A stretch of DNA of 64,000 nucleotides from Terriglobia bacterium (GCA_963748015.1 CAVVHE010000008.1:801285-865284); one strand, 5' to 3'; shown: positions 1 to 64,000, counted from the stretch's first letter. Notes: generated by a model not told the origin, from the sequence alone. Numbers and translations are program-made.

Positions 1-1011
1 CTCTCCGAAGGTCCAGACGACCACGGTCGCGATCACCGACCAGCCGCCGCGAGCGAGCGCCATCGCGCCGAAACCGGCTCCCACGAGGAGTGCCCCGAGC
101 GCCAGGGTGCGGCCGGGGTGCCAGTGGGCGGTGGAGGTGTTGATCTGGACCTCGAGGAACACGATCAAGAGCGTGTTGACGGTGAACAGGAGGCCGTAGA
201 ACGACTCCGATAGCGAGAGGTCGCGCACCAGGTAGAGCGGCATCGAGGACACGTGCTGGAAGAAGACCATCGTGACCGGGAGCAGCGCCGCGAGGAACAG
301 GAGAAACCGCCCGTTGAGGTGCGCCGGGGGAGAGGAGATCGCCCGCGGCCCCGAGAGCGCCGGGCGAGCCGTCTCGACGCGGGCGTGGCGCGGGGCCGCC
401 GATCCGAACAGGGCTAGAACCGCGCCGGCGAGGAGCGTCGTCGTCCCGTCCACCGCGAACAGCGCGGCGAAGGAGCGCGTCGCGAGAAAGCCCCCCACCG
501 CCGGCCCCACGCTCATGCCGAGATTGATGGCGAGCCGGTTCAGCGCGAAGATCGCCTTGCGGCGGTCGGGCGGGGCGATCTCGGCGAGGACCGCGAGGTT
601 CGCCGGGCGGAACGACTCCGTCGTCAGCGAGAACACCGCGGTCGCGGCGAGCACCGCCGGCCAGCTCCTCGCCAGCGGGAACGCGAGCATGACCGCTCCC
701 GAGGAGAAGAGCGACATCTTCATGACCCGCAGGTGCCCGAGACGGTCGCAAAGGCGCCCGGACAGCGGCGCCGCCACGAGGGCGAACGCCCCGTAGACCG
801 TCATCACCAGTCCGGCGCGCCCGGCGGGGAACCCCAGGTCCCGCGCGAGGTACAGGACGAGGAACGGGAGGGCCATCGTCCCGCAGCGGTTCACGAGGGT
901 CGAGGCGAAGAGGACCCAGGCCTGCCTGGGGAGGCCGGCGAGACCCTTCCAGGGGTTGGGGAGGATCGCCAAGAGCGTGCCCCCGGCGCGGAGAGCCCAC
1001 GCCGGAGCCAT
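1..1011 (-). CDS. MFS transporter, N-terminal ~337 aa (gene runs off the left window edge)
   Basis: Not in the ORF track because no stop lies in the window. Manual reverse translation from ATG (cat at 1009-1011) gives MAPAWALRAGGTLLAILPNPWKGLAGLPRQAWVLFASTLVNRCGTMALPFLVLYLARDLGF... It shows successive hydrophobic helices and an MFS motif-A-like loop GRLCDRLGHLRV. Confidence 0.8.
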   Translation of the reverse strand, partial: MAPAWALRAGGTLLAILPNPWKGLAGLPRQAWVLFASTLVNRCGTMALPFLVLYLARDLGFPAGRAGLVMTVYGAFALVAAPLSGRLCDRLGHLRVMKMSLFSSGAVMLAFPLARSWPAVLAATAVFSLTTESFRPANLAVLAEIAPPDRRKAIFALNRLAINLGMSVGPAVGGFLATRSFAALFAVDGTTTLLAGAVLALFGSAAPRHARVETARPALSGPRAISSPPAHLNGRFLLFLAALLPVTMVFFQHVSSMPLYLVRDLSLSESFYGLLFTVNTLLIVFLEVQINTSTAHWHPGRTLALGALLVGAGFGAMALARGGWSVIATVVVWTFGE

Positions 1012-1073
1012 CTTAGCCCACGCCAACCGCCGCCCGCGGTTGCCGTATCATCTCCCGCAAAGGGGGAAGCGCG

Positions 1074-1535
1074 ATGAGCCTCAAGGAGCGGATCGGCGAG
1101 GAGATGAAGACGGCGATGAAGTCCGGGGACAAGGACCGCCTGGGCGTCCTGAGGATGCTGCGGGCCCGCGTTCTCGAGGCCGAGGTCTCCGCGCGCGAGA
1201 AGCAGGGGCGCGACCACGAGGCGACCGACGAGGAGGTCGTCGCCGTGATCTCGTCCTACGCCAAGCAGCGCAGGGACTCGATCGAGGCGTACCGGGGCGG
1301 GGGCCGGGAGGACCTCGCCGCGCGCGAGGAGGCCGAGCTGAAGATCGTGCAGGAGTACCTCCCGGCGCCGCTGACGCCGGACGAGATCCGGGCGATCGTC
1401 GCGGCATCGATCGCCGAGGCGGGAGCGAAATCGGCGAAGGACATGGGCGCCGTGATGAAGCTCGTCATGCCGCGGCTCAAGGGGAGCGCGGACGGCAAGC
1501 AGGTGCAGGAGATCGTCCGCTCGCTCCTCTCGTGA
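1074..1535 (+). CDS. yqeY: GatB/YqeY domain-containing protein
   Basis: 153 aa. MSLKERIGEEMKTAMKSGDKDRLGVLRMLRA...YAKQRRDSIEAYRGGGREDLAAREEAELKIVQEYLP...MGAVMKLVMPRLKGSADGKQVQEIV is the typical YqeY pattern. Confidence 0.9.
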   Translation: MSLKERIGEEMKTAMKSGDKDRLGVLRMLRARVLEAEVSAREKQGRDHEATDEEVVAVISSYAKQRRDSIEAYRGGGREDLAAREEAELKIVQEYLPAPLTPDEIRAIVAASIAEAGAKSAKDMGAVMKLVMPRLKGSADGKQVQEIVRSLLS

Positions 1536-1544
1536 GGTGACGTC

Positions 1545-2138
1545 ATGGCGGCGACGAAGAAGAGCGAAGCGGTACCCCGCCTCGCCTACCGTCCGCTCAC
1601 CCCGGAGCGCTTCGAGGACTTCGAGGCGCTCTTCGGCGAACGGGGCGCGTGCGGCGGCTGCTGGTGCATGTGGTGGAGGCTCGCGCGCCCGGAGTTCGAG
1701 CGCGGGAAGGGAGCGGGGAACCGGCGCGCGATGAAGAAAATCGTGACGTCCGGGGAAGTCCCGGGGATTCTCGCGTTCGCCGGGGACGAGCCGGTCGCCT
1801 GGTGCGCTCTGGCTCCGAGAGAGCGGTACTCGAGACTGGCCCGGTCCAGGGTCCTGGCACCCGTGGACGAGGAGCCGGTGTGGTCCATCGTCTGCTTCTT
1901 CGTCGCGCGGTCCTTCCGGCGGCGGGGGATCACGACGGGCTTGATCGAGGCCGCGGTTGCCCACGCGCGGCGCCACGGCGCGCGCGTCGTCGAGGGGTAC
2001 CCGGTCTCGCCGCGCAAGGGCGCGATGCCCGACGCGTTCGCCTACACGGGCCTCCCGTCGGCGTTCGAGCGGGCCGGGTTCCGCGAGGTCCTGCGCCGTT
2101 CGGAGACGCGCCCGATCGTGCGGACCCGTCCCCGGTGA
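1545..2138 (+). CDS. GNAT family N-acetyltransferase
   Basis: 197 aa. It has the CGGCWCMWWRL motif and the acetyl-CoA-binding-like RSFRRRGITTGLIEAAVAHARRHGARVVEGYP. It starts 9 nt after yqeY. Confidence 0.8.
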   Translation: MAATKKSEAVPRLAYRPLTPERFEDFEALFGERGACGGCWCMWWRLARPEFERGKGAGNRRAMKKIVTSGEVPGILAFAGDEPVAWCALAPRERYSRLARSRVLAPVDEEPVWSIVCFFVARSFRRRGITTGLIEAAVAHARRHGARVVEGYPVSPRKGAMPDAFAYTGLPSAFERAGFREVLRRSETRPIVRTRPR

Positions 2139-2193
2139 GCCTCCGGGCCCGGAGAGGGCGACAGCCCCCGGTCCCGCTGGTATTCTCGGGATC

Positions 2194-4146
2194 GTGAAGA
2201 TCAGGACCGCCTGCAACCGCGATTGCCCCGACGCCTGCGGCATGATCGCCACGGTCGAGGACGGGCGCGTGGTCCGTCTCGAGGGGGACCCCGATCATCC
2301 GGTCACGCGGGGATTCCTCTGCTACCGCACGAACCGGTTTCTCGAGAGGCAGTACGATCCCGGGCGGCTAGCCACGCCGCTGCTGCGCCGCGGGTCCGAT
2401 TTCCGTCCGATCTCCTGGGACGACGCTCTCGACCTCGTCGCGGAGAAAATGCTGCGCATCAAGAGCGAGTCGGGGAGCGCCGCGATCCTCGAGTACCGGA
2501 GCGGCGGCTCCCTCGGCATCCTCAAGCAGCTCACCGGCTGGTTCTTCGAGCGGTTCGGGCCGGTCACGGTCACCTCGGGAAGCGTCTGCTCGGGGCCGGG
2601 GGAGTGGGCGCAGAAGGAGGACTTCGGCGTCTCGGACAGCAACGACCTTCTCGACCTCCTGAACAGCAGGACGATCGTGCTTTGGGGGAAGAACCCCCAC
2701 GTGAGCAGCGTTCACCTGCTGCCGGTCCTCCGCGACGCGCGCGAGCGCGGCGCCCGCCTCGTGCTCGTGGACCCGATACGCCACCGCGGGGCCGATCTTT
2801 GCGACGTCTACCTGCAGCCGCGCCCCGGAGGGGACGCCGCTCTCGGGCTCGGGGTCGCCCGGCGGCTCTTCGAGCGCGGCGGGGTCGATCCCGCCGTCGG
2901 CTCCTACTGCGATCACCTCGACGCGTTTCGCTCCCTGGCGTTCTCGCGCGCCGAGACGGAGTGGGCCGGCCTGGCCGGCGTCTCGCCCGGCGACCTCGCC
3001 GCGCTGTCCGACGCCTACGCCGCCGGGCCCTCCGCGATCCTCGTGGGGTGGGGGATGCAGCGCCGGAGCAACGGCGCCGCCGCCGTACGCGTCCTCGACG
3101 CACTCGGCGCGGTCTCGGGGAACCTGGGCATCCCCGGGGGCGGCGTCTCCTTCTACTTCCGCCGGCGCGGCGCCTTCGACCTGTCGTTCATCGGCGGCGA
3201 GCGCGCCGCCGCGCGGACCCTGCCGGAGCCGCTCCTCGGCCCGGGCATCCTCGAGGCGTCGGACCCGGCGGTCCGGATGGTGTGGATCAGCTGCGGCAAC
3301 CCGGTGGCGATGCTCCCCGAATCGCGCACGACGGCCCGCGCTCTCGAGACGCGGGAGCTGACCGTCGTGGTGGACGCGTTCCTCACCGACACCGCGCGCT
3401 CGGCGCACCTCGTGTTGCCGGCGACCACCATGCTGGAGGACGACGACCTCCTCGGGTCGTACGGGCATCACTGGATCGCGGAGCTGCGCCCCGCCGTCCC
3501 GCCGCCCGAGGGGGTCCTGACCGACTACGAGATCGTGCGGAGGCTCGCGCTTCGCGTCGGTCTCGGCGGAGACTTCCCGGAGGACGTCGAGGCGTGGAAG
3601 CGGCGCCTGCTCGAGCCCGTGGCGGCGCGCGGCGGATCCCTCGAGGAGCTGCGTCGCGGCGCGTTGCGGAACCCGCTCGCGCCGCGCGTGTTGTTCGAGG
3701 ACCGGGTCTTCCCGACGCCGAGCGGGCGGGTGAACCTGGCGCGCGCCGCCGACGCCGAGCCGCCCGTCCCTCCCGCGGAGCGGCCGCTGTTCCTCATGGC
3801 GATCTCGACCGAGAAGGCGCAGTGCTCGCAGTGGCCCGCGCGCGCGCAGGAGGGGCCGCTCGCCGCCACGGTCCACCCCGAGGCGGCCCCCGGCCTGCGG
3901 GAGGGCGAGGTGGTCGCGCTCGAGTCGGAGATCGGAAGCCTCGACGTGCGACTCGTGTTCGACGCGCGGCAGCGCCGGGACGTCGTGCTGGTGCCCAAGG
4001 GCGGATGGCTTCACCGGGAGCGCTGCGCGAACGCGCTGACGCCCGCCCGCCTCACCGACGCGGGGGAGGGAGCGGTCTACTACGAGACGCCGGTGAGGAT
4101 TCGCCCCGCGGGAGCGGATCCCGCCCCCGCCGCCCCGCGTTCCTGA
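2194..4146 (+). CDS. Molybdopterin (bis-MGD) oxidoreductase family protein, cytoplasmic type
   Basis: Lies in track ORF 1957..4146. I place the start at GTG 2194 (VKIRTACNRDCPDACGM), so the protein begins with the N-terminal 4Fe-4S Cys cluster C-x3-C-x3-C. It has molybdopterin oxidoreductase-like core blocks (LWGKNPHVSS, HLVLPATTMLEDDD) and a C-terminal beta-barrel. The N-terminal 79 aa of the track ORF overlap the GNAT gene and are Arg/Ser-rich junk. Confidence 0.8.
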   Translation: MKIRTACNRDCPDACGMIATVEDGRVVRLEGDPDHPVTRGFLCYRTNRFLERQYDPGRLATPLLRRGSDFRPISWDDALDLVAEKMLRIKSESGSAAILEYRSGGSLGILKQLTGWFFERFGPVTVTSGSVCSGPGEWAQKEDFGVSDSNDLLDLLNSRTIVLWGKNPHVSSVHLLPVLRDARERGARLVLVDPIRHRGADLCDVYLQPRPGGDAALGLGVARRLFERGGVDPAVGSYCDHLDAFRSLAFSRAETEWAGLAGVSPGDLAALSDAYAAGPSAILVGWGMQRRSNGAAAVRVLDALGAVSGNLGIPGGGVSFYFRRRGAFDLSFIGGERAAARTLPEPLLGPGILEASDPAVRMVWISCGNPVAMLPESRTTARALETRELTVVVDAFLTDTARSAHLVLPATTMLEDDDLLGSYGHHWIAELRPAVPPPEGVLTDYEIVRRLALRVGLGGDFPEDVEAWKRRLLEPVAARGGSLEELRRGALRNPLAPRVLFEDRVFPTPSGRVNLARAADAEPPVPPAERPLFLMAISTEKAQCSQWPARAQEGPLAATVHPEAAPGLREGEVVALESEIGSLDVRLVFDARQRRDVVLVPKGGWLHRERCANALTPARLTDAGEGAVYYETPVRIRPAGADPAPAAPRS

Positions 4147-4174
4147 GACGAGGAATCTCCCGCGCTCACGAGGA

Positions 4175-4921
4175 TCACGCGCGCGTCGCTTCCATCAGCC
4201 TCTTGCGCTCCCTCGGCGGGAAGTGCTCGATCGCGTAACGCAGCGTCGTTCGCGGGATCCTCGGGCCGTGGGCGAGCAGGTAGCGCTCGAGGCGCGCGCG
4301 TTCGGTCCGGCCCGCCTCCCGCAGGAGCCAGCCGACGGCCTTGTGGGCGAGGTCCTCGCGGTCGCCCAGGAGGCGGGTCGCGATCTCGTAGGCGGCGTCG
4401 AGGTTCTTTCCGCGGCGGGCGTGGGGGACGAACGCGACCGCGGCCGCGCGCCTCACCCAGAGGACCGGCGAGGCGGTCCACGCCTTGACGTCCGGGATCA
4501 GCTCGGGATGGCGTTCGAGGAGCGGGCCCAGCAGGTGGGGTGCGATCTCGTCCACGGTCGCCCAATTGCCGGAGTGCCGCTCGATCCAGCCCTCGATTCG
4601 CGGCAGGTGTCTCGGCTCGAGGCGTTTCTCGAATTTTCCGAGGAGCTCGAGGCCCACCGCCTTCACCTCGAGACGACGGTCGCGGACCAGCACGTCGCAG
4701 AACGCGACCGCGTCGTCCACGCTCCACGCGTTCCGCACGTCCCGGTAGAGGCCGGAGACCGTGCCGCGCACGACCGGGAGCGGGATCCCGAGCGCCGCCA
4801 CGGTCTCCTTGAAGTAGCGCTGCACGTCCATCGCCCTGCGCGGGTCGGCGCGCGCTTCGAGGTGCGCTCGGGCCTCGCGCGCGGCGGCGCGGGGAGACGG
4901 GATCTTGGGGCGCGGGGGCAC
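4175..4921 (-). CDS. DNA alkylation repair protein (AlkD-like HEAT-repeat family)
   Basis: 248 aa. DVQRYFKE..., WVRRAAAVAF and HKAVGWLLREAG are characteristic of the DNA alkylation repair enzyme family. Confidence 0.8.
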   Translation of the reverse strand: MPPRPKIPSPRAAAREARAHLEARADPRRAMDVQRYFKETVAALGIPLPVVRGTVSGLYRDVRNAWSVDDAVAFCDVLVRDRRLEVKAVGLELLGKFEKRLEPRHLPRIEGWIERHSGNWATVDEIAPHLLGPLLERHPELIPDVKAWTASPVLWVRRAAAVAFVPHARRGKNLDAAYEIATRLLGDREDLAHKAVGWLLREAGRTERARLERYLLAHGPRIPRTTLRYAIEHFPPRERKRLMEATRA

Positions 4922-4922
4922 G

Positions 4923-5429
4923 CTACTGCGTCCGGTAGTTGCCGAACTGGAGCTCCATCCCGAAGTCCTCTTGCTTGAGGAGGGCCATCACGTTCTGGAG
5001 CTCGTCGCGGGACGGCGACGACACGCGGACCTGCTCCGCCTGGATCGCCGCCTGGATCTTCTTCAGCTTCCTGTCCTTGATGAACTTGACGATCGCGCGC
5101 GCCGTCTCGGTCGGGATCCCCTGCTGGAGGTCGACCTGCTGGCGCACCGTCCCGCCGGCGGCCGGCTCGACCTTCCCCGGCTTCATGTTGCGCAGGGGAA
5201 CGTGGCGGCGGGCGAGCTTCTGCTGGAGGACCTCCCACATCGCCCTGACCTTGAAGTCGTCCGGGCCGGCCAGGACGATCCGGTTCTCGGTGCGGTCGAG
5301 CTCCAGGGAGACCTTGAGCCCCTTGAAGTCGTACCGCTGCGTGATCTCCTTCACCGCCTGGTTGACGGCGTTGTCGACCTCCTGCAGGTCGCACCCCACC
5401 GTGACGTCGAAAGACTGAATGGCTGCCAC
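4923..5429 (-). CDS. yajQ: YajQ family cyclic-di-GMP/nucleotide-binding protein (UPF0234)
   Basis: 168 aa. SFDVTVGCDLQEVDNAVNQAVKEITQRYDFKG...VRVSSPSRDELQNVMALLKQEDFGMELQFGNYR matches the conserved YajQ pattern. Confidence 0.9.
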   Translation of the reverse strand: MAAIQSFDVTVGCDLQEVDNAVNQAVKEITQRYDFKGLKVSLELDRTENRIVLAGPDDFKVRAMWEVLQQKLARRHVPLRNMKPGKVEPAAGGTVRQQVDLQQGIPTETARAIVKFIKDRKLKKIQAAIQAEQVRVSSPSRDELQNVMALLKQEDFGMELQFGNYRTQ

Positions 5430-5493
5430 GAGATGCCTCCGTCGCGCCGCGCGGCGAGCGGGCGTCTACGCGCGGGAGTATAGCGCCGCCGGG

Positions 5494-6723
5494 TCAGTCC
5501 ACGGAAGGAAGGCTCGAGGCCTCCGGGCCGCCGCCGCCATCCTTCCGCGCGCCGCGCGGAGGGAGGAGCCGGGCGCGCGTCATGGCGTCGCTGCCGAGAC
5601 GCTCCCGGACCTCGTCGGCCGCGAGCGAAGCCCGCCTCGTCCGCTCCTCGCGCGGATCGGGGAAGAGCGCCGAGGGCGCGGCGCCGGCGGCCTCCAGACC
5701 GCTCACCCCGACGCCCAGGAGCCGGACGCCGCGCCCGCCGAGGTCGATTCGCTCCCGGTAGAGCTGGCGCGCCGCGCGCACCACCACCTCGGCCAGGTCG
5801 GTCGGCGAGCGGAGGGTCAGCGCGCGGGTCCAGGTGGTGAAATCGCCCGTGCGCACCTTGATGTGAACCGTGCGGGCCGCGAGCCCCTCGCGCCGCAGCT
5901 CGCGCGCGACCCCCTCGGAGCGGGCGAGGAGGGCGCGGTCGATCTCGTCCCCGTCGGTCAGATCCTCGCCGTAGGTGCGCTCCTCGGAAACGGATTTCGG
6001 GTCGTGACGGGCGACGACCGGGCGGTCGTCGTCGCCTCGCGCGAGGGCACGGAGGTGTTGCGCCCCGCCGCGGCCCACGAGCGCGGCGAGGCCGTCCTCG
6101 GAGACGCGCAGCAGGTCGCCGACGGAGCGGAGGCCGCCGGCCGCGAGCCGCTCGGCCGTCTTGGGGCCGACGCCCCAGAGCCGCCGGACCGGCATCGGCC
6201 AGAGTCGGCGGGGGACGTCCTCGAGGGGGAAGACGACGAGGCCGTCGGGCTTCTCGAGGTCGGAGGCGATCTTCGCGAGGAACTTGTTCGGCGCGATGCC
6301 GACCGACGAGGTCAGGCGCTCCTCCCGGCGGATTCGCTCCTTGAGGGCGAGGGCGACCTCGCTCCCCTCCGCGAGGTCGCGGGCGATGCCGGTGAGATCG
6401 ACGAACGCCTCGTCGATGGAGAGCGGCTCCACGAGCGGCGAGACGGGCTCGATGATCGCGTGGATCCGGCGGGAGACCTCGACGTAACGCTCCATCCGCC
6501 CCGGGAGCCAGATCGCGCCGGGGCAGAGGCGCTCCGCCGTGATCGACGGCATCGCCGACCGCACGCCGAACTTCCGCGCCTCGTAGGAGCAGGTCGAGAC
6601 CACGCCGCGCCGCCCCCGGTGGCCGATGATGAGCGGCTTCCCGGCGAGCGCCGGGTCGTCCCGCACCTCCACCGCCGCGTAGAACGCGTCCATGTCGAGG
6701 TGGAGGATGATGATCGCAATCAT
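5494..6723 (-). CDS. dinB: DNA polymerase IV (Y-family)
   Basis: Track ORF 5494..6870. The real start is most likely ATG 6723 (MIAIIILHLDMDAFYAAVEVRDDPALAGKPLIIG). Motifs include SYEARKFGVRSAMP and SIDEAFLDLT-like SIDEAFVDLT. Confidence 0.9.
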   Translation of the reverse strand: MIAIIILHLDMDAFYAAVEVRDDPALAGKPLIIGHRGRRGVVSTCSYEARKFGVRSAMPSITAERLCPGAIWLPGRMERYVEVSRRIHAIIEPVSPLVEPLSIDEAFVDLTGIARDLAEGSEVALALKERIRREERLTSSVGIAPNKFLAKIASDLEKPDGLVVFPLEDVPRRLWPMPVRRLWGVGPKTAERLAAGGLRSVGDLLRVSEDGLAALVGRGGAQHLRALARGDDDRPVVARHDPKSVSEERTYGEDLTDGDEIDRALLARSEGVARELRREGLAARTVHIKVRTGDFTTWTRALTLRSPTDLAEVVVRAARQLYRERIDLGGRGVRLLGVGVSGLEAAGAAPSALFPDPREERTRRASLAADEVRERLGSDAMTRARLLPPRGARKDGGGGPEASSLPSVD

Positions 6724-6903
6724 CGCGCGCCCTTTCGTTTGCACGGACCAGCATAGTCGCTCTTGGCGGAGGCTTCCGCCTCCGACTCCGGGTAGGCCAA
6801 GGGGCGGCGGTTTCGACGTATACTCCCCGCATCGTCCGAGGCTGCGAGCGTGCCTCGGGGGCCCGTTCACGGCCCGGAAAGGCTGGCCGCCACGGGGGCA
6901 TCC

Positions 6904-9774
6904 GTGAAGCGCACTGCGACCGTCGCGATGACGGCCCTATGCCTGACCTTGAGTCCGTTGCGCGCCGAGAGGTCGCCCTCGGAGACGGGCGCCCGTGGAG
7001 GCGTGCCGGCCGCTTCCGACTGGATCGTCGCACTGCCATCTCCCAGCCCGTCGGGCCTCAGTTACCACGCGATGGCGTACGACCGTGCGCGGCGCCGCGT
7101 CGTGCTCTTCGGGGGCGAAGGGAGCATGGATCGTGCCGACCGCACCTGGGAGTGGAATGGCCGCGCCTGGGCGCAGCGGTCGCCGTCCACGAGCCCGTCC
7201 GCCCGGGAAAGTCATTCGATGGCGTACGACGACGCCCGCGGCCGCGTCGTGCTCTTCGGTGGTTCGGACCAGTCCGGCTTGCTCGCCGACACGTGGGAAT
7301 GGGACGGGAGTTCGTGGGTGGAGAAAGCACGGGGCACCGGGCCGCCGCCTCGTGGCGGTCACGCAATGGCGTACGACAGCGCGCGGGGGCGCATCGTGCT
7401 GTTTGGAGGATACGGCAACGGACGTGAGTTGGCGGACACGTGGGAATGGGACGGGAACTCATGGGCGGAAAGGACGTCGGCGGCGAGCCCGTCCGCCCGG
7501 GAAGGTCACGCGATGGCGTACGACGCCGCGCGGGGACGCACGGTAGTCTTCGGGGGGCTCCATGAGTCTGGGACCTTTCTCTCGGACACTTGGGAGTGGG
7601 ACGGGGACACGTGGAACGAGCAGAAACCAGCCTCGAGCCCTCCCGCGCGCGGAGCGCACGCCATGGCTTACAGCTCCGAGCGAGGAGAGGTGCTGCTTTT
7701 CGGCGGAACCCAGAACCCGGGAGAACTCGCCGACACGTGGGTATGGAATGGCATCGCGTGGATCGAGAAGACGCCAACAGGCGGCCCGCCCGCCCGCGAC
7801 GGCTGCGCGTCGGCGTATGACAGCGTCCGAGACCGAATCGTGCTTTTCGGGGGCATGGGCCTATCGGACACCTGGGAGTGGGACGGCGAAAAGTGGGAGG
7901 AACGCACGCCGGCCACCAGCCCGCCGCCCCGGAGCGAACACGCCATGACTTTCGATTCCGCGAGGGGCCGGACCGTTCTTTTCGGCGGCACGGGAATGCC
8001 CGGTGACCTCGGCGATACCTGGGAGTGGGACGGGAGCACCTGGGAGGAGCGGACGCCGGCCGTCAGTCCGCCGGCTCGCAGGAGTCCCGCCATGGCTTAC
8101 GACGCCGCGCGGGGGCGCGTCGTGCTGTTCGGCGGAATCGGGGGCGCCGAGTATTCCGACACGTGGGAGTGGGACGGGAGCACGTGGGAGGAGCGGACGC
8201 CTACCGTAAGCCCGCCGGCTCGAGCGGACCACGGGATGGCGTACGACGCTGCGAGGGAACGGGTCGTGCTGTTCGGCGGCTACTTCTCTTCCGGGGACAC
8301 GTGGGAATGGGATGGTTCCGACTGGGTGGAGAAAACCGGAGCCGACGGGCCCGCGGGCCGGCACGGCCACGCGATGGCCTATGACGCCGTGAGAGGGCGC
8401 GTTGTCCTGTTCGGTGGTGTTGGATGGGCCGGCATCTTTGTCGACACTTGGGAGTGGGACGGAAGTTCATGGACGGAAAGAACCTCGGCCACGGGCCCGA
8501 GCGAGCGAGAGGGCTTTTCGATGGCGTTCGACCGAGCGCGGGCGCGAATCGTTCTTTTCGGGGGCGGGCTCAACACCGTCAGCATGGGTTACCGGATGTA
8601 CGCCGACACCTGGGAATGGGACGGGATCTCGTGGCGGCAGACGGTGCCGGCGAGCAATCCCCCGGGCCGCGCCGGCCACGCCCTCGCATACGACGACCTC
8701 CGGGGTCGCATCGTCATGGTAGGAGGCGTGAATCAGGCAGGCGCGCTCGTCCCCGACCGGGCCACCTGGGAGTACGCTCCGCTCGCCGGGTGCGGCCACG
8801 CTGCGCGGGTCGCCGAGTTCGTGCCCGGCAGCGGCGCGGGTGACGATTCCGTCGCCGGAGCGGTTGGCCCCGCGGACGGTCTGGCCGTTTCCCTGGGAAT
8901 CGACGGGAGCATCGTTCTGCAGACGAACGTCCCCGTGATTGATGGCCCCGGGACCGACCTGGTCGTCTCGGAGCGCGGCGCCAACGGCGGGGGCATCGAC
9001 GAGAACTTCCATGTCGAGGCGAGCGAAGACGGCGTCGATTTCGTCTTCCTCCGCGGCTGCGCCGGGGGCGAGTGCCAGGTCGATCTCCTTGACACCGGTC
9101 TCGCGAGCGTCTCGTACATCCGACTCACGGACCTTCCGCCCCGGGAAACCGGGACGGCTTTCCCGTACCTGGGGGCGGACATCGACGCGGTCACCGCGAC
9201 CCACTGCTCGAGCCTCGAGGCGTGCAACGGGCTCGACGACGACGGCGACGGGTTCGTTCCCCCCGACGAGGCGGATCACGACGGCGACCGTCATGTCGCG
9301 TGTTGGCCCTGGTCGGGCTCCAACTCGCGCATCGACGGCGGCGGCGACTGCAACGACTCCGATTCGGCAATCCGTCCGGGGGCCGCCGAGAGTTGCAACG
9401 GGCTTGACGACGACTGCACTGGAAGGCCGGACGAGGGATTTCCCGATGCCGACACCGACGGGGTAGCGGACTGCGTGGACAATTGCACGGAGATCTACAA
9501 TCCCGACCAGGCCAAGGACGAGCTCGACGCGCTAGGTGACGCCTGCGAGCCCTGGTCGCTCTTCCACGCCGCGGATTTCTCGGCCGATGGTTTTTCGTTC
9601 GACCGAATCGACGGCAGGGACCTGTTCGTGTTCGCCAGCAGCTACGGACTGTGCCCCGGGGACGCGGGATACGATCCGCAGTCCAACATTGATCGCGTAC
9701 CGTCGATGCCCGGATCCTGCGTCGACGCGGACGACCTGCACCTATTCCTGAACGAATTCGGCACGGGCCGGTAG
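6904..9774 (+). CDS. Secreted 12-blade Kelch-like beta-propeller repeat protein with Cys-rich MopE-like, TSP3-like and dockerin-like C-terminal modules
   Basis: Start placed at GTG 6904 (VKRTATVAMTALCLTLSPLRA looks like a signal peptide). There are twelve ~50-aa repeats of pattern H-A-M-A-Y-D-x-A-R-G-R-V-V-L-F-G-G ... D-T-W-E-W-D-G-x-x-W. The C-terminus carries CNGLDDDGDG and CNGLDDDCTG (putative metal-binding motif), DADTDGVADCVDNCTEIYNPDQ (thrombospondin type 3-like) and DFSADGFSFDRIDGRDLFVF (dockerin/EF-hand-like). Confidence 0.85.
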   Translation: MKRTATVAMTALCLTLSPLRAERSPSETGARGGVPAASDWIVALPSPSPSGLSYHAMAYDRARRRVVLFGGEGSMDRADRTWEWNGRAWAQRSPSTSPSARESHSMAYDDARGRVVLFGGSDQSGLLADTWEWDGSSWVEKARGTGPPPRGGHAMAYDSARGRIVLFGGYGNGRELADTWEWDGNSWAERTSAASPSAREGHAMAYDAARGRTVVFGGLHESGTFLSDTWEWDGDTWNEQKPASSPPARGAHAMAYSSERGEVLLFGGTQNPGELADTWVWNGIAWIEKTPTGGPPARDGCASAYDSVRDRIVLFGGMGLSDTWEWDGEKWEERTPATSPPPRSEHAMTFDSARGRTVLFGGTGMPGDLGDTWEWDGSTWEERTPAVSPPARRSPAMAYDAARGRVVLFGGIGGAEYSDTWEWDGSTWEERTPTVSPPARADHGMAYDAARERVVLFGGYFSSGDTWEWDGSDWVEKTGADGPAGRHGHAMAYDAVRGRVVLFGGVGWAGIFVDTWEWDGSSWTERTSATGPSEREGFSMAFDRARARIVLFGGGLNTVSMGYRMYADTWEWDGISWRQTVPASNPPGRAGHALAYDDLRGRIVMVGGVNQAGALVPDRATWEYAPLAGCGHAARVAEFVPGSGAGDDSVAGAVGPADGLAVSLGIDGSIVLQTNVPVIDGPGTDLVVSERGANGGGIDENFHVEASEDGVDFVFLRGCAGGECQVDLLDTGLASVSYIRLTDLPPRETGTAFPYLGADIDAVTATHCSSLEACNGLDDDGDGFVPPDEADHDGDRHVACWPWSGSNSRIDGGGDCNDSDSAIRPGAAESCNGLDDDCTGRPDEGFPDADTDGVADCVDNCTEIYNPDQAKDELDALGDACEPWSLFHAADFSADGFSFDRIDGRDLFVFASSYGLCPGDAGYDPQSNIDRVPSMPGSCVDADDLHLFLNEFGTGR
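7060..8775 (+). repeat. Intragenic tandem repeat, ~150-bp period, 12 units (Kelch-like blades)
   Basis: Near-identical DNA strings such as gacacgtgggaatgggacggg and gcgatggcgtacgac recur about every 150 bp through this span. Confidence 0.85.
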
Positions 9775-9830
9775 CGTGCGCTGGGCATGAGCCCGACGCG
9801 CGCCGACCGACGAGTCGGGGCGGATGCCGA

Positions 9831-10778
9831 TCAGAGCGCCAGGACGAGCTTCCCTCGAACGTGGCCGGCCTCGCTCAGCTTCTGCGCCTCCGCGGCATCG
9901 GCGAGCGGGAAGATGCGCTGCACGTTCGGCTTCAGCTTCCCCTTGTCGCACAGCTCGGCCAGGGTCGCCAGCTGCGACGCGCTGGGCTCGACGAAGACGT
10001 AGCCGGCGTTCACGTCGCGCTTCTTCGCGAGGGCGGGGTCGGGGGGCGTGACGATGCTCACGAGGTGCCCGCCCGGCTTGAGGACGTCGAAGCTGAGCTT
10101 CTGCGTCTCGCCGCCGACGGTGTCGTAGACGAAGTCCACCCCCTCGGGGCTGAGGCGGTCCACCGCCTCGCTCCAGTCCTCCCGGGAGTAGTCGATGGCG
10201 GACTCCGCGCCGAGGCCGAGGAGGAACTCCTGGTTGGAAGTCCCCGCCGTGGCGAGGACGCGGGCGCCGGCGTTCCTCGCGAGCTGCACCGCGAAATGCC
10301 CGACGCCTCCCGCGCCCGCGTGGATCAGAACCACCGATCCGGGTCCGACTCCACCCGGGCCGAAAAGCGACTGGTAGGCGGTGAGCGCGGCGAGCGGAAC
10401 GGCCGCGGCTTCCTCGAACAGGAGCTTCGAGGGCATCGGGGCGACGCTGGTCTCGGGGATCGCGACGAACTCGGCGTAGGTTCCCCACTGCACGACGGGC
10501 TTCCGCGCGTAGGCGAAGACCCGTTCTCCCTTGCGGAAGCGGGTCGCGCCGTCCCCTATCTCCTCGACGGTTCCGGCGACGTCCCAGCCGGGGACGACCG
10601 GGAAGGCGTGGGGGAGCCGCTTCTCCAGCAGGCCCTCGCGGATTTTCCAGTCCACGGGATTGACGCCCGCGGCGACGACGCGGACGACGACCTCGCCCGG
10701 GCCGGCGTGCGGCTCGGGGAGGTCCATGGGCTTCAACTTCTCCGGTCCGCCGAATTCCTCGAGGGCGATGGCGCGCAT
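9831..10778 (-). CDS. NADPH:quinone oxidoreductase / zinc-type alcohol dehydrogenase superfamily (MDR) protein
   Basis: Track ORF 9831..10820. Likely start ATG 10778 (MRAIALEEFGGPEKLKPMDLPEPHAGPGEVVVRVVAAGVNPVDWKIREG). The Rossmann motif is LIHAGAGGVGHFAVQLA. Confidence 0.85.
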   Translation of the reverse strand: MRAIALEEFGGPEKLKPMDLPEPHAGPGEVVVRVVAAGVNPVDWKIREGLLEKRLPHAFPVVPGWDVAGTVEEIGDGATRFRKGERVFAYARKPVVQWGTYAEFVAIPETSVAPMPSKLLFEEAAAVPLAALTAYQSLFGPGGVGPGSVVLIHAGAGGVGHFAVQLARNAGARVLATAGTSNQEFLLGLGAESAIDYSREDWSEAVDRLSPEGVDFVYDTVGGETQKLSFDVLKPGGHLVSIVTPPDPALAKKRDVNAGYVFVEPSASQLATLAELCDKGKLKPNVQRIFPLADAAEAQKLSEAGHVRGKLVLAL

Positions 10779-10856
10779 GCTCGTGCTCCTTCCCGGCCAT
10801 TCTATCCCGCCGCGCGGCATCGGGCCGGAGAATATCCTGGAAGACGGGGCGAAATT

Positions 10857-11162
10857 CTAGGCGCGCGCCCCTAGGCGGGCGGAGACCTCGGCCGGCGAGA
10901 GGCGAACGAGCACCGTCTTGTCCGGCGACGTTTCGCCCGAGAGGATCTCGATCGAGGACGCGGGAAGGTCGAGAGCGCGGGCGAGGAGCTCGATCACGGC
11001 GCGATTGGCCTTCCCGCGCTCCGGCGCCGCGGCGACCGTCACTTTCAACGCGCCGCCGTGAGGTCCGACGACCGCACTCCGCCGCCCGCCGGGCTTCACG
11101 CGGAGCCGCAACCGCGTCCCTTCCCTGACTTCAATCAACTCCAGTTCCAAAGTGCCAGACAT
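10857..11162 (-). CDS. DUF167 (YggU-like) protein
   Basis: Track ORF 10857..11210. Likely start ATG 11162. LRLRVKPGGRRSAVVG...LKVTVAAAPERGKANRAVIELLARAL is the YggU signature. Confidence 0.8.
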   Translation of the reverse strand: MSGTLELELIEVREGTRLRLRVKPGGRRSAVVGPHGGALKVTVAAAPERGKANRAVIELLARALDLPASSIEILSGETSPDKTVLVRLSPAEVSARLGARA

Positions 11163-11205
11163 GGCCCAGAAACCTCGCCACTCCGCGCCCGAACCCCTGG
11201 GTTCA

Positions 11206-11265
11206 GACATTACTGCCGTTACAGGCCCTTACGATTCCGTACCGACATGTTACGCCAGTAATGTC
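11206..11265. promoter_or_regulatory. Inverted repeat in the divergent yggU-like/purF intergenic region (candidate operator or purF leader hairpin)
   Basis: GACATTACTGCCGT (11206-11219) and ACGCCAGTAATGTC (11252-11265) are reverse complements at 13 of 14 positions, separated by 32 nt, in a locally lower-GC stretch 37 nt upstream of the purF ATG. Confidence 0.4.
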
Positions 11266-11301
11266 CGACCCCATCCCGATTCGGTCTGCTACCATGGCGG
11301 T

Positions 11302-12756
11302 ATGTGCGGGTTCATCGGGGTCATCGGGGCGGAGCCGGCGGTGAAGGAGATCTATGACGGTCTCCTGGCGATCCAGCACCGCGGGCAGGATGCGGCGGGG
11401 ATCGTCACGTACGACGGGCGCTTCCACGTTAAGAAGGGGGAGGGGCTCGTCCGCGACATCTTCTCGGCGGCCAACTTCGAGCGGCTGAAGGGCGACCTCG
11501 GGGTGGGGCACGTCCGGTACCCGACCGTGGGCTCCGGGGGCGGCGAGGACGCCCAGCCGTTCACGGTGAACTACCCGTACGGCATCACGATGGCCCACAA
11601 CGGGAACGTGGCGAACTACGAGGACCTCAAGGGGGATCTCGCGATCCGGGGCCTCCGCCACCTCTACTCCGGGTGCGACGTCGAGGTCGTGCTGAACGTC
11701 TTCGCGAACGCCCTCGCCCGCGGCGCCGAGAGCGGGTTCCGGCTCGACGGGTACTTCGACGCGGTGAGGGAGGTCTACCGCCAAGTGCGCGGCGCGTACA
11801 GCGTGGTCGGCTTCATCGCCGGGCTCGGCCTCTTCGCGTTCCGCGACCCTTACGGCATCAAGCCGATCGCGATGGGACGCCGCCGCGTGAACGGGCGGGA
11901 CGCCTATGCCGTCTCTTCCGAGAGCGTGGTCCTCGCGGCCCTCGACTACGAGCTGATGCCCTGGGGGCACCCGGGCGAGGCGGTCTTCGTGAGCATGGAC
12001 GGCGAGGTGCACAGTCGGAAGGTCGCGGAGCCGACGCACCACCCGTGCGTGTTCGAGTTCGTCTACTTCGCGCGTCCCGACTCCAGCATCGACGGGATCT
12101 CGGTCTACAAGTCGAGGATCCGGATGGGAGAGCGGCTCGCCGAGACGTTCCGCCGCTCGGGCCTCCACGCGGACGTGATCATTCCCGTCCCGGATTCCGC
12201 GCGGACCGCGGCGCTCTCGATGGCGCAGTCGCTCGGAATCCCGTACCGGGAAGGGCTCGTGAAGAACCGGTACGTCGGCCGCACGTTCATCATGCCGAGC
12301 GACGGCGAGCGCCAGGCCAGCATCCGCCACAAGCTCAACCCGATCGAGGACGAGTTCCGGGACAAGGACGTGCTCCTGGTGGACGACTCGATCGTCCGGG
12401 GCCACACGAGCCGGAAGATCGTCCAACTCGCCCGCTCCTCCGGGGCGCGCCGGGTCCTGTTCGCCTCCACGGCGCCGCCGCTCCTCCACCCCTGCGTGTA
12501 CGGTATCGACATGAGCACGCGGCGCGAGTTCGTGGCCCGCGGCCGGACCCACGAGGAGGTCGCGCGCGAGATCGGCGCCGACGCGGTGCTCTACCAGACG
12601 CTCGACGACCTCGTGGGCGCGGTCACCGACGGGCAGAGCCACGTGGAGCGGATGTGCACCGCCTGCTTCTCGGGCATCTACCCCACCGGCGACATCACCC
12701 CGCGGATGCTCCTGCAGATCGAGGAGGAGCGGCTGGTGGTCGGCAAGAAGGCGTGA
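11302..12756 (+). CDS. purF: Amidophosphoribosyltransferase
   Basis: Track ORF 11152..12756. The start is ATG 11302, giving MCGFIGVIG (mature N-terminal Cys of class II glutamine amidotransferases). Other motifs are LQHRGQDAAGI and the PRPP loop VLLVDDSIVRGHTS. Confidence 0.95.
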   Translation: MCGFIGVIGAEPAVKEIYDGLLAIQHRGQDAAGIVTYDGRFHVKKGEGLVRDIFSAANFERLKGDLGVGHVRYPTVGSGGGEDAQPFTVNYPYGITMAHNGNVANYEDLKGDLAIRGLRHLYSGCDVEVVLNVFANALARGAESGFRLDGYFDAVREVYRQVRGAYSVVGFIAGLGLFAFRDPYGIKPIAMGRRRVNGRDAYAVSSESVVLAALDYELMPWGHPGEAVFVSMDGEVHSRKVAEPTHHPCVFEFVYFARPDSSIDGISVYKSRIRMGERLAETFRRSGLHADVIIPVPDSARTAALSMAQSLGIPYREGLVKNRYVGRTFIMPSDGERQASIRHKLNPIEDEFRDKDVLLVDDSIVRGHTSRKIVQLARSSGARRVLFASTAPPLLHPCVYGIDMSTRREFVARGRTHEEVAREIGADAVLYQTLDDLVGAVTDGQSHVERMCTACFSGIYPTGDITPRMLLQIEEERLVVGKKA

Positions 12757-13667
12757 AGCTCCGCCTCGAAGCGCCGCCGGGCTTCTCGTTCCGACGCACG
12801 CTCTTGAGCCACGGCTGGTGCCTCCTCGCCCCGTTCGAGGCGGGGCGTAACGCGGACTCGCTCGCGACAACGGTGCCGCTTCCGGGCGGCGGCGCGATGC
12901 GGTTCCTCCTCCGGCCGGAGAAGGGCGCCGTCGTCCTCGAGGCCCCCGGCTCCCCCAAGGCCGCCGCGCGACGCCATCTCGAAGCCGCCGCGCGCAGGAT
13001 CCTGAACCTCGACCTCGATCTCGCGCCTTTCCACGCCGCCTGCGCGGCAACGGAAGGGCTCGAGTGGATCGCGAAGGCCGGGGCGGGGCGCCTCCTTCGC
13101 GCGCCCACCCTTTTCGAGGACGTGGTCAAGCTCGTCCTGACCACCAACTGCTCGTGGAGCCTGACGACCCGCATGACGCGCGCCGTCGTGGACCTCTGGG
13201 GCGAGCCCGCCCCGGGCGGGGCGCGCGCGTTCCCGACCCCCGCGGCGCTCGCCGGAGCCGGAGATGCCGCGCTCCGCGAGCGGGCGAGGACCGGTTACCG
13301 CGCGCCGCTCCTCGCGTCGCTCGCGCGCAAGGTCGCGGACGGCGAGGTGGATCCAGAGTCGTGGCAGCGCGACGGGCGCGACGTCGCGGCGCTCCGGAAG
13401 GAGATGCTCTCGCTCCCGGGAGCCGGCCCGTACGTCGCGGAGAACCTCCTCAAGATGCTCGGCAGGCCGGACGGCCTGGCCCTCGACTCGTGGATGCGCG
13501 GCCAGTACGCGAAGCTGTACCACGGCGGCCGCGCCGTCACCGACAGGACGATTGCTAGGCGGTACGCGAAGCTGGGCCGGTGGGCAGGACTGGCCGCCTG
13601 GCTCGACCTGACCCGCGAGTGGCTCGACGGGGACTCGCCGTCGGCGGCGTGGGAGTCGCTCGCTTGA
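12753..13667 (+). CDS. HhH-GPD DNA glycosylase (AlkA / 3-methyladenine glycosylase II-like)
   Basis: In the frame of track ORF 11673..13667. GTG 12753 overlaps the purF TGA (GTGA). LSLPGAGPYVAENLLKMLGRPDGLALDSW is a helix-hairpin-helix Gly/Pro loop followed by a catalytic Asp. Confidence 0.75.
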   Translation: MKLRLEAPPGFSFRRTLLSHGWCLLAPFEAGRNADSLATTVPLPGGGAMRFLLRPEKGAVVLEAPGSPKAAARRHLEAAARRILNLDLDLAPFHAACAATEGLEWIAKAGAGRLLRAPTLFEDVVKLVLTTNCSWSLTTRMTRAVVDLWGEPAPGGARAFPTPAALAGAGDAALRERARTGYRAPLLASLARKVADGEVDPESWQRDGRDVAALRKEMLSLPGAGPYVAENLLKMLGRPDGLALDSWMRGQYAKLYHGGRAVTDRTIARRYAKLGRWAGLAAWLDLTREWLDGDSPSAAWESLA

Positions 13668-14569
13668 TGTCCGGCGCGCTGCTGGGGGAAGGTTCCTGCC
13701 TCCTTGCGGCGTCCGTCTGGGCGGTCACCGTCGCCACGTTCCGCCGCCCGATCGAGGCGTTCGGCGCGCGGACCATCAACCTCGCCAAGTGCGTGATCTC
13801 GAGCGCGCTCTTTCTCGTAACGATCCTCGCGCTGGGGCGTGGGAGCGTTCTGACCGCCGCCCCGTTCCACGACGTGGCGTTCGTCGCCCTCTCCGGCCTC
13901 GTCGGCCTGACCGCAGGCGACTCGGCGCTCTTCGCCGCCGTGGGCCGTCTCGGCGCCTACCGCGCGCTGCTTCTTCAGACGCTCGCCCCCGTTTTCACCG
14001 CCGTCTTCGCCCTGGCGTGGCAGCGGGAGGTGCCCCGCGGGACGCATCTCCTGGGCATGGCTCTCACGCTCCTCGGCGTGGCGCTCGTCGTCGCGAAGCG
14101 CAGCGGCCCGGACGGCGCCACGCCCCTCGCGCCGTCCCGCCGGACGGCCGGCATCTTGTTCGGAATCCTCGCGGCGGTAGGGCAGGGGGGCGGCATCGTC
14201 CTCGCCAAGGCCGGGATGGGCACGCTCCCGTCCCTGCACGCGAGCTTCATCCGGCTCGGCACCGCCGCCGCCGGCCTCCTCCTGCTCGGCCTGCTCGACG
14301 GGACGCTCCGTCGCGCCCGCGACCTCTCCCGCGCCCCCGCCTCGCTCGGCCGCGTCGTCCCCGCCGCCTTCATGGGCTCCTACGTCGGGATCTTCCTGAT
14401 GATGTTCGGCGTCGGTGCCGCCCCGGCCGCCGTGGCCGCCGTTCTCCTCTCCACCACCCCCGTCTTCAGCCTGTTCCTCGACGTCGCCCGCGGCCGCGAG
14501 CGCTTCACCCTCCGCGCCGTCGCCGGCACCCTCACCGCCATCGCCGGCATCGCCGTCCTCACGCAGTAG
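13667..14569 (+). CDS. DMT superfamily (EamA-like) transporter
   Basis: Track ORF 13580..14569. Likely start ATG 13667, sharing one nt with the upstream TGA. About 10 hydrophobic helices and duplicated EamA-like halves. Confidence 0.8.
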   Translation: MSGALLGEGSCLLAASVWAVTVATFRRPIEAFGARTINLAKCVISSALFLVTILALGRGSVLTAAPFHDVAFVALSGLVGLTAGDSALFAAVGRLGAYRALLLQTLAPVFTAVFALAWQREVPRGTHLLGMALTLLGVALVVAKRSGPDGATPLAPSRRTAGILFGILAAVGQGGGIVLAKAGMGTLPSLHASFIRLGTAAAGLLLLGLLDGTLRRARDLSRAPASLGRVVPAAFMGSYVGIFLMMFGVGAAPAAVAAVLLSTTPVFSLFLDVARGRERFTLRAVAGTLTAIAGIAVLTQ

Positions 14570-14600
14570 GTCCTCGCGCGAGCGCCCCGCACGGCTGCCT

Positions 14601-14672
14601 CGTCCGGAGTCCGGGGGTGTTCCTCGCCAACCCGACAAAGGGTTGTCTCCGGACACCCCCGGACTCCGGACG
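14601..14672. repeat. REP-like nested hairpin, copy 1 (probable terminator or stabiliser of the DMT gene)
   Basis: Perfect 20-bp arms CGTCCGGAGTCCGGGGGTGT (14601-14620) and ACACCCCCGGACTCCGGACG (14653-14672). There is an inner hairpin AACCC-GACAAA-GGGTT. It starts 32 nt after the DMT stop. Confidence 0.85.
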
Positions 14673-14700
14673 AAGCAGCCGGGAACCGCCCGCCACACCT

Positions 14701-14976
14701 AGGAGCCGGTCCGAGTAATCCCGTGGGCCGCGCGCATGGGGCTTGCGAGTCGGAGACGAGGAGCGAGGAGGAAGACGATGTGCCTCCATCGACGACGACG
14801 AGCGACGAAGGATCCGACCGCAACCCCCATGCGCCCTTTGGGTTCGGGGCGGCGTGGGGGCGTCTGCGTCGTCGCCGCTCCTTGTCGATGGGGGGACATC
14901 GACCGCGTCGCGGCTCCTCGCATCCGCCCCCACGGCGCCCCGAACGCGGCCTACGGGATTACTCGGACAGGCTCCT
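14701..14976. repeat. 276-bp imperfect palindrome (MITE-like, or inverted duplication of a ~135-bp unit)
   Basis: Outer arms AGGAGCCGGTCCGAGTAATCCCGTGGGCCGCG (14701-14732) versus CGCGGCCTACGGGATTACTCGGACAGGCTCCT (14945-14976) match at 30 of 32 as reverse complements. Inner blocks also pair (CGATGTGCCTCCATCGAC / GTCGATGGGGGGACATCG). Both strands give mirror-image ORF fragments (HGITRTGS). Confidence 0.8.
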
Positions 14977-14990
14977 GATATGGAACGACC

Positions 14991-15280
14991 TGTCAACCTC
15001 GAGCTTCCGACCCGAGACACCTCCGTTCGGTTCCTCGCCGGGGCGGAACAGGCGGCGGTCGAGGCGGCTGACTCGACGGTTGATCACTCTGATATTCGCG
15101 GATCGGCCCCCAAGGGCGCGCCGTCATAATCGTGATCCGTCGGGAGCTGCCTCGGACTAGCATCGCGGATCCGGCCAGCGAGGGCCTGTCGCATAGGAGC
15201 CACGAGGATCCTCCTTCCCGTGTGCCCCTCGACCGCCGCCGGCTCCGTCCCGGATTCATCCCTTCCCTACCTGATCGTTT
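14991..15280 (-). ncRNA. Candidate bridge/seek RNA region of the IS (3' non-coding arm)
   Basis: A ~290-nt non-coding arm lies downstream of the transposase stop, inside the IRs. It contains local stems (GATCCG 15134-15139 / CGGATC 15166-15171) and short strings identical to both IS flanks (TAGGAGCC 15194-15201; GACTAGC 15155-15161). No covariance model was run; the call is architectural. Confidence 0.35.
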
Positions 15281-23627: not shown

Positions 23628-26606
23628 ATGAGGAGCTTGGGAACGAAGGGGATCAAGTTGGCGACGGCGCTCGCGGTCGCGGCAACGCTACTCGGGTCCG
23701 CGCGGGCCGACGACGGGAAGCTCACGGTAAAGATCCGCTCGGCGGTCGCCAACCAGAAAGGGGCCGACGACTTCTTCGGGCCCCAGCAGGACTTCTACGC
23801 GATCAACAGCATCGATGGCGCCCCGCCGCTGTTCGCCCCCGAGATCGGGGACCGGGACGACGCCAGCTGGAACCCCGTGCCGCCCAACTTCAAGATCGTC
23901 CCGGGGAAGAACCAGCGGTTCTTCGACCTCTACTTCGAGCTTTGGGACAAGGACACCTGCTGCTTCGGCAACGTGGACGACGGCTTCGACATCAGCCCGC
24001 AGAACGGCCCGGGAGGACCGCTTGCTCCGGGGGGTGTCTACGTGCCGAACATCCCCACCGGCTCGAACCCGCACGTCCAGTACGACGTTTGCACCGGCGA
24101 GATGCAGGTGAAGGGAGTGAACGGCTCGCCGTGGCTGCCGGTCGGCTCGAACTCCGTCGAGCTGAAAGGGTACGGCACGACACCGGGCGTCCCGGCCAAC
24201 TGGGCCGCGCTTCGCTTCGACGTCGTGCGCGAGCCGTCCAACTGGCTCCCCGACGACGTCGCCGTCGAGAGCGTCGAGATCGTCCAGTCGGTCTACCACG
24301 CGTCGAAGGCGGTGGCCGACAAGCCCACCTCGCTGATCGTGAGGATCTCGAGCACCTACCCGTTCGACATCGTGGCCCCCGTGGAAGGGCACATGACCGA
24401 CGGGATCACGACGGTGAACGACGCGCGCGTGGTCGCCATCCAGGGCGGGACCCCGGCGCAGCCCGGGGAGACGCTGGTCGCCCTGTTCGACGGCTCCACC
24501 GCGCCGCCGTTCCTGCCGCTGAAGTCCTTCCTCACCGGGAGCGGCAAGGTCAGCGGCTGGGCGGAGGTCGTCTACGCCGAGACGGTTTCCCCGAACGCGC
24601 CGCTCCAGCTCCAGGACTGCGCCAACCTCGACAACACGGGGAACGCCACCGACCTGCCGCTCATGCACACGAGCGACCTCGTCACGCTGTACGAGCGCTT
24701 CGACTACCAGGAGGACGACAACCTCATCACCCCCGCGGCTCTGCAGGCGTTCTACAACCGCGAGGAGAGCTTCCGCCTGGCCTCCTGGCCGCTCGCCACC
24801 CTCGACAGCCAGCCCGGCTTCGCGGGGTACATACGCGATCACGGATCGAATCTCCTCTGTCCGTTCGAGCCGGTCTGCACTCTGCTCCACTACAACGGCG
24901 TGGCCTCCACGATGAACGTCGACCGACTCGTGCTCACCGTGCGCAAGAACTGGTTCGCGGACAACGCGTTCCGCCACCAGTTCGTCCCGAACGGACTGAT
25001 CGGACTCTCTCTCGGCACGTTCGCGCCACGGGCGGTGCTCGCGGAGAACGAGTATTTCGGCGACGCGGTGCACGAGCTGGGGCACACCTACGCCCTCAGC
25101 CAGCACTCGTGCAGCAACTCCAGCCCGCCGTTCGGCCCGGGCTGCCTCGACGAGTACAGCCACCCCGCGGCGGACGGAGCGCCCTACACGGCGGAGGGGT
25201 TCGACGTCGCGGGAACCGTCTACCCCACGGGGATTCACCTTCCGACCTACCGGAGCCTGCCCCTCGCCTGCCCCGCGACACCGCCGGTCTCGCGCGACGT
25301 CTGCGCGGCCAACCTCATGGACGCGAACTCCGGTTCGGGGTACCGGCAGTGGCTCGACACGTACACGTTTCAGTACCTGATGGAGAACCCCATTCCCCAC
25401 TCCGACCCGCCGGTGGTCAACGTGACCGGCTACGTCCTGCTCCCGAACGGGCAGGGGGACGGCACGGTCCCGCCGGTCGTCACCGGGGCGCTCCCGTTCT
25501 TCCCGTTCCAGTTCATGGGGATCGAGGACTTCCCCGCGCAGCCCCCGTCGCCGAACGGAGAGACGTTCGCCGGCCTCGGGCCGTTCCGCGTCCGCCTCGT
25601 GACACCCGCGGGGGTGAGCGACTACCGGTTCGAGCCGCGCATGTTCGACGATCCGGCCAGCCCCGGCCTGCTCGGCGGCTTCTCGATCAACGTGCCGTGG
25701 GACCCGGCGACGACCGCGATCCAGCTCATCGGGCCGAGCAACCCGCTCGACGTGACGTGCTGGAACTCCTATTGCGCGGGGGACGGCGTCGTGCTCGCTG
25801 AGAGAACGGTGAGCCTGTCACCGCCGTCGGCCGGCGACCTGCGCGCCGGGCGCGACGCCGCGGCGCCGCCCACGCCCCCCGGGGGCGTTCCCGCGACGCC
25901 GACGATCGGCCCCGGCCACTCCGCGGTCGTGAGCTGGAACGCGTCGGACGCCGATTCGCCGGAGCTGCACTCGACGCTGATCCTGGTGAAGCAGGGGAGC
26001 CCGGCGGGGAGCGCCTCGACGCCGGTCCCCGTGGCGTTCGACATCACCGGTGGCACGCTCCAGATCCCGCAGGCGCAGCTCGCCGACGACCCCGGGGTCT
26101 ACACCGGGAGGATCCTGGTCTCGGACGGCGCGAACACCGCGGAGATGACGAACGGCGCCCTGTTCAACATTTGCAACTACAGCAACGGCGGGATCGACCT
26201 CTGCGGTAACGGGATCGACGACGACTGCGACGGCATCCCGGACAACCCGCTCCCGCCAGGCCCTGCCAGCGTCGAATTGAATCCGCAGCCCTTCCCCCCC
26301 GGTCCCACCGGTTTCACGTGGCCTGCCGACCCGAACGCGCAGTCCTACGACGTCGCCTACGGCGACCTCGGGCTGGTGCGGAGCAGCGGCGGCAACTTCT
26401 CCGGCGCGACGCAGGGGTGTCTCGCCGACGACTCGACCGGCACGTCCGTCGCGGTATCGCCGGTGCCGTCGCCCGGGCAGGTCCTCTTCTTCGCGGCCCG
26501 CGGCAACAATTGCGCCGGCCCTGGAACCTACGACTCGGGCGACCCGCGGCAAGCGGGCTCGCGCGACGCGGGGATCAACGCCTCGACGGCGTCCTGCAGG
26601 CAGTAG
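23628..26606 (+). CDS. Secreted zinc metalloprotease-like protein (HExxH) with MopE-like Cys-rich motif and novel C-terminal domain
   Basis: Track ORF 23208..26606. The start is ATG 23628 (MRSLGTKGIKLATALAVAATLLGSARA, a signal peptide; GGAGGGG lies 4 nt upstream). HELGH is encoded at 25071-25085 (AVHELGHTYALSQHSC). Near the C-terminus are CGNGIDDDCDGIPDN and a Cys-containing terminal domain ...YDVAYGDLGLVRSSGGNFSGATQGC... Confidence 0.8.
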   Translation: MRSLGTKGIKLATALAVAATLLGSARADDGKLTVKIRSAVANQKGADDFFGPQQDFYAINSIDGAPPLFAPEIGDRDDASWNPVPPNFKIVPGKNQRFFDLYFELWDKDTCCFGNVDDGFDISPQNGPGGPLAPGGVYVPNIPTGSNPHVQYDVCTGEMQVKGVNGSPWLPVGSNSVELKGYGTTPGVPANWAALRFDVVREPSNWLPDDVAVESVEIVQSVYHASKAVADKPTSLIVRISSTYPFDIVAPVEGHMTDGITTVNDARVVAIQGGTPAQPGETLVALFDGSTAPPFLPLKSFLTGSGKVSGWAEVVYAETVSPNAPLQLQDCANLDNTGNATDLPLMHTSDLVTLYERFDYQEDDNLITPAALQAFYNREESFRLASWPLATLDSQPGFAGYIRDHGSNLLCPFEPVCTLLHYNGVASTMNVDRLVLTVRKNWFADNAFRHQFVPNGLIGLSLGTFAPRAVLAENEYFGDAVHELGHTYALSQHSCSNSSPPFGPGCLDEYSHPAADGAPYTAEGFDVAGTVYPTGIHLPTYRSLPLACPATPPVSRDVCAANLMDANSGSGYRQWLDTYTFQYLMENPIPHSDPPVVNVTGYVLLPNGQGDGTVPPVVTGALPFFPFQFMGIEDFPAQPPSPNGETFAGLGPFRVRLVTPAGVSDYRFEPRMFDDPASPGLLGGFSINVPWDPATTAIQLIGPSNPLDVTCWNSYCAGDGVVLAERTVSLSPPSAGDLRAGRDAAAPPTPPGGVPATPTIGPGHSAVVSWNASDADSPELHSTLILVKQGSPAGSASTPVPVAFDITGGTLQIPQAQLADDPGVYTGRILVSDGANTAEMTNGALFNICNYSNGGIDLCGNGIDDDCDGIPDNPLPPGPASVELNPQPFPPGPTGFTWPADPNAQSYDVAYGDLGLVRSSGGNFSGATQGCLADDSTGTSVAVSPVPSPGQVLFFAARGNNCAGPGTYDSGDPRQAGSRDAGINASTASCRQ

Positions 26607-26649
26607 GGCGGGGACAGGGACCGCAACCGTAGGGTGGCGACGACGGGGT

Positions 26650-26732
26650 GGGGACAGGTACGGGAAAGCGCTGCGATTCCGCGAGGGCTCGAGAGCGGGA
26701 CTGAAACGGCGCAGCTTCCGGTACCTGTCCCC
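26650..26732. terminator. Long imperfect hairpin after the zincin gene
   Basis: Perfect outer 12-bp arms GGGGACAGGTAC (26650-26661) and GTACCTGTCCCC (26721-26732), continued by imperfect pairing (GCGCTGCG / CGCAGC). It lies 44 nt after the stop at 26606. There is no T-tract, which is usual for high-GC genomes. Confidence 0.5.
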
Positions 26733-26760
26733 GAACGAGGTTGCTGTCCCTCGTTGCCTC

Positions 26761-26766
26761 TATAAT
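26761..26766 (+). promoter_or_regulatory. Consensus -10 box (TATAAT) placed for a leaderless cvpA transcript
   Basis: TATAAT at 26761-26766 is followed by 7 nt (GCCCCCC) and then ATG 26774. There is no room for an SD sequence. No convincing -35 at 17-nt spacing (TTGCTG lies at only 14-nt spacing). Confidence 0.4.
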
Positions 26767-26773
26767 GCCCCCC

Positions 26774-27397
26774 ATGAACGCACTCGACATCGCTCTGGTC
26801 GCGATCGCCGGCGTCCTGGTGCTGATCGGGCTGGTGAAGGGGTTCATCCGCCTCCTGGTCATGGCCGCGGCGCTGATCGTCGCGTTTCTCGTGGCGAGCC
26901 ACTTCCACGTGGGGCTCGCGCAGCGCATGACGATCCTGAAGCTCTCGAACGAGGTGCTGCACCTCATCGCGTTCGGGCTGATCTTTCTCGGGATCATGCT
27001 GATCGGCGGCCTCATCGGCTGGCTCCTGCGCAACCTGGCCAAGGCGGCGATGCTCGGCTGGGCGGACCGGCTGGCGGGGGCCGCGGCGGGGTTCGTCGCG
27101 GCGGCGCTGGCGGGAGCGCTCATCGTTCTCCCGCTCGCGGCCTACGTCCCGCGCGGCGCCGCGCTCCTCGAGACCTCGAAGCTCGCCCCGTACTGCGCCA
27201 CGGTCGCCGATCTCGTCAACGTGGCGACCCCCGCCGACCTCGCGGCGCGCTACAAGAAGGGCATCGAGAAGGTCCGCAAGCTCTGGCGGGGGGAGGCCGA
27301 CCCCGACCTCGCGACGCCGGCCAAGGGGGAGAAGGCTCCAGCGAAGGACGCGGCGAAGCCGGCCGCTCCCGCGCCCAAGCCCTCGGGGAAGCATTGA
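26774..27397 (+). CDS. cvpA: CvpA family membrane protein
   Basis: Track ORF 26741..27397. Start ATG 26774 (MNALDIALVAIAGVLVLIGLVKGFIRLL...). Four TM helices plus a Lys/Ala/Pro-rich tail. Confidence 0.85.
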   Translation: MNALDIALVAIAGVLVLIGLVKGFIRLLVMAAALIVAFLVASHFHVGLAQRMTILKLSNEVLHLIAFGLIFLGIMLIGGLIGWLLRNLAKAAMLGWADRLAGAAAGFVAAALAGALIVLPLAAYVPRGAALLETSKLAPYCATVADLVNVATPADLAARYKKGIEKVRKLWRGEADPDLATPAKGEKAPAKDAAKPAAPAPKPSGKH

Positions 27398-28941
27398 ATC
27401 CGGCATCCTCCGCGCCCCGGGTGCGGATCACCCGGAGGTTCGACGCCCCGTTCTCGACCATCCTGACGGCTGCGCGCACCTGCTACTCGTCGAAGGGGAT
27501 CGTCCGGGACGAGGACCTGAAGCCGGAAGGGGAGGCGCTCGCGCGGGAGCTCTACGCGGCCGGCCACCACACCACGATCGAGCACGCGTATTTCCAGTTC
27601 TCCCTCGAGAACGTGTCGCGGCAGTTCCTGTGGTCGTTCCTCCACGCGCACCCGTTCTACAACTCGGAGCAGGTCTCTCAGCGGTACGTCAAGGTCAAGC
27701 CCGACGCCTGCTTCGTCCCGCCGCTCCGCGGGGAGGCGCTCGACGTCTACCGCGAGGGGCTGGAAGAGCAGTTCGCGTTCTACCGGGAGCTGATGGAGCG
27801 GCTCCACCCGCTCGCGGCCGACGCCTACGACGCGCGCTTCCCGGCGAGGAAGAGCCGACGGGACCGGTACGGGAAGGAGATCGACAAGAAGGCGCAGGAG
27901 ATCGCCCGCTACGTCCTGCCGGTGGCGACCTTCGCGTACCTCTACCACACGGTGTCGGCCCTCACGATCCTCCGCTATTGGCGCATGTGCGGGCAGCCGG
28001 GGGTCGAGCACGAGCAGCGGCTCGTCGTCGGGATGATGGTCGAGGCGCTGCTCGAGGCCGACCCGCGGTACCGGACACTGGTCGAGGAGCCGATCCCGGC
28101 GGAGGAAACGCCCGAGGCGAAGTTCTTCGCCGAGAGGCCGACCCTTCGCGCCAGCGGCGTACGAAGGGAGTTCGTCGCCGAGTTCGACCGCTCGCTCGAA
28201 GGGCGCGTCTCGAAGCTGGTGGACTGGAAGGCGAGAGGGGAGGAGGAGCTGGCGACCGCCGTGCGCGAGGTGCTGGGCTTGCCGACTTCGGCCCTCTCGG
28301 ACGACGAGGCGATCGAGCTGGCGGTCGCGCCGTCGCGCAACACGGTCCTCGGCGAGTCGCTCAACGTCACGACGCTCGACCGCCTCACCCGCGCGATGCA
28401 CCATCCCGGCTACACCTTCCGCCGGAAGATCTCGCACACCGCGGACTCCCAGGACCAGCGCCACCGCACGACCCCGGCCAGCCGTCCGATCCTCGCCGCC
28501 CACGCGACCGGCGAGCCCGACTTCGTCACGCCGGAGCTGGTGCGGCAGGACCCCGCCGTCGAGGCGCGCTATCGCGAGATGATGGAGCGGACCTGGGAGC
28601 GCATCGGGCGGCTCGCGCGCCTCGGCGTGCCGGACGAGTTCGCGCTGTACCTCCTCCCCAACTCGGTCGCGGTCCGCTACACCGAGTCCACCGACTTCCT
28701 CGCCCTGCGCCACAAGCTGGTGATGCGTCTCTGCTACCTGGCGCAGGAGGAGATCTGGCGCGCCTCGGTGGACGAGGCCCAGCAGGTCCGCGAGATCCAC
28801 CCGCGCCTCGGCCGCCACCTCCTCCCGCCCTGCGGGGTGCGAAAGGAGGCCGGCACGACCCCCTGGTGCCCCGAGGGCGCCCGTTTCTGCGGCGAGCCGG
28901 TCTGGGACTACGATCTGGAGGCGTACCGGCGGGTGATCTGA
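27394..28941 (+). CDS. ThyX-family (flavin-dependent thymidylate synthase-like) protein, tandem-duplicated 515-aa form
   Basis: TTG 27394 overlaps the cvpA TGA (TTGA). The N-half has HHTTIEHAYFQFSLENVSRQFLWSFLHAHPFYNSEQVSQRYV (ThyX core, but RHR is replaced by HAH). The C-half has SQDQRHRTTPASRP, where RHR is kept and the Ser-x-Arg part is shortened. Confidence 0.7.
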   Translation: MNPASSAPRVRITRRFDAPFSTILTAARTCYSSKGIVRDEDLKPEGEALARELYAAGHHTTIEHAYFQFSLENVSRQFLWSFLHAHPFYNSEQVSQRYVKVKPDACFVPPLRGEALDVYREGLEEQFAFYRELMERLHPLAADAYDARFPARKSRRDRYGKEIDKKAQEIARYVLPVATFAYLYHTVSALTILRYWRMCGQPGVEHEQRLVVGMMVEALLEADPRYRTLVEEPIPAEETPEAKFFAERPTLRASGVRREFVAEFDRSLEGRVSKLVDWKARGEEELATAVREVLGLPTSALSDDEAIELAVAPSRNTVLGESLNVTTLDRLTRAMHHPGYTFRRKISHTADSQDQRHRTTPASRPILAAHATGEPDFVTPELVRQDPAVEARYREMMERTWERIGRLARLGVPDEFALYLLPNSVAVRYTESTDFLALRHKLVMRLCYLAQEEIWRASVDEAQQVREIHPRLGRHLLPPCGVRKEAGTTPWCPEGARFCGEPVWDYDLEAYRRVI

Positions 28942-28965
28942 CGCCGCTCCTCTCGTACAAAGACC

Positions 28966-28993
28966 TTGACGGAAACCGGACTTCTCCTATAAG
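28966..28993 (+). promoter_or_regulatory. Sigma-70-like promoter of the ABC transporter operon
   Basis: TTGACG (28966-28971), a 16-nt spacer, then TATAAG (28988-28993). This implies an ~88-nt 5' UTR before ATG 29089. Confidence 0.55.
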
Positions 28994-29088
28994 AGTAGTG
29001 GGGATTACGGGGAGCCGGGAACGAGCCTCGACTCGCAGTCCGCCGGCGGGATCGGTGTAACCTTCACCGGAACGAGGAGGGGGCGGCG

Positions 29089-30138
29089 ATGAAAAGTCCT
29101 GGGGCCTATTCGACCCGGCTGGTGCGTTTGGCCGCCCTCGCGGCGGGGCTGCTCCTCGCGTGGTCCTGCGCGGCGCCGCCGCCCGAGGGAAAGGTCACGA
29201 TCCGCGCCGGCCACTTCCCGAACATCACCCACGCGCAGGGCGTCCTCGGGCAGGCCACGGGCCGCTTCCAGAAGGCCCTCGGAGAGCGGGCCGACGTGGA
29301 GTGGCGGCTCTTCAACGCCGGGCCGTCCGCGATCGAGGCGATGTTCGCGGGAGAGCTCGACCTCACCTACATCGGTCCGAACCCCGCGATCAACGGCTAC
29401 GTGAAGTCGAACGGGACCGCGCTGCGGATCGTCTGCGGCGCGTGCTCGGGCGGGGCCGCGCTCGTCATCCGCTCGGACGTCCCGATCGCGCAGCCGGGGG
29501 ACTTCAACGGTCGGAGCCTCGCGACGCCTCAGCTCGGGAACACGCAGGACGTCGCGGCGCGCGCCTGGCTCCTCAAGAACGGGATGGACTGGCTCGAGCG
29601 CGGCGGCAAGGTGCGCGTCCAGCCGCTCGCGAATCCCGACCAGCTCACGCTGTTCCAGAAGAAGGAGATGGACGCGGCCTGGACGGTCGAGCCCTGGGTC
29701 TCGCGTCTCGTGCAGGAGGGGGGCGGGAAGATCTTCCTCGAGGAAGGCGAGCTCTGGCCGGAGCGCCGCTACGTGACGACGCACCTGATCGTCTCGAAGA
29801 AGTTCCTCGACGAGCACCCGGACCTGTTGAAGGCCTGGATCGAGGAGCACATCCGCATCACCGACTGGATCAACGCGAACCGCCCCGAGGCGATGAAGGC
29901 CCTCAACGCGGAGCTCAAGCGCGAGACCGGCAAGGCGCTCCCGGAATCCGTCCTCGCGCCGGCGTTCTCGCGCCTCGAGCTGACCGACGACCCCGTGAGC
30001 GGATCGCTCATGAAGTCCGCAGAGGACGCGTTCGCGCTCGGGTTCCTCGGCAAGGAGAAGCCGCACCTCTCCGGGATCTACGACCTCACGATCCTCAACG
30101 ACGTGCGCAAGGCGCTCGGCCGGCCGCCGGTCCGCTGA
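29089..30138 (+). CDS. ABC transporter substrate-binding protein (NitT/TauT, SsuA/NMT1-like)
   Basis: 349 aa with a signal peptide and lipobox-like LLLAWSCAAP. IRAGHFPNITHAQ..., GELDLTYIGPNPAINGY. Confidence 0.85.
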   Translation: MKSPGAYSTRLVRLAALAAGLLLAWSCAAPPPEGKVTIRAGHFPNITHAQGVLGQATGRFQKALGERADVEWRLFNAGPSAIEAMFAGELDLTYIGPNPAINGYVKSNGTALRIVCGACSGGAALVIRSDVPIAQPGDFNGRSLATPQLGNTQDVAARAWLLKNGMDWLERGGKVRVQPLANPDQLTLFQKKEMDAAWTVEPWVSRLVQEGGGKIFLEEGELWPERRYVTTHLIVSKKFLDEHPDLLKAWIEEHIRITDWINANRPEAMKALNAELKRETGKALPESVLAPAFSRLELTDDPVSGSLMKSAEDAFALGFLGKEKPHLSGIYDLTILNDVRKALGRPPVR

Positions 30139-30148
30139 GAACCGCCTC

Positions 30149-30964
30149 GTGGCCGATCCGTCCCCCGCCGCCGCCCCGAAACTCACCATCCGTGGGGTCG
30201 AGAAGACCTTCATCAGCCGGCTCGGCTCGGTGAGCGCCCTGGGCCCGATCGACACCGACATCCGCGAGGGGGAGTTCGTCTGCGTCGTCGGCCCGAGCGG
30301 GTGCGGAAAGACCACGCTCCTGAACATCGTCGCCGGCCTCGAGGACCCCGAGGCGGGGGAGGTGGTGTTCGAGGGGAAGCCGATCCGCGGGCCGGGCCCC
30401 GACCGGATCGTGCTGTTCCAGGACCTCGGCCTCTTTCCCTGGATGACCGTGCTCGGCAACGTCGAGTTCGGGCTGCGCCTCCGCGGCGCGGGACGCGTGG
30501 AGCGGAGGCGAACCGCGCTCCATTTTCTCCGGATGGTCCACCTGACCGGCTTCCAGGGGTCCTACCTCCACGAGCTGTCGGGCGGGATGAAGCAGCGGGT
30601 GGCGCTGGCCCGCGCCCTCGCGATGGACCCGGTCATGCTCCTGATGGACGAGCCGTTCGCGGCGCTCGACGCGCAGACGCGAGACATGCTCCACCAGGAG
30701 CTGCAGGAGATCTGGAGCCGGACGCGGAAGACGATCCTGTTCGTGACGCACAACGTGCGCGAGGCGGCCTGCCTCGCCGACCGGATCATCACCCTGACGC
30801 GGCGTCCCGGGCGGATCAAGCGGGAGTTCCTGGTGGACATCCCGAGGCCGCGGCAGATCGAGGACCCCGAGGTGGGCGCGCTCGCCGCGAAGCTTCGCGA
30901 GGATCTCCGGGACGAGATCGAGGCCGTGCTCGAGGAGGAGCGGCGCCGTGCCAAGGAACGCTAG
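30149..30964 (+). CDS. ABC transporter ATP-binding protein (NitT/TauT family)
   Basis: Walker A GPSGCGKTT, signature LSGGMKQRVALARAL, Walker B LLMDEPFAALD. Confidence 0.93.
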   Translation: MADPSPAAAPKLTIRGVEKTFISRLGSVSALGPIDTDIREGEFVCVVGPSGCGKTTLLNIVAGLEDPEAGEVVFEGKPIRGPGPDRIVLFQDLGLFPWMTVLGNVEFGLRLRGAGRVERRRTALHFLRMVHLTGFQGSYLHELSGGMKQRVALARALAMDPVMLLMDEPFAALDAQTRDMLHQELQEIWSRTRKTILFVTHNVREAACLADRIITLTRRPGRIKREFLVDIPRPRQIEDPEVGALAAKLREDLRDEIEAVLEEERRRAKER

Positions 30965-31736
30965 AAGGATCGCGTTCTTCGTCGCGCTGCTCGCCGCGTG
31001 GCAGGCGGTTCACCTGTGGGGGCCGTGGCCGTCGTACCTCGTGCCGGGGCCGGTGCAGGTCGCGGAGGCGCTCTGGGGCGGTTTCAGCGACGGCACGTTC
31101 CTGATCGGGATCGTCGTGAGCATGAAGCGGCTCCTGATCGGCTACTCGATCTCCCTCGCCCTGGGGACGCTGATCGGCGTGCTGCTCGGTCGCGTGCCAT
31201 GGGTGGACGAGACGGCGGGCTCGCTGATGCTCGGGCTGCAGACCCTTCCGTCGATCTGCTGGCTGCCGCTCGCGATCATCTGGTTCGGCCTCAACGAGAA
31301 GGCGATCCAGTTCGTGGTGATCATGGGGGCGATCCTCGCCGTCGCGATCCACACGAGCGACGGCGTCAAGAACATCCCGCCGATCTACGTCCGCGCCGGC
31401 CGCAACCTCGGCGCGCGCGGCTGGCGACTGCTGGTTGGCGTGATTCTCCCCGCGGCGTTACCCTCGGTGCTCACCGGCGCGAAGCTCGGCTGGTCGTTCG
31501 CGTGGAGGTCCCTGATGGCGGCCGAACTGATCTTCATGAGCCTCGGGCTCGGCCAGCTGCTGCAGGTGGGCCGGGAGCTGAACGACATCGCCCAGGTGAT
31601 GGCCGTGATGCTCGTGATCATCGCGCTCGGCCTGATCGTGGACAATCTCGTGTTCGGCAGGCTCGAGCGCCGCATGCGCCGGGTCTGGGGATTGGCCGCG
31701 GCGCTTCCCGGACGCCCCCGCCCCCGAAGGGTGTGA
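30948..31736 (+). CDS. ABC transporter permease (NitT/TauT family)
   Basis: 262 aa with six TM helices. EAA-like loop RAGRNLGARGWRLLVGVILPAALPS. 17-nt overlap with the ATPase gene. Confidence 0.9.
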   Translation: MPRNARRIAFFVALLAAWQAVHLWGPWPSYLVPGPVQVAEALWGGFSDGTFLIGIVVSMKRLLIGYSISLALGTLIGVLLGRVPWVDETAGSLMLGLQTLPSICWLPLAIIWFGLNEKAIQFVVIMGAILAVAIHTSDGVKNIPPIYVRAGRNLGARGWRLLVGVILPAALPSVLTGAKLGWSFAWRSLMAAELIFMSLGLGQLLQVGRELNDIAQVMAVMLVIIALGLIVDNLVFGRLERRMRRVWGLAAALPGRPRPRRV

Positions 31737-31771
31737 GCGCCGGGACCGGGATGGAATTCGCAGGAGGACCC

Positions 31772-32422
31772 ATGAGACTCGCGAAGGCGTTGGCGCTGAT
31801 CGTCGCCCTGGCTTCCGTCGTTCCTCAATTCGCCCTTGCCGGCGACAAGAAGCACGAGATCGGCGTGCTCGTCGGGTCCCTCAGCCCCTCGGGCAGTCTC
31901 GCGACGGACCTGGTACTGGGCGGCGAGACGCTGCCGGGCACGATCGAGCTCGACTCCGCGACCGGCTACGGCGTGGCTTACCAGTACCGGCTCAACGAGA
32001 AGTTCAGCCTGGGGGCCACGCTGCTCTGGTCGAAGCACGACGTCCTCGTCTGGACGCTTCCCGAGAGCGGGTCGATCGGCTCGACCACGTTCACGCCGCT
32101 GCTCTTCGACGGGAACTTCCACCTGTTCAGGAAGCACAAGGCCGTGGACTTCTACGTCGGCCCGACCGTCGGCTACGCGATGTGGGGGGATCTCCAGCCT
32201 AAGGACATGGCAGTCGAGTTCGACATCCCGAATCCCCTGAAGCTGAAGAGCGATTTCGTCTACGGCGCCAACCTCGGCGTCGATTTCCCGTTCCATCAGG
32301 ACTGGGCTTTCAACCTGGGCCTGCGCTATCTCTGGGTCAAGGCCGAGCCGGACGCTGCCGGCTTCGAGAGCATCGACGTCGATCCCTTGATCGTGACCGT
32401 CGGCCTCTCTTACAAGTTCTGA
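31772..32422 (+). CDS. OmpW-like outer-membrane beta-barrel protein, paralog 1
   Basis: In the frame of track ORF 30998..32422. Start ATG 31772, preceded by AGGAGG. The signal peptide is MRLAKALALIVALASVVPQFALA. Alternating beta-strand pattern and C-terminal ...VGLSYKF. Confidence 0.8.
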   Translation: MRLAKALALIVALASVVPQFALAGDKKHEIGVLVGSLSPSGSLATDLVLGGETLPGTIELDSATGYGVAYQYRLNEKFSLGATLLWSKHDVLVWTLPESGSIGSTTFTPLLFDGNFHLFRKHKAVDFYVGPTVGYAMWGDLQPKDMAVEFDIPNPLKLKSDFVYGANLGVDFPFHQDWAFNLGLRYLWVKAEPDAAGFESIDVDPLIVTVGLSYKF

Positions 32423-32487
32423 CCGGGTCCCGACGGCGAGCGGACATGCCGAAATCGGCGACGCAAAGCTACGAGGAGGAGAAGAAG

Positions 32488-33147
32488 ATGAGATTCGTGA
32501 AGACACTGGTTCTGGTCGCGGTGGTCGCGCTGGCCGTCTCGCAGATGGCGGCGGCCGAGGAAACGAAGGTCATGAAGAACAGCCTGGGCCTGTCCGCCGG
32601 GTATCTCATGCCCACCGGCAGTCTCGACTCCGAGTTCGTCGTGGGCGAGGTTCCTGTTGCCGGGGAGCTGAAATTCGAGGACACGGGGCTGTTCGGTCTC
32701 GCCTACCAGTACCGCTTCAACGACAAGTTCAGCCTGGGTGCCTCCTTGCTCTACGGGACACCCGACCTCCGGTTCACCTCGGCGGACAAGAGCGGGGGGG
32801 TCGGAAACGCGACGTTCATGCCCCTCCTGCTCGACGCGAATCTGCACGTCCTGAAGCGCACCGGGAAGGTGGACTTCTATCTCGGCCCGACCGTCGGCTA
32901 CGCCACGTGGGGCGACTACAAGCCGGCCGACTACGCGGACGAGCTCGCCATCACGGAATCCCAGCCGCTGAAGAGCGATTTCGTGTACGGCCTCAATTTC
33001 GCCCTCGACGTTCCGTTCAAGTCCAACTGGGCGTTCAACGCGAACGTGCGCTATCTCTGGGCGAAGGCCGAGCAGGACACCGCCGAGGGGTACAGCGTCG
33101 ACGTGAACCCCTGGATCCTAACGCTCGGCGTTTCCTACAAGTTCTAA
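32488..33147 (+). CDS. OmpW-like outer-membrane beta-barrel protein, paralog 2
   Basis: Track ORF 32446..33147. Start ATG 32488 after GAGGAGGAG. The signal peptide is MRFVKTLVLVAVVALAVSQMAAA. Collinear with paralog 1 (GLAYQYRFNDKFSLGASLL vs GVAYQYRLNEKFSLGATLL) and ends LGVSYKF. Confidence 0.8.
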   Translation: MRFVKTLVLVAVVALAVSQMAAAEETKVMKNSLGLSAGYLMPTGSLDSEFVVGEVPVAGELKFEDTGLFGLAYQYRFNDKFSLGASLLYGTPDLRFTSADKSGGVGNATFMPLLLDANLHVLKRTGKVDFYLGPTVGYATWGDYKPADYADELAITESQPLKSDFVYGLNFALDVPFKSNWAFNANVRYLWAKAEQDTAEGYSVDVNPWILTLGVSYKF

Positions 33148-33171
33148 GAATCAGGGACAGCTACCACCGAG

Positions 33172-33204
33172 AGGGACAGCAACCCGTGTAGGGTTGCTGT
33201 CCCT
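33172..33204. terminator. Bidirectional stem-loop terminator between convergent genes
   Basis: Perfect 14-bp stem AGGGACAGCAACCC (33172-33185), loop GTGTA, GGGTTGCTGTCCCT (33191-33204). It lies 25 nt after the OmpW-like stop and 28 nt after the stop of the minus-strand gene. Confidence 0.7.
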
Positions 33205-33231
33205 ACCTCCAGTTCTTCTCGTTTCTCCGGT

Positions 33232-34056
33232 CTAGACCTCGAGCGTTCCCAGCTCGAGCAGGCGCGGGCACGGCGGCACGGCTTGCGCGCCGTCGGCCAG
33301 GAGCGCCGCGAGAAACCCCTCCGCCGGCGGCGCCGCGAGCGAGTCGAGGACTTCCGTCGGCCTGGTGGCGTCCTTGTCGATCGGGTCTGCCTGGACGCCC
33401 AGGAAATCGCGCACCATGGTCGAGTAGAGGTCGAGCGCGGCGCCGTCGGACGCGAAAGGCACGAGGGAGATCCCGGGCAGGCTTTCCGCCAGGTCGCGCG
33501 AGAGGCGGAAGGCCGCGTGCACGGCGCAATCCCCGCCGTCGAGCGGGACGATGAGCCCGCGCGCGAGGAACGCCGCCCTCGTCAGGGATTGCCGGTCGGA
33601 GAAGGGGATGCGGACGAGCAGCAAGTCGCAGCCGGCCTCGTGCCGGCGGAGGCGCTCGATGACGGCCGCGACGGTGGCCGGATCCTCCCCGCGGAGCGCA
33701 CCCAGCCCGCACGGCAAGGACGCGAGCGGGATCGCGGTTCGGGCCTCGGGAGCCGCCCCGGCGCCGGGGTCCGCGGCCGCGGATGGCTGCGCAGGGTCGA
33801 AGTCCACGATCGCGACCTTGCGGCCCGCGGAGAGCCCCCAGCGCGCGATCGCCGCGAGGGCGTCTCGCCCCGAGTCCGGGCCGGCCCCGGCGACGACGAG
33901 CATGCGCCTCGCGTCCGGCTCGGCGAGAGACCCCGCCGGGAGCGGCGAGACGGCCAGCGCCGGCGAGCGAGCGCCGCGCTCGCGGCTCATCAACCGGTCG
34001 AGCACTCCCGCGAGCGGGTGGTCGCCGGCCTCGGTTTCCTCGGCGGGGCGGCGCAA
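33232..34056 (-). CDS. Degenerate ParA/MinD-like protein (Walker A lost)
   Basis: 274 aa. RMLVVAGAGPDSGRDALAAIARWGLSAGRKVAIVDFDP aligns with the upstream ParA RILAIVNQKGGCGKTTTAIQLASCLAAAGHRTVLVDLDP, but GKT is replaced by GRD. A Walker-B-like DLLLVRIP is present. The TTG start lies 2 nt after the ParA stop (alternative ATG at codon 23). Confidence 0.65.
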   Translation of the reverse strand: MRRPAEETEAGDHPLAGVLDRLMSRERGARSPALAVSPLPAGSLAEPDARRMLVVAGAGPDSGRDALAAIARWGLSAGRKVAIVDFDPAQPSAAADPGAGAAPEARTAIPLASLPCGLGALRGEDPATVAAVIERLRRHEAGCDLLLVRIPFSDRQSLTRAAFLARGLIVPLDGGDCAVHAAFRLSRDLAESLPGISLVPFASDGAALDLYSTMVRDFLGVQADPIDKDATRPTEVLDSLAAPPAEGFLAALLADGAQAVPPCPRLLELGTLEV

Positions 34057-34058
34057 GA

Positions 34059-35141
34059 TCAGACGTCCAGCACGGAATTCCTGGTGCCGACCTCGTTCAC
34101 GACCTGCTTGGAGTTCAGGGGGTCCACGATCCAGCGGCCGCCGACGACGAGCTTGTACTCGTAGCGGCCGGGCTTGAGCGGCAGGAACTTCGTCCAGCTC
34201 CCGTCCTCGTGCTTCTCCAGCAGGACGCCGGCGTCGGGAACCCAGCCGTTGAAGTCGCCGGCCACGAGCACGTCCTCGGGGGCGACGTCGCTACGGGAGA
34301 GGTGGATTCCGTCCTGCGACACGACGAGGCCCTGCGCGGGCGAGAGCCGCGCCGCGTCGGCCGTCTCGGCGGGGGCGGATCGCTCGATCTCCGCGGCGAG
34401 CGCGCGGTAGTCCTCGACGATCGCCGCGTGCGAGGCGTAGCGGTCCACCGGGAGGCCGCGGGCGGCGGCCTCGCGCACCCTCACGCTCGACCGGACCACC
34501 GTTTCGAGCGCCAGCTCCGGGAACCTCGACCGGATCTCCTCGAGCGTCTGCCGCGCGAAGTTCGAGCGCCCGTCGAACGCGTTCACGAGGATTCGCACCC
34601 GGGCCGCGTGACGCCTGCGCTTGGCCAGGAGGTCCACCAACTCCATCAGGCGCACCAGGCCGTGCATCGAGTAGAGGCTCGGCTCGACCGGGACCAAGAC
34701 CTCGTGCGCGGCCATGAGGGCGTTGAGGGTCAGCAGGCCGAGGGAAGGCGGGCCGTCGATCACGACGCGGTCCGCTCGGCCCGTCAGGGCGACGAGGTGC
34801 TCGGCGAGCCTCTCCTCGCCTCCCGGCGCGCGCGCCAACTCGGGCTCGAGCGCCGCCAGCTCGGCTCCGGACGGGGCAAGCGACAGGTTCTCCGCTACCT
34901 CGACGAGAACTTCCGTGATCGGGACCGCGTCCTCCTGGAGGCCGGACCGGGAAAGGACCCGCGCAAGGGAGCTTTCCCCGGCGGGGGCCGGGGCGCCCAG
35001 CCCCAGGGTCGCGTGTCCCTGGGGATCGAGGTCGACCAGGACGGTGCGATGGCCGGCGGCGGCGAGACAGGAGGCCAGCTGGATCGCGGTCGTGGTCTTG
35101 CCGCAGCCGCCCTTCTGATTCACGATAGCCAGGATGCGCAC
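34059..35141 (-). CDS. ParA/MinD-family ATPase fused to a C-terminal AMPK-beta/CBM48 glycogen-binding module
   Basis: GTG start at 35141 with GGGGGG 7 nt upstream. Deviant Walker A NQKGGCGKTT. The C-terminal 85 aa, DVLVAGDFNGWVPDAGVLLEKHEDGSWTKFLPLKPGRYEYKLVVGGRWIVDPLNSKQVVNEVGTRNSVLDV, match the GxFNxW...G.YxYKF.VDG.W..DP...G..N pattern of AMPK1_CBM/CBM48. Confidence 0.85.
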   Translation of the reverse strand: MRILAIVNQKGGCGKTTTAIQLASCLAAAGHRTVLVDLDPQGHATLGLGAPAPAGESSLARVLSRSGLQEDAVPITEVLVEVAENLSLAPSGAELAALEPELARAPGGEERLAEHLVALTGRADRVVIDGPPSLGLLTLNALMAAHEVLVPVEPSLYSMHGLVRLMELVDLLAKRRRHAARVRILVNAFDGRSNFARQTLEEIRSRFPELALETVVRSSVRVREAAARGLPVDRYASHAAIVEDYRALAAEIERSAPAETADAARLSPAQGLVVSQDGIHLSRSDVAPEDVLVAGDFNGWVPDAGVLLEKHEDGSWTKFLPLKPGRYEYKLVVGGRWIVDPLNSKQVVNEVGTRNSVLDV

Positions 35142-35342
35142 GTTGTTACCCCCCTTGCCGACCGCTCGCGAGGGCGCCGTGTCGCTCGCATCGCCGGCTG
35201 CTTCGAGCGGCCTCCGCGAACCCCTTCGGCTTCACTTCTCCGGGCAGCGAGTCTAGGACCCTCCCGCGTCCCGGGTCAAGACGGGCCGGGGGATTTTGAG
35301 GTAGTCTGTAGAAGGGGCTTTTTCGGGTCGGGAGATCCTGCG

Positions 35343-36887
35343 GTGTGGCGATTCGAGACGGATGACGCCGGCGCGGTCGAAACATGGCTCCTCGGGGCCG
35401 GCGCGGCACTCGGGGCGGCGATCGAGCCCTCGGGCGGGACCGAGGAGCACGACGTCTTCGCCGATACGGAGGCGAGGGCGTTCGAGCGCGCGGGGTACGC
35501 GCTCCGGATGCGGAAGAACGGCTCCCGGATCGAAGCCGTCCTGCTGCCGCTCCACCCCGGCGGAGAGGAATCCGAGCCCCTGCCCCTCGCGTCGGGCGAC
35601 GCCGAGGACCTGAAGCGATCGCCCGATCCGCTCGGGGAGCGCATCCGCGCGGTGGCTGGATTGCGCGCGATTCGACCGGTTCTCGAGGGCACGACCCGCC
35701 GCCGCCTGTTCGCGCTGCGGCTGAAGGGCCGCCGTTGCGGCGAGCTCGAGATCGAGGAGATCACGGCGCAGCGTCCCGGCGGGAAGATCGCCTCGGCGTT
35801 CGCACGGGTTCGCCTCGAGGGGATCGAGCCGGACGATCCCGCCCTTGCGAAATTCGCCGCCGCGCTCGAGAACGGCTGCGGCCTCGCCCGCGCGGGCGGA
35901 ACGGTCTTCTCGTCGGCGCTCCACCGCCTCGGCGTCGCGCCCCCGCCTCCGCCGGTCCCGGGGCCGTTCACCGCCGAGCCGGGCGATTCCGTCCGCGCGC
36001 TCGCCTATGCGGTGTTGCGGCGCCACCTCGCCTCCCTCCTGAAGAACGAGCCGGGGACCCGCCTCGGGGAGGATCCCGAGGCGCTCCACGACATGCGGGT
36101 CGCCTCGCGCCGCCTGCGCGCGGCGCTTGCCCTCTTCGGCGAGGTCCTCCCCGTGCGAGCGCACGTTTTCCGCCGCAGGCTCGGCCGCATCGGCCGCGCC
36201 CTCGGCGAGGTCCGGGATCTCGACGTCCAGCTCGAGCAGCTCGAGGAGTTCCTGCGCGAGGCGCCGGCGAGCGAGAGGCTGGCGATGCAGGCCTACCTCG
36301 CGACCGTGGTCCAGCGCCGGGGACGGGCCAGGCGGAGGATGCTCCGCGTGCTGGACTCGCGCGGGTACGTCCGTCTCGTCGAGTCGTTCCGCACCTTCGT
36401 CGAGCGGGAGCCGCCCTCGAGGCCCCCCGCGGCGCGGCGTCCCGCGCTCGCCGCGGCTCCGGATCTCATCCTGCGCTCCTACAGGAAGGCCACGCGGATC
36501 GGCGACCGCCTGACCCCCGCTTCTCCGGCCGCCGAATGGCACGCCCTCCGGATCGCCCTCAAGCGGCTTCGCTACGCGCTCGAATTCCACGCGAGTCTCT
36601 ACGGCCCCGACGCGTCCGCCGTGATCGAGGCGCTCGTGGCGCTGCAGGACCTCCTGGGGCTGCACCAGGACGCCCAGGTGGCCATGGCGCACCTCGAGGA
36701 CATGTGCGGGCCGAGGGGAAGGCGGCTAGCGCGCGGCGCCGCCTTTGCCATGGGACGGGTCGCGCAGCGTTACGCGGAACGCGCGGAGGACTTGCGAGCG
36801 GCCTTCCCGAAGCTCTACAGGAGTGTCCGGGGCAAGCGGTGGCGGCGACTCCGCGAGGCGATGAAGAGGGCCCGCCCCCACCTGTGA
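35343..36887 (+). CDS. CYTH-CHAD domain protein (YgiF-like triphosphatase / polyphosphate-associated)
   Basis: In the frame of track ORF 33783..36887. Start placed at GTG 35343. The N-terminal CYTH-like region (E.E..F...) precedes CHAD helices: EALHDMRVASRRLRAALALF..., WHALRIALKRLRYALEF..., LQDLLGLHQDAQV. Confidence 0.8.
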   Translation: MWRFETDDAGAVETWLLGAGAALGAAIEPSGGTEEHDVFADTEARAFERAGYALRMRKNGSRIEAVLLPLHPGGEESEPLPLASGDAEDLKRSPDPLGERIRAVAGLRAIRPVLEGTTRRRLFALRLKGRRCGELEIEEITAQRPGGKIASAFARVRLEGIEPDDPALAKFAAALENGCGLARAGGTVFSSALHRLGVAPPPPPVPGPFTAEPGDSVRALAYAVLRRHLASLLKNEPGTRLGEDPEALHDMRVASRRLRAALALFGEVLPVRAHVFRRRLGRIGRALGEVRDLDVQLEQLEEFLREAPASERLAMQAYLATVVQRRGRARRRMLRVLDSRGYVRLVESFRTFVEREPPSRPPAARRPALAAAPDLILRSYRKATRIGDRLTPASPAAEWHALRIALKRLRYALEFHASLYGPDASAVIEALVALQDLLGLHQDAQVAMAHLEDMCGPRGRRLARGAAFAMGRVAQRYAERAEDLRAAFPKLYRSVRGKRWRRLREAMKRARPHL

Positions 36888-36912
36888 GTCGAAGCCGCTC
36901 GCGCCGGCCGTC

Positions 36913-38973
36913 CTACTTGTAGCCCGCGTCGAGCGCCTTGCGGGCCTCCCGGAGGAGCGTTCCCGAGGAGACCGGGGCCCCGACGGCCCCGCGCATCCAC
37001 GCGTCGGGCGTTAGACGTCCCTGGCGGGCCATGCGCTCGAACTCGGCGCCGAAGCCCCCGGACCGAAGTTTCTCGGCGATCTGGAACGCGACGATGTGCC
37101 CGACGGCATAGTCGGGGAGGTAGAGCGGGTAGGCGATCATGTGCGAGTAGATCGCGAGGATCTCGCGGTCCTTGACGCCGAAGACCGGCGCATAGAACCG
37201 GTTCCATACGTCCCGCGCGATGGACAGCGTCGCCTGCCTCAGCTCCGCCGGCCTCGCGTCCGGGTGGGCGTAGAGCCAGTTCCAGACCCCCATGTCCACG
37301 AGCGAGACGCCGCCGATCTCGTAAACGGCCCAGAGCGTCGCCAGCGCATCGCGGCTTCTCGAATCCTCGGCGGGTGCCGGGAGCCCCAGGATTTCCAGGT
37401 CGCGCTCCTGGAAGGTGAAGGCCAGGGCCTCCGTGAACGCGTTGTTCGGCACGCCGTAGAGCGGCCAGTGATCGATCCCGTTCAGGGAGAACACCTGCTC
37501 GGCATTGTGCCCGAACTCGTGGACGGCGATGCTGTATCCCTTGTAGTTCATCCCGCCGGTCGGGATCCTCGTCCGTAGATGCGCCTTGTCCTCGCGGCGC
37601 ACGGCCCCGGACGCGTGCCCCGCGCCCCGCGACGGGTCCACCACCACGCGCTCGGCGACCCAGTCCGCGCGGTCCCGAGCGAAGCCGAGCCGGATCAGGA
37701 TACCCGCGAGGTCGGCCTGGAACGCGGCGACCGTCGGGTACTTCTCGCGGACGATGCGGTCGAGCTCTTCCTCGCTGCGCGCGCCGCGGGGCTTGAACCC
37801 CGAGTACCAGATGTCGAGCGGCTCCAGCCGGCGGCCGAGTCGCTTCTCGACGACCCTTGCGAGGTCCCGGACCTCGGGGGACTCGAGCACGGAGACCAGC
37901 AGCGCCTGGACCTGCGGCTCGGGGATCTGGCGGTCGAGCTCGAATCGCCGCGCGATGTAGGTCGGGGCGGTGGGAGCGTATGGATCGGCCTTGCGCACCG
38001 CCCTGAAGGCGTCGAGCAGCCGCGCGTAGCGCGTGTCCGGCTCGCGGGCTTCCGCCTTCTCCGGGAGCGTGACCTTGGCATCGGGATACTCCCGGACCTC
38101 GTTGGTCTCGGGACACCAGAGGAGGTCGGGGTTGTCGATCACCGCCGCCGGGATCTCCTGGCGGACGATCCGCTCCATGACCTTCTGGATCATCCGCTGC
38201 TTCGCGAGGCCGTCGGCCTCCGCGTAGTGCGACGCGAGCTCGTCACGGAGACCCCAGTGGGTGATCAGCCGGAGGTCGTCGGGAAACAGGCGCTTGCCGT
38301 CGGGGGTCACGAGCCGCCCCATCCGGATGTAGTAGCCGGCGATGTACTGGTCTCCCGCCGTGAACGCGCGGGTGATCTCCTGGCTCACGGCGGAGGGAAC
38401 GCGCTGCGCGAAGCGGTCCATGAGACGCGACCGCGCCCACGTTTCTCGATCCCACGAGGCGCCGTTCGCGAGGCGCTCCGCCAGCGTGTTCACCGGGAAG
38501 TTGAGCAGGGCGAGAAACGCCACCTTCGTGCGGAAAAGGTCGTCGTCCACGTGCGCCGCGAGGTCGAGGTCGCCGAGCAGTCGGTCCACCTTCTCGATCG
38601 GGCCGGTATCGAGGTCGAGCGGGGTCAAGAGCTCCCGGCGAATCTCGTGCAGGTGGCCGTCCGCCTGCTCGAGCACGGCCGAAATTCGCGCGAACGTCCG
38701 GTCGAGCTCGGGGCCGCTCGCGATGAAGTTCCCGTCGCAGAAGGCGGCGAACGACGCGGCGTCGCCGTCCTCGGACCGCCAGCGTTGGGCCGCCTCGGAA
38801 ACGCCGGAGCGGATGCGGGACGCTTCCCCCTCCCCGTGCCGGGCGACGAGCCGGGCGACGACGGCCTTGACCGTCTCCGGCGCGATGGCCGCCGCGGGGC
38901 CCGAGGCGATCGCGGCGGCCACGGCGGAGGGGAGCAGCAGGAGCGCGAGAAAGATAAGGCCGCGAGACGTCAT
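36913..38973 (-). CDS. Secreted gluzincin metallopeptidase (HEFGH; oligoendopeptidase/M3-like)
   Basis: C-terminal 686 aa of the artefactual 1265-aa track ORF. Start ATG 38973 (MTSRGLIFLALLLLPSAVAAAIA, a signal peptide). Zinc site AVHEFGHNAEQ with a downstream Glu in NAFTEALAF. Confidence 0.8.
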   Translation of the reverse strand: MTSRGLIFLALLLLPSAVAAAIASGPAAAIAPETVKAVVARLVARHGEGEASRIRSGVSEAAQRWRSEDGDAASFAAFCDGNFIASGPELDRTFARISAVLEQADGHLHEIRRELLTPLDLDTGPIEKVDRLLGDLDLAAHVDDDLFRTKVAFLALLNFPVNTLAERLANGASWDRETWARSRLMDRFAQRVPSAVSQEITRAFTAGDQYIAGYYIRMGRLVTPDGKRLFPDDLRLITHWGLRDELASHYAEADGLAKQRMIQKVMERIVRQEIPAAVIDNPDLLWCPETNEVREYPDAKVTLPEKAEAREPDTRYARLLDAFRAVRKADPYAPTAPTYIARRFELDRQIPEPQVQALLVSVLESPEVRDLARVVEKRLGRRLEPLDIWYSGFKPRGARSEEELDRIVREKYPTVAAFQADLAGILIRLGFARDRADWVAERVVVDPSRGAGHASGAVRREDKAHLRTRIPTGGMNYKGYSIAVHEFGHNAEQVFSLNGIDHWPLYGVPNNAFTEALAFTFQERDLEILGLPAPAEDSRSRDALATLWAVYEIGGVSLVDMGVWNWLYAHPDARPAELRQATLSIARDVWNRFYAPVFGVKDREILAIYSHMIAYPLYLPDYAVGHIVAFQIAEKLRSGGFGAEFERMARQGRLTPDAWMRGAVGAPVSSGTLLREARKALDAGYK

Positions 38974-38996
38974 CGGAAGGACCTCTGGAACGGCGG

Positions 38997-39947
38997 TCAG
39001 CCGCCGCCGGACAGCGAAAGCAGCCGGCGAAGGGCGTTCTCGACGGCCGTGTTCGCTTCCGCCTCCGTCGCGGCGCCGGCTTCGATCGTGACGAGGATCC
39101 GGTCGCTCGCGCGCCCGAAGCCGGGGGCGTGGCTCTTGACCCAGACCTGCGGGAACTCCTCCGTGAGGCGGTCGAGGATCGAGCGCAGGGAGGACTCGTC
39201 CGCCGTCGGGGTCTCGACCTCCCGCCGGGCCACCGCCCCCCGCGGCGCGACGTCGCGGAGGCGCTCGATGGCCGCGAGGAACACGCCGCGCGCCTCTTCC
39301 GGCACGCCGGGGAGGCAGACCACGATGACGCCGCCGGGCTTCCGGACGATCACTCCCGGCGCGGTGCCGGCCTCGTTCGGGAGCGGCTCGCCGCCGACGG
39401 GTATCGAGCACATCTTCTCGCGCGCGGGGGTCAGCCCCGGCCGCGACACCCGGCGCTCCTGGGCGAGTCTGCGATACGCCGACTCGACCATCTCCTTGGC
39501 GTGAGGATGGATCGCGAGGGGAAGGCGAAGCGCATCCGCGACGGCGCCCAAGGTCCTGTCGTCCGAGGTCGGTCCGAGCCCGCCCGTCGTGATCACGAGT
39601 CGGGCGCCCCGCTCGATCGCCTCCGTCACCGCCTCGGTGATGGCGCGATCGTGGTCGTCCACGGTCGTGATCCGGTGGACGATCGCTCCCCGCTGGCTGA
39701 GCCAGCCGGCGAGGAAACCGGCAATGGCTTCCTGGGTCCGCCCGCGGAGCAGTTCGCGCCCGACCACGATGATCTCGACGTGGAGCGGTCCGGCGCGCTC
39801 GACCTGGACCTTCGGCGAGTCCCCGGCGGGCAGATGGCGAACTCCGGTCCGGCCCCCCTGGGGGGGCCGTCGTTCCGCGTCTCGGCGTTGCGGCGGGTGC
39901 TTCTTGCGGTCCACGAGACCTCCTCGCGGCCCGGAAACATAGCACAT
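38997..39947 (-). CDS. CinA-like / MoaB-MogA fold competence-damage protein (N-terminal domain type)
   Basis: VEIIVVGRELLRGRTQEAIAGFLAGWLSQRG..., VITTGGLGPTSDDRT..., LPGVPEE. The true start may be an internal GTG (about 39809-39842), because the first ~45 aa are low complexity. Confidence 0.75.
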   Translation of the reverse strand: MCYVSGPRGGLVDRKKHPPQRRDAERRPPQGGRTGVRHLPAGDSPKVQVERAGPLHVEIIVVGRELLRGRTQEAIAGFLAGWLSQRGAIVHRITTVDDHDRAITEAVTEAIERGARLVITTGGLGPTSDDRTLGAVADALRLPLAIHPHAKEMVESAYRRLAQERRVSRPGLTPAREKMCSIPVGGEPLPNEAGTAPGVIVRKPGGVIVVCLPGVPEEARGVFLAAIERLRDVAPRGAVARREVETPTADESSLRSILDRLTEEFPQVWVKSHAPGFGRASDRILVTIEAGAATEAEANTAVENALRRLLSLSGGG

Positions 39948-39956
39948 CGGCCGCGA

Positions 39957-41180
39957 CTAGACCGAAAGGTCGCGGAACGATGCGATCCGGCGGATCACCA
40001 TCTCGATCTCGACGTCGGGGGTGGACGCTCCCGCGGTGAGACCGATCGTCACCGGTCCCGGGGGCAGCCACCCGTGCGTGACGATCTCCTCGCGCTTTCC
40101 GAACGGCTGGTGCCGGATCGCGTCCGGGCCGTCGAGGCAGGAGGCGGAGCGGATGTGAAAGGCCGGGACCTTCTCGAGCGCGATCTCGACGAGGTGCGTG
40201 GTATTCGAGGAGTTGTACCCTCCGATGACCACCACCAGGTCGAGCGGGACCTTGCCCAGCAGCGCGTGCAGCGCGTCCTGGCGTTCCTGGGTCGCGCTGC
40301 AGATCGTGTCGAACGAGCGGAAGCGCTTCGCCGCCTCGTCGGCGCCGAATCGGGCGATCATCGAGGCGCGGACCCGTTCGGCGATGGCGAGCGACTCGGT
40401 GGACAGCATCGTGGTCTGGTTGGCGCACCCGATCCGCTCGAGATCCCGGTCGGGGTCGAACCCCGTGGAGATCGCCCGTCCGAAGCGCTCGAGGAACGTG
40501 GCCCGGTTGCCGCGCCCCTCGATGTAGTCGCAGACCTGCTCGGTTTCCGCGGGATCCCGGACCACGATGCAACGGCCGAGCGGGTGCTTCAAGGCCCGCG
40601 ACGACGTGGCCCGGGTCTCCTCGTGATCGTACTTGCCGTGGATCAGCGCGGTGAACCCGTCGCGGGCGTAGTTCTCGACGTTCTTCCAGACGTTCAGCAC
40701 CGAGCCGCACGTCGTGTCCACGAGAACCGCGCCGGTCCCGCGGAGCGATTCCATGTCGGGGAGCGGCAATCCGAAGGCGGGGAGGATGACGACGTCGCCG
40801 GGTTCGAGGTCCGCGATTCGGGCGCCATCGACGCTCCCGTCGAGGAACCGGAATCCCATGTCCCGGAGGCGCTGATTCACTCCGGGATTGTGGATGATCT
40901 CGCCGGCGAGAAAGATTCGCCGGTCGGGGAACTTCTCTCGCGTCTCGTAAGCGTATTCCACGGCGCGATCGACGCCGTAGCAGAATCCGAACTCCTGCGC
41001 GAGACGGAACGAGAGGTCGCCGGCGTCGAGCCGGAACCCCCCGGACCGCATCCGTTCCACGACGTCGCTGCGGTAGTCGCGGGCGAGCTTCCCCACGATG
41101 GCCTGTTTCAGGCCGAAGCCGCGGTTGACGTACTTGGACTCGCCCATGGTCTCCCCGTGCGCTCTGCGCGAGGACTTCAT
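39957..41180 (-). CDS. ispH: 4-hydroxy-3-methylbut-2-enyl diphosphate reductase (long form)
   Basis: 407 aa. FGFCYGVDRAVEYA, TTCGSVLNVW, IVVIGGYNSSNTTHL, GLTAGASTPD. An alternative start is ATG 41147. Confidence 0.9.
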   Translation of the reverse strand: MKSSRRAHGETMGESKYVNRGFGLKQAIVGKLARDYRSDVVERMRSGGFRLDAGDLSFRLAQEFGFCYGVDRAVEYAYETREKFPDRRIFLAGEIIHNPGVNQRLRDMGFRFLDGSVDGARIADLEPGDVVILPAFGLPLPDMESLRGTGAVLVDTTCGSVLNVWKNVENYARDGFTALIHGKYDHEETRATSSRALKHPLGRCIVVRDPAETEQVCDYIEGRGNRATFLERFGRAISTGFDPDRDLERIGCANQTTMLSTESLAIAERVRASMIARFGADEAAKRFRSFDTICSATQERQDALHALLGKVPLDLVVVIGGYNSSNTTHLVEIALEKVPAFHIRSASCLDGPDAIRHQPFGKREEIVTHGWLPPGPVTIGLTAGASTPDVEIEMVIRRIASFRDLSV

Positions 41181-41202
41181 CGCAGGCCCGGGGAAGCGTC
41201 CG

Positions 41203-41553
41203 TCAGGGGGCGTGCTTCTCGGCGTCCGCGACGATGTCCTCGAAGGTGTTGACCTTCTTCTCGCCCGCGCCCTGCTGGGCCTTGGGCGTCGGCGTCGCGG
41301 GGGTCTTCGCGGACGCGCCCTGCGCTGCCGGCGCCGCGGGTGCGGCGGTGGTCCCGGCCTGGGTGGTCTGGGGCTTCTTTTTCTTCTTGGCCTTGGTGTT
41401 GGGGTCCTGCGCGTCCTTCTTCGTGTCGTCGGCGGGGGCCGCCGGTGCGGCGTCGGAGGTCGTGGCGCGCGCGGCGCTCATCGGGGCCAGAACCAAGAAG
41501 CCGGCCAGCGCCAGCAAGAAAACTCGACGGAACTCTCCGAATCGGCAGACCAT
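41203..41553 (-). CDS. Small secreted Lys/Ala/Pro-rich protein (hypothetical)
   Basis: 116 aa. Signal-peptide-like FRRVFLLALAGFLVLAPMSAARA followed by low complexity (KAKKKKKPQTTQAG...). Same strand as its neighbours. Confidence 0.5.
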   Translation of the reverse strand: MVCRFGEFRRVFLLALAGFLVLAPMSAARATTSDAAPAAPADDTKKDAQDPNTKAKKKKKPQTTQAGTTAAPAAPAAQGASAKTPATPTPKAQQGAGEKKVNTFEDIVADAEKHAP

Positions 41554-41702
41554 GCTTTTCTCCTCGACCCGCCCCGGGGCGGAAGCCTAAACCCCGGAGA
41601 CCGGGGCGACCCCTTCGAAAATACGACGGACCCGGCCGCGCGGCAAGTCGCCCCCCGCCGGGCGACCCGTGGCTCGATCCCCGTCCGGAGGGGCGCTCGT
41701 TC

Positions 41703-43226
41703 TTAACGGACGAGGGGAACCCTGATGCGCTGTCCGGGTCGGAGGATGGCCCGCTCGGTGATCTGGTTGATTCCGAGGAGGTCGCTCACGGTGACGCCGT
41801 AGCTCGTGGCGATCTTGAACAGCGTTTCCCCGCGGCGCACCACGTGGACGATCACGCTGAGGGCGGCGTCGGCGGCGCTGGAGGCGGAGGTGCGCGCGGC
41901 GGCCGCCGGGGCCGGCGATTCCGCCGCGGGCCGGGACGCCACCGGGACGGCGGCGGGCTGGACCGAGGGCGGGGCCGCGAGCCGGGCGAGCGTTCCCGCG
42001 GGGAGCCACACCGAGGTGCCGGCGGGGAGCGCCTGACCGCCGCGAACGGCGCGTTGCGTCCATGCCGGGTTCATCGCGGCGAGATCGTCGAGTCGCATGC
42101 CGTAGACCCGCGCCACCTGGGCCGGCGGCGTCCGCTGCTCGAGAACGAACCGGTCCTGGGAGAGCGGCGGCTCGTACCGGATGCCCTCGGGGAAGAAGCG
42201 AACGGGATCCCGCGCGATCTCACGCGCGGCCAGGAACTCGGGGTAGAAGTTCCGGGAGGCGAAGCCGAAGGTCTTTCCGTCGTACTCGCGCACGATCCGG
42301 CCGAAGTCGGTCCCGTAACGCCGCTTCGCCCGGGCCATGCCTTCCACGCCGTGGTTGTACGAGGTGATCGCGAGGGGCCAGTCCTGCAGGATCTCGTGGG
42401 ATTCCTTGAGATATCTCGCCGCACCGCGGGCGGCGGCGACCGGGTCGAGCCTCTCGTCGATCGCCGAGCCGTAGAGCATGAACTTCCGGGCAGCCGGCCG
42501 GGTGAATTGCCAGATCCCCACGGCGCCTGCGGAAGAGCGGGCGGAGGCCTGGAACGAAGACTCGACGTGCGGCAGGAACGCGAGGTCCTCCGGAAGCCCG
42601 AATTCGCGGAAGGCCTGGCGGAACTCGGTGTCGTAACGGCCGCTGATCTCGAGCCCGCGACGGAAGCGCTCCCGGAGCCCGCGCTGCGAGCGTACCCGCC
42701 GGTGGGCGCCCTGGATCGAGGCGATCCCCGCGGTCGTCGTGATCTTGAGGGCGAGTTCCTTTTCCGGGTCGCTCAGCTCGGCCCTCGCGGCGATCTTCCG
42801 CTCCATCACGGAGAGCGCGGTCTCGAGGCTCCGCTTCCGGGACCGGACGAGCTCTCGCTGCACCGCGGTGTAGGCCTCTCCCGGCTCCCCGGGCAGCCGC
42901 ACGATCTCGTAGACGAGAGAGGGATGGTCCGTGTCGTGCAGCGCGACCTCGCCGAGGCTCCACGTCGCGAAGACGTTCTGCCAGAACTCCACCTGCTCCC
43001 GGATCTCCGGAGCCATCGGAAAGGTCTCCGGCCGTTCGACGGGGCCGGCGGCCGGGGCCGCCGCCTGCGGGGTGGAGGGCGGCTCCTGGGCCTCGAGCAC
43101 GGAGAACGCCGCGAGGAGCACCAGCAACGACAGCCTCGTGACCGTTTTCCCCGCGATGGGCACCGGATGCCTCCCTGCATCGATCGAGCGCAATCGGAAT
43201 ATAGGCCCGACGCGGAGCGGCTTCAA
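41703..43226 (-). CDS. Lytic transglycosylase (SLT domain) with C-terminal LysM (MltD-like)
   Basis: SLT core ES.F...A.S.AGAVGIWQF (VESSFQASARSSAGAVGIWQFTRPAARKF), AARYLKE..., LysM HVVRRGETLFKIATSYGVTVSDLLGINQI. The exact start is uncertain. Confidence 0.85.
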   Translation of the reverse strand: MKPLRVGPIFRLRSIDAGRHPVPIAGKTVTRLSLLVLLAAFSVLEAQEPPSTPQAAAPAAGPVERPETFPMAPEIREQVEFWQNVFATWSLGEVALHDTDHPSLVYEIVRLPGEPGEAYTAVQRELVRSRKRSLETALSVMERKIAARAELSDPEKELALKITTTAGIASIQGAHRRVRSQRGLRERFRRGLEISGRYDTEFRQAFREFGLPEDLAFLPHVESSFQASARSSAGAVGIWQFTRPAARKFMLYGSAIDERLDPVAAARGAARYLKESHEILQDWPLAITSYNHGVEGMARAKRRYGTDFGRIVREYDGKTFGFASRNFYPEFLAAREIARDPVRFFPEGIRYEPPLSQDRFVLEQRTPPAQVARVYGMRLDDLAAMNPAWTQRAVRGGQALPAGTSVWLPAGTLARLAAPPSVQPAAVPVASRPAAESPAPAAAARTSASSAADAALSVIVHVVRRGETLFKIATSYGVTVSDLLGINQITERAILRPGQRIRVPLVR

Positions 43227-43282
43227 CGTCCCGGCACCGGAAAACGCAGCGTTCGCCCCGCAGCGGGGCGCGGGACCCGTTT

Positions 43283-43290
43283 GCTATAGT
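43283..43290 (+). promoter_or_regulatory. Extended -10 element (TGCTATAGT) upstream of the FIST gene
   Basis: TGCTATAGT ends at 43290, 25 nt before ATG 43316, with GAGGGGAAG as the SD. No good -35. Confidence 0.35.
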
Positions 43291-43315
43291 ACCCGGCCGT
43301 CTCGCGAGGGGAAGC

Positions 43316-44494
43316 ATGATTCGTGCGGGTGTCGGAATCTCCACGAGGTCCGGGTCCGCAGGGGCCGCCAGGGAGGCGGCGGACGAGGCGATCGCCGGCC
43401 TCGGCGGCGAGCGCGCCGACTGGTGCGTCGCGTTCGCCACCATGCACCACGCCCTCGCGATCGACGAGGCCCTCGACGCGCTGAGCGCGGCGTCCGGAAC
43501 GCCCTACATCGCCGGCTGTTCGGGTGCGGGCGTCCTGGCCGGCGGTCGGGAGATCGAAGGCGGGGCAGCGCTCGGCGTCCTCGCCGTGACGTCGGACCGG
43601 CTGCGCGCGACACCGTTCCTGTTTCCCGACGAGGGAGATCACGGCCTCACCGCCGGCAAGAGGCTCGGCGAGCGGCTCGTCGCCTCTCGCGGGACCGACG
43701 ACCTGGTCCTCGCCTGGCCCGACGCGCTTCACGTCCGACCCGACCGCCTTCTGAGAGGATTCGACACCATCCTCAAGGGCGTTCCCGTGGTGGGGGGCGC
43801 GGCGGCGGGAGGCGGGCCGCAAGACAAGACCCTCCAGTTCTGCGGGGGCGAGGCGACCAGCGGCGCCGTCTCCGGCGTGCGGCTCGGCGGAGAGTTCCGG
43901 CATCACGTCGCCGTGACCCAGGGGTGCCGGCCGCTGGGCGGACCGCTCGAGGTCACGGATGCCCACGAGAATCTCATCCTGGAGATCGACGGCCGTCCGG
44001 CGATGCAGGTGCTGCGCGAGGTCGCTCCCGAGGGAATCCTCGAGCGGCAGGAGTCCGCTTTCAACTACCTGTTCGTCGGCCTGGTGCCCGATCCGGCGGA
44101 GGAAGGGGTGCGATCGGGGGAGTACCTGATCCGCAACATCCTCGCGGCGGACGATGACACCGGCGTGATCGGCATCTCGGAGGAAGTGGAGGAGGGGCAG
44201 CGCCTCGTTTTCGCCCTCAGGGAAGGGGTCGCCGCGCGCCGGGACCTCGAGCGCGTGCTGGACGGCCTCGTCGCCGAAGCGGATCCGGACCGCTTCCGCT
44301 TCGGGCTGTACTTCAACTGTCTCTCCCGGGGTAGGTCGCTTTACCGCGAGGACGGGATCGACACCGCCCTCCTCGCGCGCGCGCTCCCCGGCGTCCCGCT
44401 CCTCGGGTTCTTCTGCAACGCGGAGATCGCGCCGCTTCGCGGCGTGAACCACCTCTTCACGTACACCGGGGTGCTCGTCCTGGTCGGGGAATAG
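43316..44494 (+). CDS. FIST N/C domain signal-transduction protein
   Basis: 392 aa. ...ADWCVAFATMHH..., GCSGAGVLAGGREIEG..., FGLYFNCLSRGRSLY..., GFFCNAEIAP are FIST_N/FIST_C hallmarks. Confidence 0.8.
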   Translation: MIRAGVGISTRSGSAGAAREAADEAIAGLGGERADWCVAFATMHHALAIDEALDALSAASGTPYIAGCSGAGVLAGGREIEGGAALGVLAVTSDRLRATPFLFPDEGDHGLTAGKRLGERLVASRGTDDLVLAWPDALHVRPDRLLRGFDTILKGVPVVGGAAAGGGPQDKTLQFCGGEATSGAVSGVRLGGEFRHHVAVTQGCRPLGGPLEVTDAHENLILEIDGRPAMQVLREVAPEGILERQESAFNYLFVGLVPDPAEEGVRSGEYLIRNILAADDDTGVIGISEEVEEGQRLVFALREGVAARRDLERVLDGLVAEADPDRFRFGLYFNCLSRGRSLYREDGIDTALLARALPGVPLLGFFCNAEIAPLRGVNHLFTYTGVLVLVGE

Positions 44495-44496
44495 CC

Positions 44497-45414
44497 TCAG
44501 GCTCCTCGGCGCAGGGCCGAGAGGAGCCGCCGGAACTCGGGCGGAGGGGGCGCCTCGAACTCCAGCCGCCGTCCGCTCGTCGGGTGGTCGAACGCCAGCC
44601 GGTAGGCGTGAAGGGCGGTTCGCTCGATCAGCGGCGACGGCCGCCCGTAGGCGACGTCCCCCACCAGCGGATGTCCCTCGGCGGCGAGCTGCACCCGGAT
44701 CTGGTTCTTCCGGCCGGTGTCGAGCGTGACCTCCAGCAAGGTCGCGGTCCGGAAGCGCTCCTTCACGCGGTAGCTCGAGACGGCTTTTCTTCCCGGACGG
44801 TCGTTCTCGACGGGATGCACCTTGAGGCTCACCGGGTGCTCGGCCAGCCGGTGGACGAGCCGTCCCTGGTCCCGCTCGACGCGCCCCTCGGCGATCGCCA
44901 GGTAGACCCGGCCGGGCCGTCCCGACGCGAACTGGGCGCGAAGGACGCCGAATGCCGGACCGGTTCTCGCCGCGACCACGAGACCCGACGTGAAGCGGTC
45001 GATCCGGTGGACGGCGCGCATCGTCGGGACGCGAAAGCCCCGCTTGCGGTAGAGGTCGGTGAGGATCTCGACCAGGGACTCTCCCCGGTGGGACGGCGAG
45101 GGGACCGTGATCAGCCCTGCGTCCTTGTCCACGACGACGAAGTCGCGCTCCTCGTGGACGATCCGGTAGCCGCGGCCGCGATGCGTCCGCCGCGGGGCGG
45201 CCCGGCCGGTCCCCGGCGCCGAGACGATCTCGATCCGGTCCCCGGCGGCGACGCGTTCGCCGGGACTCGTCACCGTGCCCCCGTTTCGGAGGACGCCGCC
45301 GGACAGGAGGAGCCCCTTCGCCTTCGAGTGCGGCACGGCGAGCCGGTCGTGGAGCAACTGCTGCACGCTCTTCCCCGCGTCGTCCGGCCCGGCGATCAGC
45401 GTCTCTCGCTCCAT
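44497..45414 (-). CDS. RluA-family pseudouridine synthase with S4 domain (RluD-like)
   Basis: 305 aa. S4-like N-terminus, the catalytic HRIDRFTSGLVV motif, NQIRVQLA. Confidence 0.88.
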   Translation of the reverse strand: MERETLIAGPDDAGKSVQQLLHDRLAVPHSKAKGLLLSGGVLRNGGTVTSPGERVAAGDRIEIVSAPGTGRAAPRRTHRGRGYRIVHEERDFVVVDKDAGLITVPSPSHRGESLVEILTDLYRKRGFRVPTMRAVHRIDRFTSGLVVAARTGPAFGVLRAQFASGRPGRVYLAIAEGRVERDQGRLVHRLAEHPVSLKVHPVENDRPGRKAVSSYRVKERFRTATLLEVTLDTGRKNQIRVQLAAEGHPLVGDVAYGRPSPLIERTALHAYRLAFDHPTSGRRLEFEAPPPPEFRRLLSALRRGA

Positions 45415-45415
45415 G

Positions 45416-46003
45416 TCAGGGCTCGACCGCGAACAATCCGGCTCGACCGAGCCGGATGGCGTCCTCGTCGCGGAGACGGCGCCGCACCGCGAGGACGCCC
45501 TCGAGATCCCCCTCGATCGTTCCTTCGCCGCGGATCTCGTATTCGTGGGCAGGAGCGTAGGCCTCGACGCCGAGCGCCCCCGGGTCGATCCGCTCCTCGA
45601 AGGGCCGGTCTCGCAGGAGCCGGACTCCCTCGGGGAGGCCGTCGAGCAGCGAGAGCAGCCTTCGGCCGTGCTCCCGCGAGAAGGCGGAAAAGGAGAACTC
45701 GAGGGTCGCGCGCGCGATCTCGCGGGTCTCGACCACGGCGGCCGGAATCCCGCGGGCCTCGGCGGCCCGGGCCGCCTCGCGAACCGCTTCGACGGCGGGC
45801 GCCGGCACGAGGAGGTGCATCACCCTCGCGCTCGGGTGAAGGACGCCGCTCAGCCGTTCCCGGAGCGTCTCGCGCTCGAACCCCTCCTCCTCGGCGTCGA
45901 GAACCGCGTCGCGTACGCCGCTACCCGCGAGGTACCCCTCCACGAAGCCCCGCGCCCTGCGGCGAGAACCCCTCAGCACTACCTCGACCCATGCCGTGCC
46001 CAT
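45416..46003 (-). CDS. Hypothetical alpha/beta protein (internally duplicated), co-oriented between the permease and rluD-like genes
   Basis: 195 aa with no motif I recognise. The two halves share strand-helix patterns (WVEVVLRGSRRRARGFVEGYLAG vs TLEFSFSAFSREHGRRLLSLLDG). 10-nt gap to the upstream permease and 1-nt gap to the rluD-like gene. Confidence 0.55.
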   Translation of the reverse strand: MGTAWVEVVLRGSRRRARGFVEGYLAGSGVRDAVLDAEEEGFERETLRERLSGVLHPSARVMHLLVPAPAVEAVREAARAAEARGIPAAVVETREIARATLEFSFSAFSREHGRRLLSLLDGLPEGVRLLRDRPFEERIDPGALGVEAYAPAHEYEIRGEGTIEGDLEGVLAVRRRLRDEDAIRLGRAGLFAVEP

Positions 46004-46013
46004 GGCGCTCCCT

Positions 46014-47435
46014 TCAGTGGAAGATCCACCCCACGAGGAGGAACAGAGGGATCAAGATCGGTATGGACCAACGGAACATGTAGCCGAGGAAAGTCGGCAT
46101 GGCGATCCCGGCCTCCTCGGCGATCGCCTTGATCATGAGATTGGGAGCGTTTCCGATGTAGGTGTTCGCTCCCATGAAAACGGCGCCGGCGGAGATCGCG
46201 CGCAGCACCGCCGGATGCTCCGCGAGGAGGCGAGGAACCGATGCGGTCTCGGGAAGGCCGGGGTAGATCCGGCCGAGGGCGAGCGTGAAGAAGCTCAGGT
46301 AGGTCGGAGCGTTGTCCAGGAACGACGACAGCCCACCGACCGCCCAGAAGTACTTCACCGGCGTGTCCACTGCGCGGAGGAGGAAGGCCAGGGGGCCGTG
46401 ATCTCCCGCCCTGAGGATCGCGAGAGCGGGGATCATGGTCGCGAAGATCGCCGCGAAAAGGATCGCGACCTCGCGGATCGGCTCCCACGAGAAGCTGTTC
46501 TCCTCCCGGAGCGAGCGCGGCGTGGTCGCCAGGGAGAGCACGCCCATCAGCACGATGCCCGCCTCGCGCAGGAGATCGCCAGGGGAGAGCGGCACTCCCA
46601 GAAGCTCGACACCGCCGGTCCGGAGGAAGCTCGAGACGATGACGGCTCCGAAGATCCCCGCGAGGAACGCGAGATTGTGGGCGCCCGCGATGCGGAGCTT
46701 GCCCCATGCGGCCCGCGCGGGCGGCGGAGCGCCGGGCGCGGCTTCCTTGCGGCAGTAGTGGCGGTCCACGACGAAGAACACCGCGAGCAACGTGGCGGTC
46801 ACGAAGGCCAGCTCGGGCAGCAGTCGGAACGTCCACGAGAACGGTACGCCGTGGAGGAAACCGAGGAGCAGCGGAGGGTCTCCGAGGGGGGTCAGGCAGC
46901 CGCCGGCGTTCCCCACGAGGAAGATGAAGAAGATGACGACGTGCGCGACGTGCCGGCGCCCTGCGTTGACCCGCAGGACGGGACGGATCAGCAGCATCGC
47001 GGCGCCGGTGGTCCCGATCCACGACGCCGAGAGCGTTCCCGCCAGCAGCATCAGCACGTTCGTCGCCGGGGTCGCGGCCAGGCTCCCGCTGCGCAGGACG
47101 ATTCCTCCCGAGACGGTGAACAGCCCCCAGAGAAGCGTGACGAACGGAACGTAGTCCTTGAGCGTCATCCCGAGAAGCTCGTGCCAGGCGATCGCCCGAT
47201 ACGTGGCCAGGAACGGGATCGCGACGACGAGGCCCCAGGCCAGCGAGATTTTCGGATAGTGGCGGTGCCAGAAGTGGGGGGCTAGAAGAGGGAACAAGGC
47301 GATCGACAGCAGCATGCCCGCGAAAGGGAGGACGCTCCACCCGGGGAGGATCATCCCGAGCGCCGCGCCGGCTTGCTCGATCCCGGCGGCGTCGGCTCCC
47401 GGAACGGCCCCGAGGATGACCCAGCTCAAATCCAC
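46014..47435 (-). CDS. ArsB/NhaD-superfamily permease (annotated-type 'sodium:proton antiporter')
   Basis: 473 aa with a GTG start and about 11-12 TM helices. LIRPVLRVN..., FLVGNAGGCLTPLGDPPLLLGF motif. Confidence 0.75.
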   Translation of the reverse strand: MDLSWVILGAVPGADAAGIEQAGAALGMILPGWSVLPFAGMLLSIALFPLLAPHFWHRHYPKISLAWGLVVAIPFLATYRAIAWHELLGMTLKDYVPFVTLLWGLFTVSGGIVLRSGSLAATPATNVLMLLAGTLSASWIGTTGAAMLLIRPVLRVNAGRRHVAHVVIFFIFLVGNAGGCLTPLGDPPLLLGFLHGVPFSWTFRLLPELAFVTATLLAVFFVVDRHYCRKEAAPGAPPPARAAWGKLRIAGAHNLAFLAGIFGAVIVSSFLRTGGVELLGVPLSPGDLLREAGIVLMGVLSLATTPRSLREENSFSWEPIREVAILFAAIFATMIPALAILRAGDHGPLAFLLRAVDTPVKYFWAVGGLSSFLDNAPTYLSFFTLALGRIYPGLPETASVPRLLAEHPAVLRAISAGAVFMGANTYIGNAPNLMIKAIAEEAGIAMPTFLGYMFRWSIPILIPLFLLVGWIFH

Positions 47436-47714
47436 CTCGCTCGAGTCGGAGCGGCTACCCCCTGCGGCCGCCGCGGAGGACTCAGGTTCATCGGCATTCT
47501 ATAGAACCAAGGACGCTTCGGCGGCGGCCGGGGCCTCGAGAGAGCGCCATTGCGTGTCGAATTCGTAATTCGCTCGGCACCGGTCACCGAGGCTGACGCC
47601 TTTTGTCCTTGCCCTCGGGGAGAGTCTCCGGTACATTGGTAGCTGAACGGGATCTAATAGCCACCGATCGGTTGCGCAAGCAGTTCCAGGGCTGAACGCG
47701 CCGGCGAGGTTCAA

Positions 47715-47894
47715 ATGAAGACGCTTCGGGCCTACGAGCCGCCGAAAATAACGAGCCTGACCTCGGAGGAGATCCTCGATCTCATGGGTCCCGCGCAGGC
47801 CATGGGGAGCGAGGAGTTCATCCCCGGCATGGATCAGAGCGGCGGCGGCGACATGGCCGGTGGCGGCTCGCGTCGGAGAGTGGGCTCGTCGTAG
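47715..47894 (+). CDS. Unannotated small ORF (59 aa), hypothetical peptide
   Basis: Below the ORF-track cut-off. ATG 47715 is preceded by GGCGAGG with a 5-nt spacer. Translation: MKTLRAYEPPKITSLTSEEILDLMGPAQAMGSEEFIPGMDQSGGGDMAGGGSRRRVGSS. G/C at roughly 85% of third positions, including the 119 nt that do not overlap any other gene. A possible promoter is TTGCCC (47609-14), 17-nt spacer, TACATT (47632-37). The last 61 nt overlap the 3' end of the convergent gene. Confidence 0.45.
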   Translation: MKTLRAYEPPKITSLTSEEILDLMGPAQAMGSEEFIPGMDQSGGGDMAGGGSRRRVGSS

Positions 47895-48931
47895 TCGCGC
47901 CGTCGCGATCCGGCGACCATCGCTACCGATCCTCCCAGAAAACTGACCCCATAGAACGTTCCGCGGTGGAGGAGTGTCGCCGCCGCCGCGGCCTCGGCAG
48001 GAATCCCTAGCTTCGCGTACAGCCCGATCAGCGCCACCTCCGTCGCGCCGATGCCTCCGACCGCCCCGGTCATCGTTCCGACGAACGAGGCGAGCAAGAG
48101 GACGGCCGCGACCTCGAAGAGGGGCGCGCTGACGCCGAGCGCGCGGAACACCATCGCGTTGGCGAGGCAAAGCGCGAAGCGGGATGCCGCGGCGAGCGCG
48201 ATGTCCCCGGCGGCGCCGCCCCAGGCGGAGCCGGTGCGGAGGAGCGGCGCCGTCATCGGCTCTAGCCATTCGGCCGACGCTCCGTCCGGGCCAACCTGGC
48301 GGAACTTGGCGGGCGTGATCCGGGCGACCGCTCTCGCCACGCCGGGCCGGAGGATTCCCTTCGAGATTCTGTCCCGAAGCAGGAGAAACAGCACCGCGAG
48401 CAACAACGCGGCGGTACCCGAGAGAAGAACCGCCCGGTTGCCGGCCGAGGCCGGCATCTCGAGCGAGATCGCCACGGCGAGTAGCCCGCCGAGGGCGAGG
48501 CTACCGAGGAAATTCGTGACCTGGTCCGCCAGCGACCAGCCGTAGGCGGACGCCATTCGCCAGCCGGTGCTGCGCTGGACGATCACGGCCCGGAGCACCC
48601 CCCCCGCCAGGTTCGCCGAAGGGGTCACGAGGTTCACGAACGTGCCGGAAAGAACCGCGCGCAGGGTGGTGCCGAATCCGATCTCCCCGGCGCGACGCAT
48701 CATCCGCCACCACTTCGCCGCCCAGATCAGGTACCTCACCCCGATCGCCGCCAGCGAGAGGGTTAGCCATGTGGGGTCGGCAGCGAGAGCCACGTCGAGA
48801 ACCCGCCGCGGTCCGATGGAGTGGACGCTCCACCCGACCAAGAGCACGCAGGCAGCGAGCATGAGAACCCGCAGCGCGAGCGCCGGCACGCGGCCTCGCG
48901 GGAGTCCCGGAAGCGGCAAGCCGCCGGTCAC
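47834..48931 (-). CDS. Flippase-like / LPG-synthase-TM (UPF0104) family membrane protein
   Basis: C-terminal part of the composite 1007-aa track ORF. Start placed at GTG 48931, overlapping the ClC TGA (GTGA). About 8 TM helices. IRYLIWAAKWWRMM..., FVNLVTPSANLAGGVLR..., GAVGGIGATEVAL. Confidence 0.7.
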   Translation of the reverse strand: MTGGLPLPGLPRGRVPALALRVLMLAACVLLVGWSVHSIGPRRVLDVALAADPTWLTLSLAAIGVRYLIWAAKWWRMMRRAGEIGFGTTLRAVLSGTFVNLVTPSANLAGGVLRAVIVQRSTGWRMASAYGWSLADQVTNFLGSLALGGLLAVAISLEMPASAGNRAVLLSGTAALLLAVLFLLLRDRISKGILRPGVARAVARITPAKFRQVGPDGASAEWLEPMTAPLLRTGSAWGGAAGDIALAAASRFALCLANAMVFRALGVSAPLFEVAAVLLLASFVGTMTGAVGGIGATEVALIGLYAKLGIPAEAAAAATLLHRGTFYGVSFLGGSVAMVAGSRRRDYDEPTLRREPPPAMSPPPL

Positions 48932-50981
48932 GGCCGCGGCTCGAGCGCCTCGAAGGCGCCGGCCGGACCCAGGAGCACCAGCTTGTCCCCCTCGCGAACC
49001 ACCAGGTCGGGAGGGGCGGGAGAGATCTCGACGGCGCGGTCCCCGTCGCGACGCTTCACCGCGAGGACGTAGAGGCCGAGCGTGTGGTACGGGTCGGACT
49101 CGATGAGCGACCGTCCGACGAAATAGGGCGGGGCAGGCCGCTCCTCGATGAGCAGGTCGCCCGCGCGCCGCGCGCCGGCATCCTCCCCGGAGACGCTTCC
49201 TCCGAGATACTGCGCGAGCACGAGCCTCCGGCGGAGGACCTCGCGGTCGAGCGCCTGCACGACGTCCCGCCGGGCCACGCTCCCCACCAGCCGGTCGGGC
49301 TCTTTCTCGTCCACCACGGGCAGCTGCGCCAGCTCCAGCTGGGAGAACCGCCGCATGACCTCGTCGAGCGGGGTTCGCTTCGTGACCCGGGGGACGTCGC
49401 GGACCAGGTCGAGCGCCACGAGGCTCTCCCGCAGGTGAGGCTCGCCCGCTACCTGGAAGGCGTCCCGGAGGTCGATCGCCCCGCGGAGGCGGTCGCCGGC
49501 GTCCAGAACGTAGATCGCCGTCGTCCGGCTCTCGGTGAATCGGTCGACCACTTCGCCCATCGGGGTGTCGGCGCGCACGGTCAGCGGGTTCGAGCGGATG
49601 AAATCCTCCGCGCGGAGAGAGACCAGCGCCATCTGCTCGAAGGCGAGATCGAAATCGACTCCGCGCTTCCTCAGCGCCTCGGTGTAGATCGAATCGCGCC
49701 GCATCATGCGCGAGAGCGCGGTAGCCGTCACCACCGTGACGGCCAGAGGCATCACCGCACCGTAGTCCTGGCACATCTCGAAGACCATGATCAACGCGGT
49801 GATCGGAGCGAACGTGGTGGACGCGATCGCCGCGGCCATGCCGCCCAGCGTGTAGTAGACCGTCTGCACGTGAAGCCCCGGGATCGCGGCCTGGGTGCCG
49901 GCGGCGAACAGCGCGCCGCCGGCGGCGCCGACGAGCAGGGTGGGGGTGAAGACTCCCCCGGAGCCGCCGGAGCCGATCGATGCGGCGGTGGCGACGATCT
50001 TCGCGAGCAGGAGCGGCAGCAGGACCGCGGGGAGCAAGCTGCCCATCAGAACCTCGCCGACCGCGTCGTACCCGTTCCCCCAGACCTCGGGGATCCACCA
50101 CGCGAGGAGGCCGACCGCCAGCCCGCCGAGACCGGTACGCGCCCACACCGGCAAGGGCACCCGCCGGAAGATCCGCTCGGACGATTCGATGCTCGACCGC
50201 AGGAGCAGCGCGACGACGGGAATCAGCGCCCCGAGCAGCGCAAAGAGCGGCAGCGACAGGAGCCCCGGCGCCTGCCCCGGCGCGACCGGATACAGGGGAG
50301 CCGCGCCGAACACCCCGCGCGAGAGGAGCGTCGCGGTGACCGACGCGACGACCACGGGGCCGAAGATGTCGAGGGCGAAGTTGCCGTGGATGACCTCCAT
50401 CACGAAGAGGGCGGCGCCGATCGGCGCGTTGTAGGCGGCGGCCATTCCCGACGGCGACGCCGCAGCCGATCAGGATCCGACGCCGCTCGGCCGGGACCCG
50501 CAGCGCCTCCCGAGCCGCGACGCGGCGGCGGCGCCGATCTGCACGATCGGGCCCTCGCGCCCCACCGAGCCGCCGAGTCGCGTTGAGGAGCACCGACGCG
50601 AGCGACTTTCCGAGAGTCCGCCCGAGGCGGAGACGCCGGGCGCCGCGCAGGGAGACGGCCTCCATGATCTCGGACGTTCCCTCGCCCCCGCTCCCTCCCT
50701 TGACGAGGTACCGGGAGAGCAGTCCCGCCGCGAGACCGCCCAGAGCCGGCGCGACGAGGATCATCGGGAGCTTGAGGCCGCGCGCGACGTCGAGCGAGCT
50801 GCCGCTCTTGCCGAACGCCAGGAACTGGATCGCGAGGCCGCCGAAGCGGACGAGCACCGCTCGCGAGCGCGCCCAAGAATCCGACGCTCAGCACCAGGGC
50901 GATCGCGTACGCGCGCTCGTTGGTGCGGAACCGGCGCTGGATCGCCTGGAACCAGCGGCCCAGCCTCGCGAAACGGATCAT
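48928..50981 (-). pseudogene. ClC chloride channel / H+-Cl- exchanger with two CBS domains and a TrkA-C-like domain, interrupted by four frameshifts in the 5' quarter
   Basis: The N-terminus is spread over three frames. It reads MIRFARLGRWFQAIQRRFRTNERAYAIALVLSVGFLGALA (from 50981), then VLVRFGGLAIQFLAFGKSG...GGEGTSEIMEAVSLRG...LGKSLASVLLNA, then LGGSVGREGPIVQIGAAAASRLG, then EALRVPAERRRILIGCGVAVG, then MAAAYNAPIGAALFVMEV... (505-aa ORF 48928..50445). All ClC signature blocks (G-x-G-x-x-E, GREGP, GGVFTP) are intact at the amino-acid level. Confidence 0.75.
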
Positions 50982-51039
50982 CGCGGTAGGGTCGTCGCTC
51001 GCGCGGCCGGAGTCAAGGGGACGCCGGCGGGACGGCCGG

Positions 51040-51843
51040 TCACGAGTTGTTCTCCGGTCCGAGGTACAGACGGGTCAGCTCGCTCTCGAGGTACTCGAAT
51101 GCCTCGCCTGGCGAGTCGGCGACCTGAAAGAGCTCGACGTCTTCCGCGGAAATGGTCCCCCACCGCATGAGGGCGTCGAAGCGGAGCACGTCGTTCCAGT
51201 ATTCCCTGCCGTAGAGCACGATCGGCATCCGCTTGCCGATCTTCCGCGTCTGGACGAGGGTCAGCAGCTCGAACAGCTCGTCGAGCGTGCCGAAGCCCCC
51301 CGGAAACACCACCAGCGCCTTGGCGAGGTAGACGAACCAGAACTTCCTCATGAAGAAGTAGTGGAACTCGAACGCCAGCTCGCGGGTGATGTGGGTGTTA
51401 TTGCTCGGCTCCGAGGGGAGGCTGATACCGAGGCCGATCGAGATTCCCGCCGCTTCCGAGGCGCCGCGGTTCGCCGCTTCCATGATCCCCGGACCGCCGC
51501 CCGAGCAGACGATGAACCTGCGGTTCGGCGCCGAGAGCCCCTTCGACCACTCGGTCATCCGGCGCGCGAGCGTCCTGGCGTCCTCGTAGTATCTGGAGAA
51601 GGAGAGCGCCTTGCGGGCGGCGTCGATCTGGTCCTTGTCGGAGGACGATTCCGCCTCCCGGACGGCCTCTTCGGCGCGTTCGGCGGACATCGCGCGGGCC
51701 GAGCCGAAGAACACCACGGTGTCCTTGATCCGGTAGCGCAGGAACCTCGCCTGCGGCTCGAGATACTCGCTCAGGATCCGGAGCGTCCGGGCCTCCTTGC
51801 TGTTCAGGAACTCGAGGTTGTCGTACGCCTTTTCCACGGTCAT
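51040..51843 (-). CDS. LOG family / TIGR00730 Rossmann-fold nucleotide-binding protein
   Basis: Track ORF 51040..51987. Start ATG 51843 (MTVEKAYDNLEFL...). VCSGGGPGIMEAANRGA and PGGFGTLDELFE are the LOG motifs. Confidence 0.88.
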   Translation of the reverse strand: MTVEKAYDNLEFLNSKEARTLRILSEYLEPQARFLRYRIKDTVVFFGSARAMSAERAEEAVREAESSSDKDQIDAARKALSFSRYYEDARTLARRMTEWSKGLSAPNRRFIVCSGGGPGIMEAANRGASEAAGISIGLGISLPSEPSNNTHITRELAFEFHYFFMRKFWFVYLAKALVVFPGGFGTLDELFELLTLVQTRKIGKRMPIVLYGREYWNDVLRFDALMRWGTISAEDVELFQVADSPGEAFEYLESELTRLYLGPENNS

Positions 51844-52024
51844 CGCGATTCCCCCTCTTCCCCTCGGACCGCAGCGAAACACAATGTAGCAGCAATGCGC
51901 GGGCGCGCCCCGCACCCTGGCTGAAAAGAAGAGGAGCGGGACCGGTCGCCCACGCATCCTCGAGCGAAACGACCGCGCGGGCCCCACGGCGAATTCCGTC
52001 CCGACCCCGCTCGCGCGCTCCCGG

Positions 52025-52936
52025 CTACGCGGGGGCGGAGCGGACGGACGAGCGCTGAACGAGCGCGACGCCCGCCAGCACCAGCGCCCCGCCGAGCAGG
52101 ACCGTCGGGCCGGCCGACTCGCCGATCCAGACGGCCGCGACGGCGACGGTGACGAGCGGCTGGACGTACTGGAAGGACGAAAGGGTGCCCGCCTCGAGGC
52201 GCGCGAGCGCGGCGGCCCAGACGAGGTACCCCACCCCGGTGCAGCCGGCGCCCAGGAAGACCAGCGCGGCCCACGCTTCGAGCGGAAGGTGCAGGAGCTC
52301 CGACGGGCTCCCCGCGAGGAGCCACGCCGGGACGGTGATCGCCGTTCCCACCGCGATCGCCCGGAGCGTGAGCGGGAGCGAGCTCCGGCGGACCATGAGG
52401 CCGCGGGCGACGAGCGTGTAGGTCGCCCAGTTCAGGGAGGAGAGGAGGATCAGGAAGTCGCCCTTCGTCGAGGGGAGACGGAGCGCCGCGGCTCCCGCCC
52501 CGCCCCCGATCACGACGATCGCTCCGGTGAAGCCCAGGACGACCCCGGCGGTCTTGAGGCGCGGGAAGCGCTCCCTCAGGAAGATCGCCGCCAGGACCGC
52601 GGTGAACACCGGGTTCAGCGCGATCAGCCATCCCGAGTGCACCGCGGAGGTGAACGTCAGGGCGAACGCCTGGAGCGTGAGGTGGACGGGGAGCCCGATG
52701 ACGCCGAGCAACGCGATCTTGAGGCCGTCCCCGGGCCGCGCCGACTCCGCCCGGGCGGAGCGCGCGAACGGGGATGCCGCACAGAGGACGAGCAGCCCGA
52801 GCACCGAGCGCACCGCGACGAGGCCGAGCGGCGTGATCGAGCGAAGCGCCACCTTCGCCGCGACGAAGGACGAGCCCCACAGGAGGACCGCGGCCGCCGC
52901 GCAGAGATAGGCCGGCCAGCGCCTCGAGACGCTCAA
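52025..52936 (-). CDS. DMT superfamily (EamA-like) transporter
   Basis: 303 aa with ten TM helices. LLWGSSFVAAK... EamA repeat pattern. Confidence 0.85.
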   Translation of the reverse strand: MSVSRRWPAYLCAAAAVLLWGSSFVAAKVALRSITPLGLVAVRSVLGLLVLCAASPFARSARAESARPGDGLKIALLGVIGLPVHLTLQAFALTFTSAVHSGWLIALNPVFTAVLAAIFLRERFPRLKTAGVVLGFTGAIVVIGGGAGAAALRLPSTKGDFLILLSSLNWATYTLVARGLMVRRSSLPLTLRAIAVGTAITVPAWLLAGSPSELLHLPLEAWAALVFLGAGCTGVGYLVWAAALARLEAGTLSSFQYVQPLVTVAVAAVWIGESAGPTVLLGGALVLAGVALVQRSSVRSAPA

Positions 52937-52955
52937 GGCTCTCTCGGTGCGCCCG

Positions 52956-54251
52956 TCAACTTTCTTCCGGCGGGCGTTCGATTGGAACGGGCGGAGGCGG
53001 GTCAGGAGGCATCGCGTCCGGCAAGGGCGCCCCGCCGCCCGCCGGAGGCGGCCCGGCGGGCGTCACGGCCGCCGCCCTTCTCGCCCGCCTCCAGTCGCGC
53101 GTCCCCAGGACCATCGCGCCGAGACCGAGGAACGCGCAGGCGAACCAGAGGATCCAGCCGAGGGTCGGTATCGCGAACAGCACGTACAGCGCGATGGTTC
53201 CGGCGGCGAATGCGACGTACTGCGACGGCTCGGGCCGACCGAGCTTCAGGAACAGCCAGCGCCCCGCCGCGACGGCAACCGGCACCTTGGCGAGGTACAC
53301 GGCGAGCGCGTACAGGAGGAGCACGGCCAGCGCGAGCGGGATCGTGACGATCAGGATGCACGAAAGGACCGCCGCCACCGGAACGACGATGAAGGCCAGG
53401 AACCCGACGCCGAGGTTCCGGAGCACGTCGCCCCGGGTTGCCGCCAGGACGGCCTCCCCGGGTTTCCGCGCCAGCGCGAGCGCGCCCAATCCGGTGAGCA
53501 GGCCCAGCAGGAGCGAGGTGAACCACCAGGCGAAGCCGCCGACGAACGAGCGCCGGTTCTCCATGCGGACGTGATTCCTTACTTCTCGCTCGACCCGGCC
53601 TTGAACCATGCGCTGCACGTCCTCGGGCACCGGGACGCGCGACTGGTGGGACAGGTTGCCGGCGATCTTGGCCTTCTCGTCGATCTTGACGACATCGGCC
53701 TCGAGCGACGCGTCCTTCCCGACGGTCCCCGAAAGCTCGATCTGGCCGCCCTGCGCGGAGAGGTCGCCGCCGATCGCGCCGTGGAGACCGATCTGCCCCG
53801 CATAGACGTCGACGTCCCCGCCGATGGTCGAGCCGGAGCGCGCCTCCACCGTCCCGCACTTCGCGTCGAAGTCCTTCCCCACGCTTCCCGCGATGACGCA
53901 CTCCGCCCCTTTCGCGTCCACCTCGCCCGTCACCTTGCCGGTGACCGTCACGTTGTTGCCGATGAACTTGACGTTCCCGGTGACCTCGCCGGAGACGTCG
54001 AGAGTCCCTCCGAACACCCAGAGGTTGCCATCCTGCTTTCCGGCGATCGTCACGGTCGCCTTGAACAGCTTGAGGTTTCCGTGGTGGGTCTTGCCGGCGG
54101 GAAGCGTGTAGTTCCCTCCGAGATCGGAGAACCCGGGGTCGTCCTGGGGCCTGGCGGCGAGCGGCAGCGCCAGGATCCCCGCCAGAAGGACGCCCGCCGT
54201 CCACACGGTAGCGCGTCGCAATCGCCGTCCGGCTATCCGTTGTCTGGCCAT
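52956..54251 (-). CDS. Membrane-anchored polymer-forming (bactofilin-like beta-helix repeat) protein with C-terminal 4-5 TM domain
   Basis: 431 aa. The N-terminal signal/anchor is followed by repetitive G(N/D/E)(L/V)...GG beta-helix turns (VSGEVTGNVKFIGNNVTVTGKVTGEVDAKGAECVIAGSVGKDFDAKCGTVE...). Then comes a polytopic hydrophobic domain and a Pro-rich tail. Confidence 0.7.
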   Translation of the reverse strand: MARQRIAGRRLRRATVWTAGVLLAGILALPLAARPQDDPGFSDLGGNYTLPAGKTHHGNLKLFKATVTIAGKQDGNLWVFGGTLDVSGEVTGNVKFIGNNVTVTGKVTGEVDAKGAECVIAGSVGKDFDAKCGTVEARSGSTIGGDVDVYAGQIGLHGAIGGDLSAQGGQIELSGTVGKDASLEADVVKIDEKAKIAGNLSHQSRVPVPEDVQRMVQGRVEREVRNHVRMENRRSFVGGFAWWFTSLLLGLLTGLGALALARKPGEAVLAATRGDVLRNLGVGFLAFIVVPVAAVLSCILIVTIPLALAVLLLYALAVYLAKVPVAVAAGRWLFLKLGRPEPSQYVAFAAGTIALYVLFAIPTLGWILWFACAFLGLGAMVLGTRDWRRARRAAAVTPAGPPPAGGGAPLPDAMPPDPPPPVPIERPPEES

Positions 54252-54480
54252 GGTCCTGTCCTCCCGATGACAGTGTTGGGGCGGTTCCGCGCCGTCGTCA
54301 ATGGCTCAGGCGGCCGGCGGTCGGATTCCGCGGGTGAGCGGTCGTCACCACCCGGCCGCCGGGACCTCGAATTCGGCCGGAACGGGCCAGCCTCGGCTTG
54401 CTCGTCCTCGGGAGCAAGCATCCTCGGCGGCTCGAAATGCCGCCTGCGGAGGCTTGCACCCTCGTCCTCGCGATGGACAG

Positions 54481-55278
54481 CTACCAGGGGATGAGCTCGC
54501 GGAGGCGGCGGGCCTGGCGGCGGGAGAGGGGCACGGTGCTGCGCGCGGCGTCGCGGATCACGATGCGGAAGGTGCCGGCGTCGCCCGGGAGGATCTCGGC
54601 GATCGTCGAGAGGTTGACGAGGTACGCGCGGTGCGTGCGGAAGAACGACGGGCCGAGGAGGCTCTCGAGCTCGGCGAGCGGGCGCTCGACGAGGAATCGT
54701 CCCTCGGCGGTGCGGGCGAAGACGAGGACGTCCTCGGCCTCGAACCAGAACACGTCGGCGGGGTCGAGGAGCACGATCTTCGCGCCCCGTCGCCCCGGGA
54801 TCTTGAGCGGTCCCGCTTCGCGGGGAGGTGGGGGCGGCGCCGCGGCCTGCTCGGGGCGGGGGAGCCCGGCGCGAATCTCCTCGAGGACCCGGAGCAGGTC
54901 GGAGGTGGGAGGTTCCTGCTGGCGAAGCGCCTCGCGCGCGCGATCGAGGGCCGCGGCGAAGCGGCGGCGGTCGAACGGCTTCAGCAGGTAGTCGAGGGAG
55001 TTGACCTCGAACGCGCGCACGGCATATTGATCGAACGCGGTCGTGAAGATGACGCGCGGCACGTGCTTCGCGCGGCGCAGGACCTCGAAACCGTCGGCCT
55101 CGGGCATCTGCACGTCCAGGAAGCAAAGCTCCGGCCGCTCGCGATCGAGCAGGGCCACGGCGGAGGGTCCGTCCGCCGCCTCGCCGACCACGGCGACGTC
55201 CGGGTGGTCCGCGAGCAGGCGGCGGACCCGGTCGCGCGCCGGCTTCTCGTCGTCGACGATGACGGCGCGGATCTTCAT
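54481..55278 (-). CDS. LytR/AlgR-family response regulator (REC + LytTR)
   Basis: Track ORF 54481..55419. Start ATG 55278 (MKIRAVIVDDEKPARDRV..., phospho-acceptor context CFLDVQMPEADG). LytTR C-terminus (...FFRTHRAYLVNL...). Its ATG overlaps the kinase TGA (ATGA). Confidence 0.9.
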   Translation of the reverse strand: MKIRAVIVDDEKPARDRVRRLLADHPDVAVVGEAADGPSAVALLDRERPELCFLDVQMPEADGFEVLRRAKHVPRVIFTTAFDQYAVRAFEVNSLDYLLKPFDRRRFAAALDRAREALRQQEPPTSDLLRVLEEIRAGLPRPEQAAAPPPPPREAGPLKIPGRRGAKIVLLDPADVFWFEAEDVLVFARTAEGRFLVERPLAELESLLGPSFFRTHRAYLVNLSTIAEILPGDAGTFRIVIRDAARSTVPLSRRQARRLRELIPW

Positions 55279-56402
55279 CGGGCAGCGGCCTCCTGCAGGC
55301 CGACCGCCGGCGGGAGGCCGGCCGCGGTCCTCGGAGAGGCGGGCATCGTGACCCTCGCGATCGTTCCGCGCCCGCCGGGTCCCGCGTGGAGGTCGAGCGA
55401 CGCGCTTCCGAGGTAGCACGCGGCGAGCCGCTGGCTCACGTTCGACAGCCCGTGTCCTTCGCGGAGAAGGGCCGGGCCGGCGTCGCGGAGCCCGGCGCCG
55501 TCATCCTCGACCTCGACCGAGAGCGTTCCGTCGCGGACGGCCGCCCGGATGACCACCGTCCCGCCGGAGCGGACCGGCGCGATGCCGTGGCCGACCGCGT
55601 TCTCGACCAAGGGCTGCAGGACGAGGCCGGGGAGGCGCGCCGCCCGCGCTTCGGGCTCGACCTCCCAGACGACCCGGAGGCGGTCGCCGAAGCGCGCGCG
55701 CTCGATGTCGAGATAACCGGCGACGAACTCCAGCTCGTCGGAGAGGGGAACGGGCCCCGCGTCGGCGACCCGGAACGTGTAGCGGAACAGGTCGGCGAGC
55801 GTCTGGACCACCTCGTCCGCCTTGTCCGGGTCCTCTTCGAGGAGCGACGAGATCGTGTTGAGCGTGTTGAAGAAGAAGTGCGGGTTGATCCGCGCCTGCA
55901 GGGCCGAAAGCTCGGCGCGGGCCGCTGCCTCCTTGAGCCGGGCCTCCACGAGGCGGACCTCCTCGACCTCGCGCAGCGTCTCCTCGAGCCGCCACCGCAG
56001 CGTGTCGTAGGCGTGCACCATCCCGCCGACCACCAGCGCGAGGAGGCCGTTGATCGCCCCGATCGCGAGCGTCTGGCGCAGGTCCCGCAGGACGAAAAGC
56101 GGGAAGAAGTACAGGACCACCGCGGTGCCGGCAATGGAGCCGGAAAGGAGCGCCAGCCCCAGCAGCGCGACCCGCGAGGCCGGGGCGAGACCGCGCAGCC
56201 GCGGGAACAGGAAGACCGATGCGATCAGCACCGTGAAGCCGACGACGTTGCCGAACAGGATGCTGATCCAGAGGAGCGTCGGCTCGAATCCCCCCGCGCG
56301 GAACGCGCCGACCGCCAGTCCGGTCGCGGTGCCGGCCGCGGTGTTGCTCGCGGCCCAGAGAAGGACCTGCAGGGCGGGGGGAAAGCCGTCCCGGCGCGTC
56401 AT
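55275..56402 (-). CDS. LytS/YehU-type sensor histidine kinase (membrane sensor + His_kinase + HATPase_c)
   Basis: C-terminal 375 aa of track ORF 55275..57527. ATG 56402 overlaps the PP2C TGA (ATGA). Motifs: H-box LQARINPHFFFNTLNTI, N-box LVLQPLVENAVGHG, G-box VEDDGAGL...GHGLSNV. The N-terminal ~150 aa are polytopic. Confidence 0.88.
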   Translation of the reverse strand: MTRRDGFPPALQVLLWAASNTAAGTATGLAVGAFRAGGFEPTLLWISILFGNVVGFTVLIASVFLFPRLRGLAPASRVALLGLALLSGSIAGTAVVLYFFPLFVLRDLRQTLAIGAINGLLALVVGGMVHAYDTLRWRLEETLREVEEVRLVEARLKEAAARAELSALQARINPHFFFNTLNTISSLLEEDPDKADEVVQTLADLFRYTFRVADAGPVPLSDELEFVAGYLDIERARFGDRLRVVWEVEPEARAARLPGLVLQPLVENAVGHGIAPVRSGGTVVIRAAVRDGTLSVEVEDDGAGLRDAGPALLREGHGLSNVSQRLAACYLGSASLDLHAGPGGRGTIARVTMPASPRTAAGLPPAVGLQEAAAR

Positions 56403-57682
56403 GTGGCGCGGGCGAGGACCAGCGTGACGTCGTCGTGGGGGGAGCGCCCGCCGCGCCAGCGGGTCACCTCGTCGAGGACGGTCCCGACGATTTCCTCGAG
56501 ATTGCGCTCGCGGTGGTCGGCGAGTATGCCGACAAGCCTCTCCTCGCCGAACTCCTGATCCTCCGAGTTCGGGGACTCGATGACCCCGTCGGTGAACAGC
56601 GCGAGGAGGTCCCCCTCCTGCAGGACGCACTGCCCCTCGCCATAGCGCGCTTCCCCGAGGAGGCCGATCGGGAGCCCGCCGTCGGTCAGGCGCGTGGTGC
56701 CGTTCTTGCCGAGGATCAGGGGAGGGAAGTGCCCGGCATTGCTGTACGTGAGCGTCCGGGACAGGCCGTTGTAGTGGCCGAAGAACATCGTCGCGTAGCG
56801 CGCGGCCGAGGTGGATCGAAGGAGCAGCTCGTTCAGGCGGCGCATGATCTCGCTCGGGCCGAGCGCCGGCAGCGCGATGCTCCGGACCGAGGCCTGCAGC
56901 CCGGCCATCAGGAGCGCCGCGGGGATTCCCTTCCCGGAGACGTCGGCGATGACGAGGCCCACGCGATCCTCGGCGAACGGCAGGAAATCGTAGAGATCTC
57001 CCCCCACGCCGACCGCCGGCAGGCACGCCCCGGCAAGCTGCAGCCCCCGCACTTGAGGGACGGAGCGCGGGAGGAGCTCTCGCTGCACCTCGCGCGCGAT
57101 GGCGAGCTCGCGCTCCATGGCCTCCTTCTCGCGCAGGACGCGGTACGACTCCTCGATCTGCCGGCGCATCGAGTCGTAGGTGTGCAGCGCGATCCCGACG
57201 ATCACCGCGAACGCCGCGTTGAGCAGTACGAGCACCGCGACGGTCTTCGGCCGCGCGAGGGAGTACAGGGGCTGGGACGCCAGGATCGCGACCGAGCCGA
57301 ACACGGTGCCGGACAGCAGCGTGAGTACCTGGAGGGCGATGCGAACCGCGAACGGAAGCCGGGCATAGTACGGGAAAACGAGGCGCGCGGACGCCAGCGA
57401 GGTGAACCCTACGACCTCGGCGAACAGCACGCTTTGACGAAGGAGCGGGAAGAAGTCGGGCGCGCCGCGGGTGTACGCGATCCCCGCGCCCACCACCGCG
57501 CCGATCGCGGCCCACCCCACGGCCCATGCCACGAGGAATCGGTAAGGAGATGCCCCGGCCGGCTCGAGGCCGGTCGCGGCGAGCGCCGAGGACACGAGGC
57601 TCGACGGCTTCTCCGCGCCGGAGGAGCCGGGGAGCGCTTGAGCCGCCTCGGTCATGCGATTCTCCCTGACGCCGGTCTCCAC
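56399..57682 (-). CDS. PP2C-family (SpoIIE-like) Ser/Thr phosphatase with N-terminal polytopic membrane domain
   Basis: 427 aa with a GTG start (alternative ATG 57655). PP2C blocks: VGGDLYDF, VIADVSGKGIPAALLMA, LFTDGVIES, DDVTLV. Confidence 0.88.
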   Translation of the reverse strand: METGVRENRMTEAAQALPGSSGAEKPSSLVSSALAATGLEPAGASPYRFLVAWAVGWAAIGAVVGAGIAYTRGAPDFFPLLRQSVLFAEVVGFTSLASARLVFPYYARLPFAVRIALQVLTLLSGTVFGSVAILASQPLYSLARPKTVAVLVLLNAAFAVIVGIALHTYDSMRRQIEESYRVLREKEAMERELAIAREVQRELLPRSVPQVRGLQLAGACLPAVGVGGDLYDFLPFAEDRVGLVIADVSGKGIPAALLMAGLQASVRSIALPALGPSEIMRRLNELLLRSTSAARYATMFFGHYNGLSRTLTYSNAGHFPPLILGKNGTTRLTDGGLPIGLLGEARYGEGQCVLQEGDLLALFTDGVIESPNSEDQEFGEERLVGILADHRERNLEEIVGTVLDEVTRWRGGRSPHDDVTLVLARAT

Positions 57683-57722
57683 ATGCTCATGATACGCTCG
57701 ACGACGCCCAATGGCTTCGTCC

Positions 57723-57736
57723 GCATACTAGTATGC
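57723..57736. promoter_or_regulatory. Perfect 14-bp AT-rich palindrome upstream of the PP2C operon (candidate operator)
   Basis: GCATACTAGTATGC at 57723-57736, 41 nt upstream of the GTG at 57682, in otherwise GC-rich DNA. Confidence 0.4.
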
Positions 57737-57862
57737 CGGCGGGTGGATCGGCACCCGAATCCGGTCGATGCGGAACCCCGACGTTGCTCCGACCGCGGCC
57801 CACCCGGGTTGCTGCCGCGGCCAGGCGTGGCTCGCCTTCGGACTTGGGACAGCCGCCCCGTC

Positions 57863-58573
57863 CTAGTTCAGCCCGGAGCCGCCCTCCTCGGGAGTGCGAA
57901 GCGCCTTGAGGCGAAGGACGCGCTCGAGGATCTCGTCGAGCATCCCCGACGCGCGCCGCTGCCGGGCGAACAGGTCGTCCTCCTCGAGGAGCGATTGCCG
58001 CTTCGCGGGGTCCACGGGGAGGTTCGCGCAGGCGCCGTTGACCGCGGTCTCGAAGGGAATCCGCTCGTCCAGCACCGCACCCCCCTCGGGGCGGTCGGCC
58101 AGCTCGCGAATCAGGCAACCGTGGGAGGCGAGGAGGGACAGCTTAGCGGAGCGGACTTCCGGGTCTGCGTCGTCCACGGGGGACTCCGCCAGGGGACGCA
58201 CGCGGACCAGCCGGTACGGGGCGGACCGGACGACCTCCCCGAAGCGGACCCGCTGCAGGCCGACGAGGCGTAGATTGAACTTCCCTCCGGGGAGGGGCTC
58301 GAGGTCCTCGATCCGGCCGACGGTGCCGGTGTCGTGGAACGAGGGACTCCCCGCGTAGTCCTCCTCCCAGCCCGGCCTCAAGAGCGCGATCGCGATCAGC
58401 CCTTCGCCGGCCGTCGCGTCCCGGACCATCGTCCGGTAGCGCGGTTCGAAGACGTGGAGGGGAAGGACCGTCCGGGGGAACAAGACGACGCCGGGGAGCG
58501 GAAAGACGGGCACGACTCCGGATGCGGAGACGCACTCGGGCTCGGACCGGGCGGGGTGCCGCGAACCCTTCAT
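57863..58573 (-). CDS. LON N-terminal substrate-binding domain protein (no ATPase/protease domains)
   Basis: 236 aa. VPVFPLPGVVLFPRTVLPLHVFEPRYRTMV is the LON-N signature. Confidence 0.85.
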   Translation of the reverse strand: MKGSRHPARSEPECVSASGVVPVFPLPGVVLFPRTVLPLHVFEPRYRTMVRDATAGEGLIAIALLRPGWEEDYAGSPSFHDTGTVGRIEDLEPLPGGKFNLRLVGLQRVRFGEVVRSAPYRLVRVRPLAESPVDDADPEVRSAKLSLLASHGCLIRELADRPEGGAVLDERIPFETAVNGACANLPVDPAKRQSLLEEDDLFARQRRASGMLDEILERVLRLKALRTPEEGGSGLN

Positions 58574-58580
58574 GCCGGGA

Positions 58581-59495
58581 TCATATCTCTTGGGGCTTGC
58601 GCGCGATGATGCCCGAGACGGCGCGTGCGGGACGGCCGGGAACGGCCGGCTCGACCTCCTCGCGCAGGCGCAGGATCTCCCAGTCGTCGAACACCCGCTT
58701 CAGCTCTCCCGGTTTCAACAGGTGGGCGGGGTTCGCCGGCCGGCCGAAACGCGGTTGCTCGGTCGTGAAGGTCTGGTACACGACGACGCCGCCGGGCTTG
58801 AGACCGTCGCGGATGTCGTTGAACAGGGGGCGATGGAGGTAGTTGAACACCGCGACGACGTCGTAGGTCTCGAGGGGGATGATGTAGGTCCCGTCCTCGA
58901 CGTTTCCCACGATGCCTCGGATCGGCGCGCCGAGCTTGCGCGCGGCCGTCCGGGCCCGCCGGACCGCGTCGGGGTCCACGTCCACGCCGTCCACGTCGAA
59001 GCCGCGCGTCGCGAGGTAGATCGCGTTGCGCCCCTCGCCCATCGCGATGTCGAGCGCGAGTCCCTTCGGGAGAAGCTGGAAGTTCTCGATCAGGAACCGC
59101 TCCGGAGCGATCGGGTGAACCTGCCGCCCGTTTCCCTCCATGCCCGTGGCGACGGGGCCGGGCCAAGCCTCGATCCCGCCCTCTAGGTTGAACAGCGACC
59201 GCAGGCCCTGCTCCGCGAGGAACTGGCAGGCCGACGCGGAGCGGATCCCGTACTCGCAGACGACCGCGACCGGGACGCCGCTGTTCGGCACCTCGCTCGC
59301 GCGGGTGTCGAGCTCCTGCAGCGGGATCAGGACGGAGCCGGGGATGTGCTTCGCCTCGAACTCGGTCTCGGTTCGCACGTCGAGAACAGCCAGGGACTCG
59401 CCCATCGCGAGCTTCCGGTAGAGCTCGTCTCCCCCGATGGCTTCCCAGCGCGAATCACGAGACAACGTCGGCACCCCCGAAACGTCCGCCTGCAA
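58581..59495 (-). CDS. Rhodanese domain fused to a class I SAM-dependent methyltransferase (TehB-like)
   Basis: Rhodanese: LAVLDVRTETEFEAKHIPGSVLIP ... the active-site loop VVCEYGIRSA ... LEGGIEAW. MTase: ALDIAMGEGRNAIYLATRGFDVDGVDVD ..., LKPGGVVV. The start is uncertain (TTG 59495 or GTG 59474). Confidence 0.75.
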   Translation of the reverse strand: MQADVSGVPTLSRDSRWEAIGGDELYRKLAMGESLAVLDVRTETEFEAKHIPGSVLIPLQELDTRASEVPNSGVPVAVVCEYGIRSASACQFLAEQGLRSLFNLEGGIEAWPGPVATGMEGNGRQVHPIAPERFLIENFQLLPKGLALDIAMGEGRNAIYLATRGFDVDGVDVDPDAVRRARTAARKLGAPIRGIVGNVEDGTYIIPLETYDVVAVFNYLHRPLFNDIRDGLKPGGVVVYQTFTTEQPRFGRPANPAHLLKPGELKRVFDDWEILRLREEVEPAVPGRPARAVSGIIARKPQEI

Positions 59496-59629
59496 TATAG
59501 CGAATCGCTCCCGGGGACGCCCCTCCGCCTGGCCCGTTCAGACCAGCGCTAACGCAAGTTCTTATAGAAGGAGGGGGGCGGCAACCGTAAGGTGCGGAGT
59601 CGGTGGGGAACTCCTCACGGTGGGTGACG

Positions 59630-60337
59630 TTACGCGCGTTTGCCGTCCCCCTCCTTGGCAACCGCGGAGCGGCTGGGCCACGGGCAGTCGGGGCGAAGGC
59701 CGCAGCGGTCGCAGGCGGGTTTCCTCGCGGCGCAGACGCGCCGCCCGTGCCAGATCAGCGCGTGGGAAGAGGGCGTCCACTCGTTTTCGGGCAGGATCTC
59801 CATCAGATCGCGCTCGATCTTGTCGGGATCCGTCTCGGTGGTCAAGCCGAGCCGCTCCGCGAGGCGCCCGACGTGCGTGTCCACGGTGATCGCCGGGCGG
59901 CCGAACCAGGTGCCGAGGAGCACGTTGGCGGTCTTCCTGCCGACTCCCGGCAGGAGGATCAGCTCTTCCATGCGTTCGGGGACCCGGCCGCCGTGGCGCT
60001 CGACCAGCGCCTTTCCGAGCCCCGCGAGCGACCTCGCCTTGTTCCTGAAGAAGCCGGTGCTGCGGATCGCTTCCTCCAGCGCCGCGAGGTCGGCGCGCGC
60101 GTAGGCCCCGGCGTCCGGGTACCGGCGGAACAGGTCCGGCGTGACCCGGTTGACCCGCTCGTCGGTGCACTGCGCGGAGAGGATCGTCGCGACGAGAAGC
60201 TCCAGCGGGGTGCGGTGGGTCAACGCGCACGTCGCGTCGGGGTAGAGGCGATGGAGCCCCTCGACGATTCTCGCCGCCCGCGCCTTCCTCGCCGGGGCGG
60301 GTTCACTCCTTGCCGCCACGTCCGCCTCCCTTGCCAC
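59630..60337 (-). CDS. nth: Endonuclease III
   Basis: 235 aa. LVATILSAQCTDERVN, LPGVGRKTANVLL, VDTHVGR, and the C-terminal 4Fe-4S cluster C-x6-C-x2-C-x5-C (CAARKPACDRCGLRPDC). Confidence 0.93.
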   Translation of the reverse strand: MAREADVAARSEPAPARKARAARIVEGLHRLYPDATCALTHRTPLELLVATILSAQCTDERVNRVTPDLFRRYPDAGAYARADLAALEEAIRSTGFFRNKARSLAGLGKALVERHGGRVPERMEELILLPGVGRKTANVLLGTWFGRPAITVDTHVGRLAERLGLTTETDPDKIERDLMEILPENEWTPSSHALIWHGRRVCAARKPACDRCGLRPDCPWPSRSAVAKEGDGKRA

Positions 60338-62171
60338 CCTTCGGGCGCGGCGCGGTCTTGCGCGGCCGAGGCCGCGAGGAACCGGCCGGTCGCTTGACGC
60401 GCCGCGGTCTCGGCAGCGCGACCCGCGCGCCGCCGGTCCCGGCGTCGCGCCGCCTCGCCGCGAGCCACTCGAGGAGACGGTCGAGCGGAAGCGCGTTCAG
60501 GACGTCGTCCCGCGTGCACCCTCCCTTGCGCGCGATCCCGATCCCGTACTCCACGTGGGCGAGCCCCTCCACCTCGTGCGCGTCGGGGTTCACGCTCGTC
60601 TTCAGCCCGCGCGCCAGGCCGAAACGGAGCGCCGGCGCGTCGAGGTCGAGCCTCTGGGGATGGGAGTTGATCTCCACCGCGACACCGCGCTCCGCGGCGG
60701 CCTCGAGAACGCGGTGCAGCTCGAGCGGGTAGGCGTCTCGGGCGAGCAGGAGCCGGCCGGTGACGTGACCGATCGTGTCCACGTAGGGATTCGACACGGC
60801 CCGGACCAGCCGGTCGGTCTGTTCCTTCGCCCCGAGAGTGAAACGGCTGTGGATCGAGGCGACCACGTATTCGAATGAGGCGAGGGCCTCGTCGGGGAAA
60901 TCGAGGGCGCCGTCGGGGAGGATGTCCACCTCGACTCCCTTGAGGACGCGGAACTCGCCGCCGTACCGGGTGTTCAGCGCGTCGATCTCCTCCCACTGCC
61001 GACGGAACCGCTCCATCGTGAGCCCGCCCGCGTACGCTGCCGCCTGCGAGTGGTCGCAGAGGCCTAGGTACCCCATCCCGAGAGCCCTCGCCCCTTCGGC
61101 CATCTGCTCGATCGTTGCGAGCCCGTCCGACCAGACCGAGTGGCAGTGCAGGATGCCGCGCAGATCGCGGAGCTCGACGAGCCGCGGGATCCGTCCCTGC
61201 TCCGCGGCCTCGAGCTCTCCCTGGTCCTCCCGCATCTCGGGCGGGACGAACGCGAGCCCCAGCGCGCGGTAGATCGCCTTCTCGTCCGGGCAGGGAATCG
61301 CGGCGCCGTCGGTCTCGCGGGTGAGGGCGTACTCGTTCAGCTTCAGCTCGAGCCGTTGCGCGCGCCCGCGGAGAGCGATGTTGTGGGCCTTGCTCCCCGT
61401 GAAGTACATCAGCGCGAACGGGAACGAGGCCGCCGGCACGACGCGGAGATCGGCGGAGGGGCCGGCGGCGAGACGCAGGCTGCACCGGGTCGGCCCCCTT
61501 CCGGTCACCTCCGCGACGCCGGGGGCCGATGCGAAGGCCTCCATCACCGGCTCCGAGTCGGCGGCGGCGACCACGATGTCGATGTCCTTCGAGGTTTCGC
61601 AGCGACGCCGGACCGATCCCGCGACCTCCGCCCGGATCGTCTGCGGGACCGCTCGGACGACGGCGAGGAGCCGCTCCGCCTCCTCGCGGACGACCGGCTG
61701 CAGGAACCGCCCGGCGTGCGCCCGCAGCCGCTCGATCCCGTCGAGGATCTTTCTTTCGGTGGCCTCGCCGAAGCCCGGCAGATCGCGGAGCCGCCCCTCG
61801 CGACAGGCCTGCTCGAGGTCGTCGAGCGTCGAGATCCCGACCGCGAGGTGGATCGCCCGCGCCTTCTTGGGGCCAAGGCCGGGGACGCGGAGCCAGTCGA
61901 GCATCCCCGGCGGGACCTTCTCGCGAAGCTCGTCGAGATAGGGAAGCGACTCGCTCTCCAGGAGTGCGGCGATCTTCTCCGCGAGGGCCTCGCCGATCCC
62001 CTTCAGCCGGCGGATCTCGCCGGAGGTCACGAGGGCGCCGAGGTCCTCGTCGAGGCCGCGGACGACCCGCGCGGCGTTGGAATACGCCCGGCTCTTGAAC
62101 GGGTTCTCGCCCAGGAGGTCGAGGAGGAGCGCGATCTCGTCGAGCGCGTCGGCGACGCCGGCCCGGTCCAT
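60303..62171 (-). CDS. polX: Family X DNA polymerase with PHP phosphoesterase domain
   Basis: 622 aa. FKSRAYSNAARVV, LKGIGEALAEKI, GSVRRRCETSKDIDIVV, HCHSVWSDG (PHP). It has a basic Gly/Pro/Arg/Lys C-terminal tail, and its last 35 nt overlap nth. Confidence 0.9.
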   Translation of the reverse strand: MDRAGVADALDEIALLLDLLGENPFKSRAYSNAARVVRGLDEDLGALVTSGEIRRLKGIGEALAEKIAALLESESLPYLDELREKVPPGMLDWLRVPGLGPKKARAIHLAVGISTLDDLEQACREGRLRDLPGFGEATERKILDGIERLRAHAGRFLQPVVREEAERLLAVVRAVPQTIRAEVAGSVRRRCETSKDIDIVVAAADSEPVMEAFASAPGVAEVTGRGPTRCSLRLAAGPSADLRVVPAASFPFALMYFTGSKAHNIALRGRAQRLELKLNEYALTRETDGAAIPCPDEKAIYRALGLAFVPPEMREDQGELEAAEQGRIPRLVELRDLRGILHCHSVWSDGLATIEQMAEGARALGMGYLGLCDHSQAAAYAGGLTMERFRRQWEEIDALNTRYGGEFRVLKGVEVDILPDGALDFPDEALASFEYVVASIHSRFTLGAKEQTDRLVRAVSNPYVDTIGHVTGRLLLARDAYPLELHRVLEAAAERGVAVEINSHPQRLDLDAPALRFGLARGLKTSVNPDAHEVEGLAHVEYGIGIARKGGCTRDDVLNALPLDRLLEWLAARRRDAGTGGARVALPRPRRVKRPAGSSRPRPRKTAPRPKGGKGGGRGGKE

Positions 62172-62174
62172 TCG

Positions 62175-62897
62175 TCAGCGCTCCACCGTCCAGCGGAGAT
62201 ACACTTCGTCGCCGTGAGCCTCGCAGCTCGCGAGCCGGAGGCGCCGCCGGGCGTCCATGGAGAGCCCCTCGCCCTCGAGGAGGGTGGGTGCGAGGCGCCC
62301 GCCGAGCAGGCTCGGCGCGACGGTCACGTGGATCTCGTCCAGGAGGTCCGCCTCGACGAATCCCCAGTTCAGCTCGCCGCCTCCCTCGACGAGCAGGCGC
62401 TCGACGCCCCGCTCGCGCAGGCGGCCAACCAGCTCGACGAGGTCCACGCGCCCGCGGCCGACTTTCCACACCTCGCAGCGGCCCTCGAGTGTCGCCAGCC
62501 GGGCGGCCGGAGCGTCCTCCACCGTCGCCACGATCCTGACGGCGGCGTGCGCGTCGCGGAAGAAAGCGGAACCCGGGTCGAGGTCGGCGCTCGCGGTCAC
62601 GACGACGTTGAGGAGGCCGTCGGGCTTGCCGAGGGACCGGCGGAAAGCCCGCATCTCGGGATCCCGCACGTGCAGCGGAGGATCGTCCGCCCGGAGCGTG
62701 CCGGCGCCGACCAGGACCGCGTCCGCCTCCGCCCGGATCCGGTCCATCGTCTTCCGGTCCCGGGCCGAGGTGAAGGTGGGGTACTCCCGCGAGGCCGACG
62801 TGATCTTGCCGTCGGCCGTCATGGCCATGTTCATCGTCACGAACGGGCGCTTCAAGTTCTCTCCCCCGGGCGCGATTATTCTACCCCCGCCCGCCAT
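62175..62897 (-). CDS. RibD C-terminal domain / dihydrofolate-reductase-like pyrimidine reductase
   Basis: C-terminal 240 aa of track ORF 62175..63638. Start ATG 62897. [16 protein letters not shown]..., [42 protein letters not shown]. Confidence 0.8.
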
Positions 62898-62984
62898 GAA
62901 ACACGCTCCCGCCGGGTGCGTAATGAAGGATCCGGCAACCGGGCTTGCGCCGCGGACGGAGGGTTCGTGCGCGCGCCCGAGGTC

Positions 62985-64000
62985 ATGGAGGCGTCGATGT
63001 TCCTGCGCAGATTGATCCTGATCTTCCTGTTGGTCGCCGCCGTCGCCGGCGGGCCCGCGCTGGCGGCCCCGGCTCCGGAGGCCGCGAAAGGCCTCGCTTC
63101 GGGGATCGACATCCCGTACCAGAAGTTCGTGCTGCCGAACGGCTTGACCCTCATCGTCCACGAGGACCACAAGGCGCCGATCGTCGCGGTGAACGTCTGG
63201 TACCACGTGGGGTCGAAGAACGAGAAGCCGGGGCGGACCGGGTTCGCGCACCTCTTCGAGCACCTCATGTTCAACGGGACCGAGAACTACAACGACGACT
63301 ATTTCAAGGTGCTCGAGAAGGTCGGCGCCACCGACCTCAACGGCACGACCAACGAGGACCGCACCAACTATTTCGAGAACGTCCCGATCTCGGCCCTCGA
63401 CACGGTGCTCTGGATGGAGTCGGACCGCATGGGGCACCTCGTCGGCGCGATCGACCAGGGCAGGCTGGACGAGCAGCGCGGCGTCGTCCAGAACGAGAAG
63501 AGGCAGAGCGACAACGAGCCGTACAGCCTGGACGAGGAGGCGATCGCCAAGAGCTGCTTCCCCGCGGGACACCCGTACTCCTGGACGGTGATCGGCTCCC
63601 TGGAGGACCTCGGCGCGGCGAAGCTCGAGGACGTCCACGAGTGGTTCAAGTCGTATTACGGAGCCGCCAACGCCGTGCTGGCGGTCGCGGGGGACATCGA
63701 CCCCAAGGTGATCAAGGAGAAGGTCGAGAAGTACTTCGGGGACATTCCCTCGGGACCGCCCGTGTCCCGTCCCGTGGCCTGGATCGCGAAGCGGACCGGC
63801 TCGCAGCGCCAGGTCGCCCAGGACCGCGTGCCCCAGGCGCGGCTCTACAAGGTCTGGAACGTCCCCGAGCGCACCTCCGCGGACGCCGACTACCTCGAGC
63901 TGGCCGCCTCCGTGCTGGCCTCGGGGAAGAGCTCGCGGCTGTTCAAGCGCCTCGTGTACGACGACCAGATCGCGACGTCGGTTCAGGCCTTCGTGGACCG
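62985..64000 (+). CDS. M16 (pitrilysin) family zinc peptidase, N-terminal part (runs off the right window edge)
   Basis: Not in the ORF track (no stop in window). Manual translation from ATG 62985 (alternative ATG 62997) gives [29 protein letters not shown]... The inverted zinc motif is HxxEH in [14 protein letters not shown], followed by [12 protein letters not shown] and RGVVQNEKR. Confidence 0.85.

Follow-up and report, generated by a model that had tools for sequence, protein, structure and literature searches.

PPM phosphatases and histidine kinases exchange sensor domains as modules joined by helical linkers, an established principle (PMC12143880, PMC1592074). Among the kinases, all LytS-like members have a 5TMR-LYT input (PMC10653868), and LiaF is an accessory protein of an intramembrane-sensing kinase (PMC3543457). 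A DNA site of the regulator YehT (BtsR) is given by an oligonucleotide of yjiY (PMC4847170). The locus described here lies in a window (the whole stretch of DNA that was analyzed, 64,000 nucleotides from a Terriglobia bacterium) and has four genes on the minus strand, in the order PP2C phosphatase, histidine kinase, REC-LytTR response regulator, and bactofilin-like plus DUF8173 membrane protein. Sequence and Pfam domain searches bear out the coordinates and gene order of an earlier, sequence-only reading.

56399..57682, minus strand: membrane-anchored PP2C (SpoIIE/RsbU-type PPM) phosphatase, 427 aa from a GTG start (Pfam SpoIIE)
57113..57541, minus strand: 4-TM sensor and juxtamembrane signaling helix of the phosphatase, aa ~48-190 (AF2)
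56405..56971, minus strand: catalytic domain of the PP2C, residues 238-426 (Pfam PF07228)
55275..56402, minus strand: histidine kinase, 375 aa (His_kinase PF06580 and HATPase_c)
55953..56375, minus strand: 4-TM sensor and signaling helix of the kinase, the paralogous copy, aa ~10-150 (homology to the phosphatase N-domain)
54481..55278, minus strand: REC-LytTR response regulator, 265 aa (Pfam Response_reg and LytTR)
54396..54444, minus strand: two GC-rich hairpins past the regulator stop codon (folding versus shuffles; window-specific)
54314..54343, minus strand: direct repeat GACCGCTCA-N12-GACCGCCGG, 21-bp period, putative site for the LytTR regulator
54272..54301, minus strand: promoter-like TTGACG-N18-AACACT (read from the sequence)
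54259-54265, minus strand: Shine-Dalgarno GGGAGGA of the fourth gene (read from the sequence)
52956..54251, minus strand: fourth-gene membrane protein, 431 aa (AF2; Pfam matches of orthologues)

Both upstream junctions are literal ATGA overlaps, as had been claimed, with the kinase start overlapping the PP2C stop at 56399-56402 and the regulator start overlapping the kinase stop at 55275-55278. Translational coupling is suggested by these overlaps, but to call it stoichiometric was an over-reading because they do not imply equal amounts of product. The gap before the fourth gene (54252-54480) is indeed 229 bp. The phosphatase may alternatively start at an ATG at 57655, with an AGGGAGA Shine-Dalgarno, rather than at the GTG at 57682.

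A duplicated membrane sensor domain

The proposed homology of the phosphatase and kinase N-termini is real. The two domains are 36% identical over 142 aa (BLASTP, composition-adjusted; E = 1e-15) and their TM regions alone give a Smith-Waterman score of 158 versus 37.6 ± 7.0 in 2000 shuffles (maximum 73; z = 17), so the similarity is not compositional. As a control for this score, unrelated TM domains of the same window reach 29-47. An alignment of 95 sensor domains is nearly free of gaps, with W, G, and P invariant and S, F, VVG, N, Y, and R nearly so. Only 81 of 1.84 billion representative proteins searched match the sensor domain, and each classifiable full-length match is fused, with no exception, to a PP2C or a PF06580 kinase core. 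The isolated N-domains matched no family in Pfam (to E ≤ 10) or NCBIfam, and a fold search of the PDB with the sensor model yielded no match at E < 0.1. The suggestion that the N-domains are 5TMR-LYT fails, with no Pfam match on the isolated domains even at E ≤ 10; membership in the 7TMR-DISM and 5TMR-LYT Pfam families was rejected on this ground. As judged from these searches, the 4-TM sensor is a new, previously undescribed family, duplicated within the operon.

In the AF2 model of the phosphatase sensor (pLDDT 88.7), four TM helices form a bundle with inter-helix loops of ~4 residues, and TM4 runs on as one continuous helix of 50 residues. Since loops are near-absent in the periplasm and the helix continues into the catalytic part, the architecture would most likely be that of an intramembrane-type sensor.

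Phosphatase and kinase copies of the sensor form two reciprocally monophyletic clades, and the distance matrices of these clades correlate (r = 0.94), indicating an old duplication and a co-inherited pair. The copies differ at a buried position in TM2, which is an invariant Glu89 in the phosphatase and, at the equivalent position, an invariant Asn52 in the kinase (Glu in 45 of 45 paired phosphatases and Asn in 46 of 46 kinases). Among distant phosphatases, a solo one has Asn at this position and a paired one has Glu. Given this fixed difference, the sensors could have diverged in what they sense. The same pattern fits a heterotypic contact and thus a different arrangement, which we consider unlikely, in which the paralogous 4-TM domains form one heteromeric kinase-phosphatase receptor, possibly with the DUF8173 protein. 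One conformational change would then set the two outputs reciprocally; alternatively, the copy on the phosphatase would modulate the kinase at the membrane or serve as its decoy. Co-inheritance of the sensors is consistent with such a receptor, as is the arrangement of the kinase and phosphatase genes, which always lie side by side and in most loci share a 4-nt overlap. However, both output types are normally homodimers (PMC12143880), the paralogues are only ~33% identical and their clades well separated, as expected from insulation after duplication, and some variants have only the kinase (L054, L055) or only the phosphatase (L051). Less probable still is an obligate heteromeric intramembrane receptor in which the Glu/Asn pair of TM2 is a contact or a proton- or ion-sensing site and the DUF8173 beta-helix protein is a third subunit. 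If true, one envelope signal would flip His-Asp and Ser/Thr signaling simultaneously, in a dual-output complex of a new kind.

Two proposed outputs in a conserved module

Catalytic residues are conserved in all three enzymes of the module. The phosphatase matches Pfam SpoIIE (PF07228) at aa 238-426 (E = 9.5e-53), and its metal-binding motifs GGD..D, DVSGKG, TDG, and DD are kept in 43 orthologues. The kinase matches His_kinase PF06580 (E = 2.6e-27) and HATPase_c (E = 3.4e-7), with the His box NPHFFFNT and the N and G boxes kept in 40 orthologues. The regulator has REC (E = 9.5e-22) and LytTR (E = 2.1e-21) domains, and its best NCBIfam match is BtsR (E = 8.5e-49), at 166 bits and thus below the equivalog cut-off of 246 bits. 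The PF06580 core agrees with the earlier description of the kinase as LytS-type, but neither a 5TMR-LYT (PF07694) nor a GAF input was found by Pfam in the whole protein or, to E ≤ 10, in the isolated N-domain. Because 5TMR-LYT is missing, the kinase falls outside LytS as strictly defined.

The order of the four genes, and with it the synteny of the PP2C, kinase, and LytTR triad, is kept in 43 of 43 loci long enough to show four genes (46 species-level genomes), which is well beyond chance, though counts over loci are inflated by the inclusion of many related Vicinamibacterales. Hosts are soil and sediment Acidobacteriota of three lineages: Polarisedimenticolia, Vicinamibacterales, and strain Mor1 of subdivision 22. 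Genes flanking the module vary, and most loci have 4-nt overlaps at both junctions. Variants that lack the PP2C and keep kinase, regulator, and fourth gene (L055/L056) suggest that kinase, regulator, and target are the older core of the module. In L001 the PP2C is naturally interrupted by an IS.

We lean, at slightly better than even confidence, toward an autonomous four-gene membrane-signal module in which a pair of sensors reads one cue and serves two outputs. The kinase and PP2C would be co-transcribed and probably translationally coupled, each on its own copy of the duplicated 4-TM input, and the cue, from the membrane or envelope, is most likely common to both. The kinase would phosphorylate the REC-LytTR regulator, which would bind a BtsR-like direct repeat upstream of the -35 element and presumably activate the fourth gene. 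As a second, parallel output, the PP2C would dephosphorylate a Ser/Thr phosphoprotein whose gene lies elsewhere; family precedent points to a STAS-type partner-switching protein. Such a module would be a naturally occurring example of a single input that feeds two outputs.

The nearest solved relatives of the PP2C (Pseudomonas aeruginosa RssB-like 3eq2, Rv1364c, and SpoIIE) are partner-switching-type enzymes. As the sequence-only reading had stated for a STAS partner, neither a STAS substrate nor an RsbW/SpoIIAB-type kinase is found in the operon or among ORFs scanned at 40-64 kb of the window, and none is among the conserved flanking genes. Since neither these proteins nor any other substrate is linked to the PP2C, its proposed output is drawn only from family precedent. 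To speak of opposing chemistries holds loosely because the two enzymes very probably have different substrates. It is improbable, more so than any form of receptor complex considered above, that the PP2C instead acts in the same pathway and removes Ser/Thr phosphate from its partners in the module (kinase, regulator, or fourth protein), thereby tuning the His-Asp output rather than feeding a separate pathway. Such a role would accord with the lack of an external substrate encoded nearby and with operon coupling, which would hold enzyme and substrate together, and Firmicutes offer known cases of response regulators phosphorylated on Ser/Thr. Yet the module encodes no Ser/Thr kinase, the solved relatives are partner-switching PPMs, and the core of kinase, regulator, and fourth gene exists without the PP2C in some lineages. 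In addition, the module has only one S/T-rich cytoplasmic candidate, the fourth protein's Pro-rich tail, and orthologues do not conserve it.

The fourth gene and its upstream region

On the preferred reading of one cue and two outputs, the fourth gene is the transcriptional target. A BtsR/YehT-type direct repeat ACCGCTCA with a 21-bp period is located just upstream of its promoter, within the interval 54252-54480 that the sequence-only reading had proposed to search for LytTR-type repeats. The second repeat ends ~60 nt ahead of the start codon, and the repeat agrees with the site that YehT/BtsR of E. coli has in the yjiY oligonucleotide. Pairs of RACCRY at 20-21 bp occur in 24 of 40 orthologous intergenic regions versus 0.19 in shuffles (a count subject to the same inflation), and the density of repeats in these regions is 109-fold above that in the remainder of the loci. 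The strict pattern is absent from the other 16 of 40 regions, several of which visibly have degenerate forms, for example GGCCGCTCA (by eye, unscored). The core of the repeat is GC-rich, in a genome of 70% GC.

A promoter-like element lies 12 nt downstream of the repeat, which is thus placed just upstream of the -35 element. The pattern TTGACG-N18-A(A/C)NNNT is kept in the closest relatives (L004-L006), the fifth base being C in three of four; a consensus scanner gave no match to the element. The two stem-loops reported in the gap are present, and their folding is moderately more stable than that of shuffles (z is -2.6 or -1.4 according to which stretch is folded), but relatives do not conserve them (mean z = -0.39 over 22 loci). 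In the closest relatives, intergenic regions are only 127-130 nt long. Because a conserved repeat precedes its promoter, the fourth gene is likely the output of the regulator.

AF2 predicts for the fourth protein (pLDDT 83.8) an N-in signal anchor, a beta-solenoid at aa ~47-203, a five-helix DUF8173 membrane domain spanning 236-396, and a Pro-rich tail. The bactofilin-like beta-helix and polytopic C-terminus of the earlier description find support in the fold and in orthologues: the modeled beta-helix matches bactofilin 6rib_A of Thermus thermophilus (rmsd 2.2 Å, with a TM score of 0.84 normalized to target length; Foldseek E-value of 0.77 with the whole model) and seven of eight orthologues pass the curated Pfam Bactofilin cut-off, but the protein of the window itself has no Pfam Bactofilin (PF04519) match. 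Precomputed Pfam assignments place DUF8173 (PF26514) on P0107, which is 96% identical, and on the majority of 57 homologues; local Pfam profiles match it in no orthologue.

Six Arg precede the first helix, and positive charge marks the loops that are predicted to face the cytoplasm. In homologues, a cytoplasmic zf-HC2 anti-sigma domain precedes this same helix. The beta-helix, being preceded by an N-in anchor where homologues have cytoplasmic zf-HC2, is predicted to be periplasmic, and the fourth protein is therefore not expected to be a cytoskeletal bactofilin. This topology argues against a cytoplasmic, cytoskeletal reading and leaves the term polymer-forming doubtful.

The description of the fourth protein as target or co-sensor stands insofar as the conserved LytTR-type repeat ties it to the system. 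That it is mainly a co-sensor rather than the output is less likely but has some plausibility: its beta-helix would detect an envelope cue and its DUF8173 helices would signal to the 4-TM domains, in a LiaF/LiaS-like arrangement where the direct repeat provides feedback control only. The 4-TM sensors have nearly no periplasmic surface, like intramembrane-sensing kinases that need accessory proteins, and the fourth gene is always adjacent. Elsewhere, Bactofilin plus DUF8173 makes up the extracytoplasmic half of an ECF anti-sigma factor, and in other bacteria a zf-HC2, Bactofilin, and DUF8173 protein is encoded directly after an ECF sigma factor. Conversely, across loci the fourth gene is 89-655 bp away from the operon, with a putative promoter and regulator site of its own, as target genes usually have, and DUF8173 proteins also occur alone (L058). 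A co-sensor role is compatible with the preferred two-output module. Overall, what the sequence-only reading said of paralogous sensors, a conserved operon, and a link to the fourth gene holds, its terms LytS-type and polymer-forming need correcting, and stoichiometric goes too far.

Comparison with known systems

The locus resembles BtsS/BtsR (YehU/YehT) in its kinase core of PF06580 DHp and HATPase_c, its REC-LytTR regulator, the overlap of kinase and regulator genes, and a single adjacent candidate target preceded by a YehT-type repeat (ACC[G/A]CT[C/T]A, 13-bp spacer). It differs in that an unrelated 4-TM domain replaces 5TMR-LYT and GAF, the putative target is a beta-helix membrane protein rather than a transporter, and an upstream PP2C gene, coupled to that of the kinase, encodes the same sensor. 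As in RsbU/RsbP/SpoIIE-type PPMs, whose N-terminal sensors are exchangeable in the Bradshaw lab model (PMC12143880), a SpoIIE-family PP2C is joined by a continuous helix to an N-terminal sensor, and as in 7TMR-DISM receptors, one TM module is found on alternative outputs, PP2C or PF06580 kinase. Unlike either, the sensor belongs to what appears to be a new 4-TM family whose kinase and phosphatase copies are side by side and co-inherited; unlike the PPMs, it has no linked STAS/RsbW partner-switching genes.

With LiaFSR/VraTSR, the locus shares an input of TM helices with minimal loops and a neighboring membrane protein with a beta-rich extracytoplasmic domain, and by analogy a role in envelope stress is plausible. 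In contrast to those systems, the kinase is PF06580 and not HisKA_3, the regulator is LytTR and not NarL, and there is no LiaF (DUF2154) homologue. The accessory gene, unlike that of LiaFSR, is downstream with its own promoter, and the fourth protein has no sequence relation to LiaF or LiaG, so the LiaG/YvlB-like logic proposed for it stays an analogy. Finally, the periplasmic beta-helix and DUF8173 module predicted here is homologous to that of ECF anti-sigma factors with zf-HC2, Bactofilin, and DUF8173, but in the window the protein is without zf-HC2 and is paired with a two-component system instead of an ECF sigma factor.

Organization, conservation, and history of the module

All four genes of the module are on the minus strand, in a region with a G+C content of ~70%, and their reading frames are confirmed by third-position GC.

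56399-57682, minus: PP2C phosphatase, 427 aa, with a C-terminal SpoIIE-family PP2C domain at aa 238-426 (E=9.5e-53)
55275-56402, minus: histidine kinase, 375 aa, His_kinase (PF06580) and HATPase_c
54481-55278, minus: REC-LytTR regulator
52956-54251, minus: membrane protein, 431 aa (the fourth gene)
57863-58573, operon's strand: Lon substrate-binding (N-terminal) domain as a stand-alone protein, 180 bp 5' of the operon

The phosphatase and kinase genes meet in GCC ACA TGA CGC and the kinase and regulator genes in CCC GAT GAA G; each is an actual ATGA overlap of stop and start codons, as had been read from the sequence alone, and 229 bp separate the regulator gene from the fourth gene. The phosphatase ORF starts at a GTG (57682), an alternative ATG at 57655 has AGGGAGA ahead of it, and the first ~45 residues vary among orthologues.

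A scan with one genome per species yielded 47 loci in 46 genomes, almost all of which bear Acidobacteriota labels, of Polarisedimenticolia, Vicinamibacterales, or the subdivision-22 strain Mor1, whose complete genome is CP011806; three metagenome loci supplement them. Genes for a sensor-PP2C, a sensor-kinase, a REC-LytTR regulator, and a beta-helix membrane protein follow in that order on one strand in 43 of 43 loci long enough to show it, which rules out chance adjacency and bears out the conservation of the triad in related genomes. Each of the seven incomplete loci ends at a contig end. The commonest state at both junctions is a 4-nt overlap, and the gap before the fourth gene is 89-655 bp in all loci. 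Flanking genes differ between lineages, and therefore the four genes form an autonomous module. No fifth gene, as a possible substrate, was common to the flanks across classes in calls from a crude gene caller.

Of the neighbors in the window, the downstream EamA transporter and LOG-like protein, as well as the Lon N-terminal-domain protein, which is without a protease or ATPase part, are unrelated to the module and not kept with it. A fusion of a rhodanese domain and a TehB-like SAM methyltransferase (58581-59495) recurs ahead of the module in the nearest relatives. Elsewhere in the window, a lytic transglycosylase with SLT and LysM domains (41703-43226, minus) adjoins a FIST_N/FIST_C sensory protein (43316-44494, plus). 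The ORF at 48928-50445 encodes a ClC-type channel that also carries two CBS domains and TrkA_C; because its Pfam match begins only at profile position 99, the actual start lies farther upstream than called.

In a neighbor-joining tree, sensors carried by phosphatases and those carried by kinases fall into two reciprocally monophyletic clades, and the distance matrices of the two correlate with r=0.94. The duplication thus predates the divergence of these classes, and the two copies have been inherited together ever since. Distant relatives differ in composition: L051 is a solo sensor-PP2C, L054 a kinase-regulator pair without a PP2C, and L057 another PP2C-kinase pair, while L055 and L056 have kinase, regulator, and beta-helix protein and lack a PP2C gene within the 318 bp upstream. 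The trio of kinase, regulator, and target is probably the older core, to which the phosphatase was added later.

Several individual loci deviate from the common pattern. On a 947-kb Vicinamibacterales-like contig, an IS element (Transposase_mut) lies within the PP2C gene (L001:8846-10123) and the kinase, regulator, and fourth gene are intact, making this locus a natural phosphatase disruptant. The pair of L054, which has the same 4-TM sensor, is directly 3' of genes for an Amidase_2 peptidoglycan amidase and a PBP4-type carboxypeptidase (Peptidase_S13) (L054:740-4715), neighbors that hint at a cell-wall context. Typical modules in MAGs labelled Cryosericum, Verrucomicrobiia, and Dongiaceae (L019, L021, and L047) are probably mis-binned Acidobacteriota contigs rather than transfers. 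In one MAG, each module gene is split into several tblastn pieces (L048:6319-11343), reflecting either assembly indel errors or a decaying operon.

A paralogous four-helix sensor

The N-terminal regions of the phosphatase and kinase are 36% identical over 142 residues, with two gaps of one residue each (BLASTP with compositional adjustment, E=1e-15). Their TM parts alone have a Smith-Waterman score of 158, versus 37.6 ± 7.0 in 2000 shuffles (z=17), and other TM domains of the window score just 29-47. Across loci, 95 sensor domains align nearly without gaps; Trp, Gly, and Pro positions do not vary, and Ser, Phe, Val-Val-Gly, Gly, Gly, Pro, Asn, Tyr, and Arg positions hardly do. The composition-adjusted E-value, the shuffles, the low scores of unrelated TM domains, and the 95-domain alignment rule out a merely compositional likeness, and the homology claimed by the sequence-only reading stands.

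An AlphaFold2 model of the phosphatase copy, built from a 42-sequence alignment (pLDDT 88.7, pTM 0.73), has four TM helices joined by ~4-residue loops, and the fourth runs on as a single 50-residue helix toward the catalytic domain. Four helices and a cytoplasmic output place both termini in the cytoplasm and leave almost no periplasmic exposure; on this model, the sensor is an intramembrane-type input. Searches of Pfam and NCBIfam gave no match to the sensor at E<=10 besides two sub-threshold DUF matches, ruling out 5TMR-LYT or another family of these databases, and the best Foldseek match of the model in the PDB had E=0.14. A profile search of 1.84 billion representative proteins recovered just 81 sensor matches at E<=0.001. 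All that are full-length and classifiable join the sensor to a PP2C or a PF06580 kinase core, with no third output type seen among them. In protein P0040 (434 aa as called), the end of a PP2C domain precedes a kinase-type sensor with its kinase core; rather than a true fusion, this is probably read-through across the overlapping genes.

The two copies differ at a buried position in TM2, which is Glu in 45 of 45 operon phosphatases (FAEVVGF) and Asn in 46 of 46 kinases (FGNVVGF).

57416-57418 of the window: PP2C Glu89, TM2 position
56247-56249 of the window: HK Asn52, TM2 position

Among distant phosphatases, the residue is Asn in the solo L051 and Glu in the paired L057. This consistent difference bears on rival explanations of the pairing. 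The kinase and phosphatase could together form a heteromeric receptor, which we consider unlikely, or the phosphatase could act on the two-component proteins themselves, which we consider quite improbable. We lean, with modest confidence, toward two sensors responding to one cue, with the regulator controlling the fourth gene and the phosphatase an unlinked phosphoprotein. One membrane or envelope cue would be read by both enzymes through the paralogous intramembrane sensors and continuous signalling helices.

The fourth gene as candidate output

The gap between regulator and fourth gene (54252-54480), where a search for LytTR-type direct repeats had been proposed, contains one.

54314-54343 of the window: direct repeat GACCGCTCA-cccgcggaatcc-GACCGCCGG, 21-bp period

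The repeat sits 12 nt upstream of a promoter-like element, TTGACG-N18-AACACT, which is followed by a GGGAGGA ribosome-binding site. Of 40 intergenic regions, 24 have a strict RACCRY...RACCRY pair at 20-21 bp, versus 0.19 expected from dinucleotide shuffles (maximum 2), counts that are inflated by kinship among loci. When all pairs spaced <=45 bp are considered, 24 of 32 are at 20-21 bp, and in most loci the start codon is ~60 nt past the end of the second repeat. The pair is 109-fold denser in these intergenic regions than in the other 1 Mb of the loci, and there are just two more matches in the 64-kb window. That the repeat is shared by intergenic regions that are otherwise unalignable, across regulators 53-86% identical, argues for its function. 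The regulator's best NCBIfam match is BtsR. The E. coli YehT/BtsR motif, reportedly given by Kraxenberger in 2012 as ACC[G/A]CT[C/T]A with a 13-bp spacer, is matched perfectly by the first half-site. A yjiY oligo contains ACCGCTTA-N13-ACCACTCA (PMC4847170). The fourth gene is thus a likely output of the system, to judge from sequence, and the kinase-regulator branch would switch it on through the BtsR-like repeat. Autoregulation of the operon through the same repeat was rejected: a pair is upstream of the PP2C gene in one of 39 loci, and none is there in the window. The stem-loops noted earlier in the gap fold somewhat better than shuffles in the window and are not conserved in relatives, which rules out a conserved terminator or attenuator; scans for consensus terminators and promoters found no match in the gap.

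The AlphaFold2 model of the fourth protein (pLDDT 83.8) consists of an N-terminal helix, a beta-solenoid at 47-203 (pLDDT >90), and a helical membrane domain at 236-396. The solenoid superposes on the Thermus bactofilin 6rib_A (probability 1.00, TM 0.84 by target length, rmsd 2.2 Å), and all but one of eight orthologues score above the Pfam Bactofilin cut-off. The window's own protein has no Pfam match up to E=10, whereas orthologues with 64-67% identity to it do reach the cut-off; this may be a HMMER filter effect. DUF8173 is carried by homologues, including one 96% identical, and a literature search on this domain found nothing. Six Arg precede the first helix, predicted cytoplasmic loops are all positively charged, and some homologues have an N-terminal zf-HC2 anti-sigma domain and directly follow an ECF sigma factor; for these reasons the beta-helix is predicted to be periplasmic. 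The modelled fold is bactofilin-like, as the sequence-only reading had it, but the protein is probably not a cytoskeletal polymer. In L059:1576-3857, a zf-HC2-bearing homologue overlaps the end of an ECF sigma-factor gene, a layout implying that the Bactofilin and DUF8173 module also serves as an anti-sigma factor. This module recurs as the extracytoplasmic half of envelope-signalling proteins. A LiaF-like role as co-sensor for the fourth protein is possible though doubtful, and is compatible with its being the regulator's target.

Phosphatase branch and comparison with known systems

Across ~40 orthologues, the metal-binding motifs of the PP2C (GGD..D, DVSGKG, TDG, and DD), the His box (NPHFFFNT) and N and G boxes of the kinase, and the acidic pocket, Asp54, and Lys100 of the regulator are kept; all three proteins look active by these motifs. 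Among solved structures, those nearest to the phosphatase are 3eq2 (a P. aeruginosa REC-PP2C protein), Rv1364c of M. tuberculosis, and SpoIIE, all of them partner-switching-type PPMs. By this family precedent, the unlinked target of the phosphatase would be a STAS-type partner-switching protein. As the sequence-only reading held, no such partner is present in the operon, and none was found among ORFs scanned at 40-64 kb of the window or in conserved flanks. Overall, the observation made in that reading is confirmed and its interpretation is supported in part.

LytTR systems with direct-repeat sites are well known and sensor sharing is established, so the module is not a new category. Sensor modules common to histidine kinases, PPM phosphatases, and diguanylate cyclases via helical linkers have been described (PMC1592074, PMC12143880), and the control of such different enzymes by one sensor type has been called a mystery (PMC12143880). 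The module offers a matched natural pair: a kinase and a phosphatase of one cell each carry a copy of the same small, confidently modelled 4-TM sensor with its signalling helix. For comparison there are ~45 orthologous pairs, the fourth-gene promoter is a probable transcriptional read-out, and a natural phosphatase disruptant exists. In addition, an undescribed membrane input domain restricted to Acidobacteriota, a phylum with almost unstudied signalling, is defined here, and the uncharacterised DUF8173/bactofilin-like membrane proteins are linked to envelope signalling, by a LytTR system in this module and by ECF anti-sigma factors elsewhere.

The kinase had been called LytS-type. Its PF06580 core agrees with this, but it lacks the 5TMR-LYT and GAF domains given as universal in the LytS family (PMC10653868) and is therefore not strictly of that type. 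As far as our literature searches reach, the 4-TM domain family, the fixed, co-inherited, and probably translationally coupled pairing of its two output versions within a single operon, the association with a DUF8173/bactofilin-like membrane protein, and the Glu/Asn switch in TM2 are new.
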